Position numbers and translations under genes: made by a program. The notes beneath the pieces were generated by a model. It ran no database searches, was not told where the DNA came from, and saw only the letters and a list, made by a program, of their open reading frames with translations. This document shows, piece by piece, positions 1 to 64,000 of a stretch of 64,000 nucleotides of DNA (its first letter is position 1; the number at the start of each line of letters is the position of its first letter). The stretch comes from Candidatus Poribacteria bacterium (GTDB lineage Bacteria > Poribacteria > WGA-4E > PCPOR2b), in contig OZ244042.1 in NCBI GenBank assembly GCA_965215015.1, positions 4,736,001 to 4,800,000 of the forward strand. The letters are read 5' to 3'.

Positions 1-309
<309 letters not shown>

Positions 310-425
310 TCATGTCAAGAAATTGTGCAACAGCAACCGAGTTTTTGACAAAAATTCGGTTGCTCTTTGCATTTTGCACTTTTTTTTAGCATGAGCCCCA
401 TTAAAATGAATGGGTAACAACCCTA

Positions 426-1229
426 CTATTGAGCCAACATCTGTTTAGCAACCTCAACCTCATCTTGAAACTGAGGCAAATCTGCCGCACGTTTTAGGAA
501 AAGATCCAGATAGCGCTTCATCGTAAGGCGATCACCCTGCTTTTCATACATCCGCGCGAGGTGGTAGTATACCTCCGTATCCTCCGGGTTAAACGACCGA
601 GACTTTTCGTATGCACGGATTGCCAGATCAATCTGCTCTGTCTCCTGATAGACGTGTGCGAGGTTATAATGTGCATCTGAATCGCTCTCATCTAACGCGA
701 TGGCTTGTTGATAATAGCGAATCGCTTCCTCAAACTGATCGCGCGCATGATAAGTAGCAGCCAGATTGAAATAGGCATCCTGAAAGGTCGGATCCGCCTC
801 AATTGCCTTGCGATAGGCTTCGATCGCCTCGCCAAACTGATCCGCGGTGTCATAAGCATAAGCCAGATTGTTGAGAAAGGCGGGATTATTGGGGGAAAGT
901 TCGGTCGCTTTCTCAAATGCCCGAATTGCTGGACTCGCTAGTTGCATGTCTACGTAGACTAAACCGAGCGCGTTGTGCACTTGTGCGTTCTCCTCATCAA
1001 TTGCCAATGCCTCTTGAAATTGCTCAATGGCTTTCTCGTACTCCCCCATTTCGTGATACACTTCGCCGAGTTCCAAATATCCCGTCGGATCTTCCGGCGT
1101 GAGTGCCATCCCCAACCTGAGTCGGGTCGCTTCACGACTTAGTTCCTCTTGTCGCTGCGGTTTCTTCTCGGCAGGCTGACAACTTAAAAAAAGGACGAAA
1201 ATTAGGAGAAAGACCGGAAGTGTTCTCAT
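426..1229 (-). CDS. TPR-repeat lipoprotein
   Basis: Hydrophobic signal peptide ending FLSC (lipobox-like), then about 6 tandem TPR motifs; start placed at ATG 1229. Confidence 0.85.
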   Translation of the reverse strand: MRTLPVFLLIFVLFLSCQPAEKKPQRQEELSREATRLRLGMALTPEDPTGYLELGEVYHEMGEYEKAIEQFQEALAIDEENAQVHNALGLVYVDMQLASPAIRAFEKATELSPNNPAFLNNLAYAYDTADQFGEAIEAYRKAIEADPTFQDAYFNLAATYHARDQFEEAIRYYQQAIALDESDSDAHYNLAHVYQETEQIDLAIRAYEKSRSFNPEDTEVYYHLARMYEKQGDRLTMKRYLDLFLKRAADLPQFQDEVEVAKQMLAQ

Positions 1230-1262
1230 CGGTAGACCTCGAATCAATAAGCATTAGAAATA

Positions 1263-1290
1263 ATTATAACAGACCTACCCAAAGTGTCAA
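1263..1290 (-). promoter_or_regulatory. sigma-70 promoter of the TPR lipoprotein gene
   Basis: Minus strand TTGACA-16 nt-TATAAT with TG extension. Confidence 0.65.
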
Positions 1291-1360
1291 CGACTTTCTG
1301 CAAGGAGAAATTTCTTTGAGATTTAACCCGCGTTATGTTACTATTATAACCCAAGTTTCT

Positions 1361-1634
1361 AGCTCTGTTCACATTTCATCGTAACTAAATAATTGCGGCA
1401 ACGAAACTCAGCCCCCCATATACCGAACCGCTAACTTATTAAAACGAGAAGAGATAGGCCGATACCGCTTGATTTTGTTAATGAAACATTCGACTAAATG
1501 CCTCTCTATACAGATGCACATCATAAGGGCGTGAATCCTGCCGGTTCGCATGTGGGGGTATCATCGGCACCGCATCCCTGATTGTGTACTGTGTCTCGCG
1601 TTCGCACACACCTCACGCAAATGTCAACAGAACC
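1361..1634. mobile_element. putative MITE / IS remnant
   Basis: Imperfect 16-bp terminal inverted repeats AGCTCTGTTCACATTT and AAATGTCAACAGAACC (13/16 match); non-coding interior. Confidence 0.45.
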
Positions 1635-1888
1635 TAGATAACCCGTAGGCCGAGTTTCCATATTCAACAACTCATGGAAATAACCGATATAATCCAATTG
1701 TAGCACAAGTTTTCCAACCTGTGATCGTCCCGCAGAGCCTGCCCTCGATTATATCAGGGTTAGGAAACCTACGTCACTATCTATTGCTTTGAATACCAAT
1801 TTTATCGGGGAGGAGTCCCATGTATAGGGTCCATCAATTCAATCAACTAATGAACAAATGAAAGCAGGGTTAGGGGAGAGAGAAACGA

Positions 1889-2698
1889 ATGAAAAAACAA
1901 CTGTATCTCATTGGCGGCATTGCGGGGGTTATCTTGCTCATTCTCGCTACCGTTATGAGCTACTACATATTCAGATTTAAGCATAATTTTGAAGAAGAAC
2001 AGGAAAGTCGGATTACTTACGAAAAAAAGTCCGAACAACTACAGCGTAAACTGAGCACAACCCAAGCGGAACTCGAAGCAAAGAAAAACAAAATCAACCT
2101 CTTGGAGGACACAATTGACGAGGTGCAAGAACGCGCGACCAATTTGACCGAAGCTAAAGCAAAGGCGGAAGCAGAAGCGATGGAGCTTCTCTCAGAAAAG
2201 CAACGCAGACAAGAGGAATTAAAACGGAAAGAAGCGGAATTTCGGGATCTCCGATCGGAGCTCCAAAAGGAAATTGAAGCGAAAGAAATTACCATCACGA
2301 CACTCAAAGGACAACTGACAGTCAACCTGATGGATAAAATTCTGTTCGCCTCCGGAAAAGCCGAGATTAAAGATGATGGCAAACGTATCTTGGACAAAAT
2401 CGCGAAGGCGTTCTTAAATCGCTATCCAGATCGAGAAATCCGGGTCGAAGGCCATACAGACAATGTCCCCTTCAGAGGTTCAGTCTTGAACAATTGGGAC
2501 CTATCCACACAACGGGCGATCTCCGCTGTTCGTTATCTACAAACGCGTGCGGGTGTGGATCCTGCACGTTTGGCAGCGGTCGGTTATGCCTACTACCGTC
2601 CAATCGATACAAACAAAACTCCCAAAGGCAGAGCGAGAAATCGCCGAATCGAAATCATTGTGATGCCCCCAAAACAGGCAGAAGCACAGGAATTTTAA
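1889..2698 (+). CDS. OmpA/MotB-family peptidoglycan-binding membrane protein with coiled-coil stalk
   Basis: N-terminal TM helix, coiled coil, and C-terminal motifs EGHTDNVP, NWDLSTQRA and GRARNRRIEI. Confidence 0.9.
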   Translation: MKKQLYLIGGIAGVILLILATVMSYYIFRFKHNFEEEQESRITYEKKSEQLQRKLSTTQAELEAKKNKINLLEDTIDEVQERATNLTEAKAKAEAEAMELLSEKQRRQEELKRKEAEFRDLRSELQKEIEAKEITITTLKGQLTVNLMDKILFASGKAEIKDDGKRILDKIAKAFLNRYPDREIRVEGHTDNVPFRGSVLNNWDLSTQRAISAVRYLQTRAGVDPARLAAVGYAYYRPIDTNKTPKGRARNRRIEIIVMPPKQAEAQEF

Positions 2699-2793
2699 TC
2701 CTGTTGTCCCACAGCTTTACTGATTATACACAATTTGGAATTGACAAATATCTGCTGACTTGTCAACCCAACCCTAAAAAGGAGTTTCTACCC

Positions 2794-3588
2794 ATGTCAA
2801 CGAAGGTAACCGTTAAATTTGGATATCAAAAACATACCCAGTTTATGGAGGAGGGGTACGTGAGACTCGGACACCTCCTGTCAAATAAAGAGTTAGCTGC
2901 GTTGCAGCAACGGATTGATGACATCATGCTGGGGGTTGTGCCCTACGAGAATATGCGGTTCCAACTCGATAGCACCACCGGCGTCTATCGCGAAGCACCT
3001 CCGGAGAGTGTAGGACACAAGGGCGCAACACTCCAATATCGGAAGATTATGGACCTTGAGCAAGATCCCTTGTTTCTCTCCTACATGCAGCATCCACTTC
3101 TGCGCGACATCACGCGGCACTACATCGGCGAGGATGTCTCAATCTACCGGGCGATGTTCATGAATAAGCCTGCCAATCAAGGCACAGTGCTGCCATGGCA
3201 CCAAGATGTTGGAGTCGGTTGGGGGCTGGATCGCAACCCAATCGTTACAGTCTGGATGGCTTTAGACGCTGCAACAGTAGACAACGGTTGTATGCAAATC
3301 GTGCCCGGTATCCACAAACACGGTGTAATAAATGAGGGACATTTTGCCACGGAAGCGGATGCCAAAAAATATCAGTTGGAAGAGAATGCCATTCAGTTGG
3401 AAGTAGAAGAGGGGGAAGTCGTCCTATTGAATAACCTTCTATTACATCGTTCCGGGGTGAATCCAACAGGAAAACGGCGACGCGCCTTCAGTGCTGCCTA
3501 TATGGATGCAGAGACGAAACACGTGAAAACGGGCGAGACGTTTCCGGTGATTTTCGGCAAAAATGCGCTGAAGCCTGCCGAATGTTGA
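2794..3588 (+). CDS. phytanoyl-CoA dioxygenase (PhyH) family protein
   Basis: PWHQD motif, VWMALD, NGCMQIVPG and HRSGVN; start reassigned to ATG 2794 after the AAGGAG RBS. Confidence 0.88.
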   Translation: MSTKVTVKFGYQKHTQFMEEGYVRLGHLLSNKELAALQQRIDDIMLGVVPYENMRFQLDSTTGVYREAPPESVGHKGATLQYRKIMDLEQDPLFLSYMQHPLLRDITRHYIGEDVSIYRAMFMNKPANQGTVLPWHQDVGVGWGLDRNPIVTVWMALDAATVDNGCMQIVPGIHKHGVINEGHFATEADAKKYQLEENAIQLEVEEGEVVLLNNLLLHRSGVNPTGKRRRAFSAAYMDAETKHVKTGETFPVIFGKNALKPAEC

Positions 3589-3613
3589 CCTAAGCCACCA
3601 AAGGAGAACGACC

Positions 3614-4954
3614 ATGCCAACAGCGGCACTCATCACCTTGGGATGTAAGGTGAATCAATACGACACACAAGCGATGCAGGAAGTGATGCTTCGTAACGGA
3701 TACACCATTGTGGGAGAGAACGACCCCGTGGACGTTTGCATCATCAACACCTGCACCGTGACCAATGCCGCAGATCAAAAAGCCCGTCAAGTCATCCGGC
3801 GAGTAGTTCGGAAAAATCCCGATACCGAAGTCCTTGTCACGGGTTGTTACGCTGAAAGTGATCGGGAGGCAATCGAGAGTATTCCGGGTGTTTCGCTCGT
3901 TTTCGGGAATCGCGAAAAGGCTGGCCTTCAGAAGTATCTGGATCTGGTTCACAAATCATGGAAAGAAAAGGATTACTCACCCCTGTTGCAGATTGAACCA
4001 GTCCATCACGACGCCGTCCGCGAACACGCGAATTTCAGCATGTCGGTAAGTGAAGCGGGCAAACATACACGCGCACTCATCAAGGTGCAAGACGGGTGCA
4101 GTGCCTTTTGTACCTACTGCATTATCCCCTATGTCCGGGGGCGCATGACGAGTCGTCCTCTGCTTGACATCGTGCAAGAAGCAGAACAGATCGCCGCAAA
4201 CGGATACAAGGAAATTGTTATAACCGGCGTCCATTTAGGGGCTTACGGGCTAGATATAGGCCGCCAGACAAACATTGCGGACATTTTGGAGCATATCCAC
4301 CCCATTGATGGAATTGAGCGCATCCGCTTTAGCTCCATCGAAGCGATGAATTTCCCACCAGATTTGGTCGATCGGATGGCAGCGTTACCCAAGTGTATGC
4401 CCCACTTCCACCTGCCGCTACAGGCTGGCAGCGATAAAATCTTGCGCCAAATGCGGCGCCGCTATACAAGAGCAGAATTTTCGCGTCTCGTCGAAAAACT
4501 CCGCGCCTCGTTTTCAGATGTCGGGATTACCACCGATGTTATGGTTGGCTTTCCGGGCGAGACCGACGCCGATTTTGAGGCCTCGCTTCGGTTTGTCGAA
4601 GATATCGGTTTCAGTCAGCTGCACGTTTTCCGCTACTCTCCCCGTCGCGGCACTCCCGCAGCAGACTACCCGAATCACGTGCCCCCGCACGTCTCCGCTG
4701 AACGCAGTAAGGCGATGATTGCGTTGGGAAAACAACTCGGCGTTGAATTTCGGAAACGTATGTTAGGCAAGACGATGCATGTATTGGTTGAGGAAAACCG
4801 TGAAGGAACGGTTGGACCTCTAGCGGGGTTCACAGAGAATTATTTACGGGTGCTGATGAATCTCCCCAACTCAGTGGTGAACCGGATTTTGCCGGTGAAG
4901 TTGACAACGTTGGAAGGTGAGTTTATCCGGGCAGAAGCAGCCAACGGCTTCTAG
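3614..4954 (+). CDS. mtaB: tRNA t6A37 methylthiotransferase MtaB (radical SAM)
   Basis: TLGCKVNQYD, INTCTVT, CxxxCxxC (GCSAFCTYC), VGFPGET and C-terminal GFTENY. Confidence 0.9.
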   Translation: MPTAALITLGCKVNQYDTQAMQEVMLRNGYTIVGENDPVDVCIINTCTVTNAADQKARQVIRRVVRKNPDTEVLVTGCYAESDREAIESIPGVSLVFGNREKAGLQKYLDLVHKSWKEKDYSPLLQIEPVHHDAVREHANFSMSVSEAGKHTRALIKVQDGCSAFCTYCIIPYVRGRMTSRPLLDIVQEAEQIAANGYKEIVITGVHLGAYGLDIGRQTNIADILEHIHPIDGIERIRFSSIEAMNFPPDLVDRMAALPKCMPHFHLPLQAGSDKILRQMRRRYTRAEFSRLVEKLRASFSDVGITTDVMVGFPGETDADFEASLRFVEDIGFSQLHVFRYSPRRGTPAADYPNHVPPHVSAERSKAMIALGKQLGVEFRKRMLGKTMHVLVEENREGTVGPLAGFTENYLRVLMNLPNSVVNRILPVKLTTLEGEFIRAEAANGF

Positions 4955-5694
4955 ACCAATATAGATTGAAGCGGGAAACAACTGCCGCATTGTTCAATAT
5001 CATCTGCGGGGATGTGTGCAAGCATCGCTCGCATCATCTCATCGGTGGGCTTCTGGTTGTTATCGCGCGGTGCGGTTTGTGGTGGGGGGGTTGGTCTTTG
5101 AACAGGGGGCTTAAAGAGGGGTTCCCAATGGCGGGGCGTGGCATCCTTCAAAATAGCGTGGGGGTCGGGGGAGATGAAACACAGGCAATTGATGTTCTTC
5201 GGGTTTCCGTCAATCTCGCCGAAACCCTTATCAATGCAGTAAGACTTGACGGCTTCAAATGCTGCGGCGTGGTCCTCAACGGTCGCTACTGGTGAGACCT
5301 TTATCAATGCTTTTACTTTGGCGCGCGGCGATCGAAAGACAAGTCGGGCGTGCGGGTCAATGCACAAGTCATCAAAGAGTTTGTCGAAGTCTGTGGATTC
5401 ATCAAAATCGGCTTGAATCAGATTCGTGTGCACAAAATCACCCGTGCGTTTGCCAGTGGGTAACCGATGGCGTAAAAGCGGGTAACGCCGTCTTTGCTTT
5501 CGCTTGTGCCTCTCCAGTCAGCGCACGGACCTGGTCAATCTTGAGTTTCCAAGTGGGGTCGGCGGTCAGTTTACGATGCAACTGCTGGATGTTGCCAGTG
5601 TGGTTGCTTTCTTTCGATTGATCCCCACGCTGAAAGAACGAAAATCGCTCTAAATCGGGAAATTCCCCATCGGTTGATAGATTTGCGCTTTCAT
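4951..5694 (-). pseudogene. decayed VirE-N/BT4734-like primase gene with the start of a PriCT-2-like domain
   Basis: RBS AAAGGAG plus ATG 5694; fragments in different frames read KAKTALPAFTPS, HTNLIQADFD, LVFRSP, LCFISPDP and MLAHIPADD; at least one clear frameshift (~5458), probably another near 5655; 3' truncated. Confidence 0.62.
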
Positions 5695-5843
5695 TTGCCT
5701 CTCCTTTCAAGTGCAGTTTCTACACGAGTAAGGGCAGTTTTTTTCACACCTTGGGGGCGGGTGTGGCGGTGTCCGTCATCCACGGATTTTCTTTATCAAG
5801 TCTATCGAGTTCGGAATCACTGAGAGGATTTATCACATTCATG

Positions 5844-5885
5844 TTGTCTGAATCAGGATTCTCAGGATTTGGAGATTTTCAGGAT
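5844..5885 (+). repeat. TTGTCTGAATCAGG-type dispersed repeat
   Basis: Related copy on the minus strand at 21523-21564; the same TTGTCTGAATC start occurs inside both MITE copies. Confidence 0.55.
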
Positions 5886-6830
5886 CTACCACATTCCGAC
5901 CTGTTAGCCTACAAGATCCTAACAATCCCCTAACAGAGGCCCTTCAAGCCGCCTATCAGACGCGCTAACAGGCGGAGAATGTTGACAAATCCCAGTTGTG
6001 GCGACTCCTTTTCGCTGTCTAACCAGTATTTGCCTTTGGCTTGGTCCTTCGAGCTTGTTACACTCAGGTTTTTACCGGAGTGTATAAAGCTCCTTCGTGT
6101 TATAATGTATGTAGATAAATTTGCACATGGTTAGAAGTAGATTTACCCGTATTCCAAGCCATCTTATCAAGCCGCTTTTTGATCTAATGTGTAGCATCCC
6201 CGCTCTGTTATTCTTGCCCAACGCGCCATGATTTTTGCCCTCCATATTGATACTAAAACACCAAGATTTACATCACTCATGGTTCAATCCGTCTGTTAGG
6301 CCTCTGTTAGGTGAAACCTAACAGACAGCTAACAGGCTTTGAATGATATAAATCCTCCCGGATCAAAGGGAAATTATAACCCGTGTTTCAAGCCCTGAAA
6401 ATTCCTTTTGCAGCAAGCCGAACCCCTTGCTATGCTTGAATCCGTGACCAATTCGCATATGCAACCGAAGAGAAGTTTCAACTCTGCTGAAACGCCCCTT
6501 GGGGATATTATGATTATTATACCACGCAACCATAGCAGACAGACGCAATTCACGAATGGGATTGTTACCCGACTTGTCAGGCTGCCTGTTAGGTGTAGTT
6601 GTTAGGTGAAACCTAACAGCCATGTTAGCGGCACGCTAACAATCCCTCACCTAACAGTCCAAAAAAAGGGGGTATCCAAGGCAGATTGTGAGCCATACGG
6701 CTGACAAAGCCAAGGATACCCCCAGTTTCATTAGAGATCTTCAACATTCTCCGCCTGTTAGCGATTCGCTAACAAGCGGTTAAAAACCGTCTGTTAGGGC
6801 GAGCCCTAACAAGGCGGAATGTGATAGATC
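5883..6830. mobile_element. 948-bp non-coding foldback-like element with multiple TGTTAG/CTAACA hairpins
   Basis: Terminal IR 5883-5907/6806-6830 (22/25 match), perfect 23-bp IR 5963-5985/6741-6763, and 18 exact hexamer copies. The structure is directly visible; mobility is inferred. Confidence 0.6.
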
Positions 6831-6857
6831 TTTTTATCTTTTTATTGGGATTGATTG

Positions 6858-8000
6858 TTATGGGGAACCATCAGGCGGTTGATCATCGCGACGCGTATGA
6901 CCTCTTGGCGCATCACGGGAAGGTGCCCCCCGACGCTCCTGCTCAAGACGCTCCTGCTCAAATCGACGAGCAGCCTCAGGGTCAGACTCTCGCAGATGGC
7001 GCAGCTCCTCCTCTGCGCCGAATTGTTTTATCAACTGTTGCGCCTTATCAAAACGTTCCGGTGATAACGGTTCACCGGGGGCCGAGTCGCTTTCGTCTGT
7101 AAAGTTCCCGTCGTTTTCCAGCGTATCCTCCGCGGTTTTCGACACCGGTAAAGTTGCCTCTGTTGAAAACACTTTGGGCGGGGACAATTCTTTGAGGTTT
7201 TCATCGAGTAAAGAGCTATCAATCCCATCTGGGACGCTAGCATCAGAGGGACTTGGCATAAACCACGACGCTTTTTCCCTTTGTTGCCCTCTCTTTACCC
7301 CCCGGCTTTCATCATAGGCACGGAGCTTCTCTTGCAACTCAGCCATCGTTTTGTCGACGGCATCGGCACCTCGCTTTCTCCTTTGCCATTCAGGATCGTT
7401 TTCTCTTTCTCTTTGTGCTGCTTCTATATCCTTCTGCAGTTTTTCAAACGCTTCGACTCCAAACGGGTCCGGCACCTCATCAAGAAACCGCCTGTAACTG
7501 TTAATCATATTCTCGATAAATTGATACTCCTCACTTTCTCTTTTGAAAGGAAGCCTCTGGTCAGCATACAAAATCATTAAATCAATCATGAAATCGTGGG
7601 CGGGGTCGAACTGATTGATAATTCGCCATCCCAACTCGCTCTTTTCGTCCCCTTCAGCAGCATCATATTGCTTTTCCAACACTTCGGGCGAATACTCGTC
7701 ATATTGGACAAACGGGTGGTTGAAAAGCCAATCCTCAAAGGCGTTGATGTTTTCAACTAACTCAGGCGAGCGCCTCGAGGGATTATCCGCTCCGATATAG
7801 GAATCCTGAGAGAGGACCTGAGTGAGTTGTTCAACGCCGAGTAGTCCTTTTGATCCCCGGCCCCCTAAGTCCCCTAAAGCAGGAACGTCCCAGCGGGAAT
7901 AATACCACTGGGACGTAATATAGCAAAAAAAGATAAACGCAACACTTGCAAAAGCACAGATAAAAACGAATTTTGGCAAGTGGAATACAGGCCGTTTCAT
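6858..8000 (-). CDS. hypothetical membrane-anchored/exported protein
   Basis: N-terminal TM segment, acidic low-complexity linker, helical C-terminal motif SPERFDKAQQLIKQFGAEEELRHLRESDPE; start at ATG 8000 with RBS. Confidence 0.75.
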   Translation of the reverse strand: MKRPVFHLPKFVFICAFASVAFIFFCYITSQWYYSRWDVPALGDLGGRGSKGLLGVEQLTQVLSQDSYIGADNPSRRSPELVENINAFEDWLFNHPFVQYDEYSPEVLEKQYDAAEGDEKSELGWRIINQFDPAHDFMIDLMILYADQRLPFKRESEEYQFIENMINSYRRFLDEVPDPFGVEAFEKLQKDIEAAQRERENDPEWQRRKRGADAVDKTMAELQEKLRAYDESRGVKRGQQREKASWFMPSPSDASVPDGIDSSLLDENLKELSPPKVFSTEATLPVSKTAEDTLENDGNFTDESDSAPGEPLSPERFDKAQQLIKQFGAEEELRHLRESDPEAARRFEQERLEQERRGAPSRDAPRGHTRRDDQPPDGSP

Positions 8001-8065
8001 TAGTTCTCCCCTTCTGCTTCCCGTAACTGTCGTTGCAGATCCGCTATCCATTGATCCGCCTCATC

Positions 8066-8968
8066 TCAAACCTGTGAGGCGAATTCATCGAGCATCTGAC
8101 GGATATTGCGCGCATCACCAACAATGAACAGGGGAGCTAAGGCACCCCGGCCGTGTAGGGCTTGAAGTAGGCGATCAATCTGAATCATGCGGGCTTTTGG
8201 GGTGCGGCACTTGGGCCACCATTCAACGAATTCACGCGCGGGTTTCGGGTTACCGGTTCTCAGGGGTCTGGCACCCCGCCGCCATGCCTGCCACCTGAAG
8301 GTATGTCCACAACTCGTACACTCCAGTCTTTCATCTCGCTTTTTCAGGCTTTTGCGATAATCCCGCCAGCGGCGTGTGTAGCCGCACTCGGTGCACTGGA
8401 TATTACCACGTACATGAAGCGCGACCGCTTGGCATTTAGGGCATTCTATTTCAGGGTGAGGCCGGCGATGTCTGGCAACTTGCTTGGGTGCCTCGACAGC
8501 CGGTTTGCGTATTATTAGACAGCAGTAGGGACAAGGCAGACGGACACGGGTTTTCACCGACCGATGGTAGGCTTTCTGATCCCATATTTTACCACAACGG
8601 CACCGCAACTCCTCTGTTCCAGCCAGCAGGGCATGACAAGCAAAACAACGCGGGTTTTCACGAAGGGATTCACGACAGTCGCGCCAGAGCAATCGTTTGG
8701 CACAGTGCGGACAGTGAAACCAGCGTTCGCGGGTGCCACCGTCGCTATCGCGAAATAGTAGGTCAATTCGGCACTTTACCTTTGTGCTGCATTGAGGGCA
8801 GGGCACTAATCCATCTCGGTAAACATCAGCGACCACCGCAATGTCGGCACAACGACCGTAGAGCTCCCAACCGACAATCTGTAGCAGATCATCATCGTGG
8901 AGCCCCAATCGAGCGGCGCGGTAGAGACGGCGGATTTTGCTAGGCTTTACCCGGGGGGACCACTTCAT
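8066..8968 (-). CDS. hypothetical Arg/Lys-rich multi-zinc-ribbon protein
   Basis: About 300 aa from MKWSPRV; eight Cys knuckles (CPQC, CPHC, CFAC, CRC, CPYC, CPKC, CTEC, CTSC). Confidence 0.75.
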   Translation of the reverse strand: MKWSPRVKPSKIRRLYRAARLGLHDDDLLQIVGWELYGRCADIAVVADVYRDGLVPCPQCSTKVKCRIDLLFRDSDGGTRERWFHCPHCAKRLLWRDCRESLRENPRCFACHALLAGTEELRCRCGKIWDQKAYHRSVKTRVRLPCPYCCLIIRKPAVEAPKQVARHRRPHPEIECPKCQAVALHVRGNIQCTECGYTRRWRDYRKSLKKRDERLECTSCGHTFRWQAWRRGARPLRTGNPKPAREFVEWWPKCRTPKARMIQIDRLLQALHGRGALAPLFIVGDARNIRQMLDEFASQV

Positions 8969-9122
8969 GATTCTTCTAGTTATGGTATCAAATATTAGTT
9001 GCCAGCAAAGACAGGAGTAAACAGGGTAAATCTCCTGCAAAAAGCAGTAACATAATGCGTAACGCAAGGAAAAACTGCAAATTCTTTTTACCTTACGCTT
9101 CACACATTAGCTCATTTCTATA

Positions 9123-9392
9123 TCACGCAGCTGCTATTTTATTCATATCGTGTGCTAGGCGGGATTTCTTCCGATTTGCCATGCCCTTCTTAATAATCCC
9201 TTTCCCTGCAGCTCTATCCAGATGACTAGCTGCTTGACGATACAACTCCTGTGCTTGTTCCATCTCTCCATCTGCAATTGCAGCTTCGGTTTGCTTGAGC
9301 ATGGTTCTTAACGCAGACTTGCGCCGCATGTTCCGATCTCGCTTCTTTTTATCCGCACGGACATGCTTCATACCAGACTTTCTGGTGGGCAA
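9123..9392 (-). CDS. rpsT: 30S ribosomal protein S20
   Basis: RNMRRKSALRT...LDRAAGKGIIKKGMANRKKSRL; TTG start with GGAGG RBS. Confidence 0.95.
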   Translation of the reverse strand: MPTRKSGMKHVRADKKKRDRNMRRKSALRTMLKQTEAAIADGEMEQAQELYRQAASHLDRAAGKGIIKKGMANRKKSRLAHDMNKIAAA

Positions 9393-9734
9393 TTCAGATC
9401 ACCTCCATTCCTTATTGAATTCCATCTCGTAGATAATAATAGCATAATCTGTTCCCATTTGTCCAACCCCTTTTGATTATACAAAGCACTGGCATAGGGA
9501 AAAACTGCAAATTCTATGCGCGACACCAACCTGCTATGTTTTCCGATCTTGCTGGTCGGCTATCTTCTGTTGCAGTAGGTGGTCGCAAGTATTTGAGAAT
9601 TTTTCAAGCACCAACAGTACACGCCAAGCAAGAAACAGCAAAAAAGTATCGCGAAAATATCAACCACTGATCGGATAATTGCAAGAATGGTTAGACTACC
9701 GAAGGACATTCCACTGAATTCCATTTTAAGCTCC

Positions 9735-10070
9735 TTACCAACTTACAGATAGACCTTCCACAAGGCCAATGCCATCAAAAAACCCTGATAACCCAATATC
9801 CGGATTCCAATATGCAAAAAAATCACTATTGCGTTTACTCGGTCTCCCATACAGTGCTTTCACCTTATCAAATGTATCTCCCAACTTAATGCCCGCAGCT
9901 TCCTTCCCCGGCACAATCAGCGCGTGGACGATTTGGACAACTGCCGATTCTGTCACCGGTTCGCTTACACCATCGTCCACCGTTAGTGTAATACCCACGA
10001 AACCCATCTCAATGGGGGCAGTCCACATCGGTGCAAGGATTGACTCTGAATCGAGCACCCCCTTTTTCAC
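9735..10070 (-). pseudogene. fragment of a PKD/Ig-like domain surface protein
   Basis: WTAP...ITLTVDDG motif followed by IVPGKEAAGIKLGD; no signal peptide or RBS; looks truncated at both ends. Confidence 0.45.
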
Positions 10071-10329
10071 TTCCCATCTATCTCCCCATCTGCGAGTAAA
10101 ATCACTCTGCTGATAATTATAGTCTCACAGGGGGAGTTCAGTCAAGTGTATAATTGGGGAGGAGGATATGGACAAACGCGCTAGGAGATTTCTTGGTAGG
10201 ATTGTACAGTGTGCACACCAAACCAACGGCGGAGAGTGAGCCTGATACGCTATCTTCTTTCGGAACGCCTAATTCAAGGACGAGCTCGTTGGCGAAGCAT
10301 TGCTAATGTTAGACAAACTGTTGAATCTT

Positions 10330-12048
10330 TCAAAACAGGAAGTAACGCTGCGCCATTGGAAGGATTTCAGCGGGTTCACAGATGAGGAGTTCACCGTCAG
10401 CACGGACTTCGTAGGTTTCGGGGTTTACCTCAATCTTGGGTAGATAGGTATTGTTTATCATCGCTGACTTATCCACTTCGCGGCAGTTTTTCACGGGGAC
10501 AGGCGGTTTTTGTAAACCGAGACGGTCCCCAATCTCTCTCTCAACGCCCGCCTGCGAGACAAAGGTATACGAGGCGGAATAGGGCACACGCCCAAACGCG
10601 CCAAACATCGGACGTCCCAAAACTGGCTGCGGAGTCGGAATTGAGGCATTTGCATCGCCCATTGCCGCCCAGACAAGGAATCCACCCTTTAACACCAATT
10701 GCGGTTTCACACCAAAAAACGCCGGATGCCAAAGAACAAGATCTGCCAGCTTACCTACCTCAATTGACCCAACATAATCGCTGATCCCGTGAGTAATTGC
10801 CGGATTGATCGCGTATTTGGCGACGTACCGTTTTGCACGGACATTATCGTTGTCGCCCGTTTCTTCAGGGAGACGCCCGCGTTGCTCCCGCATTTTGTGG
10901 GCGGTCTGCCATGTGCGGAGAATGACCTCGCCCACACGCCCCATCGCCTGTGAATCGGACGCCATCATGCTAAACGCGCCAAGATCGTGCAGGATGTCTT
11001 CAGCGGCGATGGTTTCCGGTCGAATCCGCGATTCGGCGAAGGCGAGATCTTCCGGAATGGAGGCATCGAGGTGGTGACAAACCATCAGCATGTCGAGGTG
11101 CTCGTCAATCGTGTTGACTGTAAACGGTCGTGTGGGATTGGTCGAGGAGGGTAACACATTGTTTTGACCGCAGACCTTGATGATGTCCGGTGCATGTCCA
11201 CCACCCGCACCCTCCGTGTGATAAGTATGAATCGTTCGCCCCTTGAACGCAGCAATCGAATCTTCGACAAAACCTGCCTCGTTGAGCGTGTCGGTGTGGA
11301 TGGCAACCTGCACATCGTACTGATCTGCAACGGACAGACAGCAGTCAATCGCAGCCGGCGTTGTCCCCCAATCCTCATGGAGTTTCAGCCCTAATGCTCC
11401 CGCCTCAATCTGTTCGTTGAGTGACTCCGGGAGCGATGAGTTTCCCTTGCCCAGAAAGCCGAGGTTAATCGGGAATCCTTCGGAGGCTTCTAACATCCGC
11501 TCGATATTCCATGGACCGGGGGTGCAGGTGGTGGCATTGGTGCCGGTTGCGGGTCCCGTTCCCCCGCCAATCATCGTCGTAACCCCTGATGAGAGTGCTT
11601 CGTCAATCTGCTGCGGACAAATAAAGTGGATGTGGACATCGAGCCCTCCCGGTGTTACAATCATCCCCTCAGCGGCAATGACTTCAGTACTCGCACCCAC
11701 AATCATATCGTCGCTGACACCATCCATGATATTCGGGTTCCCTGACTTGCCAATCCCAACGATTTTTCCATCGCGCACGCCAATATCGGCTTTGGCGATT
11801 CCCCAATAGTCCAAAATCAGTGCATTCGTCAATACAAGGTCAAGGACACCTTCCCCACGCGTGGCACCGGGCATCTGTCCCATACCATCGCGCAGTGTCT
11901 TGCCGCCGCCAAACTTCGATTCATCACCGTAAACTGTATGGTCTTTCTCGACCTCAATAAATAACTCGGTGTCCGCAAGACGCACCTTATCGCCGACGGT
12001 AGGTCCGTAGAGGTCTGTGTATGTTTGCCGTGGAATGTTGAGTGACAT
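10330..12048 (-). CDS. ureC: urease subunit alpha
   Basis: [47 protein letters not shown] and terminal [10 protein letters not shown]. Confidence 0.98.
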
Positions 12049-12066
12049 TGTCTTTCCTTAGATATA

Positions 12067-12392
12067 TGAGGGGTGCTCGTAATAATTGTCTGAATCGCGG
12101 ATTCAGCAGAGGACACGGATACTAATAAACGTGCAATGAATCGCGCTACTACGGACAGGGTGATTTATATGAGGAGGGCTCATAAGTCAGATTACGCGTG
12201 GGCGACCGACGGGCATGGAGATCAATTAGTCGGTGGGGCAAGATGACCCACCTATGAAGTTGGGAGTGCTTTGTTTTTTTCAATTATGGTTGGGAGTTCA
12301 ATGGAAGTCACGTGTTAGTCAAGCAATATGCCGCAACAGTTGTGGGGTTTACGGCACGCAGAGTGTGCCTACTACTTTATGAGCACCCCTCA
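12067..12392. mobile_element. MITE copy 1, inserted between ureB and ureC
   Basis: TIRs TGAGGGGTGCTCGTAA / TTATGAGCACCCCTCA (15/16), flanked by a perfect 6-bp duplication GATATA; homologous to 26486-26961. Confidence 0.8.
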
Positions 12393-12442
12393 GATATATC
12401 GGAATTTCAAGATGAAAAAAGTACCAATCGAAGGCAGGTCTC

Positions 12443-12756
12443 TCACCCTTTATCAAGGAACCCATTGGTTCGATTGTTCAGCCCGTGCACAATCCGTTTG
12501 CCCTTTAATTTTGTGAGTGTCACTGTTTTTTCGTCCCCCGGCTCAAAGCGGACAGCGACACCGGAGGGGATATTCAACCGCATCCCAAACGCCTTCTTCC
12601 GATCAAATTGGAGTGCAGCGTTCACCTCATAAAAATGGAAGTGCGACCGACCTGTATCGGTCTATCGCCGATATTAGCGGCTGTCAATTCGACAGTCTCA
12701 CGCCCATCATTGGCTGTGATGCTCTCTTCCGCAAGTATGTATTCTCCGGGAATCAT
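12443..12756 (-). pseudogene. ureB: urease subunit beta with a 1-nt deletion frameshift (real or an assembly error)
   Basis: MIPGEY...GDRPIQVG in one frame, then (S)[15 protein letters not shown]...VRFEPG in another; length 314 nt; one base missing at ~12646. Confidence 0.88.
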
Positions 12757-12780
12757 CTCTACTCCTCCGTCTGCCAGTTC

Positions 12781-13083
12781 CTACCGAATCGGGTTGTGGA
12801 CCGTAACGAGTTTTGTGCCATCGGGGAACGTCCCTTCAACTTGAACCTCATGGAGCATCTCCGGCACCCCCTCCATCACATCGTCGCGGCTTAGTAGTGT
12901 TGTGCCATACTGCATCAACTCTGCAACCGATTTGCCGTCACGGATGCCTTCCAAGATTTCGGCGGTGATAATGGCAACCGCTTCAGGATAGTTAAGCGTT
13001 AAGCCGCGCGCCCGCCGATCTTTGGCAAGCTGTGCAGCGACGTAAATCATCAATTTCTCTTGTTCACGCGGTGTCAGGTTCAC
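12781..13083 (-). CDS. ureA: urease subunit gamma
   Basis: [11 protein letters not shown]...LNYPEA...[15 protein letters not shown]. Confidence 0.97.
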
Positions 13084-13101
13084 GGATTCTTTCCTCTAAG
13101 T

Positions 13102-13980
13102 CTAATACTTTCGCAAATCAACTGTTTCGAGTCCGAAGTGCTCTGTTTTCAACCAGTTCCAAATCTGTTGAAAGGCGGATTGAATCACCCCCGCGTTACG
13201 AGCGAGCATCCGGATCGCAATACCACAGATACCCGGAACATAGCGCGACGCATCGGGTATTCTCAGTTGGGACAACCCACCAATCGATTGTGGAGGCTGA
13301 TTGAGGGACGGTTCGGCAAATTTACAAAGTGCTTCCCACCGAGGCATCTCAAAATCACCGACCAAATACCAACTTCCCCAACACGGATACCCTTCCAATA
13401 CACCGAGTCCAGTGAGGTAAGGCTGGCACTTTGGTTGGAGGCGGCAGGTGTCGTAGAGTAACAATCCCTCCGAATCGGATGCCTCAATGCGACTCTGATA
13501 TTGCGTAAATACCAACGTCTCGCCCCGTGCCAATCGTCCCGGCATGACAATTTCTTGCAAGACAACCTTTGCCCCCCGATCTAAAAAGAGGGAGATGCCT
13601 TGACTAAAGTTTGCATCTCGGAACAGGATTGTCGAATCGGGCAGGTATTCAAAGATTGCATCTTTCCCGACCCGAACCCGCATTGATTGCGTCGCACCCT
13701 GAAGGGGCATGGCATAAACTTTTGTCGCCGCTTGCGTCGTCAGAGCTGCGTGGGTATTAGGTGCGAGCATCACGTCAATCTGGTAGTCGTCCCCCTGAAC
13801 CACACCCCCTGTGGGACTCAACAGGTATACACAAACACAATCCGACGCGTCATAACGCGGCTTCATCACCTGTAAAGGCACTCGAAAAAAACTTTCTACC
13901 ATCACGGTTCGGTTCTTCCGCTGTGCAAAAGCGAGCCTAAGCTCGCCGTGACGTCCAGCACTGGAGTCAATGCGTGACAT
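13102..13980 (-). CDS. ureD: urease accessory protein UreD/UreH
   Basis: LSPTGGVVQGD, TTQAATKVY, EYLPD and GRLARGE; directly upstream of ureA. Confidence 0.9.
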   Translation of the reverse strand: MSRIDSSAGRHGELRLAFAQRKNRTVMVESFFRVPLQVMKPRYDASDCVCVYLLSPTGGVVQGDDYQIDVMLAPNTHAALTTQAATKVYAMPLQGATQSMRVRVGKDAIFEYLPDSTILFRDANFSQGISLFLDRGAKVVLQEIVMPGRLARGETLVFTQYQSRIEASDSEGLLLYDTCRLQPKCQPYLTGLGVLEGYPCWGSWYLVGDFEMPRWEALCKFAEPSLNQPPQSIGGLSQLRIPDASRYVPGICGIAIRMLARNAGVIQSAFQQIWNWLKTEHFGLETVDLRKY

Positions 13981-13981
13981 G

Positions 13982-14677
13982 TTAAACGCTGAGGTACTCC
14001 CGTATCATGTTCTGATTGAGCGCGTCGGTCTCATCGTGTGCGACAATCTCACCACGGTTCATAATGTAAAACTGCTGGCAGAACTCCCGAACAAAATCGA
14101 GATACTGCTCAACAATGAGAATTGTCATTCGCCTATTTTCAACCAATTGTCGCAGCACCGTCCCAATCTGTTGTATGATGTTCGGTTGAATCCCTTCGGT
14201 CGGTTCATCGAGGATTAGAACCTTCGGGTTGGTGACGAGGGCACGTCCAATGGCGAGCCGTTGCTGTTGTCCACCGGAGAGGTCGCCGCCCCTCCGACTC
14301 CCCATCTCCTTGAGAATTGGGAAAAGTTCATATATGTCGTCAGGGATTTGAGTCTGTTTGTCCGTCCGTGCCGAGAGTCCGACGCTTAAATTTTCTTCAA
14401 CGGTCAACTTCGGAAAAATCATCCGTCCTTGGGGAACATAAGCGAGTCCTGCGCGAATCCGACGATGTGTTGCAACGCCTACAAGCTCCTGTTCTTCAAT
14501 CTGAATCGAACCGGACGACGGCTTGAGCAATCCGATGATGTTGTTCATCAGCGTCGTTTTGCCCACACCATTGCGCCCCATCATAGAGACAATTGTCTCC
14601 GCGGGCACGTGAACGTCAACCCCGCGCAGCACTTGAACTTCCCCGTATGAAAATGAAAGATTTGAAACTGTTAGCAT
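13982..14677 (-). CDS. urtE: urea ABC transporter ATP-binding subunit
   Basis: GRNGVGKTT, LSGGQQQ, DEPTEGIQPNII and VEQYLDF. Confidence 0.92.
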   Translation of the reverse strand: MLTVSNLSFSYGEVQVLRGVDVHVPAETIVSMMGRNGVGKTTLMNNIIGLLKPSSGSIQIEEQELVGVATHRRIRAGLAYVPQGRMIFPKLTVEENLSVGLSARTDKQTQIPDDIYELFPILKEMGSRRGGDLSGGQQQRLAIGRALVTNPKVLILDEPTEGIQPNIIQQIGTVLRQLVENRRMTILIVEQYLDFVREFCQQFYIMNRGEIVAHDETDALNQNMIREYLSV

Positions 14678-14737
14678 AATAATAGGTAATGCGTAAAATG
14701 TCAACCCCAATGAACCCCTGTTCTCGCTTCCTTGGTT

Positions 14738-15538
14738 TTACCGTCCGAGGTACGCCTCAATAACTTCCTCGTTCTGCTGGACCTCGGGCATCATTCCCTC
14801 TGCCATGATAACCCCTTCATTCAACACGGTCACGAATGAATCGAGTTGGCGCACAAAATCCATATCGTGTTCAATGATAATGAGCGTATGATCCTCCTTC
14901 AATTCGAGGAGGAGTTCGGCGGTCAACGCTGTTTCCGCATCTGTTAACCCCGCAGCAGGTTCATCAACGAGGAGCAGCTTGGGGTCTGATAGGATGAGCG
15001 TACTAATCGCCAACCACTGGCGTTGCCCATGACTTAGGTACTTCGCTTCCCGGTGTAGCTCATCGGCAAGTCCAACACGCTCTAGAATCTCCAAGATTCG
15101 ATCGCGCTGGGTTTTGGTTGTGCACCCAAACAGGTTCGACCATAGGCGATAGTGACCGGGTAGGGCGAGCTCCATATTCTCGTAGGTCGTGAGACTGTCG
15201 AAAACAGTCGGGGTCTGAAATTTCCTGCCAATTCCTCGTAGTGCAATCTCTACCTCCGTCTCCTGGGTAATATCGGCACCATCGAAAAAGACAGTTCCGG
15301 TTGTTGGACGGGTTTTGCCGCTCACGACATCGCAAAGCGTTGTTTTACCCGCGCCGTTGGGACCAATAATCACACGGAGTTCGTTATACTCGATTCCCAA
15401 AGCCTCTATGTCCAACGCCTTGAAACCATCAAATACAGCGGTAATATCTTCTAAAAAAAGAAGATAGCGTTCTTCGGTAAATCGACTGTCGTGTGGGCTG
15501 TATTCTTTGTATTCAGCAATCCGTTGGGCTTGGTTCAT
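14738..15538 (-). CDS. urtD: urea ABC transporter ATP-binding subunit
   Basis: GPNGAGKTT, GIGRKFQTP, LSHGQRQWL and EAYLGR. Confidence 0.92.
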   Translation of the reverse strand: MNQAQRIAEYKEYSPHDSRFTEERYLLFLEDITAVFDGFKALDIEALGIEYNELRVIIGPNGAGKTTLCDVVSGKTRPTTGTVFFDGADITQETEVEIALRGIGRKFQTPTVFDSLTTYENMELALPGHYRLWSNLFGCTTKTQRDRILEILERVGLADELHREAKYLSHGQRQWLAISTLILSDPKLLLVDEPAAGLTDAETALTAELLLELKEDHTLIIIEHDMDFVRQLDSFVTVLNEGVIMAEGMMPEVQQNEEVIEAYLGR

Positions 15539-15586
15539 GTTAAACGGTTTTCTCCTTCTCGATGTCTCGATTTTCGATGGTTATTC

Positions 15587-16837
15587 TTATTTCGCTTTAC
15601 CCACCAAGCGACGCCACAAATCAATCAAGCCCCCAGGGAACAGTAGAACTACCCCAATAAACAACCCACCCAAAACAAACTGCCAATACTCCGCCCTCCA
15701 CGTAAACAACAATAGATTCTTTTCAGAGGTAAAAAAGTTATAGAGCAGATTCACTGCCAACGTGCCAAGAATCGCTCCGGACAGAGCACCACGCCCGCCA
15801 ACCGCAACCCAGATGACGACCAAAATAGACGCCCCCGCTTCCATGTTCGTCGGTGTAAAAATACCCATCTGCGGCGCGTAAAGCATCCCACCGAGTCCAG
15901 CGATCATTCCGGCAAGACTAAAAGCAAAGAGCTTATAGATATAGGGTTTATAACCCGAAAAACGCAAGGTGGTTTCGTCATCTCGGATGGCGATGAGGAC
16001 ACGTCCTAAACGAGATTTGACAACATACTTGCAAAGAACATAGACGCCAACGAGAGCGAGAAGCGTGATAATATACAGGCTCACTTTGACCTGAGGGCTT
16101 GTCAACTTGAACCCCGCGATTCGGTCAAACCGTGTCAAGCCATTTGTGCCACACAGCTTCATGTTGTTCATGCAGAACACTAACCATCCCGCGACTGTAA
16201 TCGCCTGCGTCAAGATGGCAAAGTAAACCCCACGAACCCGGCTCTTAAAACCGAAATAACCAATCGCCAAAGCCGCCATACCCGGAATGAGCAATCCTAA
16301 AATGACTGTAATCGGAAGCGTATAAAAGGGCTTCCAGAACCATGGAACCAGGGCATCCCCTGGCACTTCACCAACTTTGTATGGATAAACTACATACAGG
16401 CAAGCGGGAATTTTCCAGTTGTTGGCGTCTATAATTCCCTCCGGACCGCCATGATGCGCCAAGTACATCCCCATCGCATAACCACCCAGTGCGAAAAAGA
16501 AGGCTTGGCAAAGACTCAGGATGCCGGTGTAACCCCAGATTAGATCGAGACCCACTGCGACAATTGCAAACGCCATGTACCGACCAAGCATGTTTACGGT
16601 TCCGAGGGTAATCCCCCCCATGTAGTACAAGGCGGGGATAACAACCAACCCCATAAAAAACAGTCCCCACGGGACATAACGCCGAAGAAAAATTGACAAT
16701 TGACCGTTGACTATACTTCTTTCCGCTTCGACCTTTCTATCCTGCCACAGTTTTTGTTTATTTGTGTCAATAGGTTGGTAACTCGCTTCGCTCGGAGATT
16801 GATCGCTCGTCTGTGTAATTACAGCTTTTCTAAACAT
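15587..16837 (-). CDS. urtC: urea ABC transporter permease
   Basis: DLIWGYTGILSL, RGVYFAILTQA, GTNGLT and IWVAVGGRG; start probably ATG 16837. Confidence 0.9.
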   Translation of the reverse strand: MFRKAVITQTSDQSPSEASYQPIDTNKQKLWQDRKVEAERSIVNGQLSIFLRRYVPWGLFFMGLVVIPALYYMGGITLGTVNMLGRYMAFAIVAVGLDLIWGYTGILSLCQAFFFALGGYAMGMYLAHHGGPEGIIDANNWKIPACLYVVYPYKVGEVPGDALVPWFWKPFYTLPITVILGLLIPGMAALAIGYFGFKSRVRGVYFAILTQAITVAGWLVFCMNNMKLCGTNGLTRFDRIAGFKLTSPQVKVSLYIITLLALVGVYVLCKYVVKSRLGRVLIAIRDDETTLRFSGYKPYIYKLFAFSLAGMIAGLGGMLYAPQMGIFTPTNMEAGASILVVIWVAVGGRGALSGAILGTLAVNLLYNFFTSEKNLLLFTWRAEYWQFVLGGLFIGVVLLFPGGLIDLWRRLVGKAK

Positions 16838-18623
16838 CGCTAAGCCTGCCTTTCGGTGCAAACAAGCCTGCAGGCTTAAACTGGATGAATCCGACAATAA
16901 TAATTAGGAGTAAGATTTTTGCCCAAATTGCGCCGACCACCATAGACCCAATTCCTAACGGCTCAATCACCTTCGTCAACACACCAATCCCCAATCCGGC
17001 GCAGATAACGCCAATCAGTTCGCCCACACCTCCTGTGACCACAACCAGAAATGAATCAATGATGAAATTGGTCTGTCCCATGTTAGGTGTAACGCCGCCG
17101 ATAAGTGTCCACGCATAGCCCGCAACACCAGCAATCCCAGAACCAAAGGCAAAAGTATAACGGTCGACGCGCTGTGTGTTCACGCCCATGCTGTTTGCCA
17201 TATTCCGATTCTGCATGGTCGCCCGCATCCGCAACCCCAGCTGAGTATAATTCATTAGATAATAGATTAACAGTACGCACAAGCCACACAGCACGATAAT
17301 AAAACAGCGGCTGTAGGGAACGATGAGGTCTTGCACAACTTCAAACCCACCACGCGCCCAAGTCGGAGCGTTCACACCAATGTTGTCGCCGTATCGAACC
17401 CGCACCAGTTGAATCAGGAGGAGCCCAATCCCCCATGTTGCTAACAGTGACTCCAGCGAGCGTCGATACAGATGGCGAACGACTAAAATTTCAATGAGAT
17501 AGCCAACAAAAGCCGCTGCTAGAAATGCCACAGGTAATGCCGCAACATAATACCAGTCAGATGGATTGTCCGGCGTATGACCAAACAATCTTTGCATCTC
17601 AAAGGTCGCATAAGCCCCTATCATCATCAACTCACCGTGTGCCATATTGATAACACCCATCAGACCAAACGTAATCGCAAGTCCCAACGCCATGAGGATA
17701 AGAACGGATCCAAGTGAAAGCCCACGGAATATATTGCCGACACCCTCTACAAAACCTTGGTAGCTGTTGATTTGGTTAATTGCGTACTTATACGCAATCG
17801 CGTATTTATAGATACCCCTCGCCGCTTCATCAGCCGGTGCCATGTCCTCAATGTCTGTCCCTTCCTCAAAGTCTGGCAGAGCTTCAACCTCTACCATCAG
17901 TTTATCAAACATTTCCTGCAACCGGGGGAGTCCGCGCATACTTTTCATCTCCCCTAACTCGCGAATAATTTCAAGATGTTCCTGCGGATACTGTTCTAGA
18001 GAGGTCCGGCTCAGGCGAATGAGGAGTAGGCTTTCCTTGGCAATATATCGAATTTTCGTAACAGGGTCGTTTTGTGACATCTCCTCAAGTTGAGGAACAG
18101 CCGCAACAATTCCCGGTGGGTCCCCACACTTCTTAACACCCGACAGCCGAATCTCAGGATCTGGCGATGAAAGCCTAACGAGAAACTTTGCGCTGTTAGT
18201 GAGCTTGCGTTCTGCCCTCGACGGAGCAATTTCTTCCAATTCCTCCAGCGGAATTTGAGCCTGTTTTCCATCTGCATCCAGAATTAGTTCCGCAGTCAGT
18301 AAGTCTGAAAGGAGGCAGAATTCGTTGAAATTCTCGTCCTCGACAGTTTCTTTGCAAAGCACCACCTCTCCATTCCAGAGGTAGAGCTCACCCAATCGAT
18401 ACGACTCAAGGATTGCTTCCACGCGCAGATCACCGGACTGCGCCAGTGTCATGATAGCAGCTTTGCGACCTGCAGCATTTTCGCCAGCCAGTTTATGGAT
18501 TTCAGATTGGATAAATGCATCGTCTACTTCGGCAAGAGAAGAATATAGAATACCAATTATTTGTAAAAAGATAAGGGCAATGATTCTGAAGATTCTCGGC
18601 ATGGGACTATAGGAAGGGTTCAT
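16830..18623 (-). CDS. urtB: urea ABC transporter permease with periplasmic N-terminal domain
   Basis: GLAITFGLMGVINMAHGE, ESLLATWG and DSFLVVVTGG; HEAT-like N-terminal extension. Confidence 0.9.
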   Translation of the reverse strand: MNPSYSPMPRIFRIIALIFLQIIGILYSSLAEVDDAFIQSEIHKLAGENAAGRKAAIMTLAQSGDLRVEAILESYRLGELYLWNGEVVLCKETVEDENFNEFCLLSDLLTAELILDADGKQAQIPLEELEEIAPSRAERKLTNSAKFLVRLSSPDPEIRLSGVKKCGDPPGIVAAVPQLEEMSQNDPVTKIRYIAKESLLLIRLSRTSLEQYPQEHLEIIRELGEMKSMRGLPRLQEMFDKLMVEVEALPDFEEGTDIEDMAPADEAARGIYKYAIAYKYAINQINSYQGFVEGVGNIFRGLSLGSVLILMALGLAITFGLMGVINMAHGELMMIGAYATFEMQRLFGHTPDNPSDWYYVAALPVAFLAAAFVGYLIEILVVRHLYRRSLESLLATWGIGLLLIQLVRVRYGDNIGVNAPTWARGGFEVVQDLIVPYSRCFIIVLCGLCVLLIYYLMNYTQLGLRMRATMQNRNMANSMGVNTQRVDRYTFAFGSGIAGVAGYAWTLIGGVTPNMGQTNFIIDSFLVVVTGGVGELIGVICAGLGIGVLTKVIEPLGIGSMVVGAIWAKILLLIIIVGFIQFKPAGLFAPKGRLSDV

Positions 18624-18748
18624 GGGTTCATTGTGTGAAACGTAAAGCGTGAAACGGAAAGATGGAGAAAGTGCATGTGGACGGATGAGGGAGCGTATCT
18701 TTCGCTCGCTCCCCCATTTCCATGTCTGATCGTTTTCCCGTCTGCCAA

Positions 18749-20035
18749 CTACATCCCAACTTTCTCCTTTGGACCGCCGGTCGGCGCAGGATAGTTGCCA
18801 TCCGGATGGAGATAGCTGCTGTAGGAATCCGGCGAAACCAGTCCGTCTGACTTGTAAATAATCTTGAACTGACCATTCTTCTTAATTTCGCCGATGTAAA
18901 CCGGTTTTAGTGTATGTTGGTTACTGGCGTGCATTATCTTCTTGCCACCGGGTGCGTCAAAATCCAATCCGTAGACGGCTTCTCGCACCTTATCAACATC
19001 AAAGGAGCCCGCTTTCTCAACTGCTGCCTTCCAGACGTAAACACCAAAGTATGCGGCTTCAATTGGATCGTCCGTGACACGTTTTGAACCGCCGGGCAGG
19101 TTATTTCGCTCACAAAACGTCTTGAAATTCTTCACAAACTTTTTGTTCTCTGGTGTATTAATACTTTGGAAATAATTCCAAGCGGCCAAGTGTCCCACGA
19201 GGGGGGGGACGTCCATGGCTCGTAGCTCATCTTCTGCAACAGAGAAAGCCATAATCGGGCAGTCATCGGAAGTCAACCCTTGGTTGGCGAATTCCTTGTA
19301 AAAAGGTACATTGCTGTCGCCATTAATTGTGGACAACACACAGGCATCGCCCCCGGCGGCGAATTTCTTAATTTTCCCGACGATGGTCTGATAGTCCTGA
19401 TGGTGGAACGGCGTATACTCTTCGACGATATTCTCATCCGGCACCCCCTTCGTCTTCAGGTAAGCTTTCAGCACCTTGTTTGCCGTGCGCGGGAAAACAT
19501 AGTCCGTTCCCAGCAGGTAGAACTTCTTGGAGCCGACCTCATCCATCATATACTCAGCCGCAGGAATCAACTGCTGGTTCGGGGTCGCGGCGGTATAGAA
19601 AACGTTAAGCGACTGTTCCTCGCCTTCGTACTGCACCGGGTAGAAAAGCAGAGAGTTATGCTCCTCAAAAACAGGGAGAACAGACTTCCGGCTCACAGAA
19701 GTCCAGCACCCAAAGACTACAGCAACCTCTTCCTTACTGATTAAATCCTTCGCTTTTTCAGCGAAAAGATCCCAGTCACTGGCAGGATCAACAACTACCG
19801 GTTTAATTAGCTTCCCCATTACCCCACCGGCAGCGTTAATTTCTTCAACCGCCATCAGAACAACGTCCTTGAGAGAGGTCTCAGAGATTGCCATCGTTCC
19901 ACTCAAAGAATGTAGCACACCAATTTTTACTTCATGATGCCCAGCATTTACCTCTTCAACACCGAGCATTCCAACAGCCAAAAGTAGCAAACCCATCGTA
20001 ACGATACCGTACAATTTGAATTTAGACCGAAACAT
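18749..20035 (-). CDS. urtA: urea ABC transporter substrate-binding protein
   Basis: [33 protein letters not shown] and DYVFPRTAN. Confidence 0.95.
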
Positions 20036-20076
20036 TGGATAACCTCCTTAAAAATTTGTGTTTATCAGCTTTTCAC

Positions 20077-21042
20077 TTAGAACGTAAAAAGGGATTCAAC
20101 TGCAATGATTGTCTCTTCGGCGTCAAGCCGCTGTTTAAATTCGGCGAGAAGTAACCAGTTGTCCGTCGCTGTATAAGAGGGACTAAACGTGAACTCCGTG
20201 GAGGTGTCTTCATTATCCGTACTGATACCACTGAAACGGAGCGTTACAGCAACCGGTGCTGAGATTATATCTGCCAGCGAAACATTGGCCATGCCCAAAA
20301 AGTGCACACCACTATTACCGTCTTCGCCCCAGTTCCCTAACAGGTCAAACTCTCCAGCGAGGGTTAACGGTCCCTGCGCGAATGACATCCACGCGTTGAG
20401 TTCAGTCTGTGTATAGTCGTCCATCGCATCCAAGGCATAGCCAACCTTTGCAGTAATCTGCTCAATTGGGGTCAATGCAAGCTGGGCTTCGATGCCAGGG
20501 GTTCCTGCATCCGTTTCGTTCACATCCCAAACGCTCGACACAAACGCAACGTAAAGTCCTGCCGCTTTCATGGGTTTCACATTAACTGCGACGCCGTTCT
20601 GATAACCCGGATAAGGGATACCTTCAGAAAAAGAGTACTGATAGAGACCTGTCGGCTCTGCCGCTTCAAAACCTAAAGAACTCAGGAAGCGTCCCGCAGT
20701 AATGCTCACACCGGGGAGCATATCTTTAGGAGCCGTGTACGTCACAAAACCCTGTTCCAATTTGATGCCTTGGTCCGAATCTGTGCTATCAATATCAACC
20801 TGTCCAGTAACTGAACCGTAGTTCAGATGAAAGTCCATCTCGAACTGGTCAAAGGATAGACCTGTTTCGGTCTCATCGCCCATAGTCGTTACGGTCGACA
20901 TGTCAAGAAAACCTGAGACCGATAAGTTGTCGTTCAGTTTAATCTCCGCAGAAGCGGAACCGAGCGCGAACATCAGCACCAACATAACAAAAAAACATAA
21001 CGACTGTATACCTCTAGTGTTTAACCTTGCTAAAATCATCAA
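20077..21042 (-). CDS. outer-membrane beta-barrel porin, first gene of the urea cluster
   Basis: Signal peptide, amphipathic beta strands, GRFLSSLGFEAAEP motif and C-terminal Phe. Confidence 0.78.
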   Translation of the reverse strand: MMILARLNTRGIQSLCFFVMLVLMFALGSASAEIKLNDNLSVSGFLDMSTVTTMGDETETGLSFDQFEMDFHLNYGSVTGQVDIDSTDSDQGIKLEQGFVTYTAPKDMLPGVSITAGRFLSSLGFEAAEPTGLYQYSFSEGIPYPGYQNGVAVNVKPMKAAGLYVAFVSSVWDVNETDAGTPGIEAQLALTPIEQITAKVGYALDAMDDYTQTELNAWMSFAQGPLTLAGEFDLLGNWGEDGNSGVHFLGMANVSLADIISAPVAVTLRFSGISTDNEDTSTEFTFSPSYTATDNWLLLAEFKQRLDAEETIIAVESLFTF

Positions 21043-21191
21043 TTAACCTCCATTTTTGAAATGATGTTGAAAGCGTGGGAAAGGATTTCGTCCGTACTTG
21101 CTTTCAACCAGTCTATTGCCGAATCGAACATCCCACTCTTAAAATGAGTGCCTTCGTCAACGACCTAAAAAGGATACGCTGATAAGCATTG

Positions 21192-21206
21192 GCAAAAAAG
21201 ATGCCA
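21192..21206 (-). promoter_or_regulatory. sigma-54 (-24/-12) promoter
   Basis: TGGCATCTTTTTTGC on the minus strand, with exact GG-N10-GC spacing, ~150 nt upstream of the porin start. Confidence 0.7.
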
Positions 21207-21337
21207 AAGATTGACCGGGGTACTTTTTATTGGAAGAAAACCTGTGCAAGGTAAGAGGAAACGGCAGGTGGCTTAATCTTTTGAAATGATTAGTTTGGTG
21301 GGTTATTACTGAAAAGTTGACGCGGTTTTCACCAATT

Positions 21338-21377
21338 TGCTGAAAATTCAAGCAGCAAACCACCTAAATTTTAAGCA
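21338..21377. promoter_or_regulatory. candidate enhancer-binding-protein (NtrC-like) sites
   Basis: 17-bp TGCTGAAAATTCAAGCA (TGC-N11-GCA) plus a degenerate second site CACCTAAATTTTAAGCA, 130-170 bp upstream of the sigma-54 box. Confidence 0.4.
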
Positions 21378-21392
21378 GATGCCGCTATTCTC

Positions 21393-21416
21393 GTAGATCA
21401 AGATTCATATCTCGAC
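21393..21416 (+). repeat. GTAG-type REP
   Basis: GTAGATCAAGATTCATATCTCGAC; same family as 22805, 52606 and 56975. Confidence 0.7.
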
Positions 21417-21589
21417 AAAATACTGAAATCCGAAATTTCTGTAGGTTAAGTTGAACGAGAAACCTAACATCATCAGCTCAATGAACCAATCAACCTCGGG
21501 CCATTTACGCATCACGTTTACTATTCTGTAAATCCTTGAATCCTGAACAGCCTGATTCAGACAAGTGTTTCATCTCTATCAATTTCAAC

Positions 21590-21618
21590 TTGACAAAGTA
21601 CCCTGATTTTGCTAGATT
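21590..21618 (+). promoter_or_regulatory. sigma-70 promoter
   Basis: TTGACA-17 nt-TAGATT with TG extension, upstream of the Ldh-family gene. Confidence 0.6.
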
Positions 21619-21694
21619 AAAGCCAGAATACCAGTCAAGCAGGCAGGAGAATTAGACACGCCCTACATTATTCATACCGAATTAGGAGGATATC

Positions 21695-22744
21695 ATGCCA
21701 ACCATTCCAGCTGAACAATTGCGAGAAATTGCCTCCCAACTCCTTCAGGGTGCAGGAGCTAGCGCGGAGGAAGCAGCAATCATCTCTCGGCACTCTATGG
21801 GTGCTAATCTAGCGGGCCACGACTCACACGGGATTATTGCTATTCCCGGCTATATCGATCGGATAAAACAGGGGCATATCGTACCGGGCGCTCCCTTCGA
21901 GATCGCCCGCGAAAGCAGTGTTACTACAGTTATCGACGGCAACTGGGGATTCGGATACGTGGTTTCCGAGCGGGCAATGCAGATCACCATAGATAAGGCA
22001 AAACAACACGGTGTTGCAGCCACCACGGTCTACCAGCAGAGCCACGTCGGACGGGTGGCAGACTACCCTATCATGGCAGCCCAAGCAGATCTTATCGGAC
22101 TGATGACCGCTGACTCCGGACGTACCAGCAAATCAGTGGCACCTTTCGGGGGCAGAGAAGCACGGCTTGGTACGAATCCCATCTGTATCGCAATGCCCAG
22201 CGATCTGGAGGGTGTCCTGTTCATAGATATGGCGACCAGTGCTGTCGCAGGCGGCAAAATCAGCGTGGCACGTGCGCGGGGTGTTGAAATTCCGGAGGGT
22301 TGGATTCTCGATAAGGAGGGCAATCAGACGACAGACCCTGAAGACTTGGGGCGTGGCGGTGTTCAACTCCCGTTGGGAGGGCCAGAGGGGCACAAGGGAT
22401 ACGGATTATCGGTGATGGTTGAAACTTTCTCTGGTATCCTTACCGGTCTCGGTTTCGGGCATGATCCGTCGGGCAAGCACAACGACGGCTGTTTCATGGC
22501 AGCTTTCAACGTTGATGCCTTCCGTCCCCTTGCAGAATTCAAGAAAGAGGTCGCAGACTTCGCCGCCTATCTGAAGAGCTGTCCACCAGCGACCGGCTTC
22601 ACAGAAGTATTCTATCCCGGCGAGTTAGAACATCTGCGAACCCAGCAGAAATTACTGGAAGGTATTTTCATTGAAGATGCTACATGGAATAGTCTTAAAT
22701 CTTTGGCAGAGGAATACGGCATCGCAGCCTCGCTCGGTTTCTAG
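21695..22744 (+). CDS. Ldh_2 family oxidoreductase (malate/L-lactate/sulfolactate/ureidoglycolate dehydrogenase-like)
   Basis: GHDSHGI, SHVGR, GTNPIC, DMATS and GHKGYGL. Confidence 0.9.
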   Translation: MPTIPAEQLREIASQLLQGAGASAEEAAIISRHSMGANLAGHDSHGIIAIPGYIDRIKQGHIVPGAPFEIARESSVTTVIDGNWGFGYVVSERAMQITIDKAKQHGVAATTVYQQSHVGRVADYPIMAAQADLIGLMTADSGRTSKSVAPFGGREARLGTNPICIAMPSDLEGVLFIDMATSAVAGGKISVARARGVEIPEGWILDKEGNQTTDPEDLGRGGVQLPLGGPEGHKGYGLSVMVETFSGILTGLGFGHDPSGKHNDGCFMAAFNVDAFRPLAEFKKEVADFAAYLKSCPPATGFTEVFYPGELEHLRTQQKLLEGIFIEDATWNSLKSLAEEYGIAASLGF

Positions 22745-22804
22745 TGTCCAATCCTAACCGAGTTTCCACTAAGAGCCCCGGTAGACTGACATCGTAAGCA
22801 ACCC

Positions 22805-22990
22805 GTAGGTCGAGATTCATATCTCGGCAAAATACCCGGTGTGTCGCGCAAGAATCATGGTTGATTGAAAACACCCGGGCTCTCGCGTAATGTTCCGGGC
22901 GGATTGAGCTAATCGTGGGGCGCAACAGTGTCTGGTATTCTATAGTGCAATGTTCTCGGTATTTTCGATTTTGGAAAATTGACCGACTCA
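22805..22990 (+). repeat. composite REP-associated repeat
   Basis: Starts GTAGGTCGAGATTCATATCTCGGC; its blocks match the reverse complement of 56871-56998 and 52561-52629. Confidence 0.72.
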
Positions 22991-23132
22991 ACTCTGAGAC
23001 GGCTATAATAGGTTGGGTTGAACGGGAACCGTGAAACCTACCCAGCACCTTCTCCCACGTTCTGGAGGAGTGCAATGTATAGAGTCTACCAGCTCAATCA
23101 ACCAACATAATACCAATGCAGGTTAATTAACA

Positions 23133-23960
23133 CTACTCAGATTTAATTGCAGCGCAATCCGCAGCGATCCACTCCTTCCACTGCGTCTCATCTGGAGCCA
23201 GAAACCCGGAATTGCAGCGCGGCTGCAGCTGGGTATCAACCCCCAAAAGCCGCATCAACCGATAATCATCACGATCACGGGCTTCCGCAAGGAGGCGTTG
23301 TGTTAAGGGCCCGCTATGGTTATCGGTGTGCTTGAGCCATGTCGAATTGTAGTAAATACTAAAAAAGTAGCGTAAACCATCGGCTGTATTCGGTGTCCCT
23401 GAATGAATGAGATGGTTGTGCGTCACAACGACATCACCAGCCTTCATGTAAAGCAAAGTTTCATCTGGATGCGGCTTATTTCGATCCTCTATTTCTATCG
23501 TAATCGGCTGCCGATGCGATCCAACAATCAACCGCAACGGGCCGTATTCGTCCGTTAAGTCTTGTAAATAACTAATAGCGTTCGCAGCGAACGGACGCTC
23601 GTAGATATCCTTTTGCGGCACTTTTGCCCACCGATCTCGGTGCCAACCGGACGCACGACCTTCAGCTTGATCTTTAGGTACGCTTGGAAAAGCAGCAAGG
23701 GTGAGGTTATCAAGTTGCACAAACGGGCCCATCACCGACTCCAAAAAGTTAAGTATCGTTGGATGTTTCACCGCGGGCCACATTAACTTTGGTGCATATT
23801 CAAGCATGTTACCGAACCAAGTTTGTCCGTCATAATCCGCCATTAACTCCTGATGTCTCTCACGCCAACTCTGCATCTGCGCCTTGGTGAACAAACCCTC
23901 AAAGACGGTGAAACCATTTGCCTTATATTCTTCCAAACGCCGATCTAAATCTTTGGTCAT
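23133..23960 (-). CDS. PhyH-family dioxygenase
   Basis: GWHRD, SYLQDLTDEYGPL, GSHR and HSGTPN. Confidence 0.82.
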   Translation of the reverse strand: MTKDLDRRLEEYKANGFTVFEGLFTKAQMQSWRERHQELMADYDGQTWFGNMLEYAPKLMWPAVKHPTILNFLESVMGPFVQLDNLTLAAFPSVPKDQAEGRASGWHRDRWAKVPQKDIYERPFAANAISYLQDLTDEYGPLRLIVGSHRQPITIEIEDRNKPHPDETLLYMKAGDVVVTHNHLIHSGTPNTADGLRYFFSIYYNSTWLKHTDNHSGPLTQRLLAEARDRDDYRLMRLLGVDTQLQPRCNSGFLAPDETQWKEWIAADCAAIKSE

Positions 23961-24232
23961 CGTTATCTTCTCCTCACTTATACATGTGCTATCCGTATCT
24001 AAGAAACAAACCCCTAAGAACTATTGAAGTCATCGCAACAGGAACCCACTTAAAAAAATAGGTTTCAGATTGGCGATAGATATGGTATACTGCCTCCCGC
24101 CAGAAATTGAATTTTGTGGCGGATATATCTCCTGACGCATTGGACAACTCACATCGCAATTTTATATAATGCTTAAGTATACCATGTTACGATTCCCAGA
24201 AACCACGCTTTTCAACGAAATTTGTTTACATA

Positions 24233-24399
24233 TGTAGGACTTACGCAGTTGAAGGCTCAAAGCCTTGTAGCTCGGCGATTGATCACCGATGGACACCGTT
24301 GCCAACGCCCGATGAATCGGGCAACTACAGCAAGAACTCCATAAGGAATCTGTAGGGCACACCGATCGGTGTGCCCTGCAGAAGTGCGTAACTCCTACA
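24233..24399. repeat. nested REP doublet (REPIN-like)
   Basis: Outer IR TGTAGGACTTACGCAGTT (16/18 match), an inner GTAG pair, and a perfect 24-bp palindrome at 24354-24377. Confidence 0.7.
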
Positions 24400-24423
24400 C
24401 ATATTAAGGAGAATATACTGTAA

Positions 24424-25386
24424 ATGAAGATTTTGATCGGACCCAATCACATGAAACTCGAAGACGGGATCTCCGAATTTGAGAAAACATATCCTGACGT
24501 GGAATTTATCCACTGTGCTAAACCAGAAGATGTACCAAGACTTATCGCTGATGCCGACGTATACATCGGTTGGCTCAACCGTGATGTTTTCTTGGCTGCC
24601 AAAAACATCAAATGGATTCAGTCCCCCAGTTCTGGAGTTGACTATTTTGTCTCCATCCCCGAACTGGTGGAGAGCGACGTCCTGCTCACGAGCGCAAGTG
24701 GCACCCACGCTGCATGTGTCGCAGAAAGTGCTATTGCTATGATCCTCGCTTTTACCCGCGGTATCAGAGATTCTGTCTTGGCACAGCAGCAAAAGCAGTG
24801 GGCAATAGGTAAAATTCGCCCCAAGATGGTAGAGTTGACCAACAGCACGATGGGGATAATTGGGTTTGGAAATATTGGACGCGAGATTGCCAAGCGGGGA
24901 AGTGTCTTTGATATGCGAATCATCGCCGTAGACCTCTACCCCGGTGACAAACTAGACTACGTCAGTGAAGTGTGGGGCTTTGATCGACTAGATGACCTAT
25001 TACGCGAATCCGACTATGTGTTAATCGCCGTTCCCCGCACACCAGAGACGCGCGGCATGATCGGGGCAGAACAAATAGCACTGATGAAATCCACGGCGAT
25101 GCTAGTTCCTATGTCGCGGGGCGGCATCGTTGACGAAGCAGCGATGGCAACCGCGTTGCGTGAGGGACGGTTAGCTGCGGCAGCACTGGATGTCTTTGCA
25201 ACGGAGCCTCTGCCTGAAGACAGCGAACTGTGGGAAATGGAAAATGTATTAATCACGCCGCACGTTTCCGGCGGCACACAGTTTGAAGGGCAGCATGTTC
25301 TTGAAATCTTCGGCGAGAATATCGGGCACTTCGTGCGCGGAGAATTACCACTGCACAATCAAGTTGACAAAAGCGCCGGCTTCTAA
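24424..25386 (+). CDS. D-2-hydroxyacid dehydrogenase
   Basis: GIIGFGNIG, SRGGIVDE, ALDVFATEPL and ITPHVSG. Confidence 0.92.
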   Translation: MKILIGPNHMKLEDGISEFEKTYPDVEFIHCAKPEDVPRLIADADVYIGWLNRDVFLAAKNIKWIQSPSSGVDYFVSIPELVESDVLLTSASGTHAACVAESAIAMILAFTRGIRDSVLAQQQKQWAIGKIRPKMVELTNSTMGIIGFGNIGREIAKRGSVFDMRIIAVDLYPGDKLDYVSEVWGFDRLDDLLRESDYVLIAVPRTPETRGMIGAEQIALMKSTAMLVPMSRGGIVDEAAMATALREGRLAAAALDVFATEPLPEDSELWEMENVLITPHVSGGTQFEGQHVLEIFGENIGHFVRGELPLHNQVDKSAGF

Positions 25387-25398
25387 AAGGACACGCAG

Positions 25399-26394
25399 AT
25401 GCACAAACTAGGCGTCGGACTGATGGGCAGTGATGTCCATGTATCTGGATATATCAAGGGATTTACCGCTTGCCCTGATGTCGAATTAATCGGTATTGCC
25501 GACGATAGCGAAGACACAGCGCAAGACCTTTGTCGTCAAGGCCAAATGAAATATGCCACGACTAATTATCAGCAGCTGTTAGATGACAAAGAGATCCAGA
25601 TTGTCTTGGTTTGTACCCCAGATCTCTTTCACGCCGAACACGCTATCGCGGCACTTCAGGCCGGAAAGCATGTTCTATGTGAGAAACCAATGGCAGTCGA
25701 TATAGAAAGCTGTCGAAAATTGGTGCAAACAGTGGACGAAACCGGACTCACGTTTATGGCGAGTCAGTTTATGCGCTTTGAGCCCACTTACAAACGGATT
25801 AAGCAGATCTACGACGCTGAAGGGATTGGACGCGCCTTTTTCGTTGAAGGCAGCTATATCCACGATATGCACTCTTACTACAAACCGGTAACTTGGCGAT
25901 CCCATCCGCAGACTGCACAGAACATCCTGATCGGGGGCGGCTGCCATCCCTTCGATCTGCTCCGGTGGACGATTGGGGTTGACATTACAGAAGTCCACGC
26001 CTATTCCAACGGGTACGCCGCTCAAGATTTTCCCCTCGATGACTGTTACATCTTTACCTTTCAGTTTGAGAATAGCTGTATCGGCAAAGTGCTCGTTACC
26101 AGTGGATGTAGAGGTCGTGGGATGGGCGAAGGCTTCCTCTCCATCTATGGCACGGAAGGAACGATCTGGAAAAACCATATCCACCATAGCGATGGTCGGA
26201 CGGAAGAAATTATCGCAGACACTGGAGATGCAATTCAGGAAGCAGTTTCTCATTTCGTTGACTGCGTGATCAATGGGGCACAACCATTGATTGATGTGCG
26301 AGAAGGGGCGAAAACTGTTTCAGGCTTAGTCGCAGGTGTAGAGTCTGCAGAAACAGGGAAGCCAGTAAAGGTCATCAACCAGTTCTATGAATAG
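25399..26394 (+). CDS. Gfo/Idh/MocA family oxidoreductase
   Basis: TPDLFH, GKHVLCEKP and GGGCHPFD. Confidence 0.9.
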   Translation: MHKLGVGLMGSDVHVSGYIKGFTACPDVELIGIADDSEDTAQDLCRQGQMKYATTNYQQLLDDKEIQIVLVCTPDLFHAEHAIAALQAGKHVLCEKPMAVDIESCRKLVQTVDETGLTFMASQFMRFEPTYKRIKQIYDAEGIGRAFFVEGSYIHDMHSYYKPVTWRSHPQTAQNILIGGGCHPFDLLRWTIGVDITEVHAYSNGYAAQDFPLDDCYIFTFQFENSCIGKVLVTSGCRGRGMGEGFLSIYGTEGTIWKNHIHHSDGRTEEIIADTGDAIQEAVSHFVDCVINGAQPLIDVREGAKTVSGLVAGVESAETGKPVKVINQFYE

Positions 26395-26485
26395 TGAGTG
26401 TAGTTTGTAGGGAACGGAGATTTCCGTTCCGTTTCTTCTTACGTATGTAAGTGTTACGTATTATTCTTCATTAGCCTTAGTTACT

Positions 26486-26961
26486 TGAGGAGTGCTCATA
26501 AGTATTGTCTGAATCATGGATTAAACTGGTGGTACGGATTGAGAAACGATTGAACGTTCGGGAAAATCTGTCGGATCGTGTGAATAGCAATTCGCGTGGA
26601 TTCATGGTTGAAAAACGCCTCCGTAAATCTCCACCAATCAATAGAAATAAAAAAAGCGTTGAGTCGCGGATTTAGCGGAGGACGCAGATAGGGACAAACG
26701 TGCAATGAATTGGACTACTATGGACAGGGTGATTTATGTGAGGAGGGCTCATCAGTCAGATTACGCGCGGACGACCGACGGGTATGGAGATCAGTGGTCG
26801 ATGGGGCAAGATGACGCACCTATGGAGTCGGGAGTGTTCTGTTTTTTCCAATTATAGTTGGGAGCTTAATGGAAGTTGAGTGTTAGCCGAGCCATAGGCC
26901 ATAACAGTTGTGGGGTTTACAGCACGATAGATCATGTCTACTACTTTATGAGTACCCCTCA
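26486..26961. mobile_element. MITE copy 2 (longer variant)
   Basis: TIRs TGAGGAGTGCTCATAA / TTATGAGTACCCCTCA; flanks GTTACT / GTTGCT (5/6); ~300 bp colinear with 12067-12392. Confidence 0.78.
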
Positions 26962-27071
26962 GTTGCTTTGAACCCTAATTTTATGGGACGGATATAATAA
27001 TAAAAAAACTCTGTGCGCTCTGCACCTCTGCGGTGGATTTAACATAAAAATTATATCGAATAAAAAAAACT

Positions 27072-28520
27072 ATGTCGACAAAAAAATTAACCCCAGAACA
27101 GGGTGAGGCTTTACGCCACATCCCCGCTATTGAGCAGTTGCTCTCCCATGAACTGTTTCTCCGTATGCAGGAACAGTATTCGCGCGATCTCATTACGGAA
27201 GCCTTACGCACAGTTACCGCAGAGGTTCGCAAACAAATCCTTAACAACAAGGAATTTGTGGAACCACCAGATGAAGTAGCGTATGCAGCACTTGTCCGTA
27301 CGGAGATTGAATCTCTTACTGCCCCCGCGTTGCGTCCGATTGTCAACGCCACCGGCACAATCACACATACCAACCTCGGCAGATCGCTGCTCAGCACTTC
27401 GGCATCTGAAAACCTCGCTCAAGCCGCCGCCAACTATGTGAATCTGGAATATGATCTTGATACAGGCGGGCGTGGACACCGAGACCAAATCACGGAGCCC
27501 CTGTTACAGTACCTAACAGGGTGTGAAGCCTCAACAATAGTGAACAACAACGCAGCAGCTGTACTACTTACATTAAATACGCTAGCGCGTGGCAAAGAGG
27601 TCATTGTGTCCCGCGGCGAACTCATCGAGATTGGTGGAGCATTCCGCATCCCCGATGTGATGGAAGCGAGCGGAGCCATCTTGCGTGAGGTAGGCACAAC
27701 AAATCGAACACACCTTCGAGACTACGAAAACGCGATTAATGAAAATACAGCGTTGCTGCTCAAAGTACATCCGAGCAACTACAAAGTTGTCGGATTCGCT
27801 TCAACTCCCTCAATGGAAGAACTTACGGAACTGGGACATCAGCACGATATCCCAACAATGGAAGACCTTGGGAGCGGTTCCCTGATTGATCTGACCTCTT
27901 ACAATCTGCCCTATGAGCCAGTCGTCCGGGAGCGGATAAGTGCTGATGTCGATGTTGTCACGTTCAGCGGCGATAAGCTGCTCGGAGGCCCGCAGGCGGG
28001 GATTATTGTAGGTAGACAAGATACAATCGAGAAAATTCGCAAGAATCCATTGATGCGGGCGTTGCGCGTAGGAAAACTCACCATCGCTGCGATCGAAGCC
28101 ACCTTGAGAATCTACCTTAATGAAAAGGAACTGACCGAGAAACTACCGATGTTTCAACGTTATATGCGACCAGTTACTGAACTCCGTGAGATCGCTGAAA
28201 AACTCGCCAATCACCTTCGGCAAATCTTCGGGGACGCAATCCAAGTAACGGTTGCAGAGAGCACCGCGCAGATTGGCAGCGGCTCACTACCCGTTGACAC
28301 CCTGCCTAGTCTTGCCATCAGCCTACACACACCCCAGGTCTCCGCCGAAACCCTCGCCGCACACTTCCGAGCGCAGCCGATACCTGTGATTGGTCGTGTG
28401 CAGGATCGACAGATTTGGCTCGATGTGCGGACAGTGTTTGAACAGGAATCGGTGTGGATTGTTGAAGCAGCAAAGTGTGTGATGCAAAAACATCAAGCAG
28501 AACCAGACGATTCGACTTAG
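27072..28520 (+). CDS. selA: L-seryl-tRNA(Sec) selenium transferase
   Basis: NATGTITHTNLGR, VNNNAAA, SRGELIEIGG and FSGDKLLGGPQAG. Confidence 0.96.
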   Translation: MSTKKLTPEQGEALRHIPAIEQLLSHELFLRMQEQYSRDLITEALRTVTAEVRKQILNNKEFVEPPDEVAYAALVRTEIESLTAPALRPIVNATGTITHTNLGRSLLSTSASENLAQAAANYVNLEYDLDTGGRGHRDQITEPLLQYLTGCEASTIVNNNAAAVLLTLNTLARGKEVIVSRGELIEIGGAFRIPDVMEASGAILREVGTTNRTHLRDYENAINENTALLLKVHPSNYKVVGFASTPSMEELTELGHQHDIPTMEDLGSGSLIDLTSYNLPYEPVVRERISADVDVVTFSGDKLLGGPQAGIIVGRQDTIEKIRKNPLMRALRVGKLTIAAIEATLRIYLNEKELTEKLPMFQRYMRPVTELREIAEKLANHLRQIFGDAIQVTVAESTAQIGSGSLPVDTLPSLAISLHTPQVSAETLAAHFRAQPIPVIGRVQDRQIWLDVRTVFEQESVWIVEAAKCVMQKHQAEPDDST

Positions 28521-28535
28521 AGGGAACAGGATATT

Positions 28536-30458
28536 ATGCCACATGTCATCATTGGCACCGCTGGACACGTTGACCACGGAAAATCTGCTCTGATACATGC
28601 CCTCACTGGCATCGAAACCGATCGACTCAAAGAGGAGCAGGAGCGTGGTCTGTCAATCGAGTTGGGATTTGCCTACTTCGATCTGCCCGATGGTTCACGT
28701 GCCGGAATCGTTGATGTTCCCGGTCATGAGCGGTTTATCCGAAACATGCTCTCAGGCGCGTATGGGATGGACATGGTGTTGCTTGTCATTGATGCAAAGG
28801 AGGGGGTGCAGGAACAGACACTGGAACACCTAGAGATTCTTGATTTGCTCGGCATTTCGACCGGGATCCTTGTGATGACGAAGGTGGATCTAGTGACACC
28901 GGACCAGTTGGCAGAGGCCGCCGAAATGTCCCAAGAGATGTTGGCTGGAACAACCCTCGAAGGCTCACCCACCGTCCACGTTTCAGCAGTGACAGGTGAA
29001 GGCTTAGAGGAACTTAAGAGTACAATTGTAACCTGTGTCAATACAGAGGCGCAAGCCGATAGGCATAAGGGCATCCCGCGCCTGTATGTAGATCGTGTCT
29101 TTTCGATGACAGGGTTTGGTGCAGTTGTGACAGGCACGCTGATGGGTGGTGTAATCCAGCGCGAACAACGGCTAGTCATGCTACCCCAAGGGCAAGAAGC
29201 ACGTGTCCGCGGCGTCCAAGTTCACAACGAACAGGCTGAAAACGCACAATCCGGACAGCGGACAGCATTGAACCTATCAGGCATCACCAAAGACCAAATT
29301 GAACGCGGGAATGTGCTTTGTCCAAGCGGATTTTCGGAGGTCACAGACAATATCGACGTATCGCTCGATCTCCTGTCGTCTTTCCCAAGAATGCTTGAAC
29401 ACTGGACGCGCTTGCGGTTTTATCTCGGCACGAGTGAGACCTTCTGCCGGGCAATCCTACTGATGGACGAAGCAGTCTTACCGGGGGATTCGACGCAGCT
29501 CCAATTGCGACTTGAGAAACCGATTTTGACCTTCAAAGGAGATCGATTTATCGTGCGCGACTTCTCAGCCCAACATACGGTCGGCGGTGGGCGGGTGGTC
29601 AACCCATTCGCCCCGCGTCACAAGCGATTCACGGAAGAAACCCTAGATATCCTAACAGTGTGGGAAGGTGCCGAGGATGCGGAGGTTGTGAGGCTCGTAT
29701 TGGCGCAAAGCCGTAACCTCTGTGTGCCCGAAGAATTTCTCCGCTACTACCTTCCTTATACTGATTCAGAATTTCGAGCATTCCTAAAAGACCTTGAGGA
29801 GCGTCAAGAGATTGTTCGTTGGACGGGAACCACGCCGCTCGTTTCTGCGATGGGCCGGACGAAACAGGCACAAGCGAATCTGACTGATGCTTTAAGAAGT
29901 TTCCATGAAGATCAACCCCTTGTATCCGGTCAGAACGCCTCGCAACTCCGTCTCCAACTCGGACTGGACGAAATCGGTTTTGAGAAGGTTGTTGATCAGC
30001 TAATTCGCGGAAAAGAGATTATTACAGAGGGGAATCTGCTACGCCTATCATCACATCAAATCCAGTTTTCAGCGGAGGAAGAAAATATAAAGGAAAAGGT
30101 TGAAGCGATCTTCCTTGACGCCGGCATAAACACTCCAGCTATGGGCGAGTTGACCGCCCAACTGTCCGACTATCCGCCGCAGTCGGTTCAGCAGACCTTT
30201 TATGCCCTGATGAACATGGGACGATTCATTAGAATTGGGGATGACCTCTTTATTCATACCCAAATGTTTGACGCAATTGTGAATTTGCTTACCGATTACC
30301 TCCAGAAAAATGATATAATAACTGTCGCCGAATTTCGAGAACTTGCACAAACCAGCAGGAAGTACGCCGTGCCATTCCTCGAATACTGCGATGGACAAGG
30401 ATTGACAATCCGCGCGGGGAATCACCGGCGGCTGCGGCAATCTCAACGCAAGGCGTAG
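28536..30458 (+). CDS. selB: selenocysteine-specific elongation factor
   Basis: GTAGHVDHGKS, DVPGHERF and C-terminal winged-helix motif SRKYAVPFLEY. Confidence 0.96.
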   Translation: MPHVIIGTAGHVDHGKSALIHALTGIETDRLKEEQERGLSIELGFAYFDLPDGSRAGIVDVPGHERFIRNMLSGAYGMDMVLLVIDAKEGVQEQTLEHLEILDLLGISTGILVMTKVDLVTPDQLAEAAEMSQEMLAGTTLEGSPTVHVSAVTGEGLEELKSTIVTCVNTEAQADRHKGIPRLYVDRVFSMTGFGAVVTGTLMGGVIQREQRLVMLPQGQEARVRGVQVHNEQAENAQSGQRTALNLSGITKDQIERGNVLCPSGFSEVTDNIDVSLDLLSSFPRMLEHWTRLRFYLGTSETFCRAILLMDEAVLPGDSTQLQLRLEKPILTFKGDRFIVRDFSAQHTVGGGRVVNPFAPRHKRFTEETLDILTVWEGAEDAEVVRLVLAQSRNLCVPEEFLRYYLPYTDSEFRAFLKDLEERQEIVRWTGTTPLVSAMGRTKQAQANLTDALRSFHEDQPLVSGQNASQLRLQLGLDEIGFEKVVDQLIRGKEIITEGNLLRLSSHQIQFSAEEENIKEKVEAIFLDAGINTPAMGELTAQLSDYPPQSVQQTFYALMNMGRFIRIGDDLFIHTQMFDAIVNLLTDYLQKNDIITVAEFRELAQTSRKYAVPFLEYCDGQGLTIRAGNHRRLRQSQRKA

Positions 30459-30552
30459 CGAGCATCTCCTGTCAATTGGAAAAACCTATAATTTCATGGG
30501 AAAAAAGTCAAAATTCAGATGAATCAAACAAACATTGCGTAAATTTCTATCT

Positions 30553-30646
30553 GGGAGGGGATAGGGTCCGGTGGCTCTACTGGTCTTCAAAACCAGCTTG
30601 CCCATGCAGGTGGGTAGGTGGGTTCGACTCCCACCCTCTCCCGCCA
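30553..30646 (+). tRNA. selC: tRNA-Sec (UCA)
   Basis: 8-bp acceptor stem GGGAGGGG/CCTCTCCC plus GCCA, long D stem, anticodon arm CTGGT-CTTCAAA-ACCAG, long variable arm, 5-bp T stem with TTCGACT. Confidence 0.95.
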
Positions 30647-30765
30647 CGCTGTTTCATCTCATTATGTCAATCACCTTGAGACAGGCTACCAAGACGGACA
30701 GACGAAAATATCTCCTCGTATACCCTTGAGGGAATCGAAGGACAGATTGGGAGCGAGTTGATAAG

Positions 30766-31044
30766 ATGACGCCCGAAGACTTATACAAAGCGGCTCAGTC
30801 CGCCCCGGATACTCAATCCCTAATCGAGATGGAATTGAACCGTTTCAGATGGGCTATCTATACCAATGGAGAAATGCTGTGGGAGGATGAGCAGACAATT
30901 GGTGAATTGTTGGCAAATGCTAAAAAATATGCTTTGATTCCTGTGGATAGGGAAGTTTGGGAGTGGTTTGAGAAAGCAGAGGACCGTTATCTGGCAAAAA
31001 TGGATCCGGTGTTACGTACCTATATCGAATCACTAGAAGATTAA
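30766..31044 (+). CDS. small hypothetical acidic protein
   Basis: 92-aa ORF with ATG start and an upstream GGGAG; no motif recognised. Confidence 0.5.
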   Translation: MTPEDLYKAAQSAPDTQSLIEMELNRFRWAIYTNGEMLWEDEQTIGELLANAKKYALIPVDREVWEWFEKAEDRYLAKMDPVLRTYIESLED

Positions 31045-31161
31045 TATTGATTGTTGAAGGGCTATCAAACCCACATATATCAAAACCCCAGTGGAGTAAC
31101 AGATGGTAACTTGCGTTAATATACTTTTTACATTTCACGTTTCATATATCGGGAGTTGACC

Positions 31162-33051
31162 ATGCCAATCAGGATCTTATCCCCCGACATATCCAACAAG
31201 ATTGCCGCCGGCGAAGTCGTTGAACGTCCGGCGTCTGTGGTTAAGGAGTTGGTTGAAAATGCAATCGACGCCGATAGCACGAACATCAACGTCGAAATTC
31301 GGGCGGGCGGCAAACGACTCATCTCAGTCTCAGATAACGGTGGGGGCATGAACCGTGAGGACGCGCTCATCGCGATAGAACGCCACGCAACTAGTAAAAT
31401 TAGCACAGTTGAAGACTTAGAAACTATCCAGACATTTGGATTTCGCGGGGAGGCACTTCCGAGTATTGCCTCGGTTTCTCAGTTTGAACTACTGACGCGA
31501 ACAACGGAGGCGGTGGAAGGCACAAAGATTACGGTTGAAGGCGGCGTGGTTCGTCCTGTACAGGCAAGCGGTTGTTCACCGGGGACACATATTACAGCTA
31601 ACAACCTGTTTTATAATGTGCCAGCGCGGCTGAAATTCCTCAAAAGTGATGCGACAGAGCTGAATCACATCACAAATCAGGTGATGTGGGCAGCACTTGC
31701 CAACCCGAACATCCGGTTTTCTCTCTCACACAACAACCGCTCTCTCATTGATGTCCGAGCGTGTGATTCCTATATTGAACGCATACGCCTACTATATGGG
31801 AAAGATTTCGCCGAAAACCTCATTGAGTTCGATAGTGACCTCCCGAACCTTCATCTCCACTGCTTTATCGGCAAACCCGATTTCACGAAGGCAAACCGTA
31901 ACTACCAACTCTTTTTCCTGAATCGGCGCCCCATTCGGAGTAAGGTTCTCGGTGCAGCCCTCAACGAGGCAATGCGATCCATGGTCCCGAAAGATCGATA
32001 TGTAGTCGCGTTTCTGTTCCTAACAATGAGCGGCAACCACGTTGATGTCAATGTCCATCCAGCCAAGATTGAGGTGCGCTTCCAGAATGAGCGCACCCTT
32101 TATAGTGGAGTGGTACGCCTGCTGCATAGCGGCATTTATAAAAACAAATACATCCCCAAAATGGAATCGCAAGATAGAAAAACAAAGTCGGGACAAGATT
32201 CCACCCCTGAAGGCATAGACACCCCCACAAACCTCCCGCCTCAACAACCGCGGATCGAGGTGGAGACCTCAGTTACACGTTCCTCCATCTTCCCTGTGGC
32301 ACGTCGTGAACTTACACAACCGGACTCAACCCTTGATGCTACTACGCTACCACAACCTGAAGAACCACAACCTGAAGAACCTGATCCACAGCAGGAAACG
32401 CTTCAAGTCGAATCGGTGCAGCTGCCACAACACCCAATCCCCGAAGGGACGGAACTCCAACTTTTCGACTTTGAAGGTGTCCATCTAAAAACCAATCTGT
32501 TTAATACCTACATCGTTGCGGAAGGCGCAGATCGGGTGTTCTTGATTGATCAGCACGTGGCAGCCGAACGTGTGCTTTATGAGCGGTTTGTTGAGCAGCT
32601 AAAGACAGGCGGCATTCCTGTGCAGGGGTTGTTGCTACCTATCACCATCGAAGCAACGTCCCAACAGCTAACAACACTCGATGCCCACAGCGAACTATTT
32701 GAAAAACTCGGTTTCGATGTGGAGCGATTCGGTGGGAGGACCATCCTTGTCCGATCTATCCCCGCAACGCTCCCCACACGGTTCGTCAACGTGACGGTCA
32801 CAGACCTGCTAGATGGAATCGGAAGTGCCGTAGCTCCGACCGCAGAGCATCTCGAAGTTCAAGACAAGGCACTCATCACGCTCGCCTGCAAGTCCGCTGT
32901 GAAAGCCGGGGATGTGCTGACAATGGAGGAGATGGTTAACCTGATTCGAGACCTCTCTCGTGCAAAGTTGCCGTTCAACTGCCCACATGCCCGCCCGATC
33001 ATTGTGGAGATGCAGCGAAGTGAGTTAGAGAGTCGGTTTAAGCGGCGATGA
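31162..33051 (+). CDS. mutL: DNA mismatch repair endonuclease MutL
   Basis: IAAGEVVERPASVVKELVEN, GFRGEAL, DQHVAAER, ACKSA and CPHARP. Confidence 0.97.
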   Translation: MPIRILSPDISNKIAAGEVVERPASVVKELVENAIDADSTNINVEIRAGGKRLISVSDNGGGMNREDALIAIERHATSKISTVEDLETIQTFGFRGEALPSIASVSQFELLTRTTEAVEGTKITVEGGVVRPVQASGCSPGTHITANNLFYNVPARLKFLKSDATELNHITNQVMWAALANPNIRFSLSHNNRSLIDVRACDSYIERIRLLYGKDFAENLIEFDSDLPNLHLHCFIGKPDFTKANRNYQLFFLNRRPIRSKVLGAALNEAMRSMVPKDRYVVAFLFLTMSGNHVDVNVHPAKIEVRFQNERTLYSGVVRLLHSGIYKNKYIPKMESQDRKTKSGQDSTPEGIDTPTNLPPQQPRIEVETSVTRSSIFPVARRELTQPDSTLDATTLPQPEEPQPEEPDPQQETLQVESVQLPQHPIPEGTELQLFDFEGVHLKTNLFNTYIVAEGADRVFLIDQHVAAERVLYERFVEQLKTGGIPVQGLLLPITIEATSQQLTTLDAHSELFEKLGFDVERFGGRTILVRSIPATLPTRFVNVTVTDLLDGIGSAVAPTAEHLEVQDKALITLACKSAVKAGDVLTMEEMVNLIRDLSRAKLPFNCPHARPIIVEMQRSELESRFKRR

Positions 33052-33169
33052 TTGGAGAGGGTGCAGATGGTCCTATGTGATATTTTGGACATGAATTGTC
33101 GTGAGGAGAATTGAAAAATGATTATAAACACCTTCAAAGATTTACTTACGTTAGTGGAGGCAAAATTCG

Positions 33170-34168
33170 ATGTCAAGGCACTATAGGGTTGGCATCATCG
33201 GATGCGGAAGAATAGCGGCGGCACACGCCCATGCGTATGCAGCAATCGAGTCTACCGAGCTCGTCGTAGCCGCAGAACCAGATCCGGAACGCCGGCTAAA
33301 ATTTGACGAGACTTACGGTGTCACGGGCTTTTACGAAAATTATCGTGAGATGCTTGCAGATGAGGAATTGGATATTATCAGCATCTGCACATGGCCCCCA
33401 CTTCATTCCGAAATGACGGTTGCTGCCGCTGAAAGTGGTGTAAAGGCAATACTTTGCGAAAAACCGATGGCACTTAATCTAGGGGAAGCGGATAAGATGT
33501 TGGAAGCCTGCGAAGAGACTGGAACAAAGCTGGTCATCGGACATCAACACCGCTTTGACCCACAAACGGTGAACGTATTAGAACTCATCAAGGGCAATGC
33601 TATCGGTGAATTGCAATCAATCTTCGGTTACTGCAACAGCAAAGACTTGCTCACCAACGGCACCCATGTCGTTGACCTCATCCGTTATTTTGTCGGCGAT
33701 TCTTCAGTCAGGTGGGTTATGGGACAAATCGATCGTCCGTCAGATAAGGTTGACTTTGGCCATCGCGTTGAACATAACGCTATTGGGCATTGGCACTTTG
33801 AAAACGGCACCCATGCAATGCTCGCGCAGGGCGAACTTGCCCCAAGTGGTTATGCCTTCCAGCTTTGCGGCACCGCCGGAATCATCAGCGTCAATGCGCC
33901 CCAAGGTCGTCCCCTACAGGTCATCACTAAAAATGGCGAACTGGACGTTCTCCTTGAAGAGGTCAACCCCAAACACGCGGAGGTGGAAGAACTAATTGCT
34001 TGGTTGGAAGGAGGGGCACCCCACCGATCGCGTGGAGAAAGCGGTAGAGGAACGATGGAAGTCCTCATGGCAATCATCGAGTCGTCGCGCTTACACCGCG
34101 CCATCTACCTACCCCTCGAAACGGCAGAGTCGCCGCTCGAACTGATGATCGAGGCGGAGCAAATCTGA
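33170..34168 (+). CDS. Gfo/Idh/MocA family oxidoreductase
   Basis: GIIGCGRIA, ICTWPPLH, CEKPMA and NGTHVVD. Confidence 0.9.
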   Translation: MSRHYRVGIIGCGRIAAAHAHAYAAIESTELVVAAEPDPERRLKFDETYGVTGFYENYREMLADEELDIISICTWPPLHSEMTVAAAESGVKAILCEKPMALNLGEADKMLEACEETGTKLVIGHQHRFDPQTVNVLELIKGNAIGELQSIFGYCNSKDLLTNGTHVVDLIRYFVGDSSVRWVMGQIDRPSDKVDFGHRVEHNAIGHWHFENGTHAMLAQGELAPSGYAFQLCGTAGIISVNAPQGRPLQVITKNGELDVLLEEVNPKHAEVEELIAWLEGGAPHRSRGESGRGTMEVLMAIIESSRLHRAIYLPLETAESPLELMIEAEQI

Positions 34169-34212
34169 AACGCATAATGCAAAACAACACACAGTGTAAT
34201 TGGAGTAAGTCC

Positions 34213-34977
34213 ATGCTCACACCTGAACAGATTCAATTTTACAAAGACAACGGCTACCTACTTGCCGAACAGGTCTTCACACCCGAAGAGGTCGAGGAAT
34301 GTGTCCGTGAAACCGACGCAATGTTTGACCGTGTCCAGCAGGGTGGACGTCAACTCGAAGCTACCTGGGGCGGCAAGTGGCGGGAAACCCAAATTCCCGA
34401 AGAAGAACTTGGGCAAACATCGGTACTCAGCATCCATAATATGCAATACCATTCCGCAGTTTTCACCAGAATGCTAGTCAATCCGAAGTTAGCTGGAATT
34501 GTCGCCGATTTGATTGGTCCCAATGTGCAGCTGCACCACACAAAACTACACGTCAAGCCGCCCGAAAAAGGCTCCCCTTTTCCGATGCACCAAGACTATC
34601 ACTACTTCCCCTACGAAAAGGACTCGATGATCGCTGCGGTAATCTATCTCGAGGAGGCAATGGTGGAAAGCGGCTGTTTGTGCGTGATACCCGGCGTTCA
34701 TAAACAGGGCCCCCTGCCGCATGAACCTGACGGGCTTTACCTCTCGCCACAGAAATATCCCATTGAAGACGCGACACCGTGCGAAGGGAACGCAGGCGAT
34801 GTGCTTCTCTTTAGTTACTTAACCCCACACGGCTCATATCTCAATCGGACAGATCACCCAAGACGCATTGCTCTATTCCAATTCTGTTCCGCCACCGATC
34901 GACGGCTCAAGGATGTCCACATCTCCCCCGGACACGGACTGATGGTACATGGCGTCAACCCGACCCCGGAGGCATAG
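34213..34977 (+). CDS. PhyH-family dioxygenase
   Basis: MLTPEQIQFYKDNGY, PMHQD, GCLCVIPG and TPHGS. Confidence 0.88.
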   Translation: MLTPEQIQFYKDNGYLLAEQVFTPEEVEECVRETDAMFDRVQQGGRQLEATWGGKWRETQIPEEELGQTSVLSIHNMQYHSAVFTRMLVNPKLAGIVADLIGPNVQLHHTKLHVKPPEKGSPFPMHQDYHYFPYEKDSMIAAVIYLEEAMVESGCLCVIPGVHKQGPLPHEPDGLYLSPQKYPIEDATPCEGNAGDVLLFSYLTPHGSYLNRTDHPRRIALFQFCSATDRRLKDVHISPGHGLMVHGVNPTPEA

Positions 34978-35116
34978 GAAAGCAGAATTTAAGAAACAGA
35001 CCCAAGTTTTCAAAGCCTGAATCAGACACTTCTATACAGTATCAAATCAGAAATAAAACCCATCCTCATTCAGAAACAAACAAAAAAAAGAGGGGACCGA
35101 CAAAGGAGAGCAATCA

Positions 35117-36289
35117 ATGGTTAGGACAGCTGATGTAGTCATCATTGGGGGAGGGGCCATCGGGACAAGCCTTCTGTATCATCTGACCGCTAAAGGGATA
35201 CGAAACGTGGTACTCCTAGAGAAGGGATTGCTCTGTGCCGGCTCCACAGGCGATTCAGCGGCAATTGTGCGCCAGCACTACTCCAACGAAGTCAGTATCC
35301 GTCTCGTTAAGAAGAGCGTCGAAATCTTCCAGCACTTTCCCGAAATGTTTGATGGGGCGCGGGTCTTTCACAACGTCGGTTGGTATTTCTTGGTCCCGCC
35401 GGAGGCTGCCAATCTTTTTCATGACAACATGACACAGCTGAAGCGGTTGGGGGTGCGGACTTGGGAGGTTTCATTGGAAGACGCCGCAGAGGCACTACCG
35501 GGCTTAAACATGGACGGCATCGGCTGTGTGGCTTTCGAGCCAGACTCCGGCTATGCAGATCCCCACGGTATGGCAAGTGCCTTCGCCGCCAAAGCCAAAA
35601 GCAATGGTGCACAAGTCTACCTCCAGACGCCCGCCCGCGACATCAAGCTGAGCAATGGCAGCGTTTCCGTTGTAGTCACGGATCAGGGTGAGATTAGCAC
35701 GCCTGTTGTTGTCAATGCCGCCGGACCCTGGGCGAAATCGGTGGGAAATTGGATAGGATTAGACCTGCCTCTGGAAATCACGCGAGAATCAGAAGTCGTC
35801 GCCCGAATACCCGCGGATATGCCCCCCATGCGACACGCGGTTTCCAACATGGTAGACCGCACCTACTGGCGTCCTGAACGGCGCGGAATGCTCCTCGTCG
35901 GCGTTGGTCACCCCAAGGACAACGAACTGACGGATCCCAATCAATATTCACGCGATGTTTCTCGCGATTTCGTCGAAGACGTTGCCCACCGTCTGAGCCA
36001 CCGGATGCCAGTAATGGAACGGGCGATGTTCGTCAAGGGGTGGAGCGGTCTGTACACCGTTACCCCCGACTGGAACATGATCTTGGACAAAAGCCCCGAT
36101 ATTGAAGGCCTCTACCTTGCTGTAGGCGGGAGCGGGCACTCCTTTAAGATCTCGCCAGCCATTGGGCTATGTATGGCGGAACTCATTGCAGACGGTGCCG
36201 CCAGTACGGTGGATATCACGTCGTTGCGGGGCGCGCGTTTCACAGAGCGAACACATTTGTCCTCCACCTACGGCGGCAACCGCGCTTAG
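35117..36289 (+). CDS. FAD-dependent oxidoreductase (DAO / sarcosine oxidase beta-like)
   Basis: VIIGGGAIG, GSTGDSA, VNAAGPW and GGSGHSFK. Confidence 0.9.
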   Translation: MVRTADVVIIGGGAIGTSLLYHLTAKGIRNVVLLEKGLLCAGSTGDSAAIVRQHYSNEVSIRLVKKSVEIFQHFPEMFDGARVFHNVGWYFLVPPEAANLFHDNMTQLKRLGVRTWEVSLEDAAEALPGLNMDGIGCVAFEPDSGYADPHGMASAFAAKAKSNGAQVYLQTPARDIKLSNGSVSVVVTDQGEISTPVVVNAAGPWAKSVGNWIGLDLPLEITRESEVVARIPADMPPMRHAVSNMVDRTYWRPERRGMLLVGVGHPKDNELTDPNQYSRDVSRDFVEDVAHRLSHRMPVMERAMFVKGWSGLYTVTPDWNMILDKSPDIEGLYLAVGGSGHSFKISPAIGLCMAELIADGAASTVDITSLRGARFTERTHLSSTYGGNRA

Positions 36290-36348
36290 CCTTGCGCTCC
36301 AGTTTTGAACCCCAAAAGGTCACACTCAAGAGACTTCATTAACCTAAC

Positions 36349-37950
36349 ATGCACATAAAACGCTATCAAAGCTGGATTCTCGCCGGTATATCTGGCATCC
36401 TACTCATCCTTAGCTTTCCAAGTTTCAACCTCTTTCCGCTTGGATGGATCAGTCTAATTCCGCTGCTGATTGCCCTGCAATCAACATCAAGTTGGAAGGC
36501 CGCCTTTCTGCACGGTTACGTCACTGGGGCAATCTTCTTCCTGGGACTAATCTACTGGATCATCCTACTCTATCCCTTCGCAAACATATTCTTGACCACA
36601 TTCGCCTGTCTGCTGCTGGCAGGCTATCTCGCAGTGTACGTCGGTATTTTTTCTGCGTTGTTATATGGATTCCCGTGGAAATCCGGTCTACCTTTTATCT
36701 TCATCGTGCCTACAATATGGATAGGGTTAGAATGGGTGCGAAGCTGGTTTTTGACAGGCTTTCCGTGGGGCAGCATGGGATATACACAATGGAATAACCT
36801 ACCAGCGATCCAAATCGCATCAATCACAGGTGTACACGGTGTGAGTTTCATCGTTTGCCTCCTCAACGCAACAATCGCAAATATCCTCCGACCCTATCTC
36901 ACATCAAAAGACCAATTAAACGACCAAACAACATCGGTTGAAATGAGTGAGAAAAAATCTGTTTCACGTTTCACGTTTCACGTTTCAGATCTCATACCTA
37001 TTGTAATCGTCATTGCCTGCCTCGCCTACGGCGCATACGTGCTGTCCAAACCCGCTGACACCACCTCAGATGTCAAGATTGCCCTTGCCCCCGGCAACGT
37101 GCCGCAGATTGAAAAGTGGGATCGTGCGTATTGGCCCCAAATCTTCGAGAGATACATGAATCTAGTGAAAGCAGCAGACGCCGAAGAACCCGACCTTATC
37201 ATTCTACCTGAGACCGCGATGCGTGGTGAAATCTTCGCCTTGGCAGAGAACGTCTACCTCCTAAAATTGCGGCAGATACTAAACGAGCAGCAAATACACT
37301 TGCTCACAGGCACCTTCCATACACTCGAATCGAAAGTATATAATAGTGTGTTTCTGCTATCCCCGCCCGGGAAAAAAATTGGCAGCTATTCCAAGATCCA
37401 CCTGGTCCCCTTTGGGGAATATGTCCCGATAACCCGCCACCTCCCCAACTTTATCCAACTGCCCTCCGGATTTGAGCCGGGCAAGTCGATCGATCTCTTC
37501 CCGATTCCCCATACAGAAAATAGCCAAATGGGAATCGTCATCTGCTTTGAATCCGTGTTTCCGGATCTCTTCCGCAAATTTGTCAAAAAAGGAGCGTCCG
37601 TGATGGGGATTCTCACCAACGATGCTTGGTTTGACGGAACAGCAGCCCCGGAACAGCATTTGGCCATGGCACCCCTCCGCGCTGTCGAAAACCGTGTAGC
37701 CGTTTTCCGTTGCGCCAACGGAGGTATATCGTGTATAATTGATGCGCTTGGTAGGACAATCACGACACCGATTCAGGCAAGTGATACACAGAACTTCCTG
37801 ATTGGGAGGGTTCCATTGAAAAATCACGGGGGAACCATTTACACACGCTATGGTGACTGGCTTCCAATCCTATGTTTCCTTGTGAGTCTCCTCCTAATTC
37901 TCTATTATCATCGAACCTGGTTTGTTTCCAAGCTCAGGCGAGACGCGTAA
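36349..37950 (+). CDS. lnt: apolipoprotein N-acyltransferase
   Basis: TGFPW, LPETA, KIHLVPFGEY, ICFES, TNDAWF and RAVENR. Confidence 0.95.
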   Translation: MHIKRYQSWILAGISGILLILSFPSFNLFPLGWISLIPLLIALQSTSSWKAAFLHGYVTGAIFFLGLIYWIILLYPFANIFLTTFACLLLAGYLAVYVGIFSALLYGFPWKSGLPFIFIVPTIWIGLEWVRSWFLTGFPWGSMGYTQWNNLPAIQIASITGVHGVSFIVCLLNATIANILRPYLTSKDQLNDQTTSVEMSEKKSVSRFTFHVSDLIPIVIVIACLAYGAYVLSKPADTTSDVKIALAPGNVPQIEKWDRAYWPQIFERYMNLVKAADAEEPDLIILPETAMRGEIFALAENVYLLKLRQILNEQQIHLLTGTFHTLESKVYNSVFLLSPPGKKIGSYSKIHLVPFGEYVPITRHLPNFIQLPSGFEPGKSIDLFPIPHTENSQMGIVICFESVFPDLFRKFVKKGASVMGILTNDAWFDGTAAPEQHLAMAPLRAVENRVAVFRCANGGISCIIDALGRTITTPIQASDTQNFLIGRVPLKNHGGTIYTRYGDWLPILCFLVSLLLILYYHRTWFVSKLRRDA

Positions 37951-38051
37951 TTACCAGCAGATAGGCACTGAAGGCAGAGCACCCAAAATCAGGGGGGTCA
38001 AAATGGAATGCCAGATAATATCTCTATTCAAGACCGGAAAGGAAATAGACA

Positions 38052-39159
38052 ATGCTCGCAGATTTAAAATCTGAAGTTGAAGGAACGACGGATCGACTCC
38101 TTGAACTTAGGGGGCATCTTTGACTTAATAAATAAAGAAAAAGAACTCGAAACCCTTCAAGAAGAAACAACAAAGGTAGATTTCTGGAACGATCCCCAAA
38201 ACGCCCAAAAAATCACGCAGCGGGTCTCGAACCTGCGAAACGATGTAGAGCAATATCGCAAACTCCACGCCCAACTTGAAGACCTTCAACTACTGCTTGG
38301 ACTCGCCATCGAGGAAGATGATCAGACCGTAAGCGAAGAGATTGAAGCAGACTTGAAAGGGATCGCAGCGGCGGTTGAGGAGATTGAATTTAAGCTCATG
38401 CTCAGCGGCGAACACGATCTGAACAATGCAATCCTGAGCATTCACCCCGGTGCCGGGGGCACCGAATCTCAGGACTGGGCAGCCATGCTGATGCGGATGC
38501 ATCTCCGCTGGTGTGAAGCACATAACTACAAAACTGAAACCATCGAATTCTTGCCCGGCGAAGAAGCAGGCATCAAGAGCGCGACAATTTTAGTCACAGG
38601 CGAGTATGCCTACGGCTATCTTCGTGCAGAAGCGGGCATCCATCGGCTCGTTCGTCTCTCCCCCTTCGATTTTAATAATCGCCGTCACACCTCTTTTGCA
38701 GCTGTCGCTGTCTCCCCTGAAATTAGTGACACCATTGATGTTGAGATGGATCCGGCGGATTTGCGTGTCGAAACCTACAGAGCAGGCGGTGCCGGTGGGC
38801 AGCATGTCAATCGCACCGATTCAGCGGTCCGAATGACCCATCTACCCACCGGAATTGTCGCGCAGTGCCAAAATGAAAGGTCGCAACACAAGAACAGGGA
38901 CATGGCGATGAAGGTTTTGCGGTCCCGGGTCTATGAGTATTATCAAGCACAACGGGATGAGGAGATCTCAAAGCTGCAAGGCGATAGACTCGGTATTGAT
39001 TTCGGAAGCCAGATCCGCTCCTATGTGTTTCACCCTTATCGTCTCGTGAAGGATTTGCGAACGGGAGTTGAAACTGGAAACATTGACGCCGTTATGGATG
39101 GGGAACTAGATCAGTTTATCGAAAGCTACCTAAAAGAGGCAAAGTCCGAAAAGAGATGA
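38052..39159 (+). CDS. prfB: peptide chain release factor 2 (programmed +1 frameshift)
   Basis: ATG 38052 reads MLADLKSE...RGHL, then the shift site CTT TGA C (38118-38124) preceded by AGGGGG; downstream SPF and GGQ motifs. Confidence 0.96.
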
Positions 39160-39191
39160 GGGAAACACACTGCACAAAAGCTAGTTTTTTA

Positions 39192-39220
39192 TTGCCGAAA
39201 GCCCCTATACATGCTATACT
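39192..39220 (+). promoter_or_regulatory. sigma-70 promoter for lysS
   Basis: TTGCCG-17 nt-TATACT with TG extension. Confidence 0.55.
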
Positions 39221-39255
39221 AGCACTATGGCAAATTCTGTAAAAGGAACGTACAA

Positions 39256-40734
39256 TTGGAAGATTCAAGGGCATTGATGGATCAACGCCGGGAAAAGTTG
39301 GAAGAAATTCGTCAGCTCGGTGTGGACCCATACGCTTACAAATATTCACCGACCCATACGACTCAGGAAATCCGCGAACAATTTGTGGAGGTTGGAGATC
39401 ACCCAGACGAGGCGAAATCGGTTCGCGTTGCCGGGCGGCTTATGACCAAGCGCGACCACGGCAAAAGTGGATTTGCCCACCTGCAAGATGCGAGTGGGCG
39501 CCTCCAGATCTATGTTCGTCAAAATGCCGTTGGAGAAGAAGCCTATCAAATCTATAGAAAGCTTGATGTTGGAGACGTTATCGGCGTTGACGGTCCTGTT
39601 TTCCGTACCCGAACCGGCGAAATTACGGTGTTAGTGAACGAGGTTGAGCTCCTCGCAAAATCCCTTCGCCCCCCTCCAGAAAAATGGCACGGCTTGCAAA
39701 ATAAGGAGACACGGTATCGCCAACGGTACGCAGATTTGATGATGAACCCCGAAGTCATGCAGGTTTTCATCAACCGCACCCGGATGATCCAAGCCGTCCG
39801 CGAATACCTCAATCAAGACGGTTTTATTGAAGTAGAAACACCAATTCTTCAACCAATTTACGGGGGAGCAACAGCGCGCCCCTTCACCACGCATCACAAC
39901 GCTTTGGATATGCCGCTCTACCTCCGCATCGCAAATGAATTGTATCTCAAACGGCTCATCGTTGGCGGGTTTGATCGGGTCTATGAGTTTTCGAGGGATT
40001 TTCGGAATGAAGGGATAGATCACGACCATAGTCCCGAATTTACGATGATTGAGCTTTATCAAGCATACGCGGACTATGAAGATATGATGTGTTTGACCGA
40101 AAATCTACTTGCACACACTGCCCAAACGGTCCTCGGTACAACACAGATCACCTATAAAGGTGATTCCATCTCACTTAAGCCGCCCTGGCGTAGATTGACG
40201 ATGATTGAATCGATAAAGGAAGAAGCTGGTATTGATGTTAATAAATTGACCGCCGAAGAACTACGCAATGCAGTATTAGACACTGGGGTTGATTTAGAAC
40301 GCGCAGCATCCAGAGGCAAACTTATCGCTGAACTCTTCGAGGCACATGTCGAACCAAATCTCGTTCAACCGACATTTATTTACGATTATCCTATCGAGAT
40401 TTCACCGTTTGCAAAAAAGAAACGGGGGAGCGACCGCTTCGTTGAACGGTTCGAGTTCTTTATCGCTCGCATGGAGATGGGCAACGCCTTCAGTGAGTTA
40501 AACGATCCGATAGATCAGCGCGAACGATTTATTGAGGGTGCGAAGAAACAGGAAGACGGCGACGAAGATGCCTTAATGATAGATGAGGACTATCTGCGGG
40601 CGTTAGAGTACGGTATGCCGCCGACGGGTGGACTTGGTTTCGGGATTGATCGGCTCGCCATGTTACTCACAGACCAAACCTCAATCCGCGATGTCATCTT
40701 ATTTCCGCAGATGCGTCCGGAACGAGCAGACTGA
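39256..40734 (+). CDS. lysS: lysine--tRNA ligase (class II)
   Basis: EKWHGL, GGATARPFTTHHN, FRNEG and YGMPPTGGLGFGIDRL. Confidence 0.97.
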   Translation: MEDSRALMDQRREKLEEIRQLGVDPYAYKYSPTHTTQEIREQFVEVGDHPDEAKSVRVAGRLMTKRDHGKSGFAHLQDASGRLQIYVRQNAVGEEAYQIYRKLDVGDVIGVDGPVFRTRTGEITVLVNEVELLAKSLRPPPEKWHGLQNKETRYRQRYADLMMNPEVMQVFINRTRMIQAVREYLNQDGFIEVETPILQPIYGGATARPFTTHHNALDMPLYLRIANELYLKRLIVGGFDRVYEFSRDFRNEGIDHDHSPEFTMIELYQAYADYEDMMCLTENLLAHTAQTVLGTTQITYKGDSISLKPPWRRLTMIESIKEEAGIDVNKLTAEELRNAVLDTGVDLERAASRGKLIAELFEAHVEPNLVQPTFIYDYPIEISPFAKKKRGSDRFVERFEFFIARMEMGNAFSELNDPIDQRERFIEGAKKQEDGDEDALMIDEDYLRALEYGMPPTGGLGFGIDRLAMLLTDQTSIRDVILFPQMRPERAD

Positions 40735-40854
40735 CACGTAACAGGTAAAATCTTCTGATAGAAATGGCGTGGTTGCTTCGGACTTCCCACCTCAGATACC
40801 AAGAGAGATAGAAGATATGGACCAAAAACCTAAAAAAATAGAGGTTCCGTCTCC

Positions 40855-42321
40855 TTGAAATATGAATGGTTTATTGCAGCCCGTTATCTGAAATCACGGC
40901 GCAAACAGGCATTTATCTCAATCATCAGTATTATTTCCGTGAGTGGGGTTGCCCTTGGCATCGCTGCCGTTATTATCGTCGTCTCCGCGTTAGAGGGTTT
41001 TAGTCATGAGATGAAAGAGAAGTTCCTCGCCAATGAAGCCCATGTCATCGTTAGATCGATATATAACTATTTTTCAAATTATCAGGAAAGGATTGAGCAG
41101 ATCGAAGCAATTGAAGGGGTCGTTGCCGCCTCTCCCGTGATTCTCAATCAACTTGCCATTCAACCCCAGGGCAGCGAGGAAATTGACGCGGGCATTTACG
41201 TCAAAGGGATTGATTTGCAAGCAGAAGATCGCGTCACAGGATTTTCAAATTTTGTGGCTGATTTTGACACATTCAATCAATCGCAGTTCATTGATGAAGC
41301 GCGAAACCGTTTGGCTGGCAAGGAGACAATCACCGGCGGTATTGTTTTAGGTTATCATATCGCAAGACGGATCGGCGTCGTGCCAGGCGACGTTCTTCGC
41401 CTTATCTCCAAGATGGTGCCAAATCCCGCTAATCCTGGGTCTTTTATGCCGTTAATGCGTAATTTTGTTGTTGTTGGGCTTTACCAGTCAGGGATTTACA
41501 TACACGACCAAGCACTCGGTTTTATCGATTTACAAACTGCCCAGAAGCTCTACCAAAAACCGGGTCAGATCAACCTCATTGAGGTGCGCCTCGTTCATGC
41601 AGATATGGCACCGCGGGTCAGTAATCAAATCAAACAAGTGATTCGTTTTAATCCAGGTCTGGGCGCGATACCGATAACAACAACTTGGATGGAATCGCGG
41701 GCGGAGTTTTTTGAAGCCATCCAGCTTGAGAAAATCGTCACAATGATTGTCGTCGCGCTAATCATTCTTGTGGCGGTGTTCAATATCGCAAGCACACTCA
41801 TCATGATGGTTATGGAAAAAACGCAGGACATCGGCATTCTCAGAGCAATGGGAGCGTCGAAGCAAGGAATCAGAAAAATCTTTATTCTCCAAGGTGGGAT
41901 TATCGGTATCTTGGGGGCTATTTTGGGGACCGTGCTCGGTGTGTATGTCTGTTGGCGATTTGAGTTCCAAGTCGGCAGTTTTCCACGTTGGTACGGTCTT
42001 CTGATTCTGTTGATTCCCGTTGCCCTACAAGTGTCCCGGCGCATATTGTCCCTGCCTATTAACGCAACGGTGCTGCTTCTACTCTGGTGTGGCACCGTCG
42101 GTCTGTCCCTCTATTTTATCGCGCAACCGATTTACCTCGATAACATCCTCGGAAAAAATTTGAGCGGCGTCTATCAGCTGAACCGATTGCCGGTCAAAAT
42201 TAGTTGGGGCTTTGTTGTCCTTATGAACCTCCTGTCAATGGCGACCTGCTGGCTTGCGGCACTGTATCCGGCAAGGAAGGCTTCCTATCTAAACCCAGTC
42301 GAGGCACTTCGACATGAATAA
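40855..42321 (+). CDS. lolE: lipoprotein-releasing ABC transporter permease LolC/E
   Basis: FIAARYL...FISIIS, MMVMEKTQDIGILRAMGA and LYPARKA..NPVEALRHE; overlaps lolD. Confidence 0.88.
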   Translation: MKYEWFIAARYLKSRRKQAFISIISIISVSGVALGIAAVIIVVSALEGFSHEMKEKFLANEAHVIVRSIYNYFSNYQERIEQIEAIEGVVAASPVILNQLAIQPQGSEEIDAGIYVKGIDLQAEDRVTGFSNFVADFDTFNQSQFIDEARNRLAGKETITGGIVLGYHIARRIGVVPGDVLRLISKMVPNPANPGSFMPLMRNFVVVGLYQSGIYIHDQALGFIDLQTAQKLYQKPGQINLIEVRLVHADMAPRVSNQIKQVIRFNPGLGAIPITTTWMESRAEFFEAIQLEKIVTMIVVALIILVAVFNIASTLIMMVMEKTQDIGILRAMGASKQGIRKIFILQGGIIGILGAILGTVLGVYVCWRFEFQVGSFPRWYGLLILLIPVALQVSRRILSLPINATVLLLLWCGTVGLSLYFIAQPIYLDNILGKNLSGVYQLNRLPVKISWGFVVLMNLLSMATCWLAALYPARKASYLNPVEALRHE

Positions 42322-42994
42322 CCTTATCCGTGCTGTTGACCTATGTAAGTCTTACTACGATGGCTTAACAGAGCTTCCCGTACTTAAAGGAATCGATTTG
42401 GGGGTCAGAAAGGCGGAGATTGTAGCAATTGTCGGGGCTTCCGGTGTCGGGAAAAGTACGTTGCTTCACCTGCTTGGCGGGTTGGATCGACCGACGGAGG
42501 GAACAATCTTCTATGAAGGAGAGGACATCTTCGCGTTGAGCGATCAGGCATTAGATCAATTTCGCAACGAAGAGATTGGCTTTGTTTTTCAGTTTCATTA
42601 CCTCCTACCAGAGTTTACTGCGCTTGAAAACGTTGCAATGCCGGGGTTGATTGCTCGACAAAAATCGGATGTCGCGCAGAATCGAGCCAAAGAGTTGCTA
42701 GCCTATGTCGGTTTAGGGGAGCGATTGGAGCATCGCCCGTCTGAGCTTTCTGGTGGCGAACGGCAACGTGTTGCCATAGCGCGTGCGCTAGTCAATCAGC
42801 CAAAGGTTGTGCTGGCGGATGAGCCGACAGGTAATCTTGACCAAAAAACGAGTGAAGCGGTGCACGATCTACTTTGGACACTCAATGACCAATTCAGCCA
42901 GACGTTTATCATCGTGACACATAACCAGACGCTCGCCCAACGTGCTGACCGGTTGATTCAGCTCGTGGATGGTCAGGCGTTTGAGCAAGTATAA
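42314..42994 (+). CDS. lolD: lipoprotein-releasing ABC transporter ATP-binding protein
   Basis: GASGVGKST, GFVFQFHYLLPEF, LSGGERQR and DEPTGNLD. Confidence 0.92.
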   Translation: MNNLIRAVDLCKSYYDGLTELPVLKGIDLGVRKAEIVAIVGASGVGKSTLLHLLGGLDRPTEGTIFYEGEDIFALSDQALDQFRNEEIGFVFQFHYLLPEFTALENVAMPGLIARQKSDVAQNRAKELLAYVGLGERLEHRPSELSGGERQRVAIARALVNQPKVVLADEPTGNLDQKTSEAVHDLLWTLNDQFSQTFIIVTHNQTLAQRADRLIQLVDGQAFEQV

Positions 42995-43062
42995 CTGTTA
43001 AGCTGCTAAATATGTGATGTGCAATACACGATTCGGCGATTCGCAGATTCGAGGAAAACGCT

Positions 43063-43948
43063 ATGTTGATTTATATTGATGGGGAATTTCTTCCGAAGGA
43101 AGAAGCAAAGATTTCTGTTTTTGATCACGGTCTACTCTACGGAGACGGGGTCTTTGAGGGCATCCGATCTTACAAGGGACGGGTCTTCAGGCTCGACGAG
43201 CACCTACAACGTCTCTACGATTCGGCAAAAGCCATTATGCTCGAAATCCCTATCTCCATTGAGAATATGGAAGAAGCGGTATTGAAGACACTCCGCCGGA
43301 ATCAGCTTCATGATGCCTATATTCGTTTGGTGGTGACTCGCGGTGTCGGCGACCTCGGCTTAGATCCGGATAAGTGCCCCGTACCGACCATTGTTATCAT
43401 CACAGATAAGATTACACTCTATCCTCCGAATTTCTACGAAGAGGGCTTGGAAATCGTCACAGTTTCCGTGCGCCGGAACTACGCGGAAGCGATTAGTCCT
43501 CGCATCAAATCGTTAAACTATCTCAACAATATCTTGGCAAAGATAGAAGGCAAACAGGCGGGCGTCGAAGAGGTGCTCATGCTGAATGCGGAAGGATATG
43601 TTGTCGAATGCAGCGGAGACAATATCTTTTTTGTTAAAGATAATGTGATTGTTACCCCCCCCCCCCCATCTCGGCATTTTGGAAGGAGTTACCCGCAATA
43701 CAGTTATCGACTTGGCACGCGAATTGGACATCACCGTCGAAGAAAAGGTGTTTACACGACACGACCTGTATACCGCCGAAGAATGCTTCCTTACGGGAAC
43801 TGCTGCAGAAGTCATTCCTGTTGTTAAAATAGACCAGCGCATCGTTGGGAATGGACATCCCGGCATCGTTACCCAAAAATTGATCGAAGAGTTTCACCAT
43901 ATTACGAATGTATTGGGAACCCCCATTTACCCTGTAAACGTCAGATAA
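43063..43948 (+). CDS. ilvE: branched-chain amino acid aminotransferase, frameshifted in a C13 tract
   Basis: [16 protein letters not shown]...KSLNYLNN in frame 1; GILEGVTR...TGTAAEV in the next frame; the break is at poly-C 43655-43667. Confidence 0.9.
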
Positions 43949-43981
43949 TTCGTACCACTAACACAATAGAGGAGATAAAAA

Positions 43982-46336
43982 ATGAAAGTGATATGCTGGC
44001 GGATCAGTTTATTAGCCGGATTGATATTCCTCACTCTATCCACAATTCCTGCTGCCGCCGATGAAGAACCGAAGGCGACAACTACTGACGAGACTTTAAC
44101 TGTAAAAGAGATTGAGTTCCAAGGAATAATGGAGGACTCAGAAGGTTTGATTAGTAGTATCATACAAACCCAAGTCGGCAAAGAGATTTCCCCTTACCTG
44201 TTATCGAAGGATATCAAAAACCTTTATAAAGATACTGGTTTTTTCGAGGAGATTGCCGTTGATGTCGACCCCGCTGAAGGGAGCGGATTAAAGGTTACAT
44301 ATCGAATGATCCCAAACCCGAAGATTGAAGGGAATATCAACATTATCGGCAATGAAGAATTGAAGTACAAAAAAATAAGAGCGGCAATTACTCTCAAACC
44401 GGGAGAACTTTACAACGACCGGCGACTCTGGGAAAGCAAGCAGAATATCCTGAAAACCTATAAAGAGGCGGGGTATTATTTGGCACAGGTGCAAACGGTT
44501 ACAGATATCGACCCAGACACGAACACAATAGCCGTTACATTTGAGATTACCGAAGGGCAACGGATTAAAGTCCAAGAAATCAATTTCATCGGTAATGATA
44601 ATATCACACCAAAATCATTGAGCAAGCAGATTAAAACGCGCACAGGAAAGCATTTCGATGAGAATTTCTTTGAGGAAGATTTGACCACTTTAATTCGATA
44701 CTACCAAGACGCGGGATTCAATCAAGCACGAATTTCTAAACATGAAAAACGATTTTCTGATGATAAAACAGAACTGATGCTCGACATCACTATTGATGAG
44801 GGGCCTCAGTTTATTATTGGAAAGTATACGGTCGAACTCATGCAATCCGAAAAACCCGCGTTTTCCGAAGAAAAGGTGCGTGATATGTTGAGCCCCGCTG
44901 AAGGAGAAATTTTTAATCGCGGAGAGTTTGAGGAGACACTCAGGGAGATTGAGGGGGCATACCAAAACAAAGGATACCTGCTGTCACGAGTGGATGCGGA
45001 TCCCAATTTTGATGAAGTCAACGGTATTGTCGATTTGACGCTAAACATCACCGAAGGCGATGTCATCATCATCGGCACCGTGCATATCAACGGTTTAGAA
45101 AAAACAAAGGACAATGTTATCCGCCGCGAGCTGGACCAATTAGATATTAAGCCCGGGGAATTTTACGACGTGCAAGCCCTGCGAAAAGCACGGCAGCGAA
45201 TCTTTCGGATGGGATCTTTCGTTCGGAACGTTGAGTTCGTTCCGAGTCAGTCCGAAGGTGCTATCCGAGATTTGATTGTCACTCTCACCGAAACACCACG
45301 TACCGGTCTGCTCAGTCTTGGAGGGGGCTACGGCACAGAAGGGGGCATCTTCGGTGTGGCGCAGATTGGTGAAAATAATCTCTGGGGACGCGCCTATCGG
45401 GTGCATCTGAAAGGTGAGTTGGGCAGGCGAGAGCACCATACGGGCGAGCTTCGCTTCAGCACCCCTTGGATTTTGGGCACACCGACGCGCCTCAGCACTA
45501 GCCTATACAACACCCAGCGTTCGTATCGATACCCTTCTAGCTACTCTCAACTTAGCAATTATGCAGATTACGATAGATATAGCTACAAACGTGTTGGTGG
45601 TTCTTTAACGTTTGGACGCCCCCTATCCAAAGATATGGATTTATCAATTCGCCTAAAAAATGAATCTGTTGATGCAGATCGCATTGCTGTGGACGGCGAG
45701 GAAAGAAATATCCGAGACCGTCTCACCCGCAGTATCACTTTCAACCTGTCCAGGGACACACGCGACTATCAGAGAAGCCTTCATGAACCTGTCTCCGGCT
45801 CGCTCAACACGCTTTCTTATGAATATGCCGGTGGATTCTTCGGTGCGGATAACAAGTTTCAGAGGTATACTGCGGATTCAAGTTGGTTCTTCACCGGTTG
45901 GTTTAACCATGTCCTAGCGAGCCATATACGAGGTTCATACCTGAATAGCAAAAGCTCCGATTGGGAATATCTTTTCTATGAGCGTTACCGGCTTGGAGGC
46001 ATCGACACGGTCCGCGGTTATGAGGATTATGAGATTTTTCCCATCAACGCAAACGGCACTATTAATTATAATGGGGGTAACAAGGTCCTCTATGCAAATT
46101 TGGAATATCGGATTCCATTTGCAAACCAGTTGACCGGCGTTGTCTTTTTTGATGTAGGACAGGTGTGGGATGAAAGCGTCACCAACATCTTCAGAGATTT
46201 TAATTTTAAGAAAGGCGCGGGCGTCGGTATCCGCTTTGATCTGATGGGCATGTTGGTACGTTTTGAAACCGGCTACGGGTTTGATCGAATTGAACCCGAA
46301 TGGAAATTTCACATCACAGTTGGTCCCGGCTTTTAG
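43982..46336 (+). CDS. bamA: outer membrane protein assembly factor BamA
   Basis: Signal peptide, POTRA repeats (KTKDNVIRRE), VRGY motif and C-terminal Phe. Confidence 0.93.
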   Translation: MKVICWRISLLAGLIFLTLSTIPAAADEEPKATTTDETLTVKEIEFQGIMEDSEGLISSIIQTQVGKEISPYLLSKDIKNLYKDTGFFEEIAVDVDPAEGSGLKVTYRMIPNPKIEGNINIIGNEELKYKKIRAAITLKPGELYNDRRLWESKQNILKTYKEAGYYLAQVQTVTDIDPDTNTIAVTFEITEGQRIKVQEINFIGNDNITPKSLSKQIKTRTGKHFDENFFEEDLTTLIRYYQDAGFNQARISKHEKRFSDDKTELMLDITIDEGPQFIIGKYTVELMQSEKPAFSEEKVRDMLSPAEGEIFNRGEFEETLREIEGAYQNKGYLLSRVDADPNFDEVNGIVDLTLNITEGDVIIIGTVHINGLEKTKDNVIRRELDQLDIKPGEFYDVQALRKARQRIFRMGSFVRNVEFVPSQSEGAIRDLIVTLTETPRTGLLSLGGGYGTEGGIFGVAQIGENNLWGRAYRVHLKGELGRREHHTGELRFSTPWILGTPTRLSTSLYNTQRSYRYPSSYSQLSNYADYDRYSYKRVGGSLTFGRPLSKDMDLSIRLKNESVDADRIAVDGEERNIRDRLTRSITFNLSRDTRDYQRSLHEPVSGSLNTLSYEYAGGFFGADNKFQRYTADSSWFFTGWFNHVLASHIRGSYLNSKSSDWEYLFYERYRLGGIDTVRGYEDYEIFPINANGTINYNGGNKVLYANLEYRIPFANQLTGVVFFDVGQVWDESVTNIFRDFNFKKGAGVGIRFDLMGMLVRFETGYGFDRIEPEWKFHITVGPGF

Positions 46337-46414
46337 CGGAAATGAAGTATTAAGGGCCCCTAAAATAGCAACGATCCCACGAACAAATTCGGGGATCCAC
46401 AACACGGAGGTTTT

Positions 46415-47026
46415 ATGAATCGAGTTTTGAAGTTATGCCTAGGATTCAGTGTAATCCTATTCGGATCCTTTAATCTGGGTTTCGGTGCCGCGGCAGAAAA
46501 CGGTCTCAAGTTAGGCGTTGTTGACACACAAAGGGTATATGAAAATTTTACAAAAGCCCAAGAAGCCAATGATATTCTGAAAACTGCCGAAGAGCGCTTG
46601 AGAAATCAACTCAACGATATTCGGCAAGAAATCGACACAATGCAGGAACGTCTGATGAAGCAGAAGCTGTTTCTTGATGCCTCTGAAACTGAGACCTTAC
46701 AAGTCGATATTGGTCGCAAAAGGCAAGAATTTCAGCGCGAACTGGAAATTGGCGAAGAATCGTTCCTAGCGAAACGTGAGGAATTGCTTGCACCGATAAC
46801 ACAGGAGATAGAGACCCTGCTTCAACAAATCGGTGAGAGCGAAGGATACAGTCTTATCCTTGAGAAACGTCTAGGGATATTTTATGTTGATTCAAAGTAC
46901 GATTTGACAGAGAGGGTCATCACGCTACTGAACGCGGCATACGAAAAAGAAAAATCAAAGGACGCTCAACAATCGGCGACTCCCCCTGAAACAGAGACAG
47001 GAAAGGAAGGGGAAAGGAATAATTGA
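46415..47026 (+). CDS. skp: OmpH/Skp periplasmic chaperone
   Basis: KLGVVD, coiled coil, GYSLILE..YDLT; lies between bamA and lpxD. Confidence 0.88.
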   Translation: MNRVLKLCLGFSVILFGSFNLGFGAAAENGLKLGVVDTQRVYENFTKAQEANDILKTAEERLRNQLNDIRQEIDTMQERLMKQKLFLDASETETLQVDIGRKRQEFQRELEIGEESFLAKREELLAPITQEIETLLQQIGESEGYSLILEKRLGIFYVDSKYDLTERVITLLNAAYEKEKSKDAQQSATPPETETGKEGERNN

Positions 47027-47096
47027 CGGTTGCCCCCTGGCCCCCATGATGAAGATAACCTGCTGATACCACGGGGCGGTCTACCCCCAAGCTATT

Positions 47097-48161
47097 ATGG
47101 TAAAAACACTCAAAGAGATTAACGAATTAATCGATGGGGAGTTGTTAGGCGACGGCGAAATCGAGATTATCGGCGTTTCCGGGATTAAAGAGGCGAGAAA
47201 GCAGGAACTCACGTTTGTTGCTAACTCGAAGTACCTGCGTGAAATAGAACGCACACAGGCTTCTGCGATTATCGTTGGTCAGGACCTCCCCTATAACGGC
47301 ATACCGCTTATTCGCGTCGCTAATCCGTACTTTGCCTTTGTAAAAGTCTTAGAGATGTTTGCATGGCGCAAACGGAAAACAGCGTACGGCATTCATGAAA
47401 CCGCAATTATTGGCGAGCATGTTCAGATCGGCGAGATGGTATCCATTCAAGCTTATACCTATATCGGCGATAATGTCCAAATCGGCGATGGGGCAATTAT
47501 CAGTCCCTTTGTGTACATCGGCGATGATACGAAAATTGGTAATGAAACCCTCATTTACCCCAACGTGACAATCCGTGAGGATGTCGAGATTGGCAATCGA
47601 GTCATCCTTCACAGCGGAGTCGTCATCGGCAGTGATGGCTTCGGTTTCGCTTCCGTCAGCGACCGTCACCACAAAATACCGCAAATCGGTACGGTTATCA
47701 TCGAAGATGATGTCGAAATCGGTGCAAATACAACGGTTGATCGTGCCACGATGACCAACGGCGCAACAATCATCAAACGAGGCACAAAACTCGATAACCT
47801 GATACAGATTGCCCATAATGTGGTGATTGGCGAAGATTGCTGTATTGCCGCCCAAACCGGTATCGCTGGAAGTGCTGAATTGAAAGATCGCGTGACGATG
47901 GCTGGGCACTCTGGAGCTGTGGGGCATATCACCATTGGGGAAGATAGCACCGTTTTTGCTAAATCAGCGGTGACCAAGAATCTCCCCGCGGGGAGTTACG
48001 TATCCGGTTTTCCCGCAGAAAACCACGCACAGCAATTGCGTATCCAAGCCTCTCTACGCCGAATGCCAGAAATGTTGCAAGCGTTCTCGCGGCTCCAAAA
48101 ACGGGTCGCTCAACTGGAAGCGCAACTTGACGCAAGCGGCAAAGAATCGTCCGATTCGTAG
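47097..48161 (+). CDS. lpxD: UDP-3-O-acyl-glucosamine N-acyltransferase
   Basis: Hexapeptide repeats, [24 protein letters not shown] and DNLIQIAHN. Confidence 0.96.
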
Positions 48162-48271
48162 CGTTGCACCCTTACATATCTAATCCACAAGATTAAACAA
48201 AAACAAACTTAAAACGGGTGTCTCCTCCCACGTCTAAGGACCTGGGCATCCACACCCAAAGGAGTTTTTTG

Positions 48272-49249
48272 ATGATAAAATGTGCACTCATCAGTGGCAG
48301 GGGTATGGGCTTGATGCACGGCGGAAACTTCCACGACCATCCCGATGCCGAAGTTGTCGCTGTCTGCGATATGGACCCTGAACTACTCACCGCAGCCAAA
48401 GAAAAGTTTGGTGTCCCCGGATATTCAAGTATTGAAGAACTGCTCACTAACTGTGATGTCGACCTGATGCTCCTGATCGTCAATGAAACCCGGCGTATCC
48501 CGCCGTTGCGCCAGCTTCTCGCAGCAGGTCAGAATGTGTTCACCGAAAAACCCCTCTGCGGTCTAGAAGGTCAGTTTCGTGTCAGAGAGGATGATCTCCC
48601 TATCGCAGCAGCGGCAATCTCCGAATGGCGAGATTCGGGGCTAAAATTCGGTATCGACTTCAATTACCGTTTCATGACCCACTTCCGAAAACTGCACGAT
48701 GATACCGTCGAAGGGCGATTAGGGGAGATACGGATGGTGCGTGCCCGGGCACATTTCAACTGCTGGTCGCATGTTATTGATCAAATCCTCTGGAATATGG
48801 GACGCCCCGAATGGGTCAGCGTCATGGGCGATCCAAGTCAAGAGGGTGGCTGGCAGCGCATGATTCAGATGGAGTGGGCAAACGGTGCGATTGGTTCACT
48901 GGCTGGAAGCAACCTATGGGGGTACGACGACCATCCACTGCGCGTCATGATTGTCGGCGACGAACGCTACGCCGAGGCCCGCGGTTTAGAGGGGTGGTAT
49001 CGGCGGCGCGAAGCCAATACTTCTGAAGATGAAGAACTTTGGGAATCCGAGGAGGGAGATAGTTATCAAACATCCTTCTCGCGTATGGCTGACGGCGTGG
49101 TCAAAGCTATGCACGCAAACGAATCGTTCCCGGCAGATGGAGAAGCTGCATGGAATGAACTGATATTCGAGGGCGCAGTCCATCGGTCAGCATTGAACAA
49201 CGGCGAGCGGGTGTGGTTGGCTGACGTGGAAAAAGCGGCAATGGGTTAA
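48272..49249 (+). CDS. Gfo/Idh/MocA family oxidoreductase
   Basis: GRGMGLMH, VAVCD, FTEKP and FNYRF; start at ATG 48272 after GGAG. Confidence 0.82.
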   Translation: MIKCALISGRGMGLMHGGNFHDHPDAEVVAVCDMDPELLTAAKEKFGVPGYSSIEELLTNCDVDLMLLIVNETRRIPPLRQLLAAGQNVFTEKPLCGLEGQFRVREDDLPIAAAAISEWRDSGLKFGIDFNYRFMTHFRKLHDDTVEGRLGEIRMVRARAHFNCWSHVIDQILWNMGRPEWVSVMGDPSQEGGWQRMIQMEWANGAIGSLAGSNLWGYDDHPLRVMIVGDERYAEARGLEGWYRRREANTSEDEELWESEEGDSYQTSFSRMADGVVKAMHANESFPADGEAAWNELIFEGAVHRSALNNGERVWLADVEKAAMG

Positions 49250-49451
49250 ATAATAACGCAAGGCCCTAGTAGTAGGCATACTCGGTCCCGAAGAATCAGG
49301 ATTCAAAGCAATATGCCGCAACCCTTGTGCAAATCTACCCGTAGGTGGGATCTTGCCCGATCCCAACGATCCAAATCGTGGCGCAGGTTTCCTAACCTGT
49401 AATAGTCCCGATTTGATCAGGAGAACCGACCTGTGATTACTTCTCCTTGCT

Positions 49452-50567
49452 TTATCCCCCGTCCAACTGCTTGATGAGCGGATGACGGCGGTCCTCCAAC
49501 GGCAGGTAGGCTCTCGCCTTGGTAAAATGGGACTCATAGACAGCACTGACGCACTCCAAAGAGGTCAGTGCTTTGGAACCACCGAGCTCCGGCTGCCGGT
49601 GTTCGCGGATCGCGTTTACCATGTCCTGTACACTCCAAATCGAATGCCTACCCGACCACGGGCGACCGTCAATGACAAAGACTTCTTGGGGAAGTAGAAT
49701 ACGCTCCCATTGGGGAGTATGCGCAGCAAATGAAACGTCAAAGGGGCAATGCCACATCTCATCTACCCCAGTTTGAGGATTCGGCTTAATCATCAGTTGT
49801 CCCTGACTCCCTAAAATGTGGGGCCCCATCATCCAACCTTGTAACGGGTCCCGGCGATAGAGTTCAACTAAACCACTCGCACCCCGCTTCCCACCGAGAT
49901 GAATCGTCATTATATCGCCTGCCACCATTCCGTTGTCGCGCCGATCTGTTTTGCAGAGCTTGCTACTGTGCATGATGTCCTCAACACCGACGGCGTGTCC
50001 CCTATAGGTAGCCTGTGCGTGAACCCACTCAATACCGTCCATGAAGAAATCCATCTCGTCAAAGTAATGGACACCCATCTCCATCAGCTCAAATCCGGCT
50101 TCACGCCCCTTGCCCACCTCACGAATGGAACGAAATTCGCCAATCCGCCCCGATTCAATCCACTCCTTCGCATGACGGAATAGCGGCGTGAATCGATATT
50201 GATGACTAACCGCCAGCCGCACCTCTGCTTGTTTACAAGCCGCAACCATCTGATCGGCACTTTCGAGATCGGTGGAAAGCGGTTTTTCACTTAGGACATT
50301 TATACCAGCCGTCGCAGCAGCAATCGCAATCGGCGCGTGCAACGGCGCATGGGTGCAAACACTGACAACATCCAGCGTTTCCTTCTCAAACATTTCGAGG
50401 AAGTCGGTGTAGCGGTTGGACACCCCATACTCGTCCGCCCTTGCATTGAGTGCCGCGGGCTGAATATCGCACAGGGCGACAAGCTCCACCCCTTTCAGAT
50501 TTGCGTATGCGGTTGCATGACTCCGGCTGATTCCACCGCAGCCAACAATTCCAGCGCGTAACGTCAT
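49452..50567 (-). CDS. Gfo/Idh/MocA family oxidoreductase
   Basis: GIVGCGGIS, VCTHAPLH, SEKP and EMGVHYFD; start at ATG 50567 after GAAGG. Confidence 0.88.
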   Translation of the reverse strand: MTLRAGIVGCGGISRSHATAYANLKGVELVALCDIQPAALNARADEYGVSNRYTDFLEMFEKETLDVVSVCTHAPLHAPIAIAAATAGINVLSEKPLSTDLESADQMVAACKQAEVRLAVSHQYRFTPLFRHAKEWIESGRIGEFRSIREVGKGREAGFELMEMGVHYFDEMDFFMDGIEWVHAQATYRGHAVGVEDIMHSSKLCKTDRRDNGMVAGDIMTIHLGGKRGASGLVELYRRDPLQGWMMGPHILGSQGQLMIKPNPQTGVDEMWHCPFDVSFAAHTPQWERILLPQEVFVIDGRPWSGRHSIWSVQDMVNAIREHRQPELGGSKALTSLECVSAVYESHFTKARAYLPLEDRRHPLIKQLDGG

Positions 50568-50616
50568 GGATATACCTTCCTTTTCATTTTCGATGGATGT
50601 AATTGAAAAATTCTGT

Positions 50617-50949
50617 CTACGGTTGCGCTGATTCCGGCCCTTCAACGGTTATATTTGTCACAACATTGCGCGGTGGGGTTGCGCTGCGACTCGGAAAATC
50701 TTTAATGGTTTCATTGATGAGAGTTTTAATCATTGCCTTGGTACTTTCAAAAGGAATGCACTCCAAAACGATAAGCGATTGTTCAGGACTGAGCGGCTGC
50801 TCGTAACGCAATCCGTATTGAATCCCCATCTGTTTCAGTTCAGGCTCGACGCGCATCGAAATAAGCTTCTGTTCCTGGAGAGTAACCAACGCACTATCAA
50901 CGAAAAAATGGGTGTGAATCCACGCCTCCCTTTCATCAATAATCTTCAT
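50617..50949 (-). CDS. hypothetical protein
   Basis: 110-aa ORF with AAGGA RBS, co-oriented with its neighbours; no motif recognised. Confidence 0.6.
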   Translation of the reverse strand: MKIIDEREAWIHTHFFVDSALVTLQEQKLISMRVEPELKQMGIQYGLRYEQPLSPEQSLIVLECIPFESTKAMIKTLINETIKDFPSRSATPPRNVVTNITVEGPESAQP

Positions 50950-51034
50950 AGATTTTTTCCTTTCTTAATACTACCCCACAGATTGGATCGGAGCGAATCC
51001 AATTCTCAGCCACAAACTATCATCAGGAAATATC

Positions 51035-52444
51035 TCAATCCCCGAAAACCTCATAAAGTACCTCGGAGGCTGCATCAACTACCATCTCCAGTGCCTCCGG
51101 TTCCAGCTTTGCCCAAAATCGCGTCTCGACCTCATGTCCACCGCGGGGGAAAGCATCGCGGATAGGAAGGTAACCGACATAGTGACTTGTGCAATGCGCG
51201 ATATACGTTGGATAGGTCGGGGAAGCCATCTTAATCTGCAACTGTCCTTCGACAAACGGCTCGCCCGGCAGCCCGATAAACCCCGTTTTTCCGACACGAA
51301 ACACCTGAATCTCGTAATCCAGTTCCGGTGCCCGCTCCTTTCGGAGATGGACACTCAGGATGGAAGCCGCTTTTATCCACTCAGGATCAATCTGCTTCGG
51401 ATTATCCTCCAGCCATTTTGGCTCTGGCTGCCGCTCCAAAATCTCCCGTGACTGTCTGAGCAACTCAGGTTCAACGTCCCGAATGGGTAACTTCACGTGG
51501 CGCAGCTTCCAATCTATGGACAAATCTTCTTCGTAGGGTAACGTTTCAATCACCGCCTGAGTTGTTTCAGCGAGAAGTTTTCCCATATGTCGGTGGTCGG
51601 GGACGTAGTCTGGATCGAACGGATTCCACGGATTGATGTTACCGCAGCAGCCGTTGAGGACGAGGGGCACACAACTGCTGCCGAAAGTTTCGCGCATCGC
51701 GTCCGACCATGCCCCAGGCCAGTCCGCGGAGACAATTGGTCTCGGAAAGATATTCACCGGATGGCAGGTGTGATGCAGCAGCATAGCAAGCATCTCCACC
51801 GAATCCGTTTGAAGGCACATCACCCCGACCTCCGGATCGGTAGGTCCCTCCATATAACGAATATAAGCGGGTCCCAAGGGTTCCTGCCATTTTGGGCCCG
51901 GCATACGCACCTTGTCGTCATTCAGGATTGCCCTTCGGTTAAAGGCAACCCGCCCTTCGACCCCGCTGCCGACCCGAAGCTGAACCGGCTGCAAAGAATC
52001 ATTTGCCTGTTTAATAACCTCAACGATACGTTCAAATGCAAAATCAAAGTACCGTGGATCACCACCACGCAGCCATTCCATCTCCGGCGGTGTCCCTTGA
52101 AAGCTCTCATCAAACATAAAATGTCCCAGAGATGGTGCTGAATGCGTCTGGGTCACATGTACCATGACAGCTTCCGGGTCAAGTCCACACTCCTCTGCAA
52201 CCGCCTGGCGGATTTTTACTGTCCAATCCTCGGTAATGATGGTGAGGTCCAAACTCACAAAGCAGATTTTCTTCTCACCGTTTTCCAATACCAGTGCCCT
52301 AGCGTAAAGCGGGTCGTAAATGTACTGAGCAGACCGAAATTGTCCAACGGCTCCGGCAAGATGAATATCGGTTTGTGGGGTTATGTCGATTTGGGCTGCA
52401 CCAGCGTGAAGGCGGTTGGATGTGGTTGGGCTTTGGTGTGCCAT
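51035..52444 (-). CDS. neutral/alkaline ceramidase-like amidohydrolase
   Basis: DITP, DPLYARAL, TQTHSAP, TCHP, SADWPG, GCCGN and LPGEPF. Confidence 0.8.
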   Translation of the reverse strand: MAHQSPTTSNRLHAGAAQIDITPQTDIHLAGAVGQFRSAQYIYDPLYARALVLENGEKKICFVSLDLTIITEDWTVKIRQAVAEECGLDPEAVMVHVTQTHSAPSLGHFMFDESFQGTPPEMEWLRGGDPRYFDFAFERIVEVIKQANDSLQPVQLRVGSGVEGRVAFNRRAILNDDKVRMPGPKWQEPLGPAYIRYMEGPTDPEVGVMCLQTDSVEMLAMLLHHTCHPVNIFPRPIVSADWPGAWSDAMRETFGSSCVPLVLNGCCGNINPWNPFDPDYVPDHRHMGKLLAETTQAVIETLPYEEDLSIDWKLRHVKLPIRDVEPELLRQSREILERQPEPKWLEDNPKQIDPEWIKAASILSVHLRKERAPELDYEIQVFRVGKTGFIGLPGEPFVEGQLQIKMASPTYPTYIAHCTSHYVGYLPIRDAFPRGGHEVETRFWAKLEPEALEMVVDAASEVLYEVFGD

Positions 52445-52560
52445 CGCAGATACGCTCCTCCCTCAAGTTTGCATCGTTAATAATGAACAACTCCGATTAT
52501 ATCATCTCGGCTAAAACAAGAGAAGCAAAATTATCACACCGTCCTGATGCACTTTGAAAC

Positions 52561-52629
52561 GATTTTGAACTTCTGTCGGCCAATTTTCCAAAATCGACAA
52601 ACTGTGTCGAGATATGAATCCCGACCTAC
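52561..52629 (-). repeat. composite REP-associated repeat (short variant)
   Basis: CTTCTGTCGG..ATTTTCCAAAATCGA block followed by GTCGAGATATGAATCCCGACCTAC. Confidence 0.68.
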
Positions 52630-52862
52630 ACGCTTAGACCAACACCCGTAGGTCGGGGCAGGGCAGCATGTGTGTATCATCGCGTTGACCTACGATAAGT
52701 CAAGAAAACCGCTTAGCTCAAAAATCTTGACGGATTGTATGGTGAATTAGGGTTAGGTCGGTCGTCTATGAATTACGGAAAGTATGAGCAGGTCGGTTTC
52801 ACTCTACCCCTGAAAAAAGGGCAGAGTAAAGTCAGGGAAAATTCCTCACCAATTTGCTATGC

Positions 52863-54890
52863 TTACTTCGCCTGCGCCCGCTTGCGGAGCTCATTCAGGT
52901 GCTCGATGACAGCCATCGGGGCTGCTTCTTGAAACCCGAGCTCATGCGCCTCAAGCATCATTTCCGATTGGATGGGGCTGCCTTCAAGCAAGCGTATTGC
53001 GTTGTCGTAAGCATTCAGCGCGTTCTTGGAATCACCGCGCTTGTGGCTGATGTCTCCCAAATAGGTGTAGGCAGCTGCAAGCCGTGGCGAGTCCGGCCGG
53101 CTTGCAATAAACTCCTGGAAGGTGGCAAAAGCATCGTCATAGCGTTGGTCTTCATAGTGGACACAACCAATCCGGAATTGCGCCTGATCCGCGAAGCTCT
53201 CTTTATACCCCTGTGCAAGGTATTGCACCTGTTTCGGGTAAGCTATGGTGGTCTGATAGGCTTTCACAGCCGCATCATATTGGTCGAGGGTACGATACAT
53301 CTCACCAAGTTGGAAATGTGCCATCATCGTCTGCGAAGAGGATGGGTAATCCGCGATAAGAGTCTGATAGGATTCAATTGCCTTTTCTGTATCATTGAGG
53401 TGTTCGGCATAGACAACACCGATTCGATACATAGCTTCAGCCGCCCACGGGGACTGGGGATGTGCCTCAATCAGTTGCCGGTACGCAGCAATTGCCTGCT
53501 CATCATCCTTCAACTCTCGCTCATAAATTTTGCCTACCCGGAATAGCGCGTAAGGAGCCAATGCCCCACTTTTTGACTGCAACTGCTGGATGGTGGCGTG
53601 CAACTCAATAAAGCGGAGTTGGGACCGGGCCCGCTTTGTGTACTCACTGTCGGGCACCTCAATGATAAACTGTCGTGTCAGTGGGAGTGCGTCAATATAG
53701 TTATTTGCAGCTATCAGTTCTTCTATCCGCTTCCACTCAACGCTTGGAAAATCTAACGCCAGTTGCTCAATCTTTGCTTCTAATTCCGTTTTGACGCGAG
53801 CTGGATCCTGGTCATATTTTCCGATTGCGCCCAAGTAGATTGGCTCCAAGTCAGGCAGGTAGGCATACAAAAATGTTTGAAACGCATCAATTGCCCGCCG
53901 ATAGTCCCGCAATTGTTCATAACAGACACCTGACCAATAGAAGACAGCGTGCATCTTCCAAAAATCCGGATGCTGTTGCGGGAGTTGCTCATAAGTCTGA
54001 ACAGCAGTAGCATATAGACCCTGCTTCTGGCGGGTGCGCCCTATTTGAAAAAGTGCTTCTGCTGCGAAAGGGCTCACCAGACGATAGTCGTCCACAACTT
54101 TCTGATATGCTTCAATTGCCAGGAACGGCTGATTCAATACCTTATCTCGTAGATTCCCGATACGCCACTCCGCTTCAGCAGCGAGTTTGGTATCCTTACG
54201 TTCCTGTAAAATCTCTTCATATACCGCAATTGCTTTTTCCGGTTGGTTCAGTTGATAGGGGCTGCGATACAGCTCTGCAATATGGAATTTCGCTTCAGTC
54301 GCAATGGGCGTTCCTTGGTAGGCTTGGATGACGCGCTGTTGGTCTCGCAAATCATCAAGGGCGGTTTGAATGCTATCAATCTTTCGCAAGCCGGTTTTAT
54401 AAGCAAGGTGAGTTGATGGGAATTGATCAGCAAGGAGCTGATAGGTCTGAATCGCTTCATCGTATTTTCCCATGCGACAATACACATCGCCCTTCTTGAT
54501 ATAACCGAGGAATAGATCTTCTGCCGTTGCCCCTTTGCTGCCCAATTGGATTATCTTGTCATAAATGCTTAACGCTTGCGGATATTGATGGGTATAGGCA
54601 TAATAAATATCACCCAATTTTTCGTAGATTCCGCTGAGTTGCTCAACACTCTTGATTGAAACCGCAAGTTCCTCAAGGAGCTGTGCTGCCTCATGATATT
54701 TGCCCCTTTCCAGCAGCGTGGCGATATTCTGAGCTCGCGTTTCTACGCTAGTAAACAAGGTCAGGCAAAAAGCAGCGGCCCAAAAGAACCATTTCAAGCG
54801 TGAAGCATAAAACGTAAGACGTAAAATAGGGTGTATTCTACCTATTGCATCACACGTCCTTGATAGTTTTCTGTCCCTCCATCTTTCCAT
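52863..54890 (-). CDS. large exported TPR-repeat protein
   Basis: More than 10 TPR motifs (e.g. AEAMYRIG, AQFRIG); signal-like segment FFWAAAFCLTLFTSVETRA; start uncertain. Confidence 0.85.
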   Translation of the reverse strand: MERWRDRKLSRTCDAIGRIHPILRLTFYASRLKWFFWAAAFCLTLFTSVETRAQNIATLLERGKYHEAAQLLEELAVSIKSVEQLSGIYEKLGDIYYAYTHQYPQALSIYDKIIQLGSKGATAEDLFLGYIKKGDVYCRMGKYDEAIQTYQLLADQFPSTHLAYKTGLRKIDSIQTALDDLRDQQRVIQAYQGTPIATEAKFHIAELYRSPYQLNQPEKAIAVYEEILQERKDTKLAAEAEWRIGNLRDKVLNQPFLAIEAYQKVVDDYRLVSPFAAEALFQIGRTRQKQGLYATAVQTYEQLPQQHPDFWKMHAVFYWSGVCYEQLRDYRRAIDAFQTFLYAYLPDLEPIYLGAIGKYDQDPARVKTELEAKIEQLALDFPSVEWKRIEELIAANNYIDALPLTRQFIIEVPDSEYTKRARSQLRFIELHATIQQLQSKSGALAPYALFRVGKIYERELKDDEQAIAAYRQLIEAHPQSPWAAEAMYRIGVVYAEHLNDTEKAIESYQTLIADYPSSSQTMMAHFQLGEMYRTLDQYDAAVKAYQTTIAYPKQVQYLAQGYKESFADQAQFRIGCVHYEDQRYDDAFATFQEFIASRPDSPRLAAAYTYLGDISHKRGDSKNALNAYDNAIRLLEGSPIQSEMMLEAHELGFQEAAPMAVIEHLNELRKRAQAK

Positions 54891-54908
54891 CCTTCCATTC
54901 CTCTTGTT

Positions 54909-55466
54909 TTAGGGAGCCTGCTCTGCCAATACCAGTAGTTGGAGCGTTGCCAACCGGTCATTACCCTTCAAATGTTTCATTTCGAGTGCTTCAGTGCGGT
55001 TATTCCAAATCTCCGCTTGTTGATACAGCTGAATCCTTTCGTGAGGCGGTTGTATCGGAACATCTAGCGGTCTATCTTGGCTGATAAAAACCGTGGCGAC
55101 CGAAATACTAATTACGAGCGCAAGGGTCGCTAGTGCGCTGCGAAAGATCCAAGCAGGCCTGCGTTTTACGAGAAACACTTGAAAGGCAGCAAAGAATTTC
55201 GAGAAGAAATGCGCTCGTTGGGGAGGTGGAGATTCTGTCGCTAAACGTTTGTAGACATTCCTCTCAATGTTATCAAGAATGACGGAGGGAATTGGCCTCC
55301 CTTTCGCTTCTGCGGTCAGGCGCAAAGTTTTTTGCAAGGATTGAATGTCGCGGGCACAGGTCGAGCAACCGCGTAGATGTGCCTCAATGGAGGCAACCTG
55401 CTCCTCATCGAGGAGACCACAAACATATTCGGTGTAGAATTTTTCTAACTGTTTGCACTCTATCAT
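54909..55466 (-). CDS. zinc-finger (HC2) transmembrane anti-sigma factor
   Basis: HLRGCSTC (HxxxCxxC) motif plus a TM helix; directly downstream of an ECF sigma. Confidence 0.85.
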   Translation of the reverse strand: MIECKQLEKFYTEYVCGLLDEEQVASIEAHLRGCSTCARDIQSLQKTLRLTAEAKGRPIPSVILDNIERNVYKRLATESPPPQRAHFFSKFFAAFQVFLVKRRPAWIFRSALATLALVISISVATVFISQDRPLDVPIQPPHERIQLYQQAEIWNNRTEALEMKHLKGNDRLATLQLLVLAEQAP

Positions 55467-55483
55467 TCAGCAAACTCCTTCGG

Positions 55484-56071
55484 TCAAATGTCATTTCCCT
55501 CCCAGAGGGGTAGTAACAAAGTCTGTAGTTTTCTCACCGCACGGTGCAGGTGAATTTTGACTGTTCCCTCTGCCATTCCAAGCACTTCCGTAATCTCCTT
55601 AATCTGTAACCCCTGGTAACGGTTCAACATAAAAACGGCTTTCTGTTTTGGCGAGAGTTGATCTATTGCATCACGGATAACCCGATGGCGGTCTTTTTCC
55701 TCAACCTCCCATTCAGGATTACTCCACAAATCAACGGCTGTTGGCTCGTCAATGGAAAATTCTTCATCATCGAGTGAGTAGGTCTGACGACGCGATTTTG
55801 CGCGGTGGAAATCAACTGACAGATTATGGGCAATTTTATAAAGCCAAGTTGAAAAGCGGGCTTGCGGTTTCCAAGTATCAAGCGCACGATATGCCTTAAA
55901 AAAAACTTCGATCGTCAACTCCTCAGCATCCTCGTAATTTTTCACAGACCTAAGCAAGTAGGCATAGATTCGCTCCTTGTATCGCTTCATCAGATCATCG
56001 AATGCATCCAAGCGACCCGCTTGAAACTGTGCAACTAGCATTTCATCTTCAACGATTTTATCCATAAGCAA
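55484..56071 (-). CDS. ECF RNA polymerase sigma factor
   Basis: DAEELTIEVF, FSTWLYKIAHN and GTVKIHLHRA. Confidence 0.93.
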   Translation of the reverse strand: MLMDKIVEDEMLVAQFQAGRLDAFDDLMKRYKERIYAYLLRSVKNYEDAEELTIEVFFKAYRALDTWKPQARFSTWLYKIAHNLSVDFHRAKSRRQTYSLDDEEFSIDEPTAVDLWSNPEWEVEEKDRHRVIRDAIDQLSPKQKAVFMLNRYQGLQIKEITEVLGMAEGTVKIHLHRAVRKLQTLLLPLWEGNDI

Positions 56072-56173
56072 TGCCCCGCGATTGATAGGGTGAGCAAATC
56101 TTTTTGTCTAAACGATGTATGCACCGGAACGGTTTACAACACGGTATTATCATTTCTACGATTTCTTAAAAAG

Positions 56174-56818
56174 CTACACACCCAGACTCGCCTTAGCGCG
56201 TTGCATTTCACTGCATAAGTGACGAGTTGCCTCCACTGGATCCGCCGGTGCACAAACCGCTGAAATGACAGCGATTCCGTGTGCACCGGCACGAATGACC
56301 TCGTATGCTGTTTCAAGCGTAATACCACCGATTGCAATGACGGGACACGGCGCAATTTCGGACATCCGTTGCAGCGCATCCAGACCCTTTGGCATTTCCG
56401 CATCTGGTTTCGAGGAGGTCTGATAGATAGGGCCGAACCCGATGTAATCAGCCCCTGCAGAAATTGCTTCTAGAATCTTCTCCTCCGTCCGCGCCGAAGC
56501 CCCAATTATCATTGTTGGTGGAAGAATTTGCCGTCCAACCGCAATTGGCAAATCATCCTGTCCAAAATGGGCACCCGTTGCGCCGACAGCGAGGGCAATG
56601 TCGGCCCGATCGTTGACAATCAAAGAGACCCCATGCTCCGCACAAACAGCTTGCACCGCCTGTGCAGATTCAACCAATTCGCGTCCACTCCCATCTTTCT
56701 GACGAAACTGGATGGTGTCAGCACCACCCTCAATCGCCATTTCTGCCAATTCCGGGTGCGTAAACCGCGATTGGATAGTTGTATCGGTGATGACATGAAG
56801 TCCGCCAATCTTTTTCAT
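56174..56818 (-). CDS. thiE: thiamine phosphate synthase
   Basis: QFRQK, VNDR, HFGQDD, GPIYQTSSK and AIGGIT. Confidence 0.93.
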   Translation of the reverse strand: MKKIGGLHVITDTTIQSRFTHPELAEMAIEGGADTIQFRQKDGSGRELVESAQAVQAVCAEHGVSLIVNDRADIALAVGATGAHFGQDDLPIAVGRQILPPTMIIGASARTEEKILEAISAGADYIGFGPIYQTSSKPDAEMPKGLDALQRMSEIAPCPVIAIGGITLETAYEVIRAGAHGIAVISAVCAPADPVEATRHLCSEMQRAKASLGV

Positions 56819-56870
56819 ATTCTCACATCTCTCATAAAATTCGCATAACCCTAGTTGTCACCTAAAGACA

Positions 56871-56998
56871 ATTTCGGACTTCTGTCGGTTGATTTTCCAA
56901 AATCGAAGATACCTAGAACATTATGCAATAGTCTAGGCTCAATCCACCCGGAACATTGCGCGAGCGGGGTTTTTGTCGAGATATGAATCTCGACCTAC
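56871..56998 (-). repeat. composite REP-associated repeat
   Basis: Shares blocks with 22805-22990 and 52561-52629; ends GTCGAGATATGAATCTCGACCTAC. Confidence 0.7.
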
Positions 56999-57054
56999 TA
57001 TTGACAGCGTTTCAAATGGCGAGGTTTCCTCGTGGACGCGAGATCCTCAAATTG

Positions 57055-57339
57055 CTATTCACCCTCAATAAGCTCGCCTGCCTTCTTTTTGAAAGCAATC
57101 GCGCTTCGTGACACCTCGACCTTCACATTTTCTGCAATTGTCAGAACGACAATATCTTTGTCCACACCCACAATTTTCCCATGTAATCCACCCGTTGTGA
57201 CAACTTCGTCCGCTTTCGTCAGGTTACTCAGCATGACTTGATGTTTTTTTCGCTTCAACTGTTCAGGACGTAAAATCAAAAAGTAGAAGATAGGAATTAT
57301 CAGAAGAATGGGAAAGAAAAAACTGAAAAGAGACTCCAT
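57055..57339 (-). CDS. yajC: preprotein translocase subunit YajC
   Basis: FYFLILRP...DEVVTTGGLHGKI. Confidence 0.93.
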   Translation of the reverse strand: MESLFSFFFPILLIIPIFYFLILRPEQLKRKKHQVMLSNLTKADEVVTTGGLHGKIVGVDKDIVVLTIAENVKVEVSRSAIAFKKKAGELIEGE

Positions 57340-57356
57340 AATTTATGTCCTCCAGG

Positions 57357-58385
57357 TTAAAGAATGAGCATTGCATCGCCGTAGCTATAAAAGCGATATT
57401 TTTGTGCAATTGCTTCTTGGTAAGCTTCAAAAATAAACTCACGCCCGGCAAATGCACTCACGAGCATGAGTAAGGTTGATTTCGGTAAATGAAAATTAGT
57501 GACTAAAGCATCAATGATTTCAAATTGATAACCGGGATATATAAAGATGTCTGTATATCCCTGATAAGGTTGAACGTTACCCTCCGCAGCAACTGTTTCA
57601 AGGGCACGCACAGAAGTGGTTCCGACCGCAACGATTTTCCGTCCTTCCCCCTTTGCGGCGTTAATCTGACTAGCACTTGTTTGGGAGAGCTCAAAGTACT
57701 CGGCGTGCATCTTGTGTATCTCAATATCTTCCACCTTGACGGGTTGGAACGTGCCGATCCCAACATGCAGCATAAGTGTTACATGGTGAATTCCATCTCG
57801 CTTGAGCTTATCCATCAACTCCAACGTAAAATGTAATCCTGCCGTCGGTGCAGCGATTGCCCCCGCTTCCTTCGCATAGACACATTGATACCCTTCTCTA
57901 TCCGTGCGGTTCGACTCACGTTTGATATAGGGTGGCAAGGGAACTCTGCCCACTTCCGCGAGGATTTTCTGAAAATCACCATCATATTTGAATCGGACAG
58001 TATAAAGACCGAGCGGCGATTTGGCAAGCACTTTTCCTGTTAGGGCTCCCTCCCCAAAGACAAAGCGTGTGCCATGCCTGACACGTCTGCCCGGCTTTAC
58101 CAGTGCCTCCCACGTATTCGCACCCTTCTGACGCGTTAAGAGCAATTCAACCTTTCCACCGGTCGGCAGTTTCCGTCCTATGAGTCGTGCTGGAATGACC
58201 TTCGTGTTGTTGATGACGAGCAGGGAACGGGGGGGGAGAAATTCGCCGATTTGGGAGAATTGCGTGTGGTGAATTTTGCGCGCCCCCCGATCCACAACCA
58301 TCAAGCGGGATGCATCCCTTTGCGGGCAGGGCTGTTGTGCAATCAGTGCTTCGGGCAGGTCATAATCATAATCGGTGAGTTTCAT
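57357..58385 (-). CDS. queA: S-adenosylmethionine:tRNA ribosyltransferase-isomerase
   Basis: PLPPYI, AAPTAGLHF, GTTSVRALE, TNFHLPKS and YRFYSYGDAM. Confidence 0.97.
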   Translation of the reverse strand: MKLTDYDYDLPEALIAQQPCPQRDASRLMVVDRGARKIHHTQFSQIGEFLPPRSLLVINNTKVIPARLIGRKLPTGGKVELLLTRQKGANTWEALVKPGRRVRHGTRFVFGEGALTGKVLAKSPLGLYTVRFKYDGDFQKILAEVGRVPLPPYIKRESNRTDREGYQCVYAKEAGAIAAPTAGLHFTLELMDKLKRDGIHHVTLMLHVGIGTFQPVKVEDIEIHKMHAEYFELSQTSASQINAAKGEGRKIVAVGTTSVRALETVAAEGNVQPYQGYTDIFIYPGYQFEIIDALVTNFHLPKSTLLMLVSAFAGREFIFEAYQEAIAQKYRFYSYGDAMLIL

Positions 58386-58606
58386 GCTTGTTACACTTAC
58401 GGCAGGATTAGATTTACAGTTCTCTTACAAATCCAATGAAAGACAATATATTTATTTAACCCAAGTTGGAGCGTCAGCGAAATCCCGATTTATTTGGGAC
58501 ATCAGAAACCAACGCAAGAGTCGGGAATTGGAATTCCCTCCTACACTACAGAAAAAACGGGCGGTAGGGGCGCACCTTCCAAATCGTGACCTTGACCTGG
58601 GTTCGT

Positions 58607-59632
58607 TTAGAAGAGCGTCGATTGATACTCAGGCAGCGGGTAGCCGAGGTGCTCATAAGCCGCATCTGTTGCCACCCGTCCCATGGGTGTCAAGGTCATA
58701 AACCCGAGCTTAATTAAGTAGGGTTCGTAGACTTCTTCAATGGTACGCTCATCTTCACTGACAGCGACCGCCATCGCTTTCAGGCCAGCGCGCCCCCGGA
58801 ACTTCTCAATCATCGTTCGCAGATAGAATCTATCATTGTCGTCCAAGCCGAGTTCGTCAATTTTGAAAAATTCCAGTGCTTCTTGAGCGATTTCATAGGT
58901 GATAACTCCGTCAGATTTGACGGTTGCGTAATCCCTGACTTTCCTCAACATATTCTCCGCAATACGCATGGTGCCTCTTGAACGGCGAGCCAATTCGTAT
59001 TCCGCATCTTCCTTAATTATAACGGGTGGCTGCATCAGCTGGCTGAGCCGGTTGATAGCAATCTGAATCTCCGCCGGTGTATAATAATCGAGATGGATGC
59101 GGTTGCCAAATCGATCTCGAAACGGTCCGCCTAATAAGCCCTCACGAGTTGTTGCTCCTACGAGGGTAAAATGGGCAAGCGGCACAGTAATAATATCTGC
59201 CGCAGGTCCCTGACCGATGGGCAAGTCTATTTTATAATCCTCCATTGCCGGATACATCGATTCCTGAACATAGCTCTTCATACGATGGATTTCATCAATA
59301 AAAAAGATTGCCCCTTCTTCGAGGGTAGTTAACATCGTCGCTAAGTCCAGGCGTTCCATCATGGGACCAACTGCTGACTTAAAGCTGCTGCCCATTTCAT
59401 TGGCAACAATCCGAGCCAATGTTGTCTTGCCTAGTCCGGGCGGGCCCACGAAGAGGATATGTGCTAGTGCTTGTCCCCTACTTTTTGCGGCTTCAATATG
59501 AATACGCAGCTGCTCCTTAATCTGCTCCTGCCCGATGAATTCATCAAGAGTCTGGGGCCTGAGGTTGTACTGGCTGTCCTCTAGCCCTTCGTTATCCGAG
59601 TTGTTGAGAAGTGTTTGCATCTCTTTATTCAT
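58607..59632 (-). CDS. ruvB: Holliday junction branch migration helicase RuvB
   Basis: LRPQTLDEFIGQ, GPPGLGKTT, FIDEIHR, GATTR and YEPYL. Confidence 0.96.
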   Translation of the reverse strand: MNKEMQTLLNNSDNEGLEDSQYNLRPQTLDEFIGQEQIKEQLRIHIEAAKSRGQALAHILFVGPPGLGKTTLARIVANEMGSSFKSAVGPMMERLDLATMLTTLEEGAIFFIDEIHRMKSYVQESMYPAMEDYKIDLPIGQGPAADIITVPLAHFTLVGATTREGLLGGPFRDRFGNRIHLDYYTPAEIQIAINRLSQLMQPPVIIKEDAEYELARRSRGTMRIAENMLRKVRDYATVKSDGVITYEIAQEALEFFKIDELGLDDNDRFYLRTMIEKFRGRAGLKAMAVAVSEDERTIEEVYEPYLIKLGFMTLTPMGRVATDAAYEHLGYPLPEYQSTLF

Positions 59633-59641
59633 TGGTCAGAC

Positions 59642-60235
59642 TCACTGATTTAGTCGAGCAAGAGCTAATCTAACCAACTCTTCCCGTTTTGCTGTAGGTC
59701 CTAAGATCTTCTGTGCATCCGCGATTGCCAGTTCCGCTGCGGCCTCCGAAGCCCCCAGGCCCACCAACACCTTCACACCCGCCTCCGTGTGCTCTTGGCT
59801 ACCAGCTTCATCAACCTTGGCATCAAAGTGAATCTTACGAACAGTGTTCTTGAGTTTCATAATCATGAGTTGTGCGAGTTCCTTATTGAGGCGCGGTACT
59901 CGCATCAAAGTGGCGTGATTGCCATCGAGGATTGCACGCTGGAATTCAGCGGGAGAGATTTTCGACACAACATTTAATGCTAAGGAGGGGCCCACCCCTT
60001 TGACCACGAGGGCAGTTTCAAAAACGGTGAGTTCGTCCTGGGACGTAAATCCATATAGCTTAACTTCGTTCTCTCGACAATGATAATGCGTGTAAAATGT
60101 GATTTCAGATCCGATTTCCGGCAACTGAGTCTTTGTGTTTTCTGAAATGTCAACGCTGTATCCGATGCCGTTAACATCAACAACGACCCGTTTCGGTCCA
60201 TTGATCGCTAAGATGCCCTTTACGAACGCAATCAT
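59642..60235 (-). CDS. ruvA: Holliday junction DNA-binding protein RuvA
   Basis: DVNGIGY, RE..LYGF and VKGVGP; lies between ruvC and ruvB. Confidence 0.92.
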   Translation of the reverse strand: MIAFVKGILAINGPKRVVVDVNGIGYSVDISENTKTQLPEIGSEITFYTHYHCRENEVKLYGFTSQDELTVFETALVVKGVGPSLALNVVSKISPAEFQRAILDGNHATLMRVPRLNKELAQLMIMKLKNTVRKIHFDAKVDEAGSQEHTEAGVKVLVGLGASEAAAELAIADAQKILGPTAKREELVRLALARLNQ

Positions 60236-60735
60236 GATTGAAGGTGCCTTTTACGCAGTTGAAGTATCTTATGGGAACGTGCATGACAAATTGCTATGGC
60301 AAGCGCATCTGCCGCGTGATCCGGACGCGGAATCTCTTTGAGCTTGAGCAAAATCTTGACCATCTCCTGGACTTGGTGTTTACTCGCTTTACCATATCCA
60401 ACAACCGCTTGCTTGACCTGAGCGGCCGGATAACTATAGACCTGCCGATTTGTACTTGCAGCAACTAGTTTCGTAACACCTCTTGCCTCTCCTACAGCAA
60501 ATGCACTGGTCACATTCTTACTAAAGATAACATCCTCAAGTACAAATAACTCCGGTTGATATTCAGTCGCCAACTGAACTAGTTCGTCATAGATAATTTT
60601 CAAACGTTGTGCAGATTCATCCGTTGACGCTGTCCGAATGCAGCCGAAACCAAGGGGGGTGAACGTTGATGACTCGGCTTTAATGAGGCCATAGCCGGTA
60701 TTTGCAATTCCGGGGTCTATTCCGAGAATAATCAT
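60232..60735 (-). CDS. ruvC: crossover junction endodeoxyribonuclease RuvC
   Basis: ILGIDPG, EARG, GYGKASK and DHAADALAIA. Confidence 0.96.
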   Translation of the reverse strand: MIILGIDPGIANTGYGLIKAESSTFTPLGFGCIRTASTDESAQRLKIIYDELVQLATEYQPELFVLEDVIFSKNVTSAFAVGEARGVTKLVAASTNRQVYSYPAAQVKQAVVGYGKASKHQVQEMVKILLKLKEIPRPDHAADALAIAICHARSHKILQLRKRHLQS

Positions 60736-60748
60736 GGTTAAGGGAACA

Positions 60749-61495
60749 TCAGGCTGCGGCTTCTAAAATATCATCGGAGATATCGAAGTTTGCATAAACT
60801 TTCTGGACATCGTCGCTATCTTCCAAAGCCTCCATCAACCGTAGCATCCGCTCCGCTTCCTTACCTTCTGATTTCACTGTATTTTGGGGAAGCATCGTCA
60901 GTTCAGCTTCAAGAATCGTCGCACCGGACGCCTCGACCGCTTCTCTAACTGGCTCAAAATTTTCGGGAGAGGTGATAATCTCAAGGTGCTCAGACTGAAC
61001 TGTCAAATCCTCCGCCCCCGAATCGAGTGCAATCATAAAAAGCTCATCTTCGTCAATACTACCCTTTTCGATAATCATCCAACCCCGTTTATCAAACAAC
61101 CATGAAACGCAGCCGCGTTCCCCCATATTTCCGCCATGTTTGGTTAAAATATGTCTGACATCCGCAATCGCTCGGTTCCTGTTATCGGTCAAGACATCGA
61201 TCATGATTGCGACCCCACCGGGGCCGTATCCTTCGTATACAATTTCTTCATAATCCACACCGTCAAGTTCGCCAGTCCCGCGTAGAATTGCCTTTTCGAT
61301 TGTATCATTCGGTACATTCTTTGATTTTGCCGCTAACACTGCGGATCTCAAACGCGGATTCACTTGGGTATCGGCACCACCGATTCGCGCTGCGACCGTG
61401 ATTTCCTTAATCAATTTCGAGAAGAGCTTACCACGCTTCGCATCAACAGCAGCCTTACGGTGTTTAATTGACGACCATTTTGAATGACCTGACAT
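60749..61495 (-). CDS. yebC: YebC/PmpR family protein
   Basis: [28 protein letters not shown] and DDVQKVYAN. Confidence 0.96.
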
Positions 61496-61526
61496 CTGTT
61501 CCTCTCCTATTCGTAGAATCTAGTGT

Positions 61527-61555
61527 ATTTTAGCATACAGGTAAAACAGATGCAA
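61527..61555 (-). promoter_or_regulatory. sigma-70 promoter of yebC-ruvCAB
   Basis: TTGCAT-17 nt-TAAAAT with TG extension. Confidence 0.6.
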
Positions 61556-61648
61556 GAAAATTGTCTTGCGATTGTAGTTACTGGTTTTTAATAAAACGCA
61601 AGTGAGTCAGGGGGCTAAGACGGAAAGAAAATGAGAGAATTAGAAAAC

Positions 61649-61801
61649 GAGTTCCCCTTCATAAGAGAAAGTTCCGGTTTCGTTTCTTCGTTCTTCTCCC
61701 GATGGAACCATGAATCCACGAGGCCATACGCATTCCCTTGGGAGGGCAACCGAATCGGGACTAGCACCCCCTTCGCCTCCTCCTGCTTGCGGGGGTAACT
61801 C
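61649..61801 (+). ncRNA. candidate rod-shaped structured RNA (6S-like or unknown)
   Basis: End-to-end pairing GAGTTCCCC/GGGGGTAACTC, GTTCCGGTTTCG/CGAATCGGGAC and TTCTCCCGA/TTGGGAGGG; G-U pairs favour the + strand. Confidence 0.4.
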
Positions 61802-61810
61802 ATTGCGTAT

Positions 61811-61847
61811 AAAAAAAAGCCCCAATCAAAAGATTGAGGCTTTATTT
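61811..61847 (-). terminator. intrinsic terminator of the rRNA operon (possibly bidirectional)
   Basis: Minus strand GCCTCAATC-TTTT-GATTGGGGC followed by T8. Confidence 0.8.
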
Positions 61848-61851
61848 AGCT

Positions 61852-61968
61852 TCCCGGCAACGACCTACTTTCCCACGAAGTTACCCTCGAAGTATCATCA
61901 GCGCTGAAGGGCTTAACTACCGTGTTCGGAATGGGTACGGGTGTTTCCCCTCCGCTCTTGCCACCGGA
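61852..61968 (-). rRNA. rrf: 5S rRNA
   Basis: Reverse complement contains ACACCCGTACCCATTCCGAACACGGTAGTTAAG and GGGAAAGTAGGTCGTTGCCGG. Confidence 0.95.
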
Positions 61969-62037
61969 AAATATGGGAATCTATGATTCCAAAATATTTG
62001 ACAATTGTATAGATTTAAATATTAAGCTATAGAGTAA

Positions 62038-64000
<1,963 letters not shown>

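Follow-up and report, generated by a model that had tools for sequence, protein, structure and literature searches.

The REP/BIME repeats of bacteria and the REPINs moved by TnpA-REP transposases (RAYTs) are stem-loops of 20-50 bp, like the repeats described here (PMC8266576, 10.1101/279083, 10.1101/2021.07.10.451892). REPs nested inside longer palindromes have already been described (PMC3733652). In the CGTC-REPs and the Neisseria dRS3/NTS mosaics, as published, a 6-bp inverted repeat encloses a spacer of 7-8 nt that varies, as it does in our repeats (PMC3733652, PMC11893778). Bacterial MITEs and Rickettsia palindromic elements are likewise non-autonomous and dispersed, with inverted ends and in-frame insertions (PMC10969869).

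The window is a stretch of 64,000 nucleotides from a Candidatus Poribacteria genome (G000:C1:4736001-4800000), located on a single 5.94-Mb contig. It holds 42 copies of the hexamer TGTTAG/CTAACA, 18 of which span positions 5902-6811, exactly the number counted in the original prediction, which took 5883..6830 for a discrete 948-bp non-coding element. Since the hexamer occurs at 0.32/kb genome-wide and 0.62/kb in non-coding DNA, 0.3-0.6 copies are expected per 948 bp. No other 948-bp stretch of the 5.94-Mb genome is as rich, the runners-up having 12, 9 and 9. The locus is not an assembly artefact, because contigs from two other studies (runs X6 and X8) contained the module junctions without differences from the window. 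We found the 948-bp stretch to be a spot in a decayed mobile-DNA relic that was hit separately by several palindromes, some of them nested. The features of the region are as follows.

4999..8065, unstranded: patchwork island of 3.07 kb, made up of a decayed primase/Cre-like-recombinase element and a cargo gene for a predicted secreted protein
4999..5710, minus strand: BT4734-like (VirE-N) primase relic, frameshifted and 3'-truncated (Pfam PF08800, E=1.7e-4)
5740..6049, minus strand: small Sel1-like gene, 3' half (codons about 44-88), interrupted by module 1 (Sel1 hit)
5824..5994, unstranded: module 1, a 171-bp composite insertion with palindrome ends and four hexamers
5844-5885: genus-wide REP-like repeat nested in module 1
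6051..6092, unstranded: separate 42-bp hairpin immediately upstream of the -10 box (inverted-repeat search)
6104..6118, plus strand: left half of a Cre-type 13-8-13 site, behind TATAAT at 6101-6106 and fused to unrelated DNA within the spacer
6262..6357, unstranded: module 2, a two-ended palindrome with a nested TGTTAG hairpin, which aligns with the family
6557..6660, unstranded: module 3, a one-ended mosaic array with six hexamers
6733..6833, unstranded: module 4, a 101-bp palindrome with two nested hairpins
6858..8051, minus strand: predicted secreted cargo protein of 397 aa (open reading frame, multicopy family)

Empty sites were obtained for two of the modules. In a paralogue at G000:9246-9108, window positions 5740-5823 are joined directly to 5995-6049, and module 1 is therefore a 171-bp insertion into the Sel1-like gene; its junction may alternatively be read as a 2-bp AG duplication. 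The same empty site was present in a deep contig of metagenome run X5. Two further paralogues (G000:5475-5615 and 1896103-1895982, with junctions at G000:5552-5556 and 1896041-1896045) join 6650-6732 to the DNA after 6833, so that module 4 is a separate insertion of 101 bp. Module 2 was 85% identical to G000:3765553-3765630, and no empty site for it was found. The DNA to the right of module 3 (6660-6732) was preceded by other arrays, or by no array, in three paralogues. The hairpin at 6051-6092, whose arms are loosely like those of the long palindromes described below, had a homologue in a run X5 contig. The 397-aa cargo protein gave no match in the Pfam search, and the 3' tail of its gene was found 14 times in the genome.

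These insertions do not coincide with the predicted boundaries: the left one (5824-5994) begins outside the proposed end, and the right one runs from 6733 to 6833. Both inverted matches on which the boundaries had been based exist, the 22/25 terminal match (5883-5907/6806-6830) as well as the perfect 23-bp repeat (5963-5985/6741-6763). However, the two ends are not specially paired, and other loci match them equally well or better. Positions 5883-5907 differ by 1 mismatch from genome position 2718540 versus 3 from the proposed partner, 6806-6830 by 2 mismatches from each of three other loci, and an exact copy of the 23-mer lies at genome position 5010. The GATC at each end, thought to be either part of the inverted repeat or a target duplication, belongs to the end motif of a repeat family and does not represent a target duplication. 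The description of the stretch as non-coding was only partly right, as 5995-6049 is the continuation of the interrupted Sel1-like gene.

A discrete 948-bp foldback element, or an array whose two inner segments are inverted or excised by recombination, is thus a highly improbable account of the locus, and we regard it as already largely refuted. The terminal similarity and the 23-bp repeat speak for it, as does a contig of run X3 over 5795-6698 whose depth was 257 against 391 and 377 on its flanks, a dip that may reflect hairpin bias or a mixed population. Against it, the proposed boundaries fall inside real insertions, no second copy of the inner segments was found in 176 genomes, and the contigs of two studies kept the module junctions, with no inversion between modules among the joints listed. 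No second copy of the unit was found in its own genome or in 40 relatives, whereas 39 clusters of at least three hexamers, made from the same pieces, occur genome-wide: the modules are a dispersed family and no 948-bp unit exists, an outcome that the original prediction had named as refuting a distinct system. The suggested foldback or MITE character holds solely for the modules taken one by one, as short, non-autonomous insertions with a palindromic structure, and does not extend to the whole 948 bp.

A large structured non-coding RNA is the least credible of the readings and can practically be set aside. The folding z-score of -10 relative to 20 shuffles is in its favor, but the fold energy stems from DNA palindromes of independent origin. 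No conserved homologue was found, and Rfam returned just two weak matches, both below the gathering score. The only tRNA in the window was tRNA-Sec (30553-30646), and the promoter scan gave a result at chance level.

The modules are built from two palindrome families, both of which are expanded in the source species. The long family is a palindrome of 42-48 bp, NNN-GATY...RATC-NNN, with slightly asymmetric arms and a variable 3-nt centre or loop. The short family is a hairpin of ~25 bp, GNYTGTTAG-N7-CTAACARNC, in which three semi-conserved bases lie outside TGTTAG-N7/8-CTAACA. TGTTAG and CTAACA were 7 nt apart in 42 pairs and 8 nt apart in 12. Of the 24 distinct spacers of 7 nt, 16 were complementary at the first base pair from the outside and 16 at the second, and these two pairs covary; the third, complementary in 5, does not, which indicates a stem with a 3-nt loop. 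Seven of the 16 two-ended long-palindrome rows (module 1 being counted twice and one row doubtful) lacked the hexamer, and the remainder held hairpins in the arms, at two positions that mirror each other.

The genome contained 47 hairpins and 63 end motifs, compared with 4 in a shuffled genome, and the strict motif reached 0.29/kb in non-coding versus 0.06/kb in coding DNA. When genomes were compared, the end motif of the long palindrome was counted 18 times in the source genome, once in G004 and not at all in 39 other relatives. The short hairpin was counted 43 times in the source genome, 11 times in G018 and 1-4 times in 24 others (controls, 0-4), and was absent from 125 of 151 genomes. Units were found at coding and non-coding sites throughout the chromosome, including a 48-bp copy in frame within a Cre-like gene and another in a gene of G004.

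Filled and empty sites could be paired in eight cases, without a fixed target duplication. Six of the eight pairs, those of the 48-bp copies in the Cre-like gene and the G004 gene among them, fit blunt insertion if the three bases beyond GATY at either end are free to vary; for two of these six, a 2-bp duplication, not the same in both, is an alternative reading. Of the remaining two, one was off by one base and one, a hairpin unit, fits 2+2.

The short hairpin inserts into the long palindrome, into REP-like repeats and into itself, and further into sequences that we take to be IS200/IS605-type ends. In several alignments of relatives it replaces or enters the loops of existing hairpins. A MITE of G018 has ten near-identical dispersed copies (L080-L090) with the TGTTAG hairpin, and the loop lies in one orientation in 5 and in the other in 5. 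One repeat family has fixed anchors with a graded series of 6 to 78 bp between them, its interior inverted between copies, and one recombinase gene present in five copies has a different mosaic upstream of each. Template switching is described as giving loop flips when the arms are over 9 bp, and such flips need no dedicated enzyme (PMC8604942). The units inserted separately and with blunt junctions, nested, swapped and flipped their loops, and expanded in this species. At G000:C1 5881900-5884600 (L107), three tandem units of ~1 kb each hold a coiled-coil gene with a palindrome mosaic behind it. A gene-cassette model was considered for this coiled-coil gene family and rejected, the modules being often adjacent but irregularly placed.

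The island that carries the stretch is flanked by an mtaB-like radical-SAM gene on one side and by the next conserved gene on the other. It was absent from the same site at 18 of 18 congener loci: 14 had about 100 bp or less there, three had 0.6-0.8 kb of other DNA, and one had another island, of 5.9 kb, which includes a Cre-like gene. Locus L051 matches the window up to 4998 and resumes at 8066. The primase relic was 86% identical to P0001 (438 aa, with PriCT-2) and 77% identical to an intact gene in G090; primase relatives occurred in 4 of 175 other genomes. In G090 an intact operon comprises the primase, a Sel1-like gene directly upstream of it, a coiled-coil gene and a divergent Cre-like recombinase that is 66-68% identical to a subfamily with six whole or broken copies in the source genome. 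In the protein collection, the closest primase (86%) and the closest recombinase (84%) are both encoded on 17,518-bp contigs (P0001/P0025). Homologues of the two were not found in viral contigs, and all plasmid matches to the recombinase were under 60% identity. For a 592-aa protein of the element, the ESM Atlas gave Rep3 as a lead, with recognition below the reliable range.

Ten of the 11 integrases of the source genome belong to one Cre-like family. Two of the Cre-like copies have open frames and catalytic motifs, all 17 PDB matches being Cre or Tre, and recombinases at least 81% identical were confined to this genome among 41. At three related recombinase loci (G047, G090 and G133) a 13-8-13 palindrome lies behind a -10-like box, just upstream of the gene in G047 and G090 and about 0.9 kb upstream in G133; these sites fit Cre-type sites as described (PMC10250229). 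The left half-site at 6104-6118 matches the position of these full palindromes, and a run X5 contig diverges from the window after 6118 into the matching right half-site. The suggestion of recombination sites was correct only in a loose sense, through this half-site, which is not a TGTTAG module.

Several other observations concern related islands. Two islands of G017 (L058:1500-7300 and L059) share the same Cre-like recombinase and promoter and carry different predicted secreted-protein cargo, and one of them occupies the same mtaB site as the island of the window. A 376-aa protein inside another Cre-like island (L104:7449-8576; G000:C1 about 2862450-2863575) had AcrVA2-like clusters as its nearest in the ESM Atlas (scores 0.97-0.98, of low recognition value). 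A fragment of a second, phage-type primase (L106:2255-2587; G000:C1 about 3847250-3847590) lies directly upstream of another Cre-like copy. Palindromes of the form TCCGATAA-N6-TTATCGGA separate successive cargo genes of G090 at six sites (L203:13853-19119, L223:1536; G090:C47) and flank a 303-aa tyrosine recombinase in G000:C1 (247564, 251668, 4174218, 4175191; L204:4733; L207:6256); they look like a lox-type gene-module array. As a target of the Cre-like enzymes in the source genome they were rejected, none being found near the six close recombinase copies.

The proposed link with a primase element is real, as the palindromes are strongly enriched near its relics. Of the 32 long-palindrome clusters, 15 lay within 3 kb of relics (1.9% of the genome) and 7 within 3 kb of the six close recombinase copies (0.7% of the genome); these counts include the locus studied here and some chance regex matches. 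Of the 35 hairpin clusters, 11 lay within 3 kb of relics.

Contigs of run X5 with homologues of the primase and of Sel1 had a depth of about 400; they also carried the site of module 1 in its empty form and another TGTTAG mosaic. Stretches identical to the host flank had a depth of about 20, some 20-fold below. Because a REP-rich bin in X5 was not inflated to match, the gap hints at an extrachromosomal element, in one data set and with contig depth that is not copy number. The depth of these primase-bearing contigs and the position of the modules next to the primase relic are what would favor a role of the modules as iterons of a replication origin, or as priming signals, of the primase replicon next to them. 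We nevertheless hold this role to be very unlikely. Module 1 interrupts a gene and is missing from the deep X5 homologue, and units occur at coding and non-coding sites across the chromosome. No TGTTAG modules were present at any of the four primase loci of other genomes (G090 and three others), and the lack of modules in the intact G090 relative of the primase element argues against an iteron origin, which should be conserved in intact replicon relatives. A primer-concatemer model was likewise discarded on NrS-1 geometry: that primase is reported to begin its primer upstream of its own recognition site, so that concatemers of such primers would lack the motif (PMC8718748).

The association with recombinase copies raises the question of whether the primase element's own Cre-like tyrosine recombinase moved or shuffled the units of this pile-up, which we consider unlikely. 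The palindrome ends would then be outward-facing degenerate half-sites, which would account for blunt insertion with variable terminal bases. Apart from the crowding of long-palindrome clusters around close recombinase copies (7/32) and element relics (15/32), the end motif (18 versus 1 in 40 relatives) and the recombinases of at least 81% identity are both nearly confined to the source genome, and two recombinase copies retain open frames and catalytic motifs. The palindrome arm also resembles the recombinase half-site (ATCTACA..ATT), a post-hoc observation, and the deep X5 contigs hold primase homologues together with other TGTTAG mosaics. However, the TGTTAG hairpin occurs in congeners that lack the recombinase subfamily, as does the single palindrome of G004, and the intact G090 element has no modules. 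Half-sites of G047 and G090 were not clearly dispersed above control (188 versus 136; 44 versus 144), the cognate sites are 13-8-13 palindromes of the ordinary type, a normal excision circle needs more than 48 bp, and the clustering may reflect neutral space. The more specific proposal that the 42-48-bp palindromes are the smallest non-autonomous Cre-type elements, inserted by the enzyme of a replicating primase element with neither target duplication nor homology, and then collecting 25-bp hairpins, is if anything more doubtful.

We consider it probable, with reservations, that neutral DNA of a decayed primase/Cre-like element was independently hit by two non-autonomous palindrome families moved as hairpins in trans, and that the hexamer cluster has no function as a unit. 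The units would move as single-strand hairpins, cut and rejoined in trans, either by a Y1 HUH enzyme as for REP/BIME or by a comparable hairpin nuclease no longer intact in the genome. Template switching between arms during replication may flip loops and shuffle arms, and the mosaics would build up in this way. The blunt junctions, hairpin form, 3-nt loop and asymmetric arms resemble those of the single-strand systems described in PMC8266576.

A search for the mover gave the following. RAYTs above the cut-off were found in 53 of the 81 genomes of the order, whereas the source genome, with dozens of REP-like families, had RAYT fragments and no intact RAYT or IS200 TnpA. At RAYT loci of relatives, none of the best 30 of ~400 matches had a long-palindrome end, and none had more than one heptamer. 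No small GIY-YIG, Ssn-type or DUF559 nuclease was found in the source genome, whose two GIY-YIG matches (frames of 279 and 618 aa) are not near a cluster. A C|T junction fits about two of six long-palindrome pairs. No multicopy IS with the same ends was seen among 140 repeated segments of at least 500 bp inspected by eye. A host RAYT would not lead one to expect the strong association with Cre-like/primase relics, which counts against the explanation by hairpins moved in trans.

Wide scans for the full long palindrome gave 0 matches in genome contigs and 0 in viral contigs. Looser patterns were rejected: hairpin-plus-tail gave a single match, which was not a hairpin; a shorter pattern gave 48 metagenome loci with 8 different sequences between them, none of which extended into a palindrome; and another gave 2 matches in viral contigs, both at one incidental site. 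Among the literature matches listed on Poribacteria repeats or palindromes, and on nested miniature hairpins without target duplication, no title or abstract described these repeats. The pair of nested mobile palindromes is so far undescribed, but of an ordinary repeat kind. Its interest lies in its expansion in one lineage with unusually clean before-and-after sites, which bears on how REP-like repeats spread where the cognate transposase is absent. If the Cre-like recombinase were the mover, the palindromes would constitute a new class of miniature tyrosine-recombinase transposon, and the enzyme would be able to insert short DNA at non-cognate sites.

Among known systems, the MITEs of DDE transposases share terminal inverted repeats and empty sites with our families (eight filled/empty pairs), but not the fixed-length target duplication (blunt insertion in 6/8) or an IS with the same ends among the 140 segments. 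In comparison with the MITEs and Rickettsia palindromic elements of the published accounts, the units are much smaller and mostly without target duplication. Ssn systems are described as a small GIY-YIG gene flanked by a hairpin, and none was found in the source genome. The Cre/lox comparison fits the host element, whose gene for a Cre-like enzyme has a 13-8-13 site nearby (PMC10250229), and does not fit the TGTTAG modules, which are not 13-8-13 sites and have odd spacers of 7 nt. Integron attC sites (RYYYAAC...GTTRRRY between cassettes) differ as well: TGTTAG/CTAACA pairs were GTT-first in 84 cases versus 14 reversed, and the genes of the commonest neighbouring family were not regularly bracketed by modules.

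The likeness to REP and REPIN repeats is closer, in that the families are short multicopy palindromes, mostly extragenic and clustered in mosaics; arrays with short linkers and in-frame gene insertion are shared with REP/BIME and REPINs as described. The S. maltophilia REP, reported with an 8-bp stem and 3-nt loop, is close in size to the short hairpin. On the other hand, the 5' GTAG/GGAG tag at the stem foot is missing, six different 4-mers (AGAT, GGAT, CGCT, CGCC, CGTC and CCTC) dominating in its place with no single tag. A cognate RAYT flanked by the repeat was found neither in the source genome, which has fragments only, nor at the best 30 of ~400 loci of relatives. C|T junctions, in the published accounts of REP/BIME, are not the rule here, and the two families nest inside each other. 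Like dRS3/NTS, the units form clustered mosaics, but a CGTC-type tag (CGTC, TGTC or CCTC) precedes 20 of 108 arms; the CGTC-REP stem is described as starting with AT, with 8-9 bp and a 4-5-nt loop, whereas the short hairpin starts with TG and has a 3-nt loop and no fixed tag. Because the comparisons of tag and cognate enzyme failed, we did not assign the families to REP/BIME or CGTC-REP/dRS3; judged by overall resemblance to the published descriptions, the closest known kinds are these REP/BIME and CGTC-REP/dRS3 mosaics.
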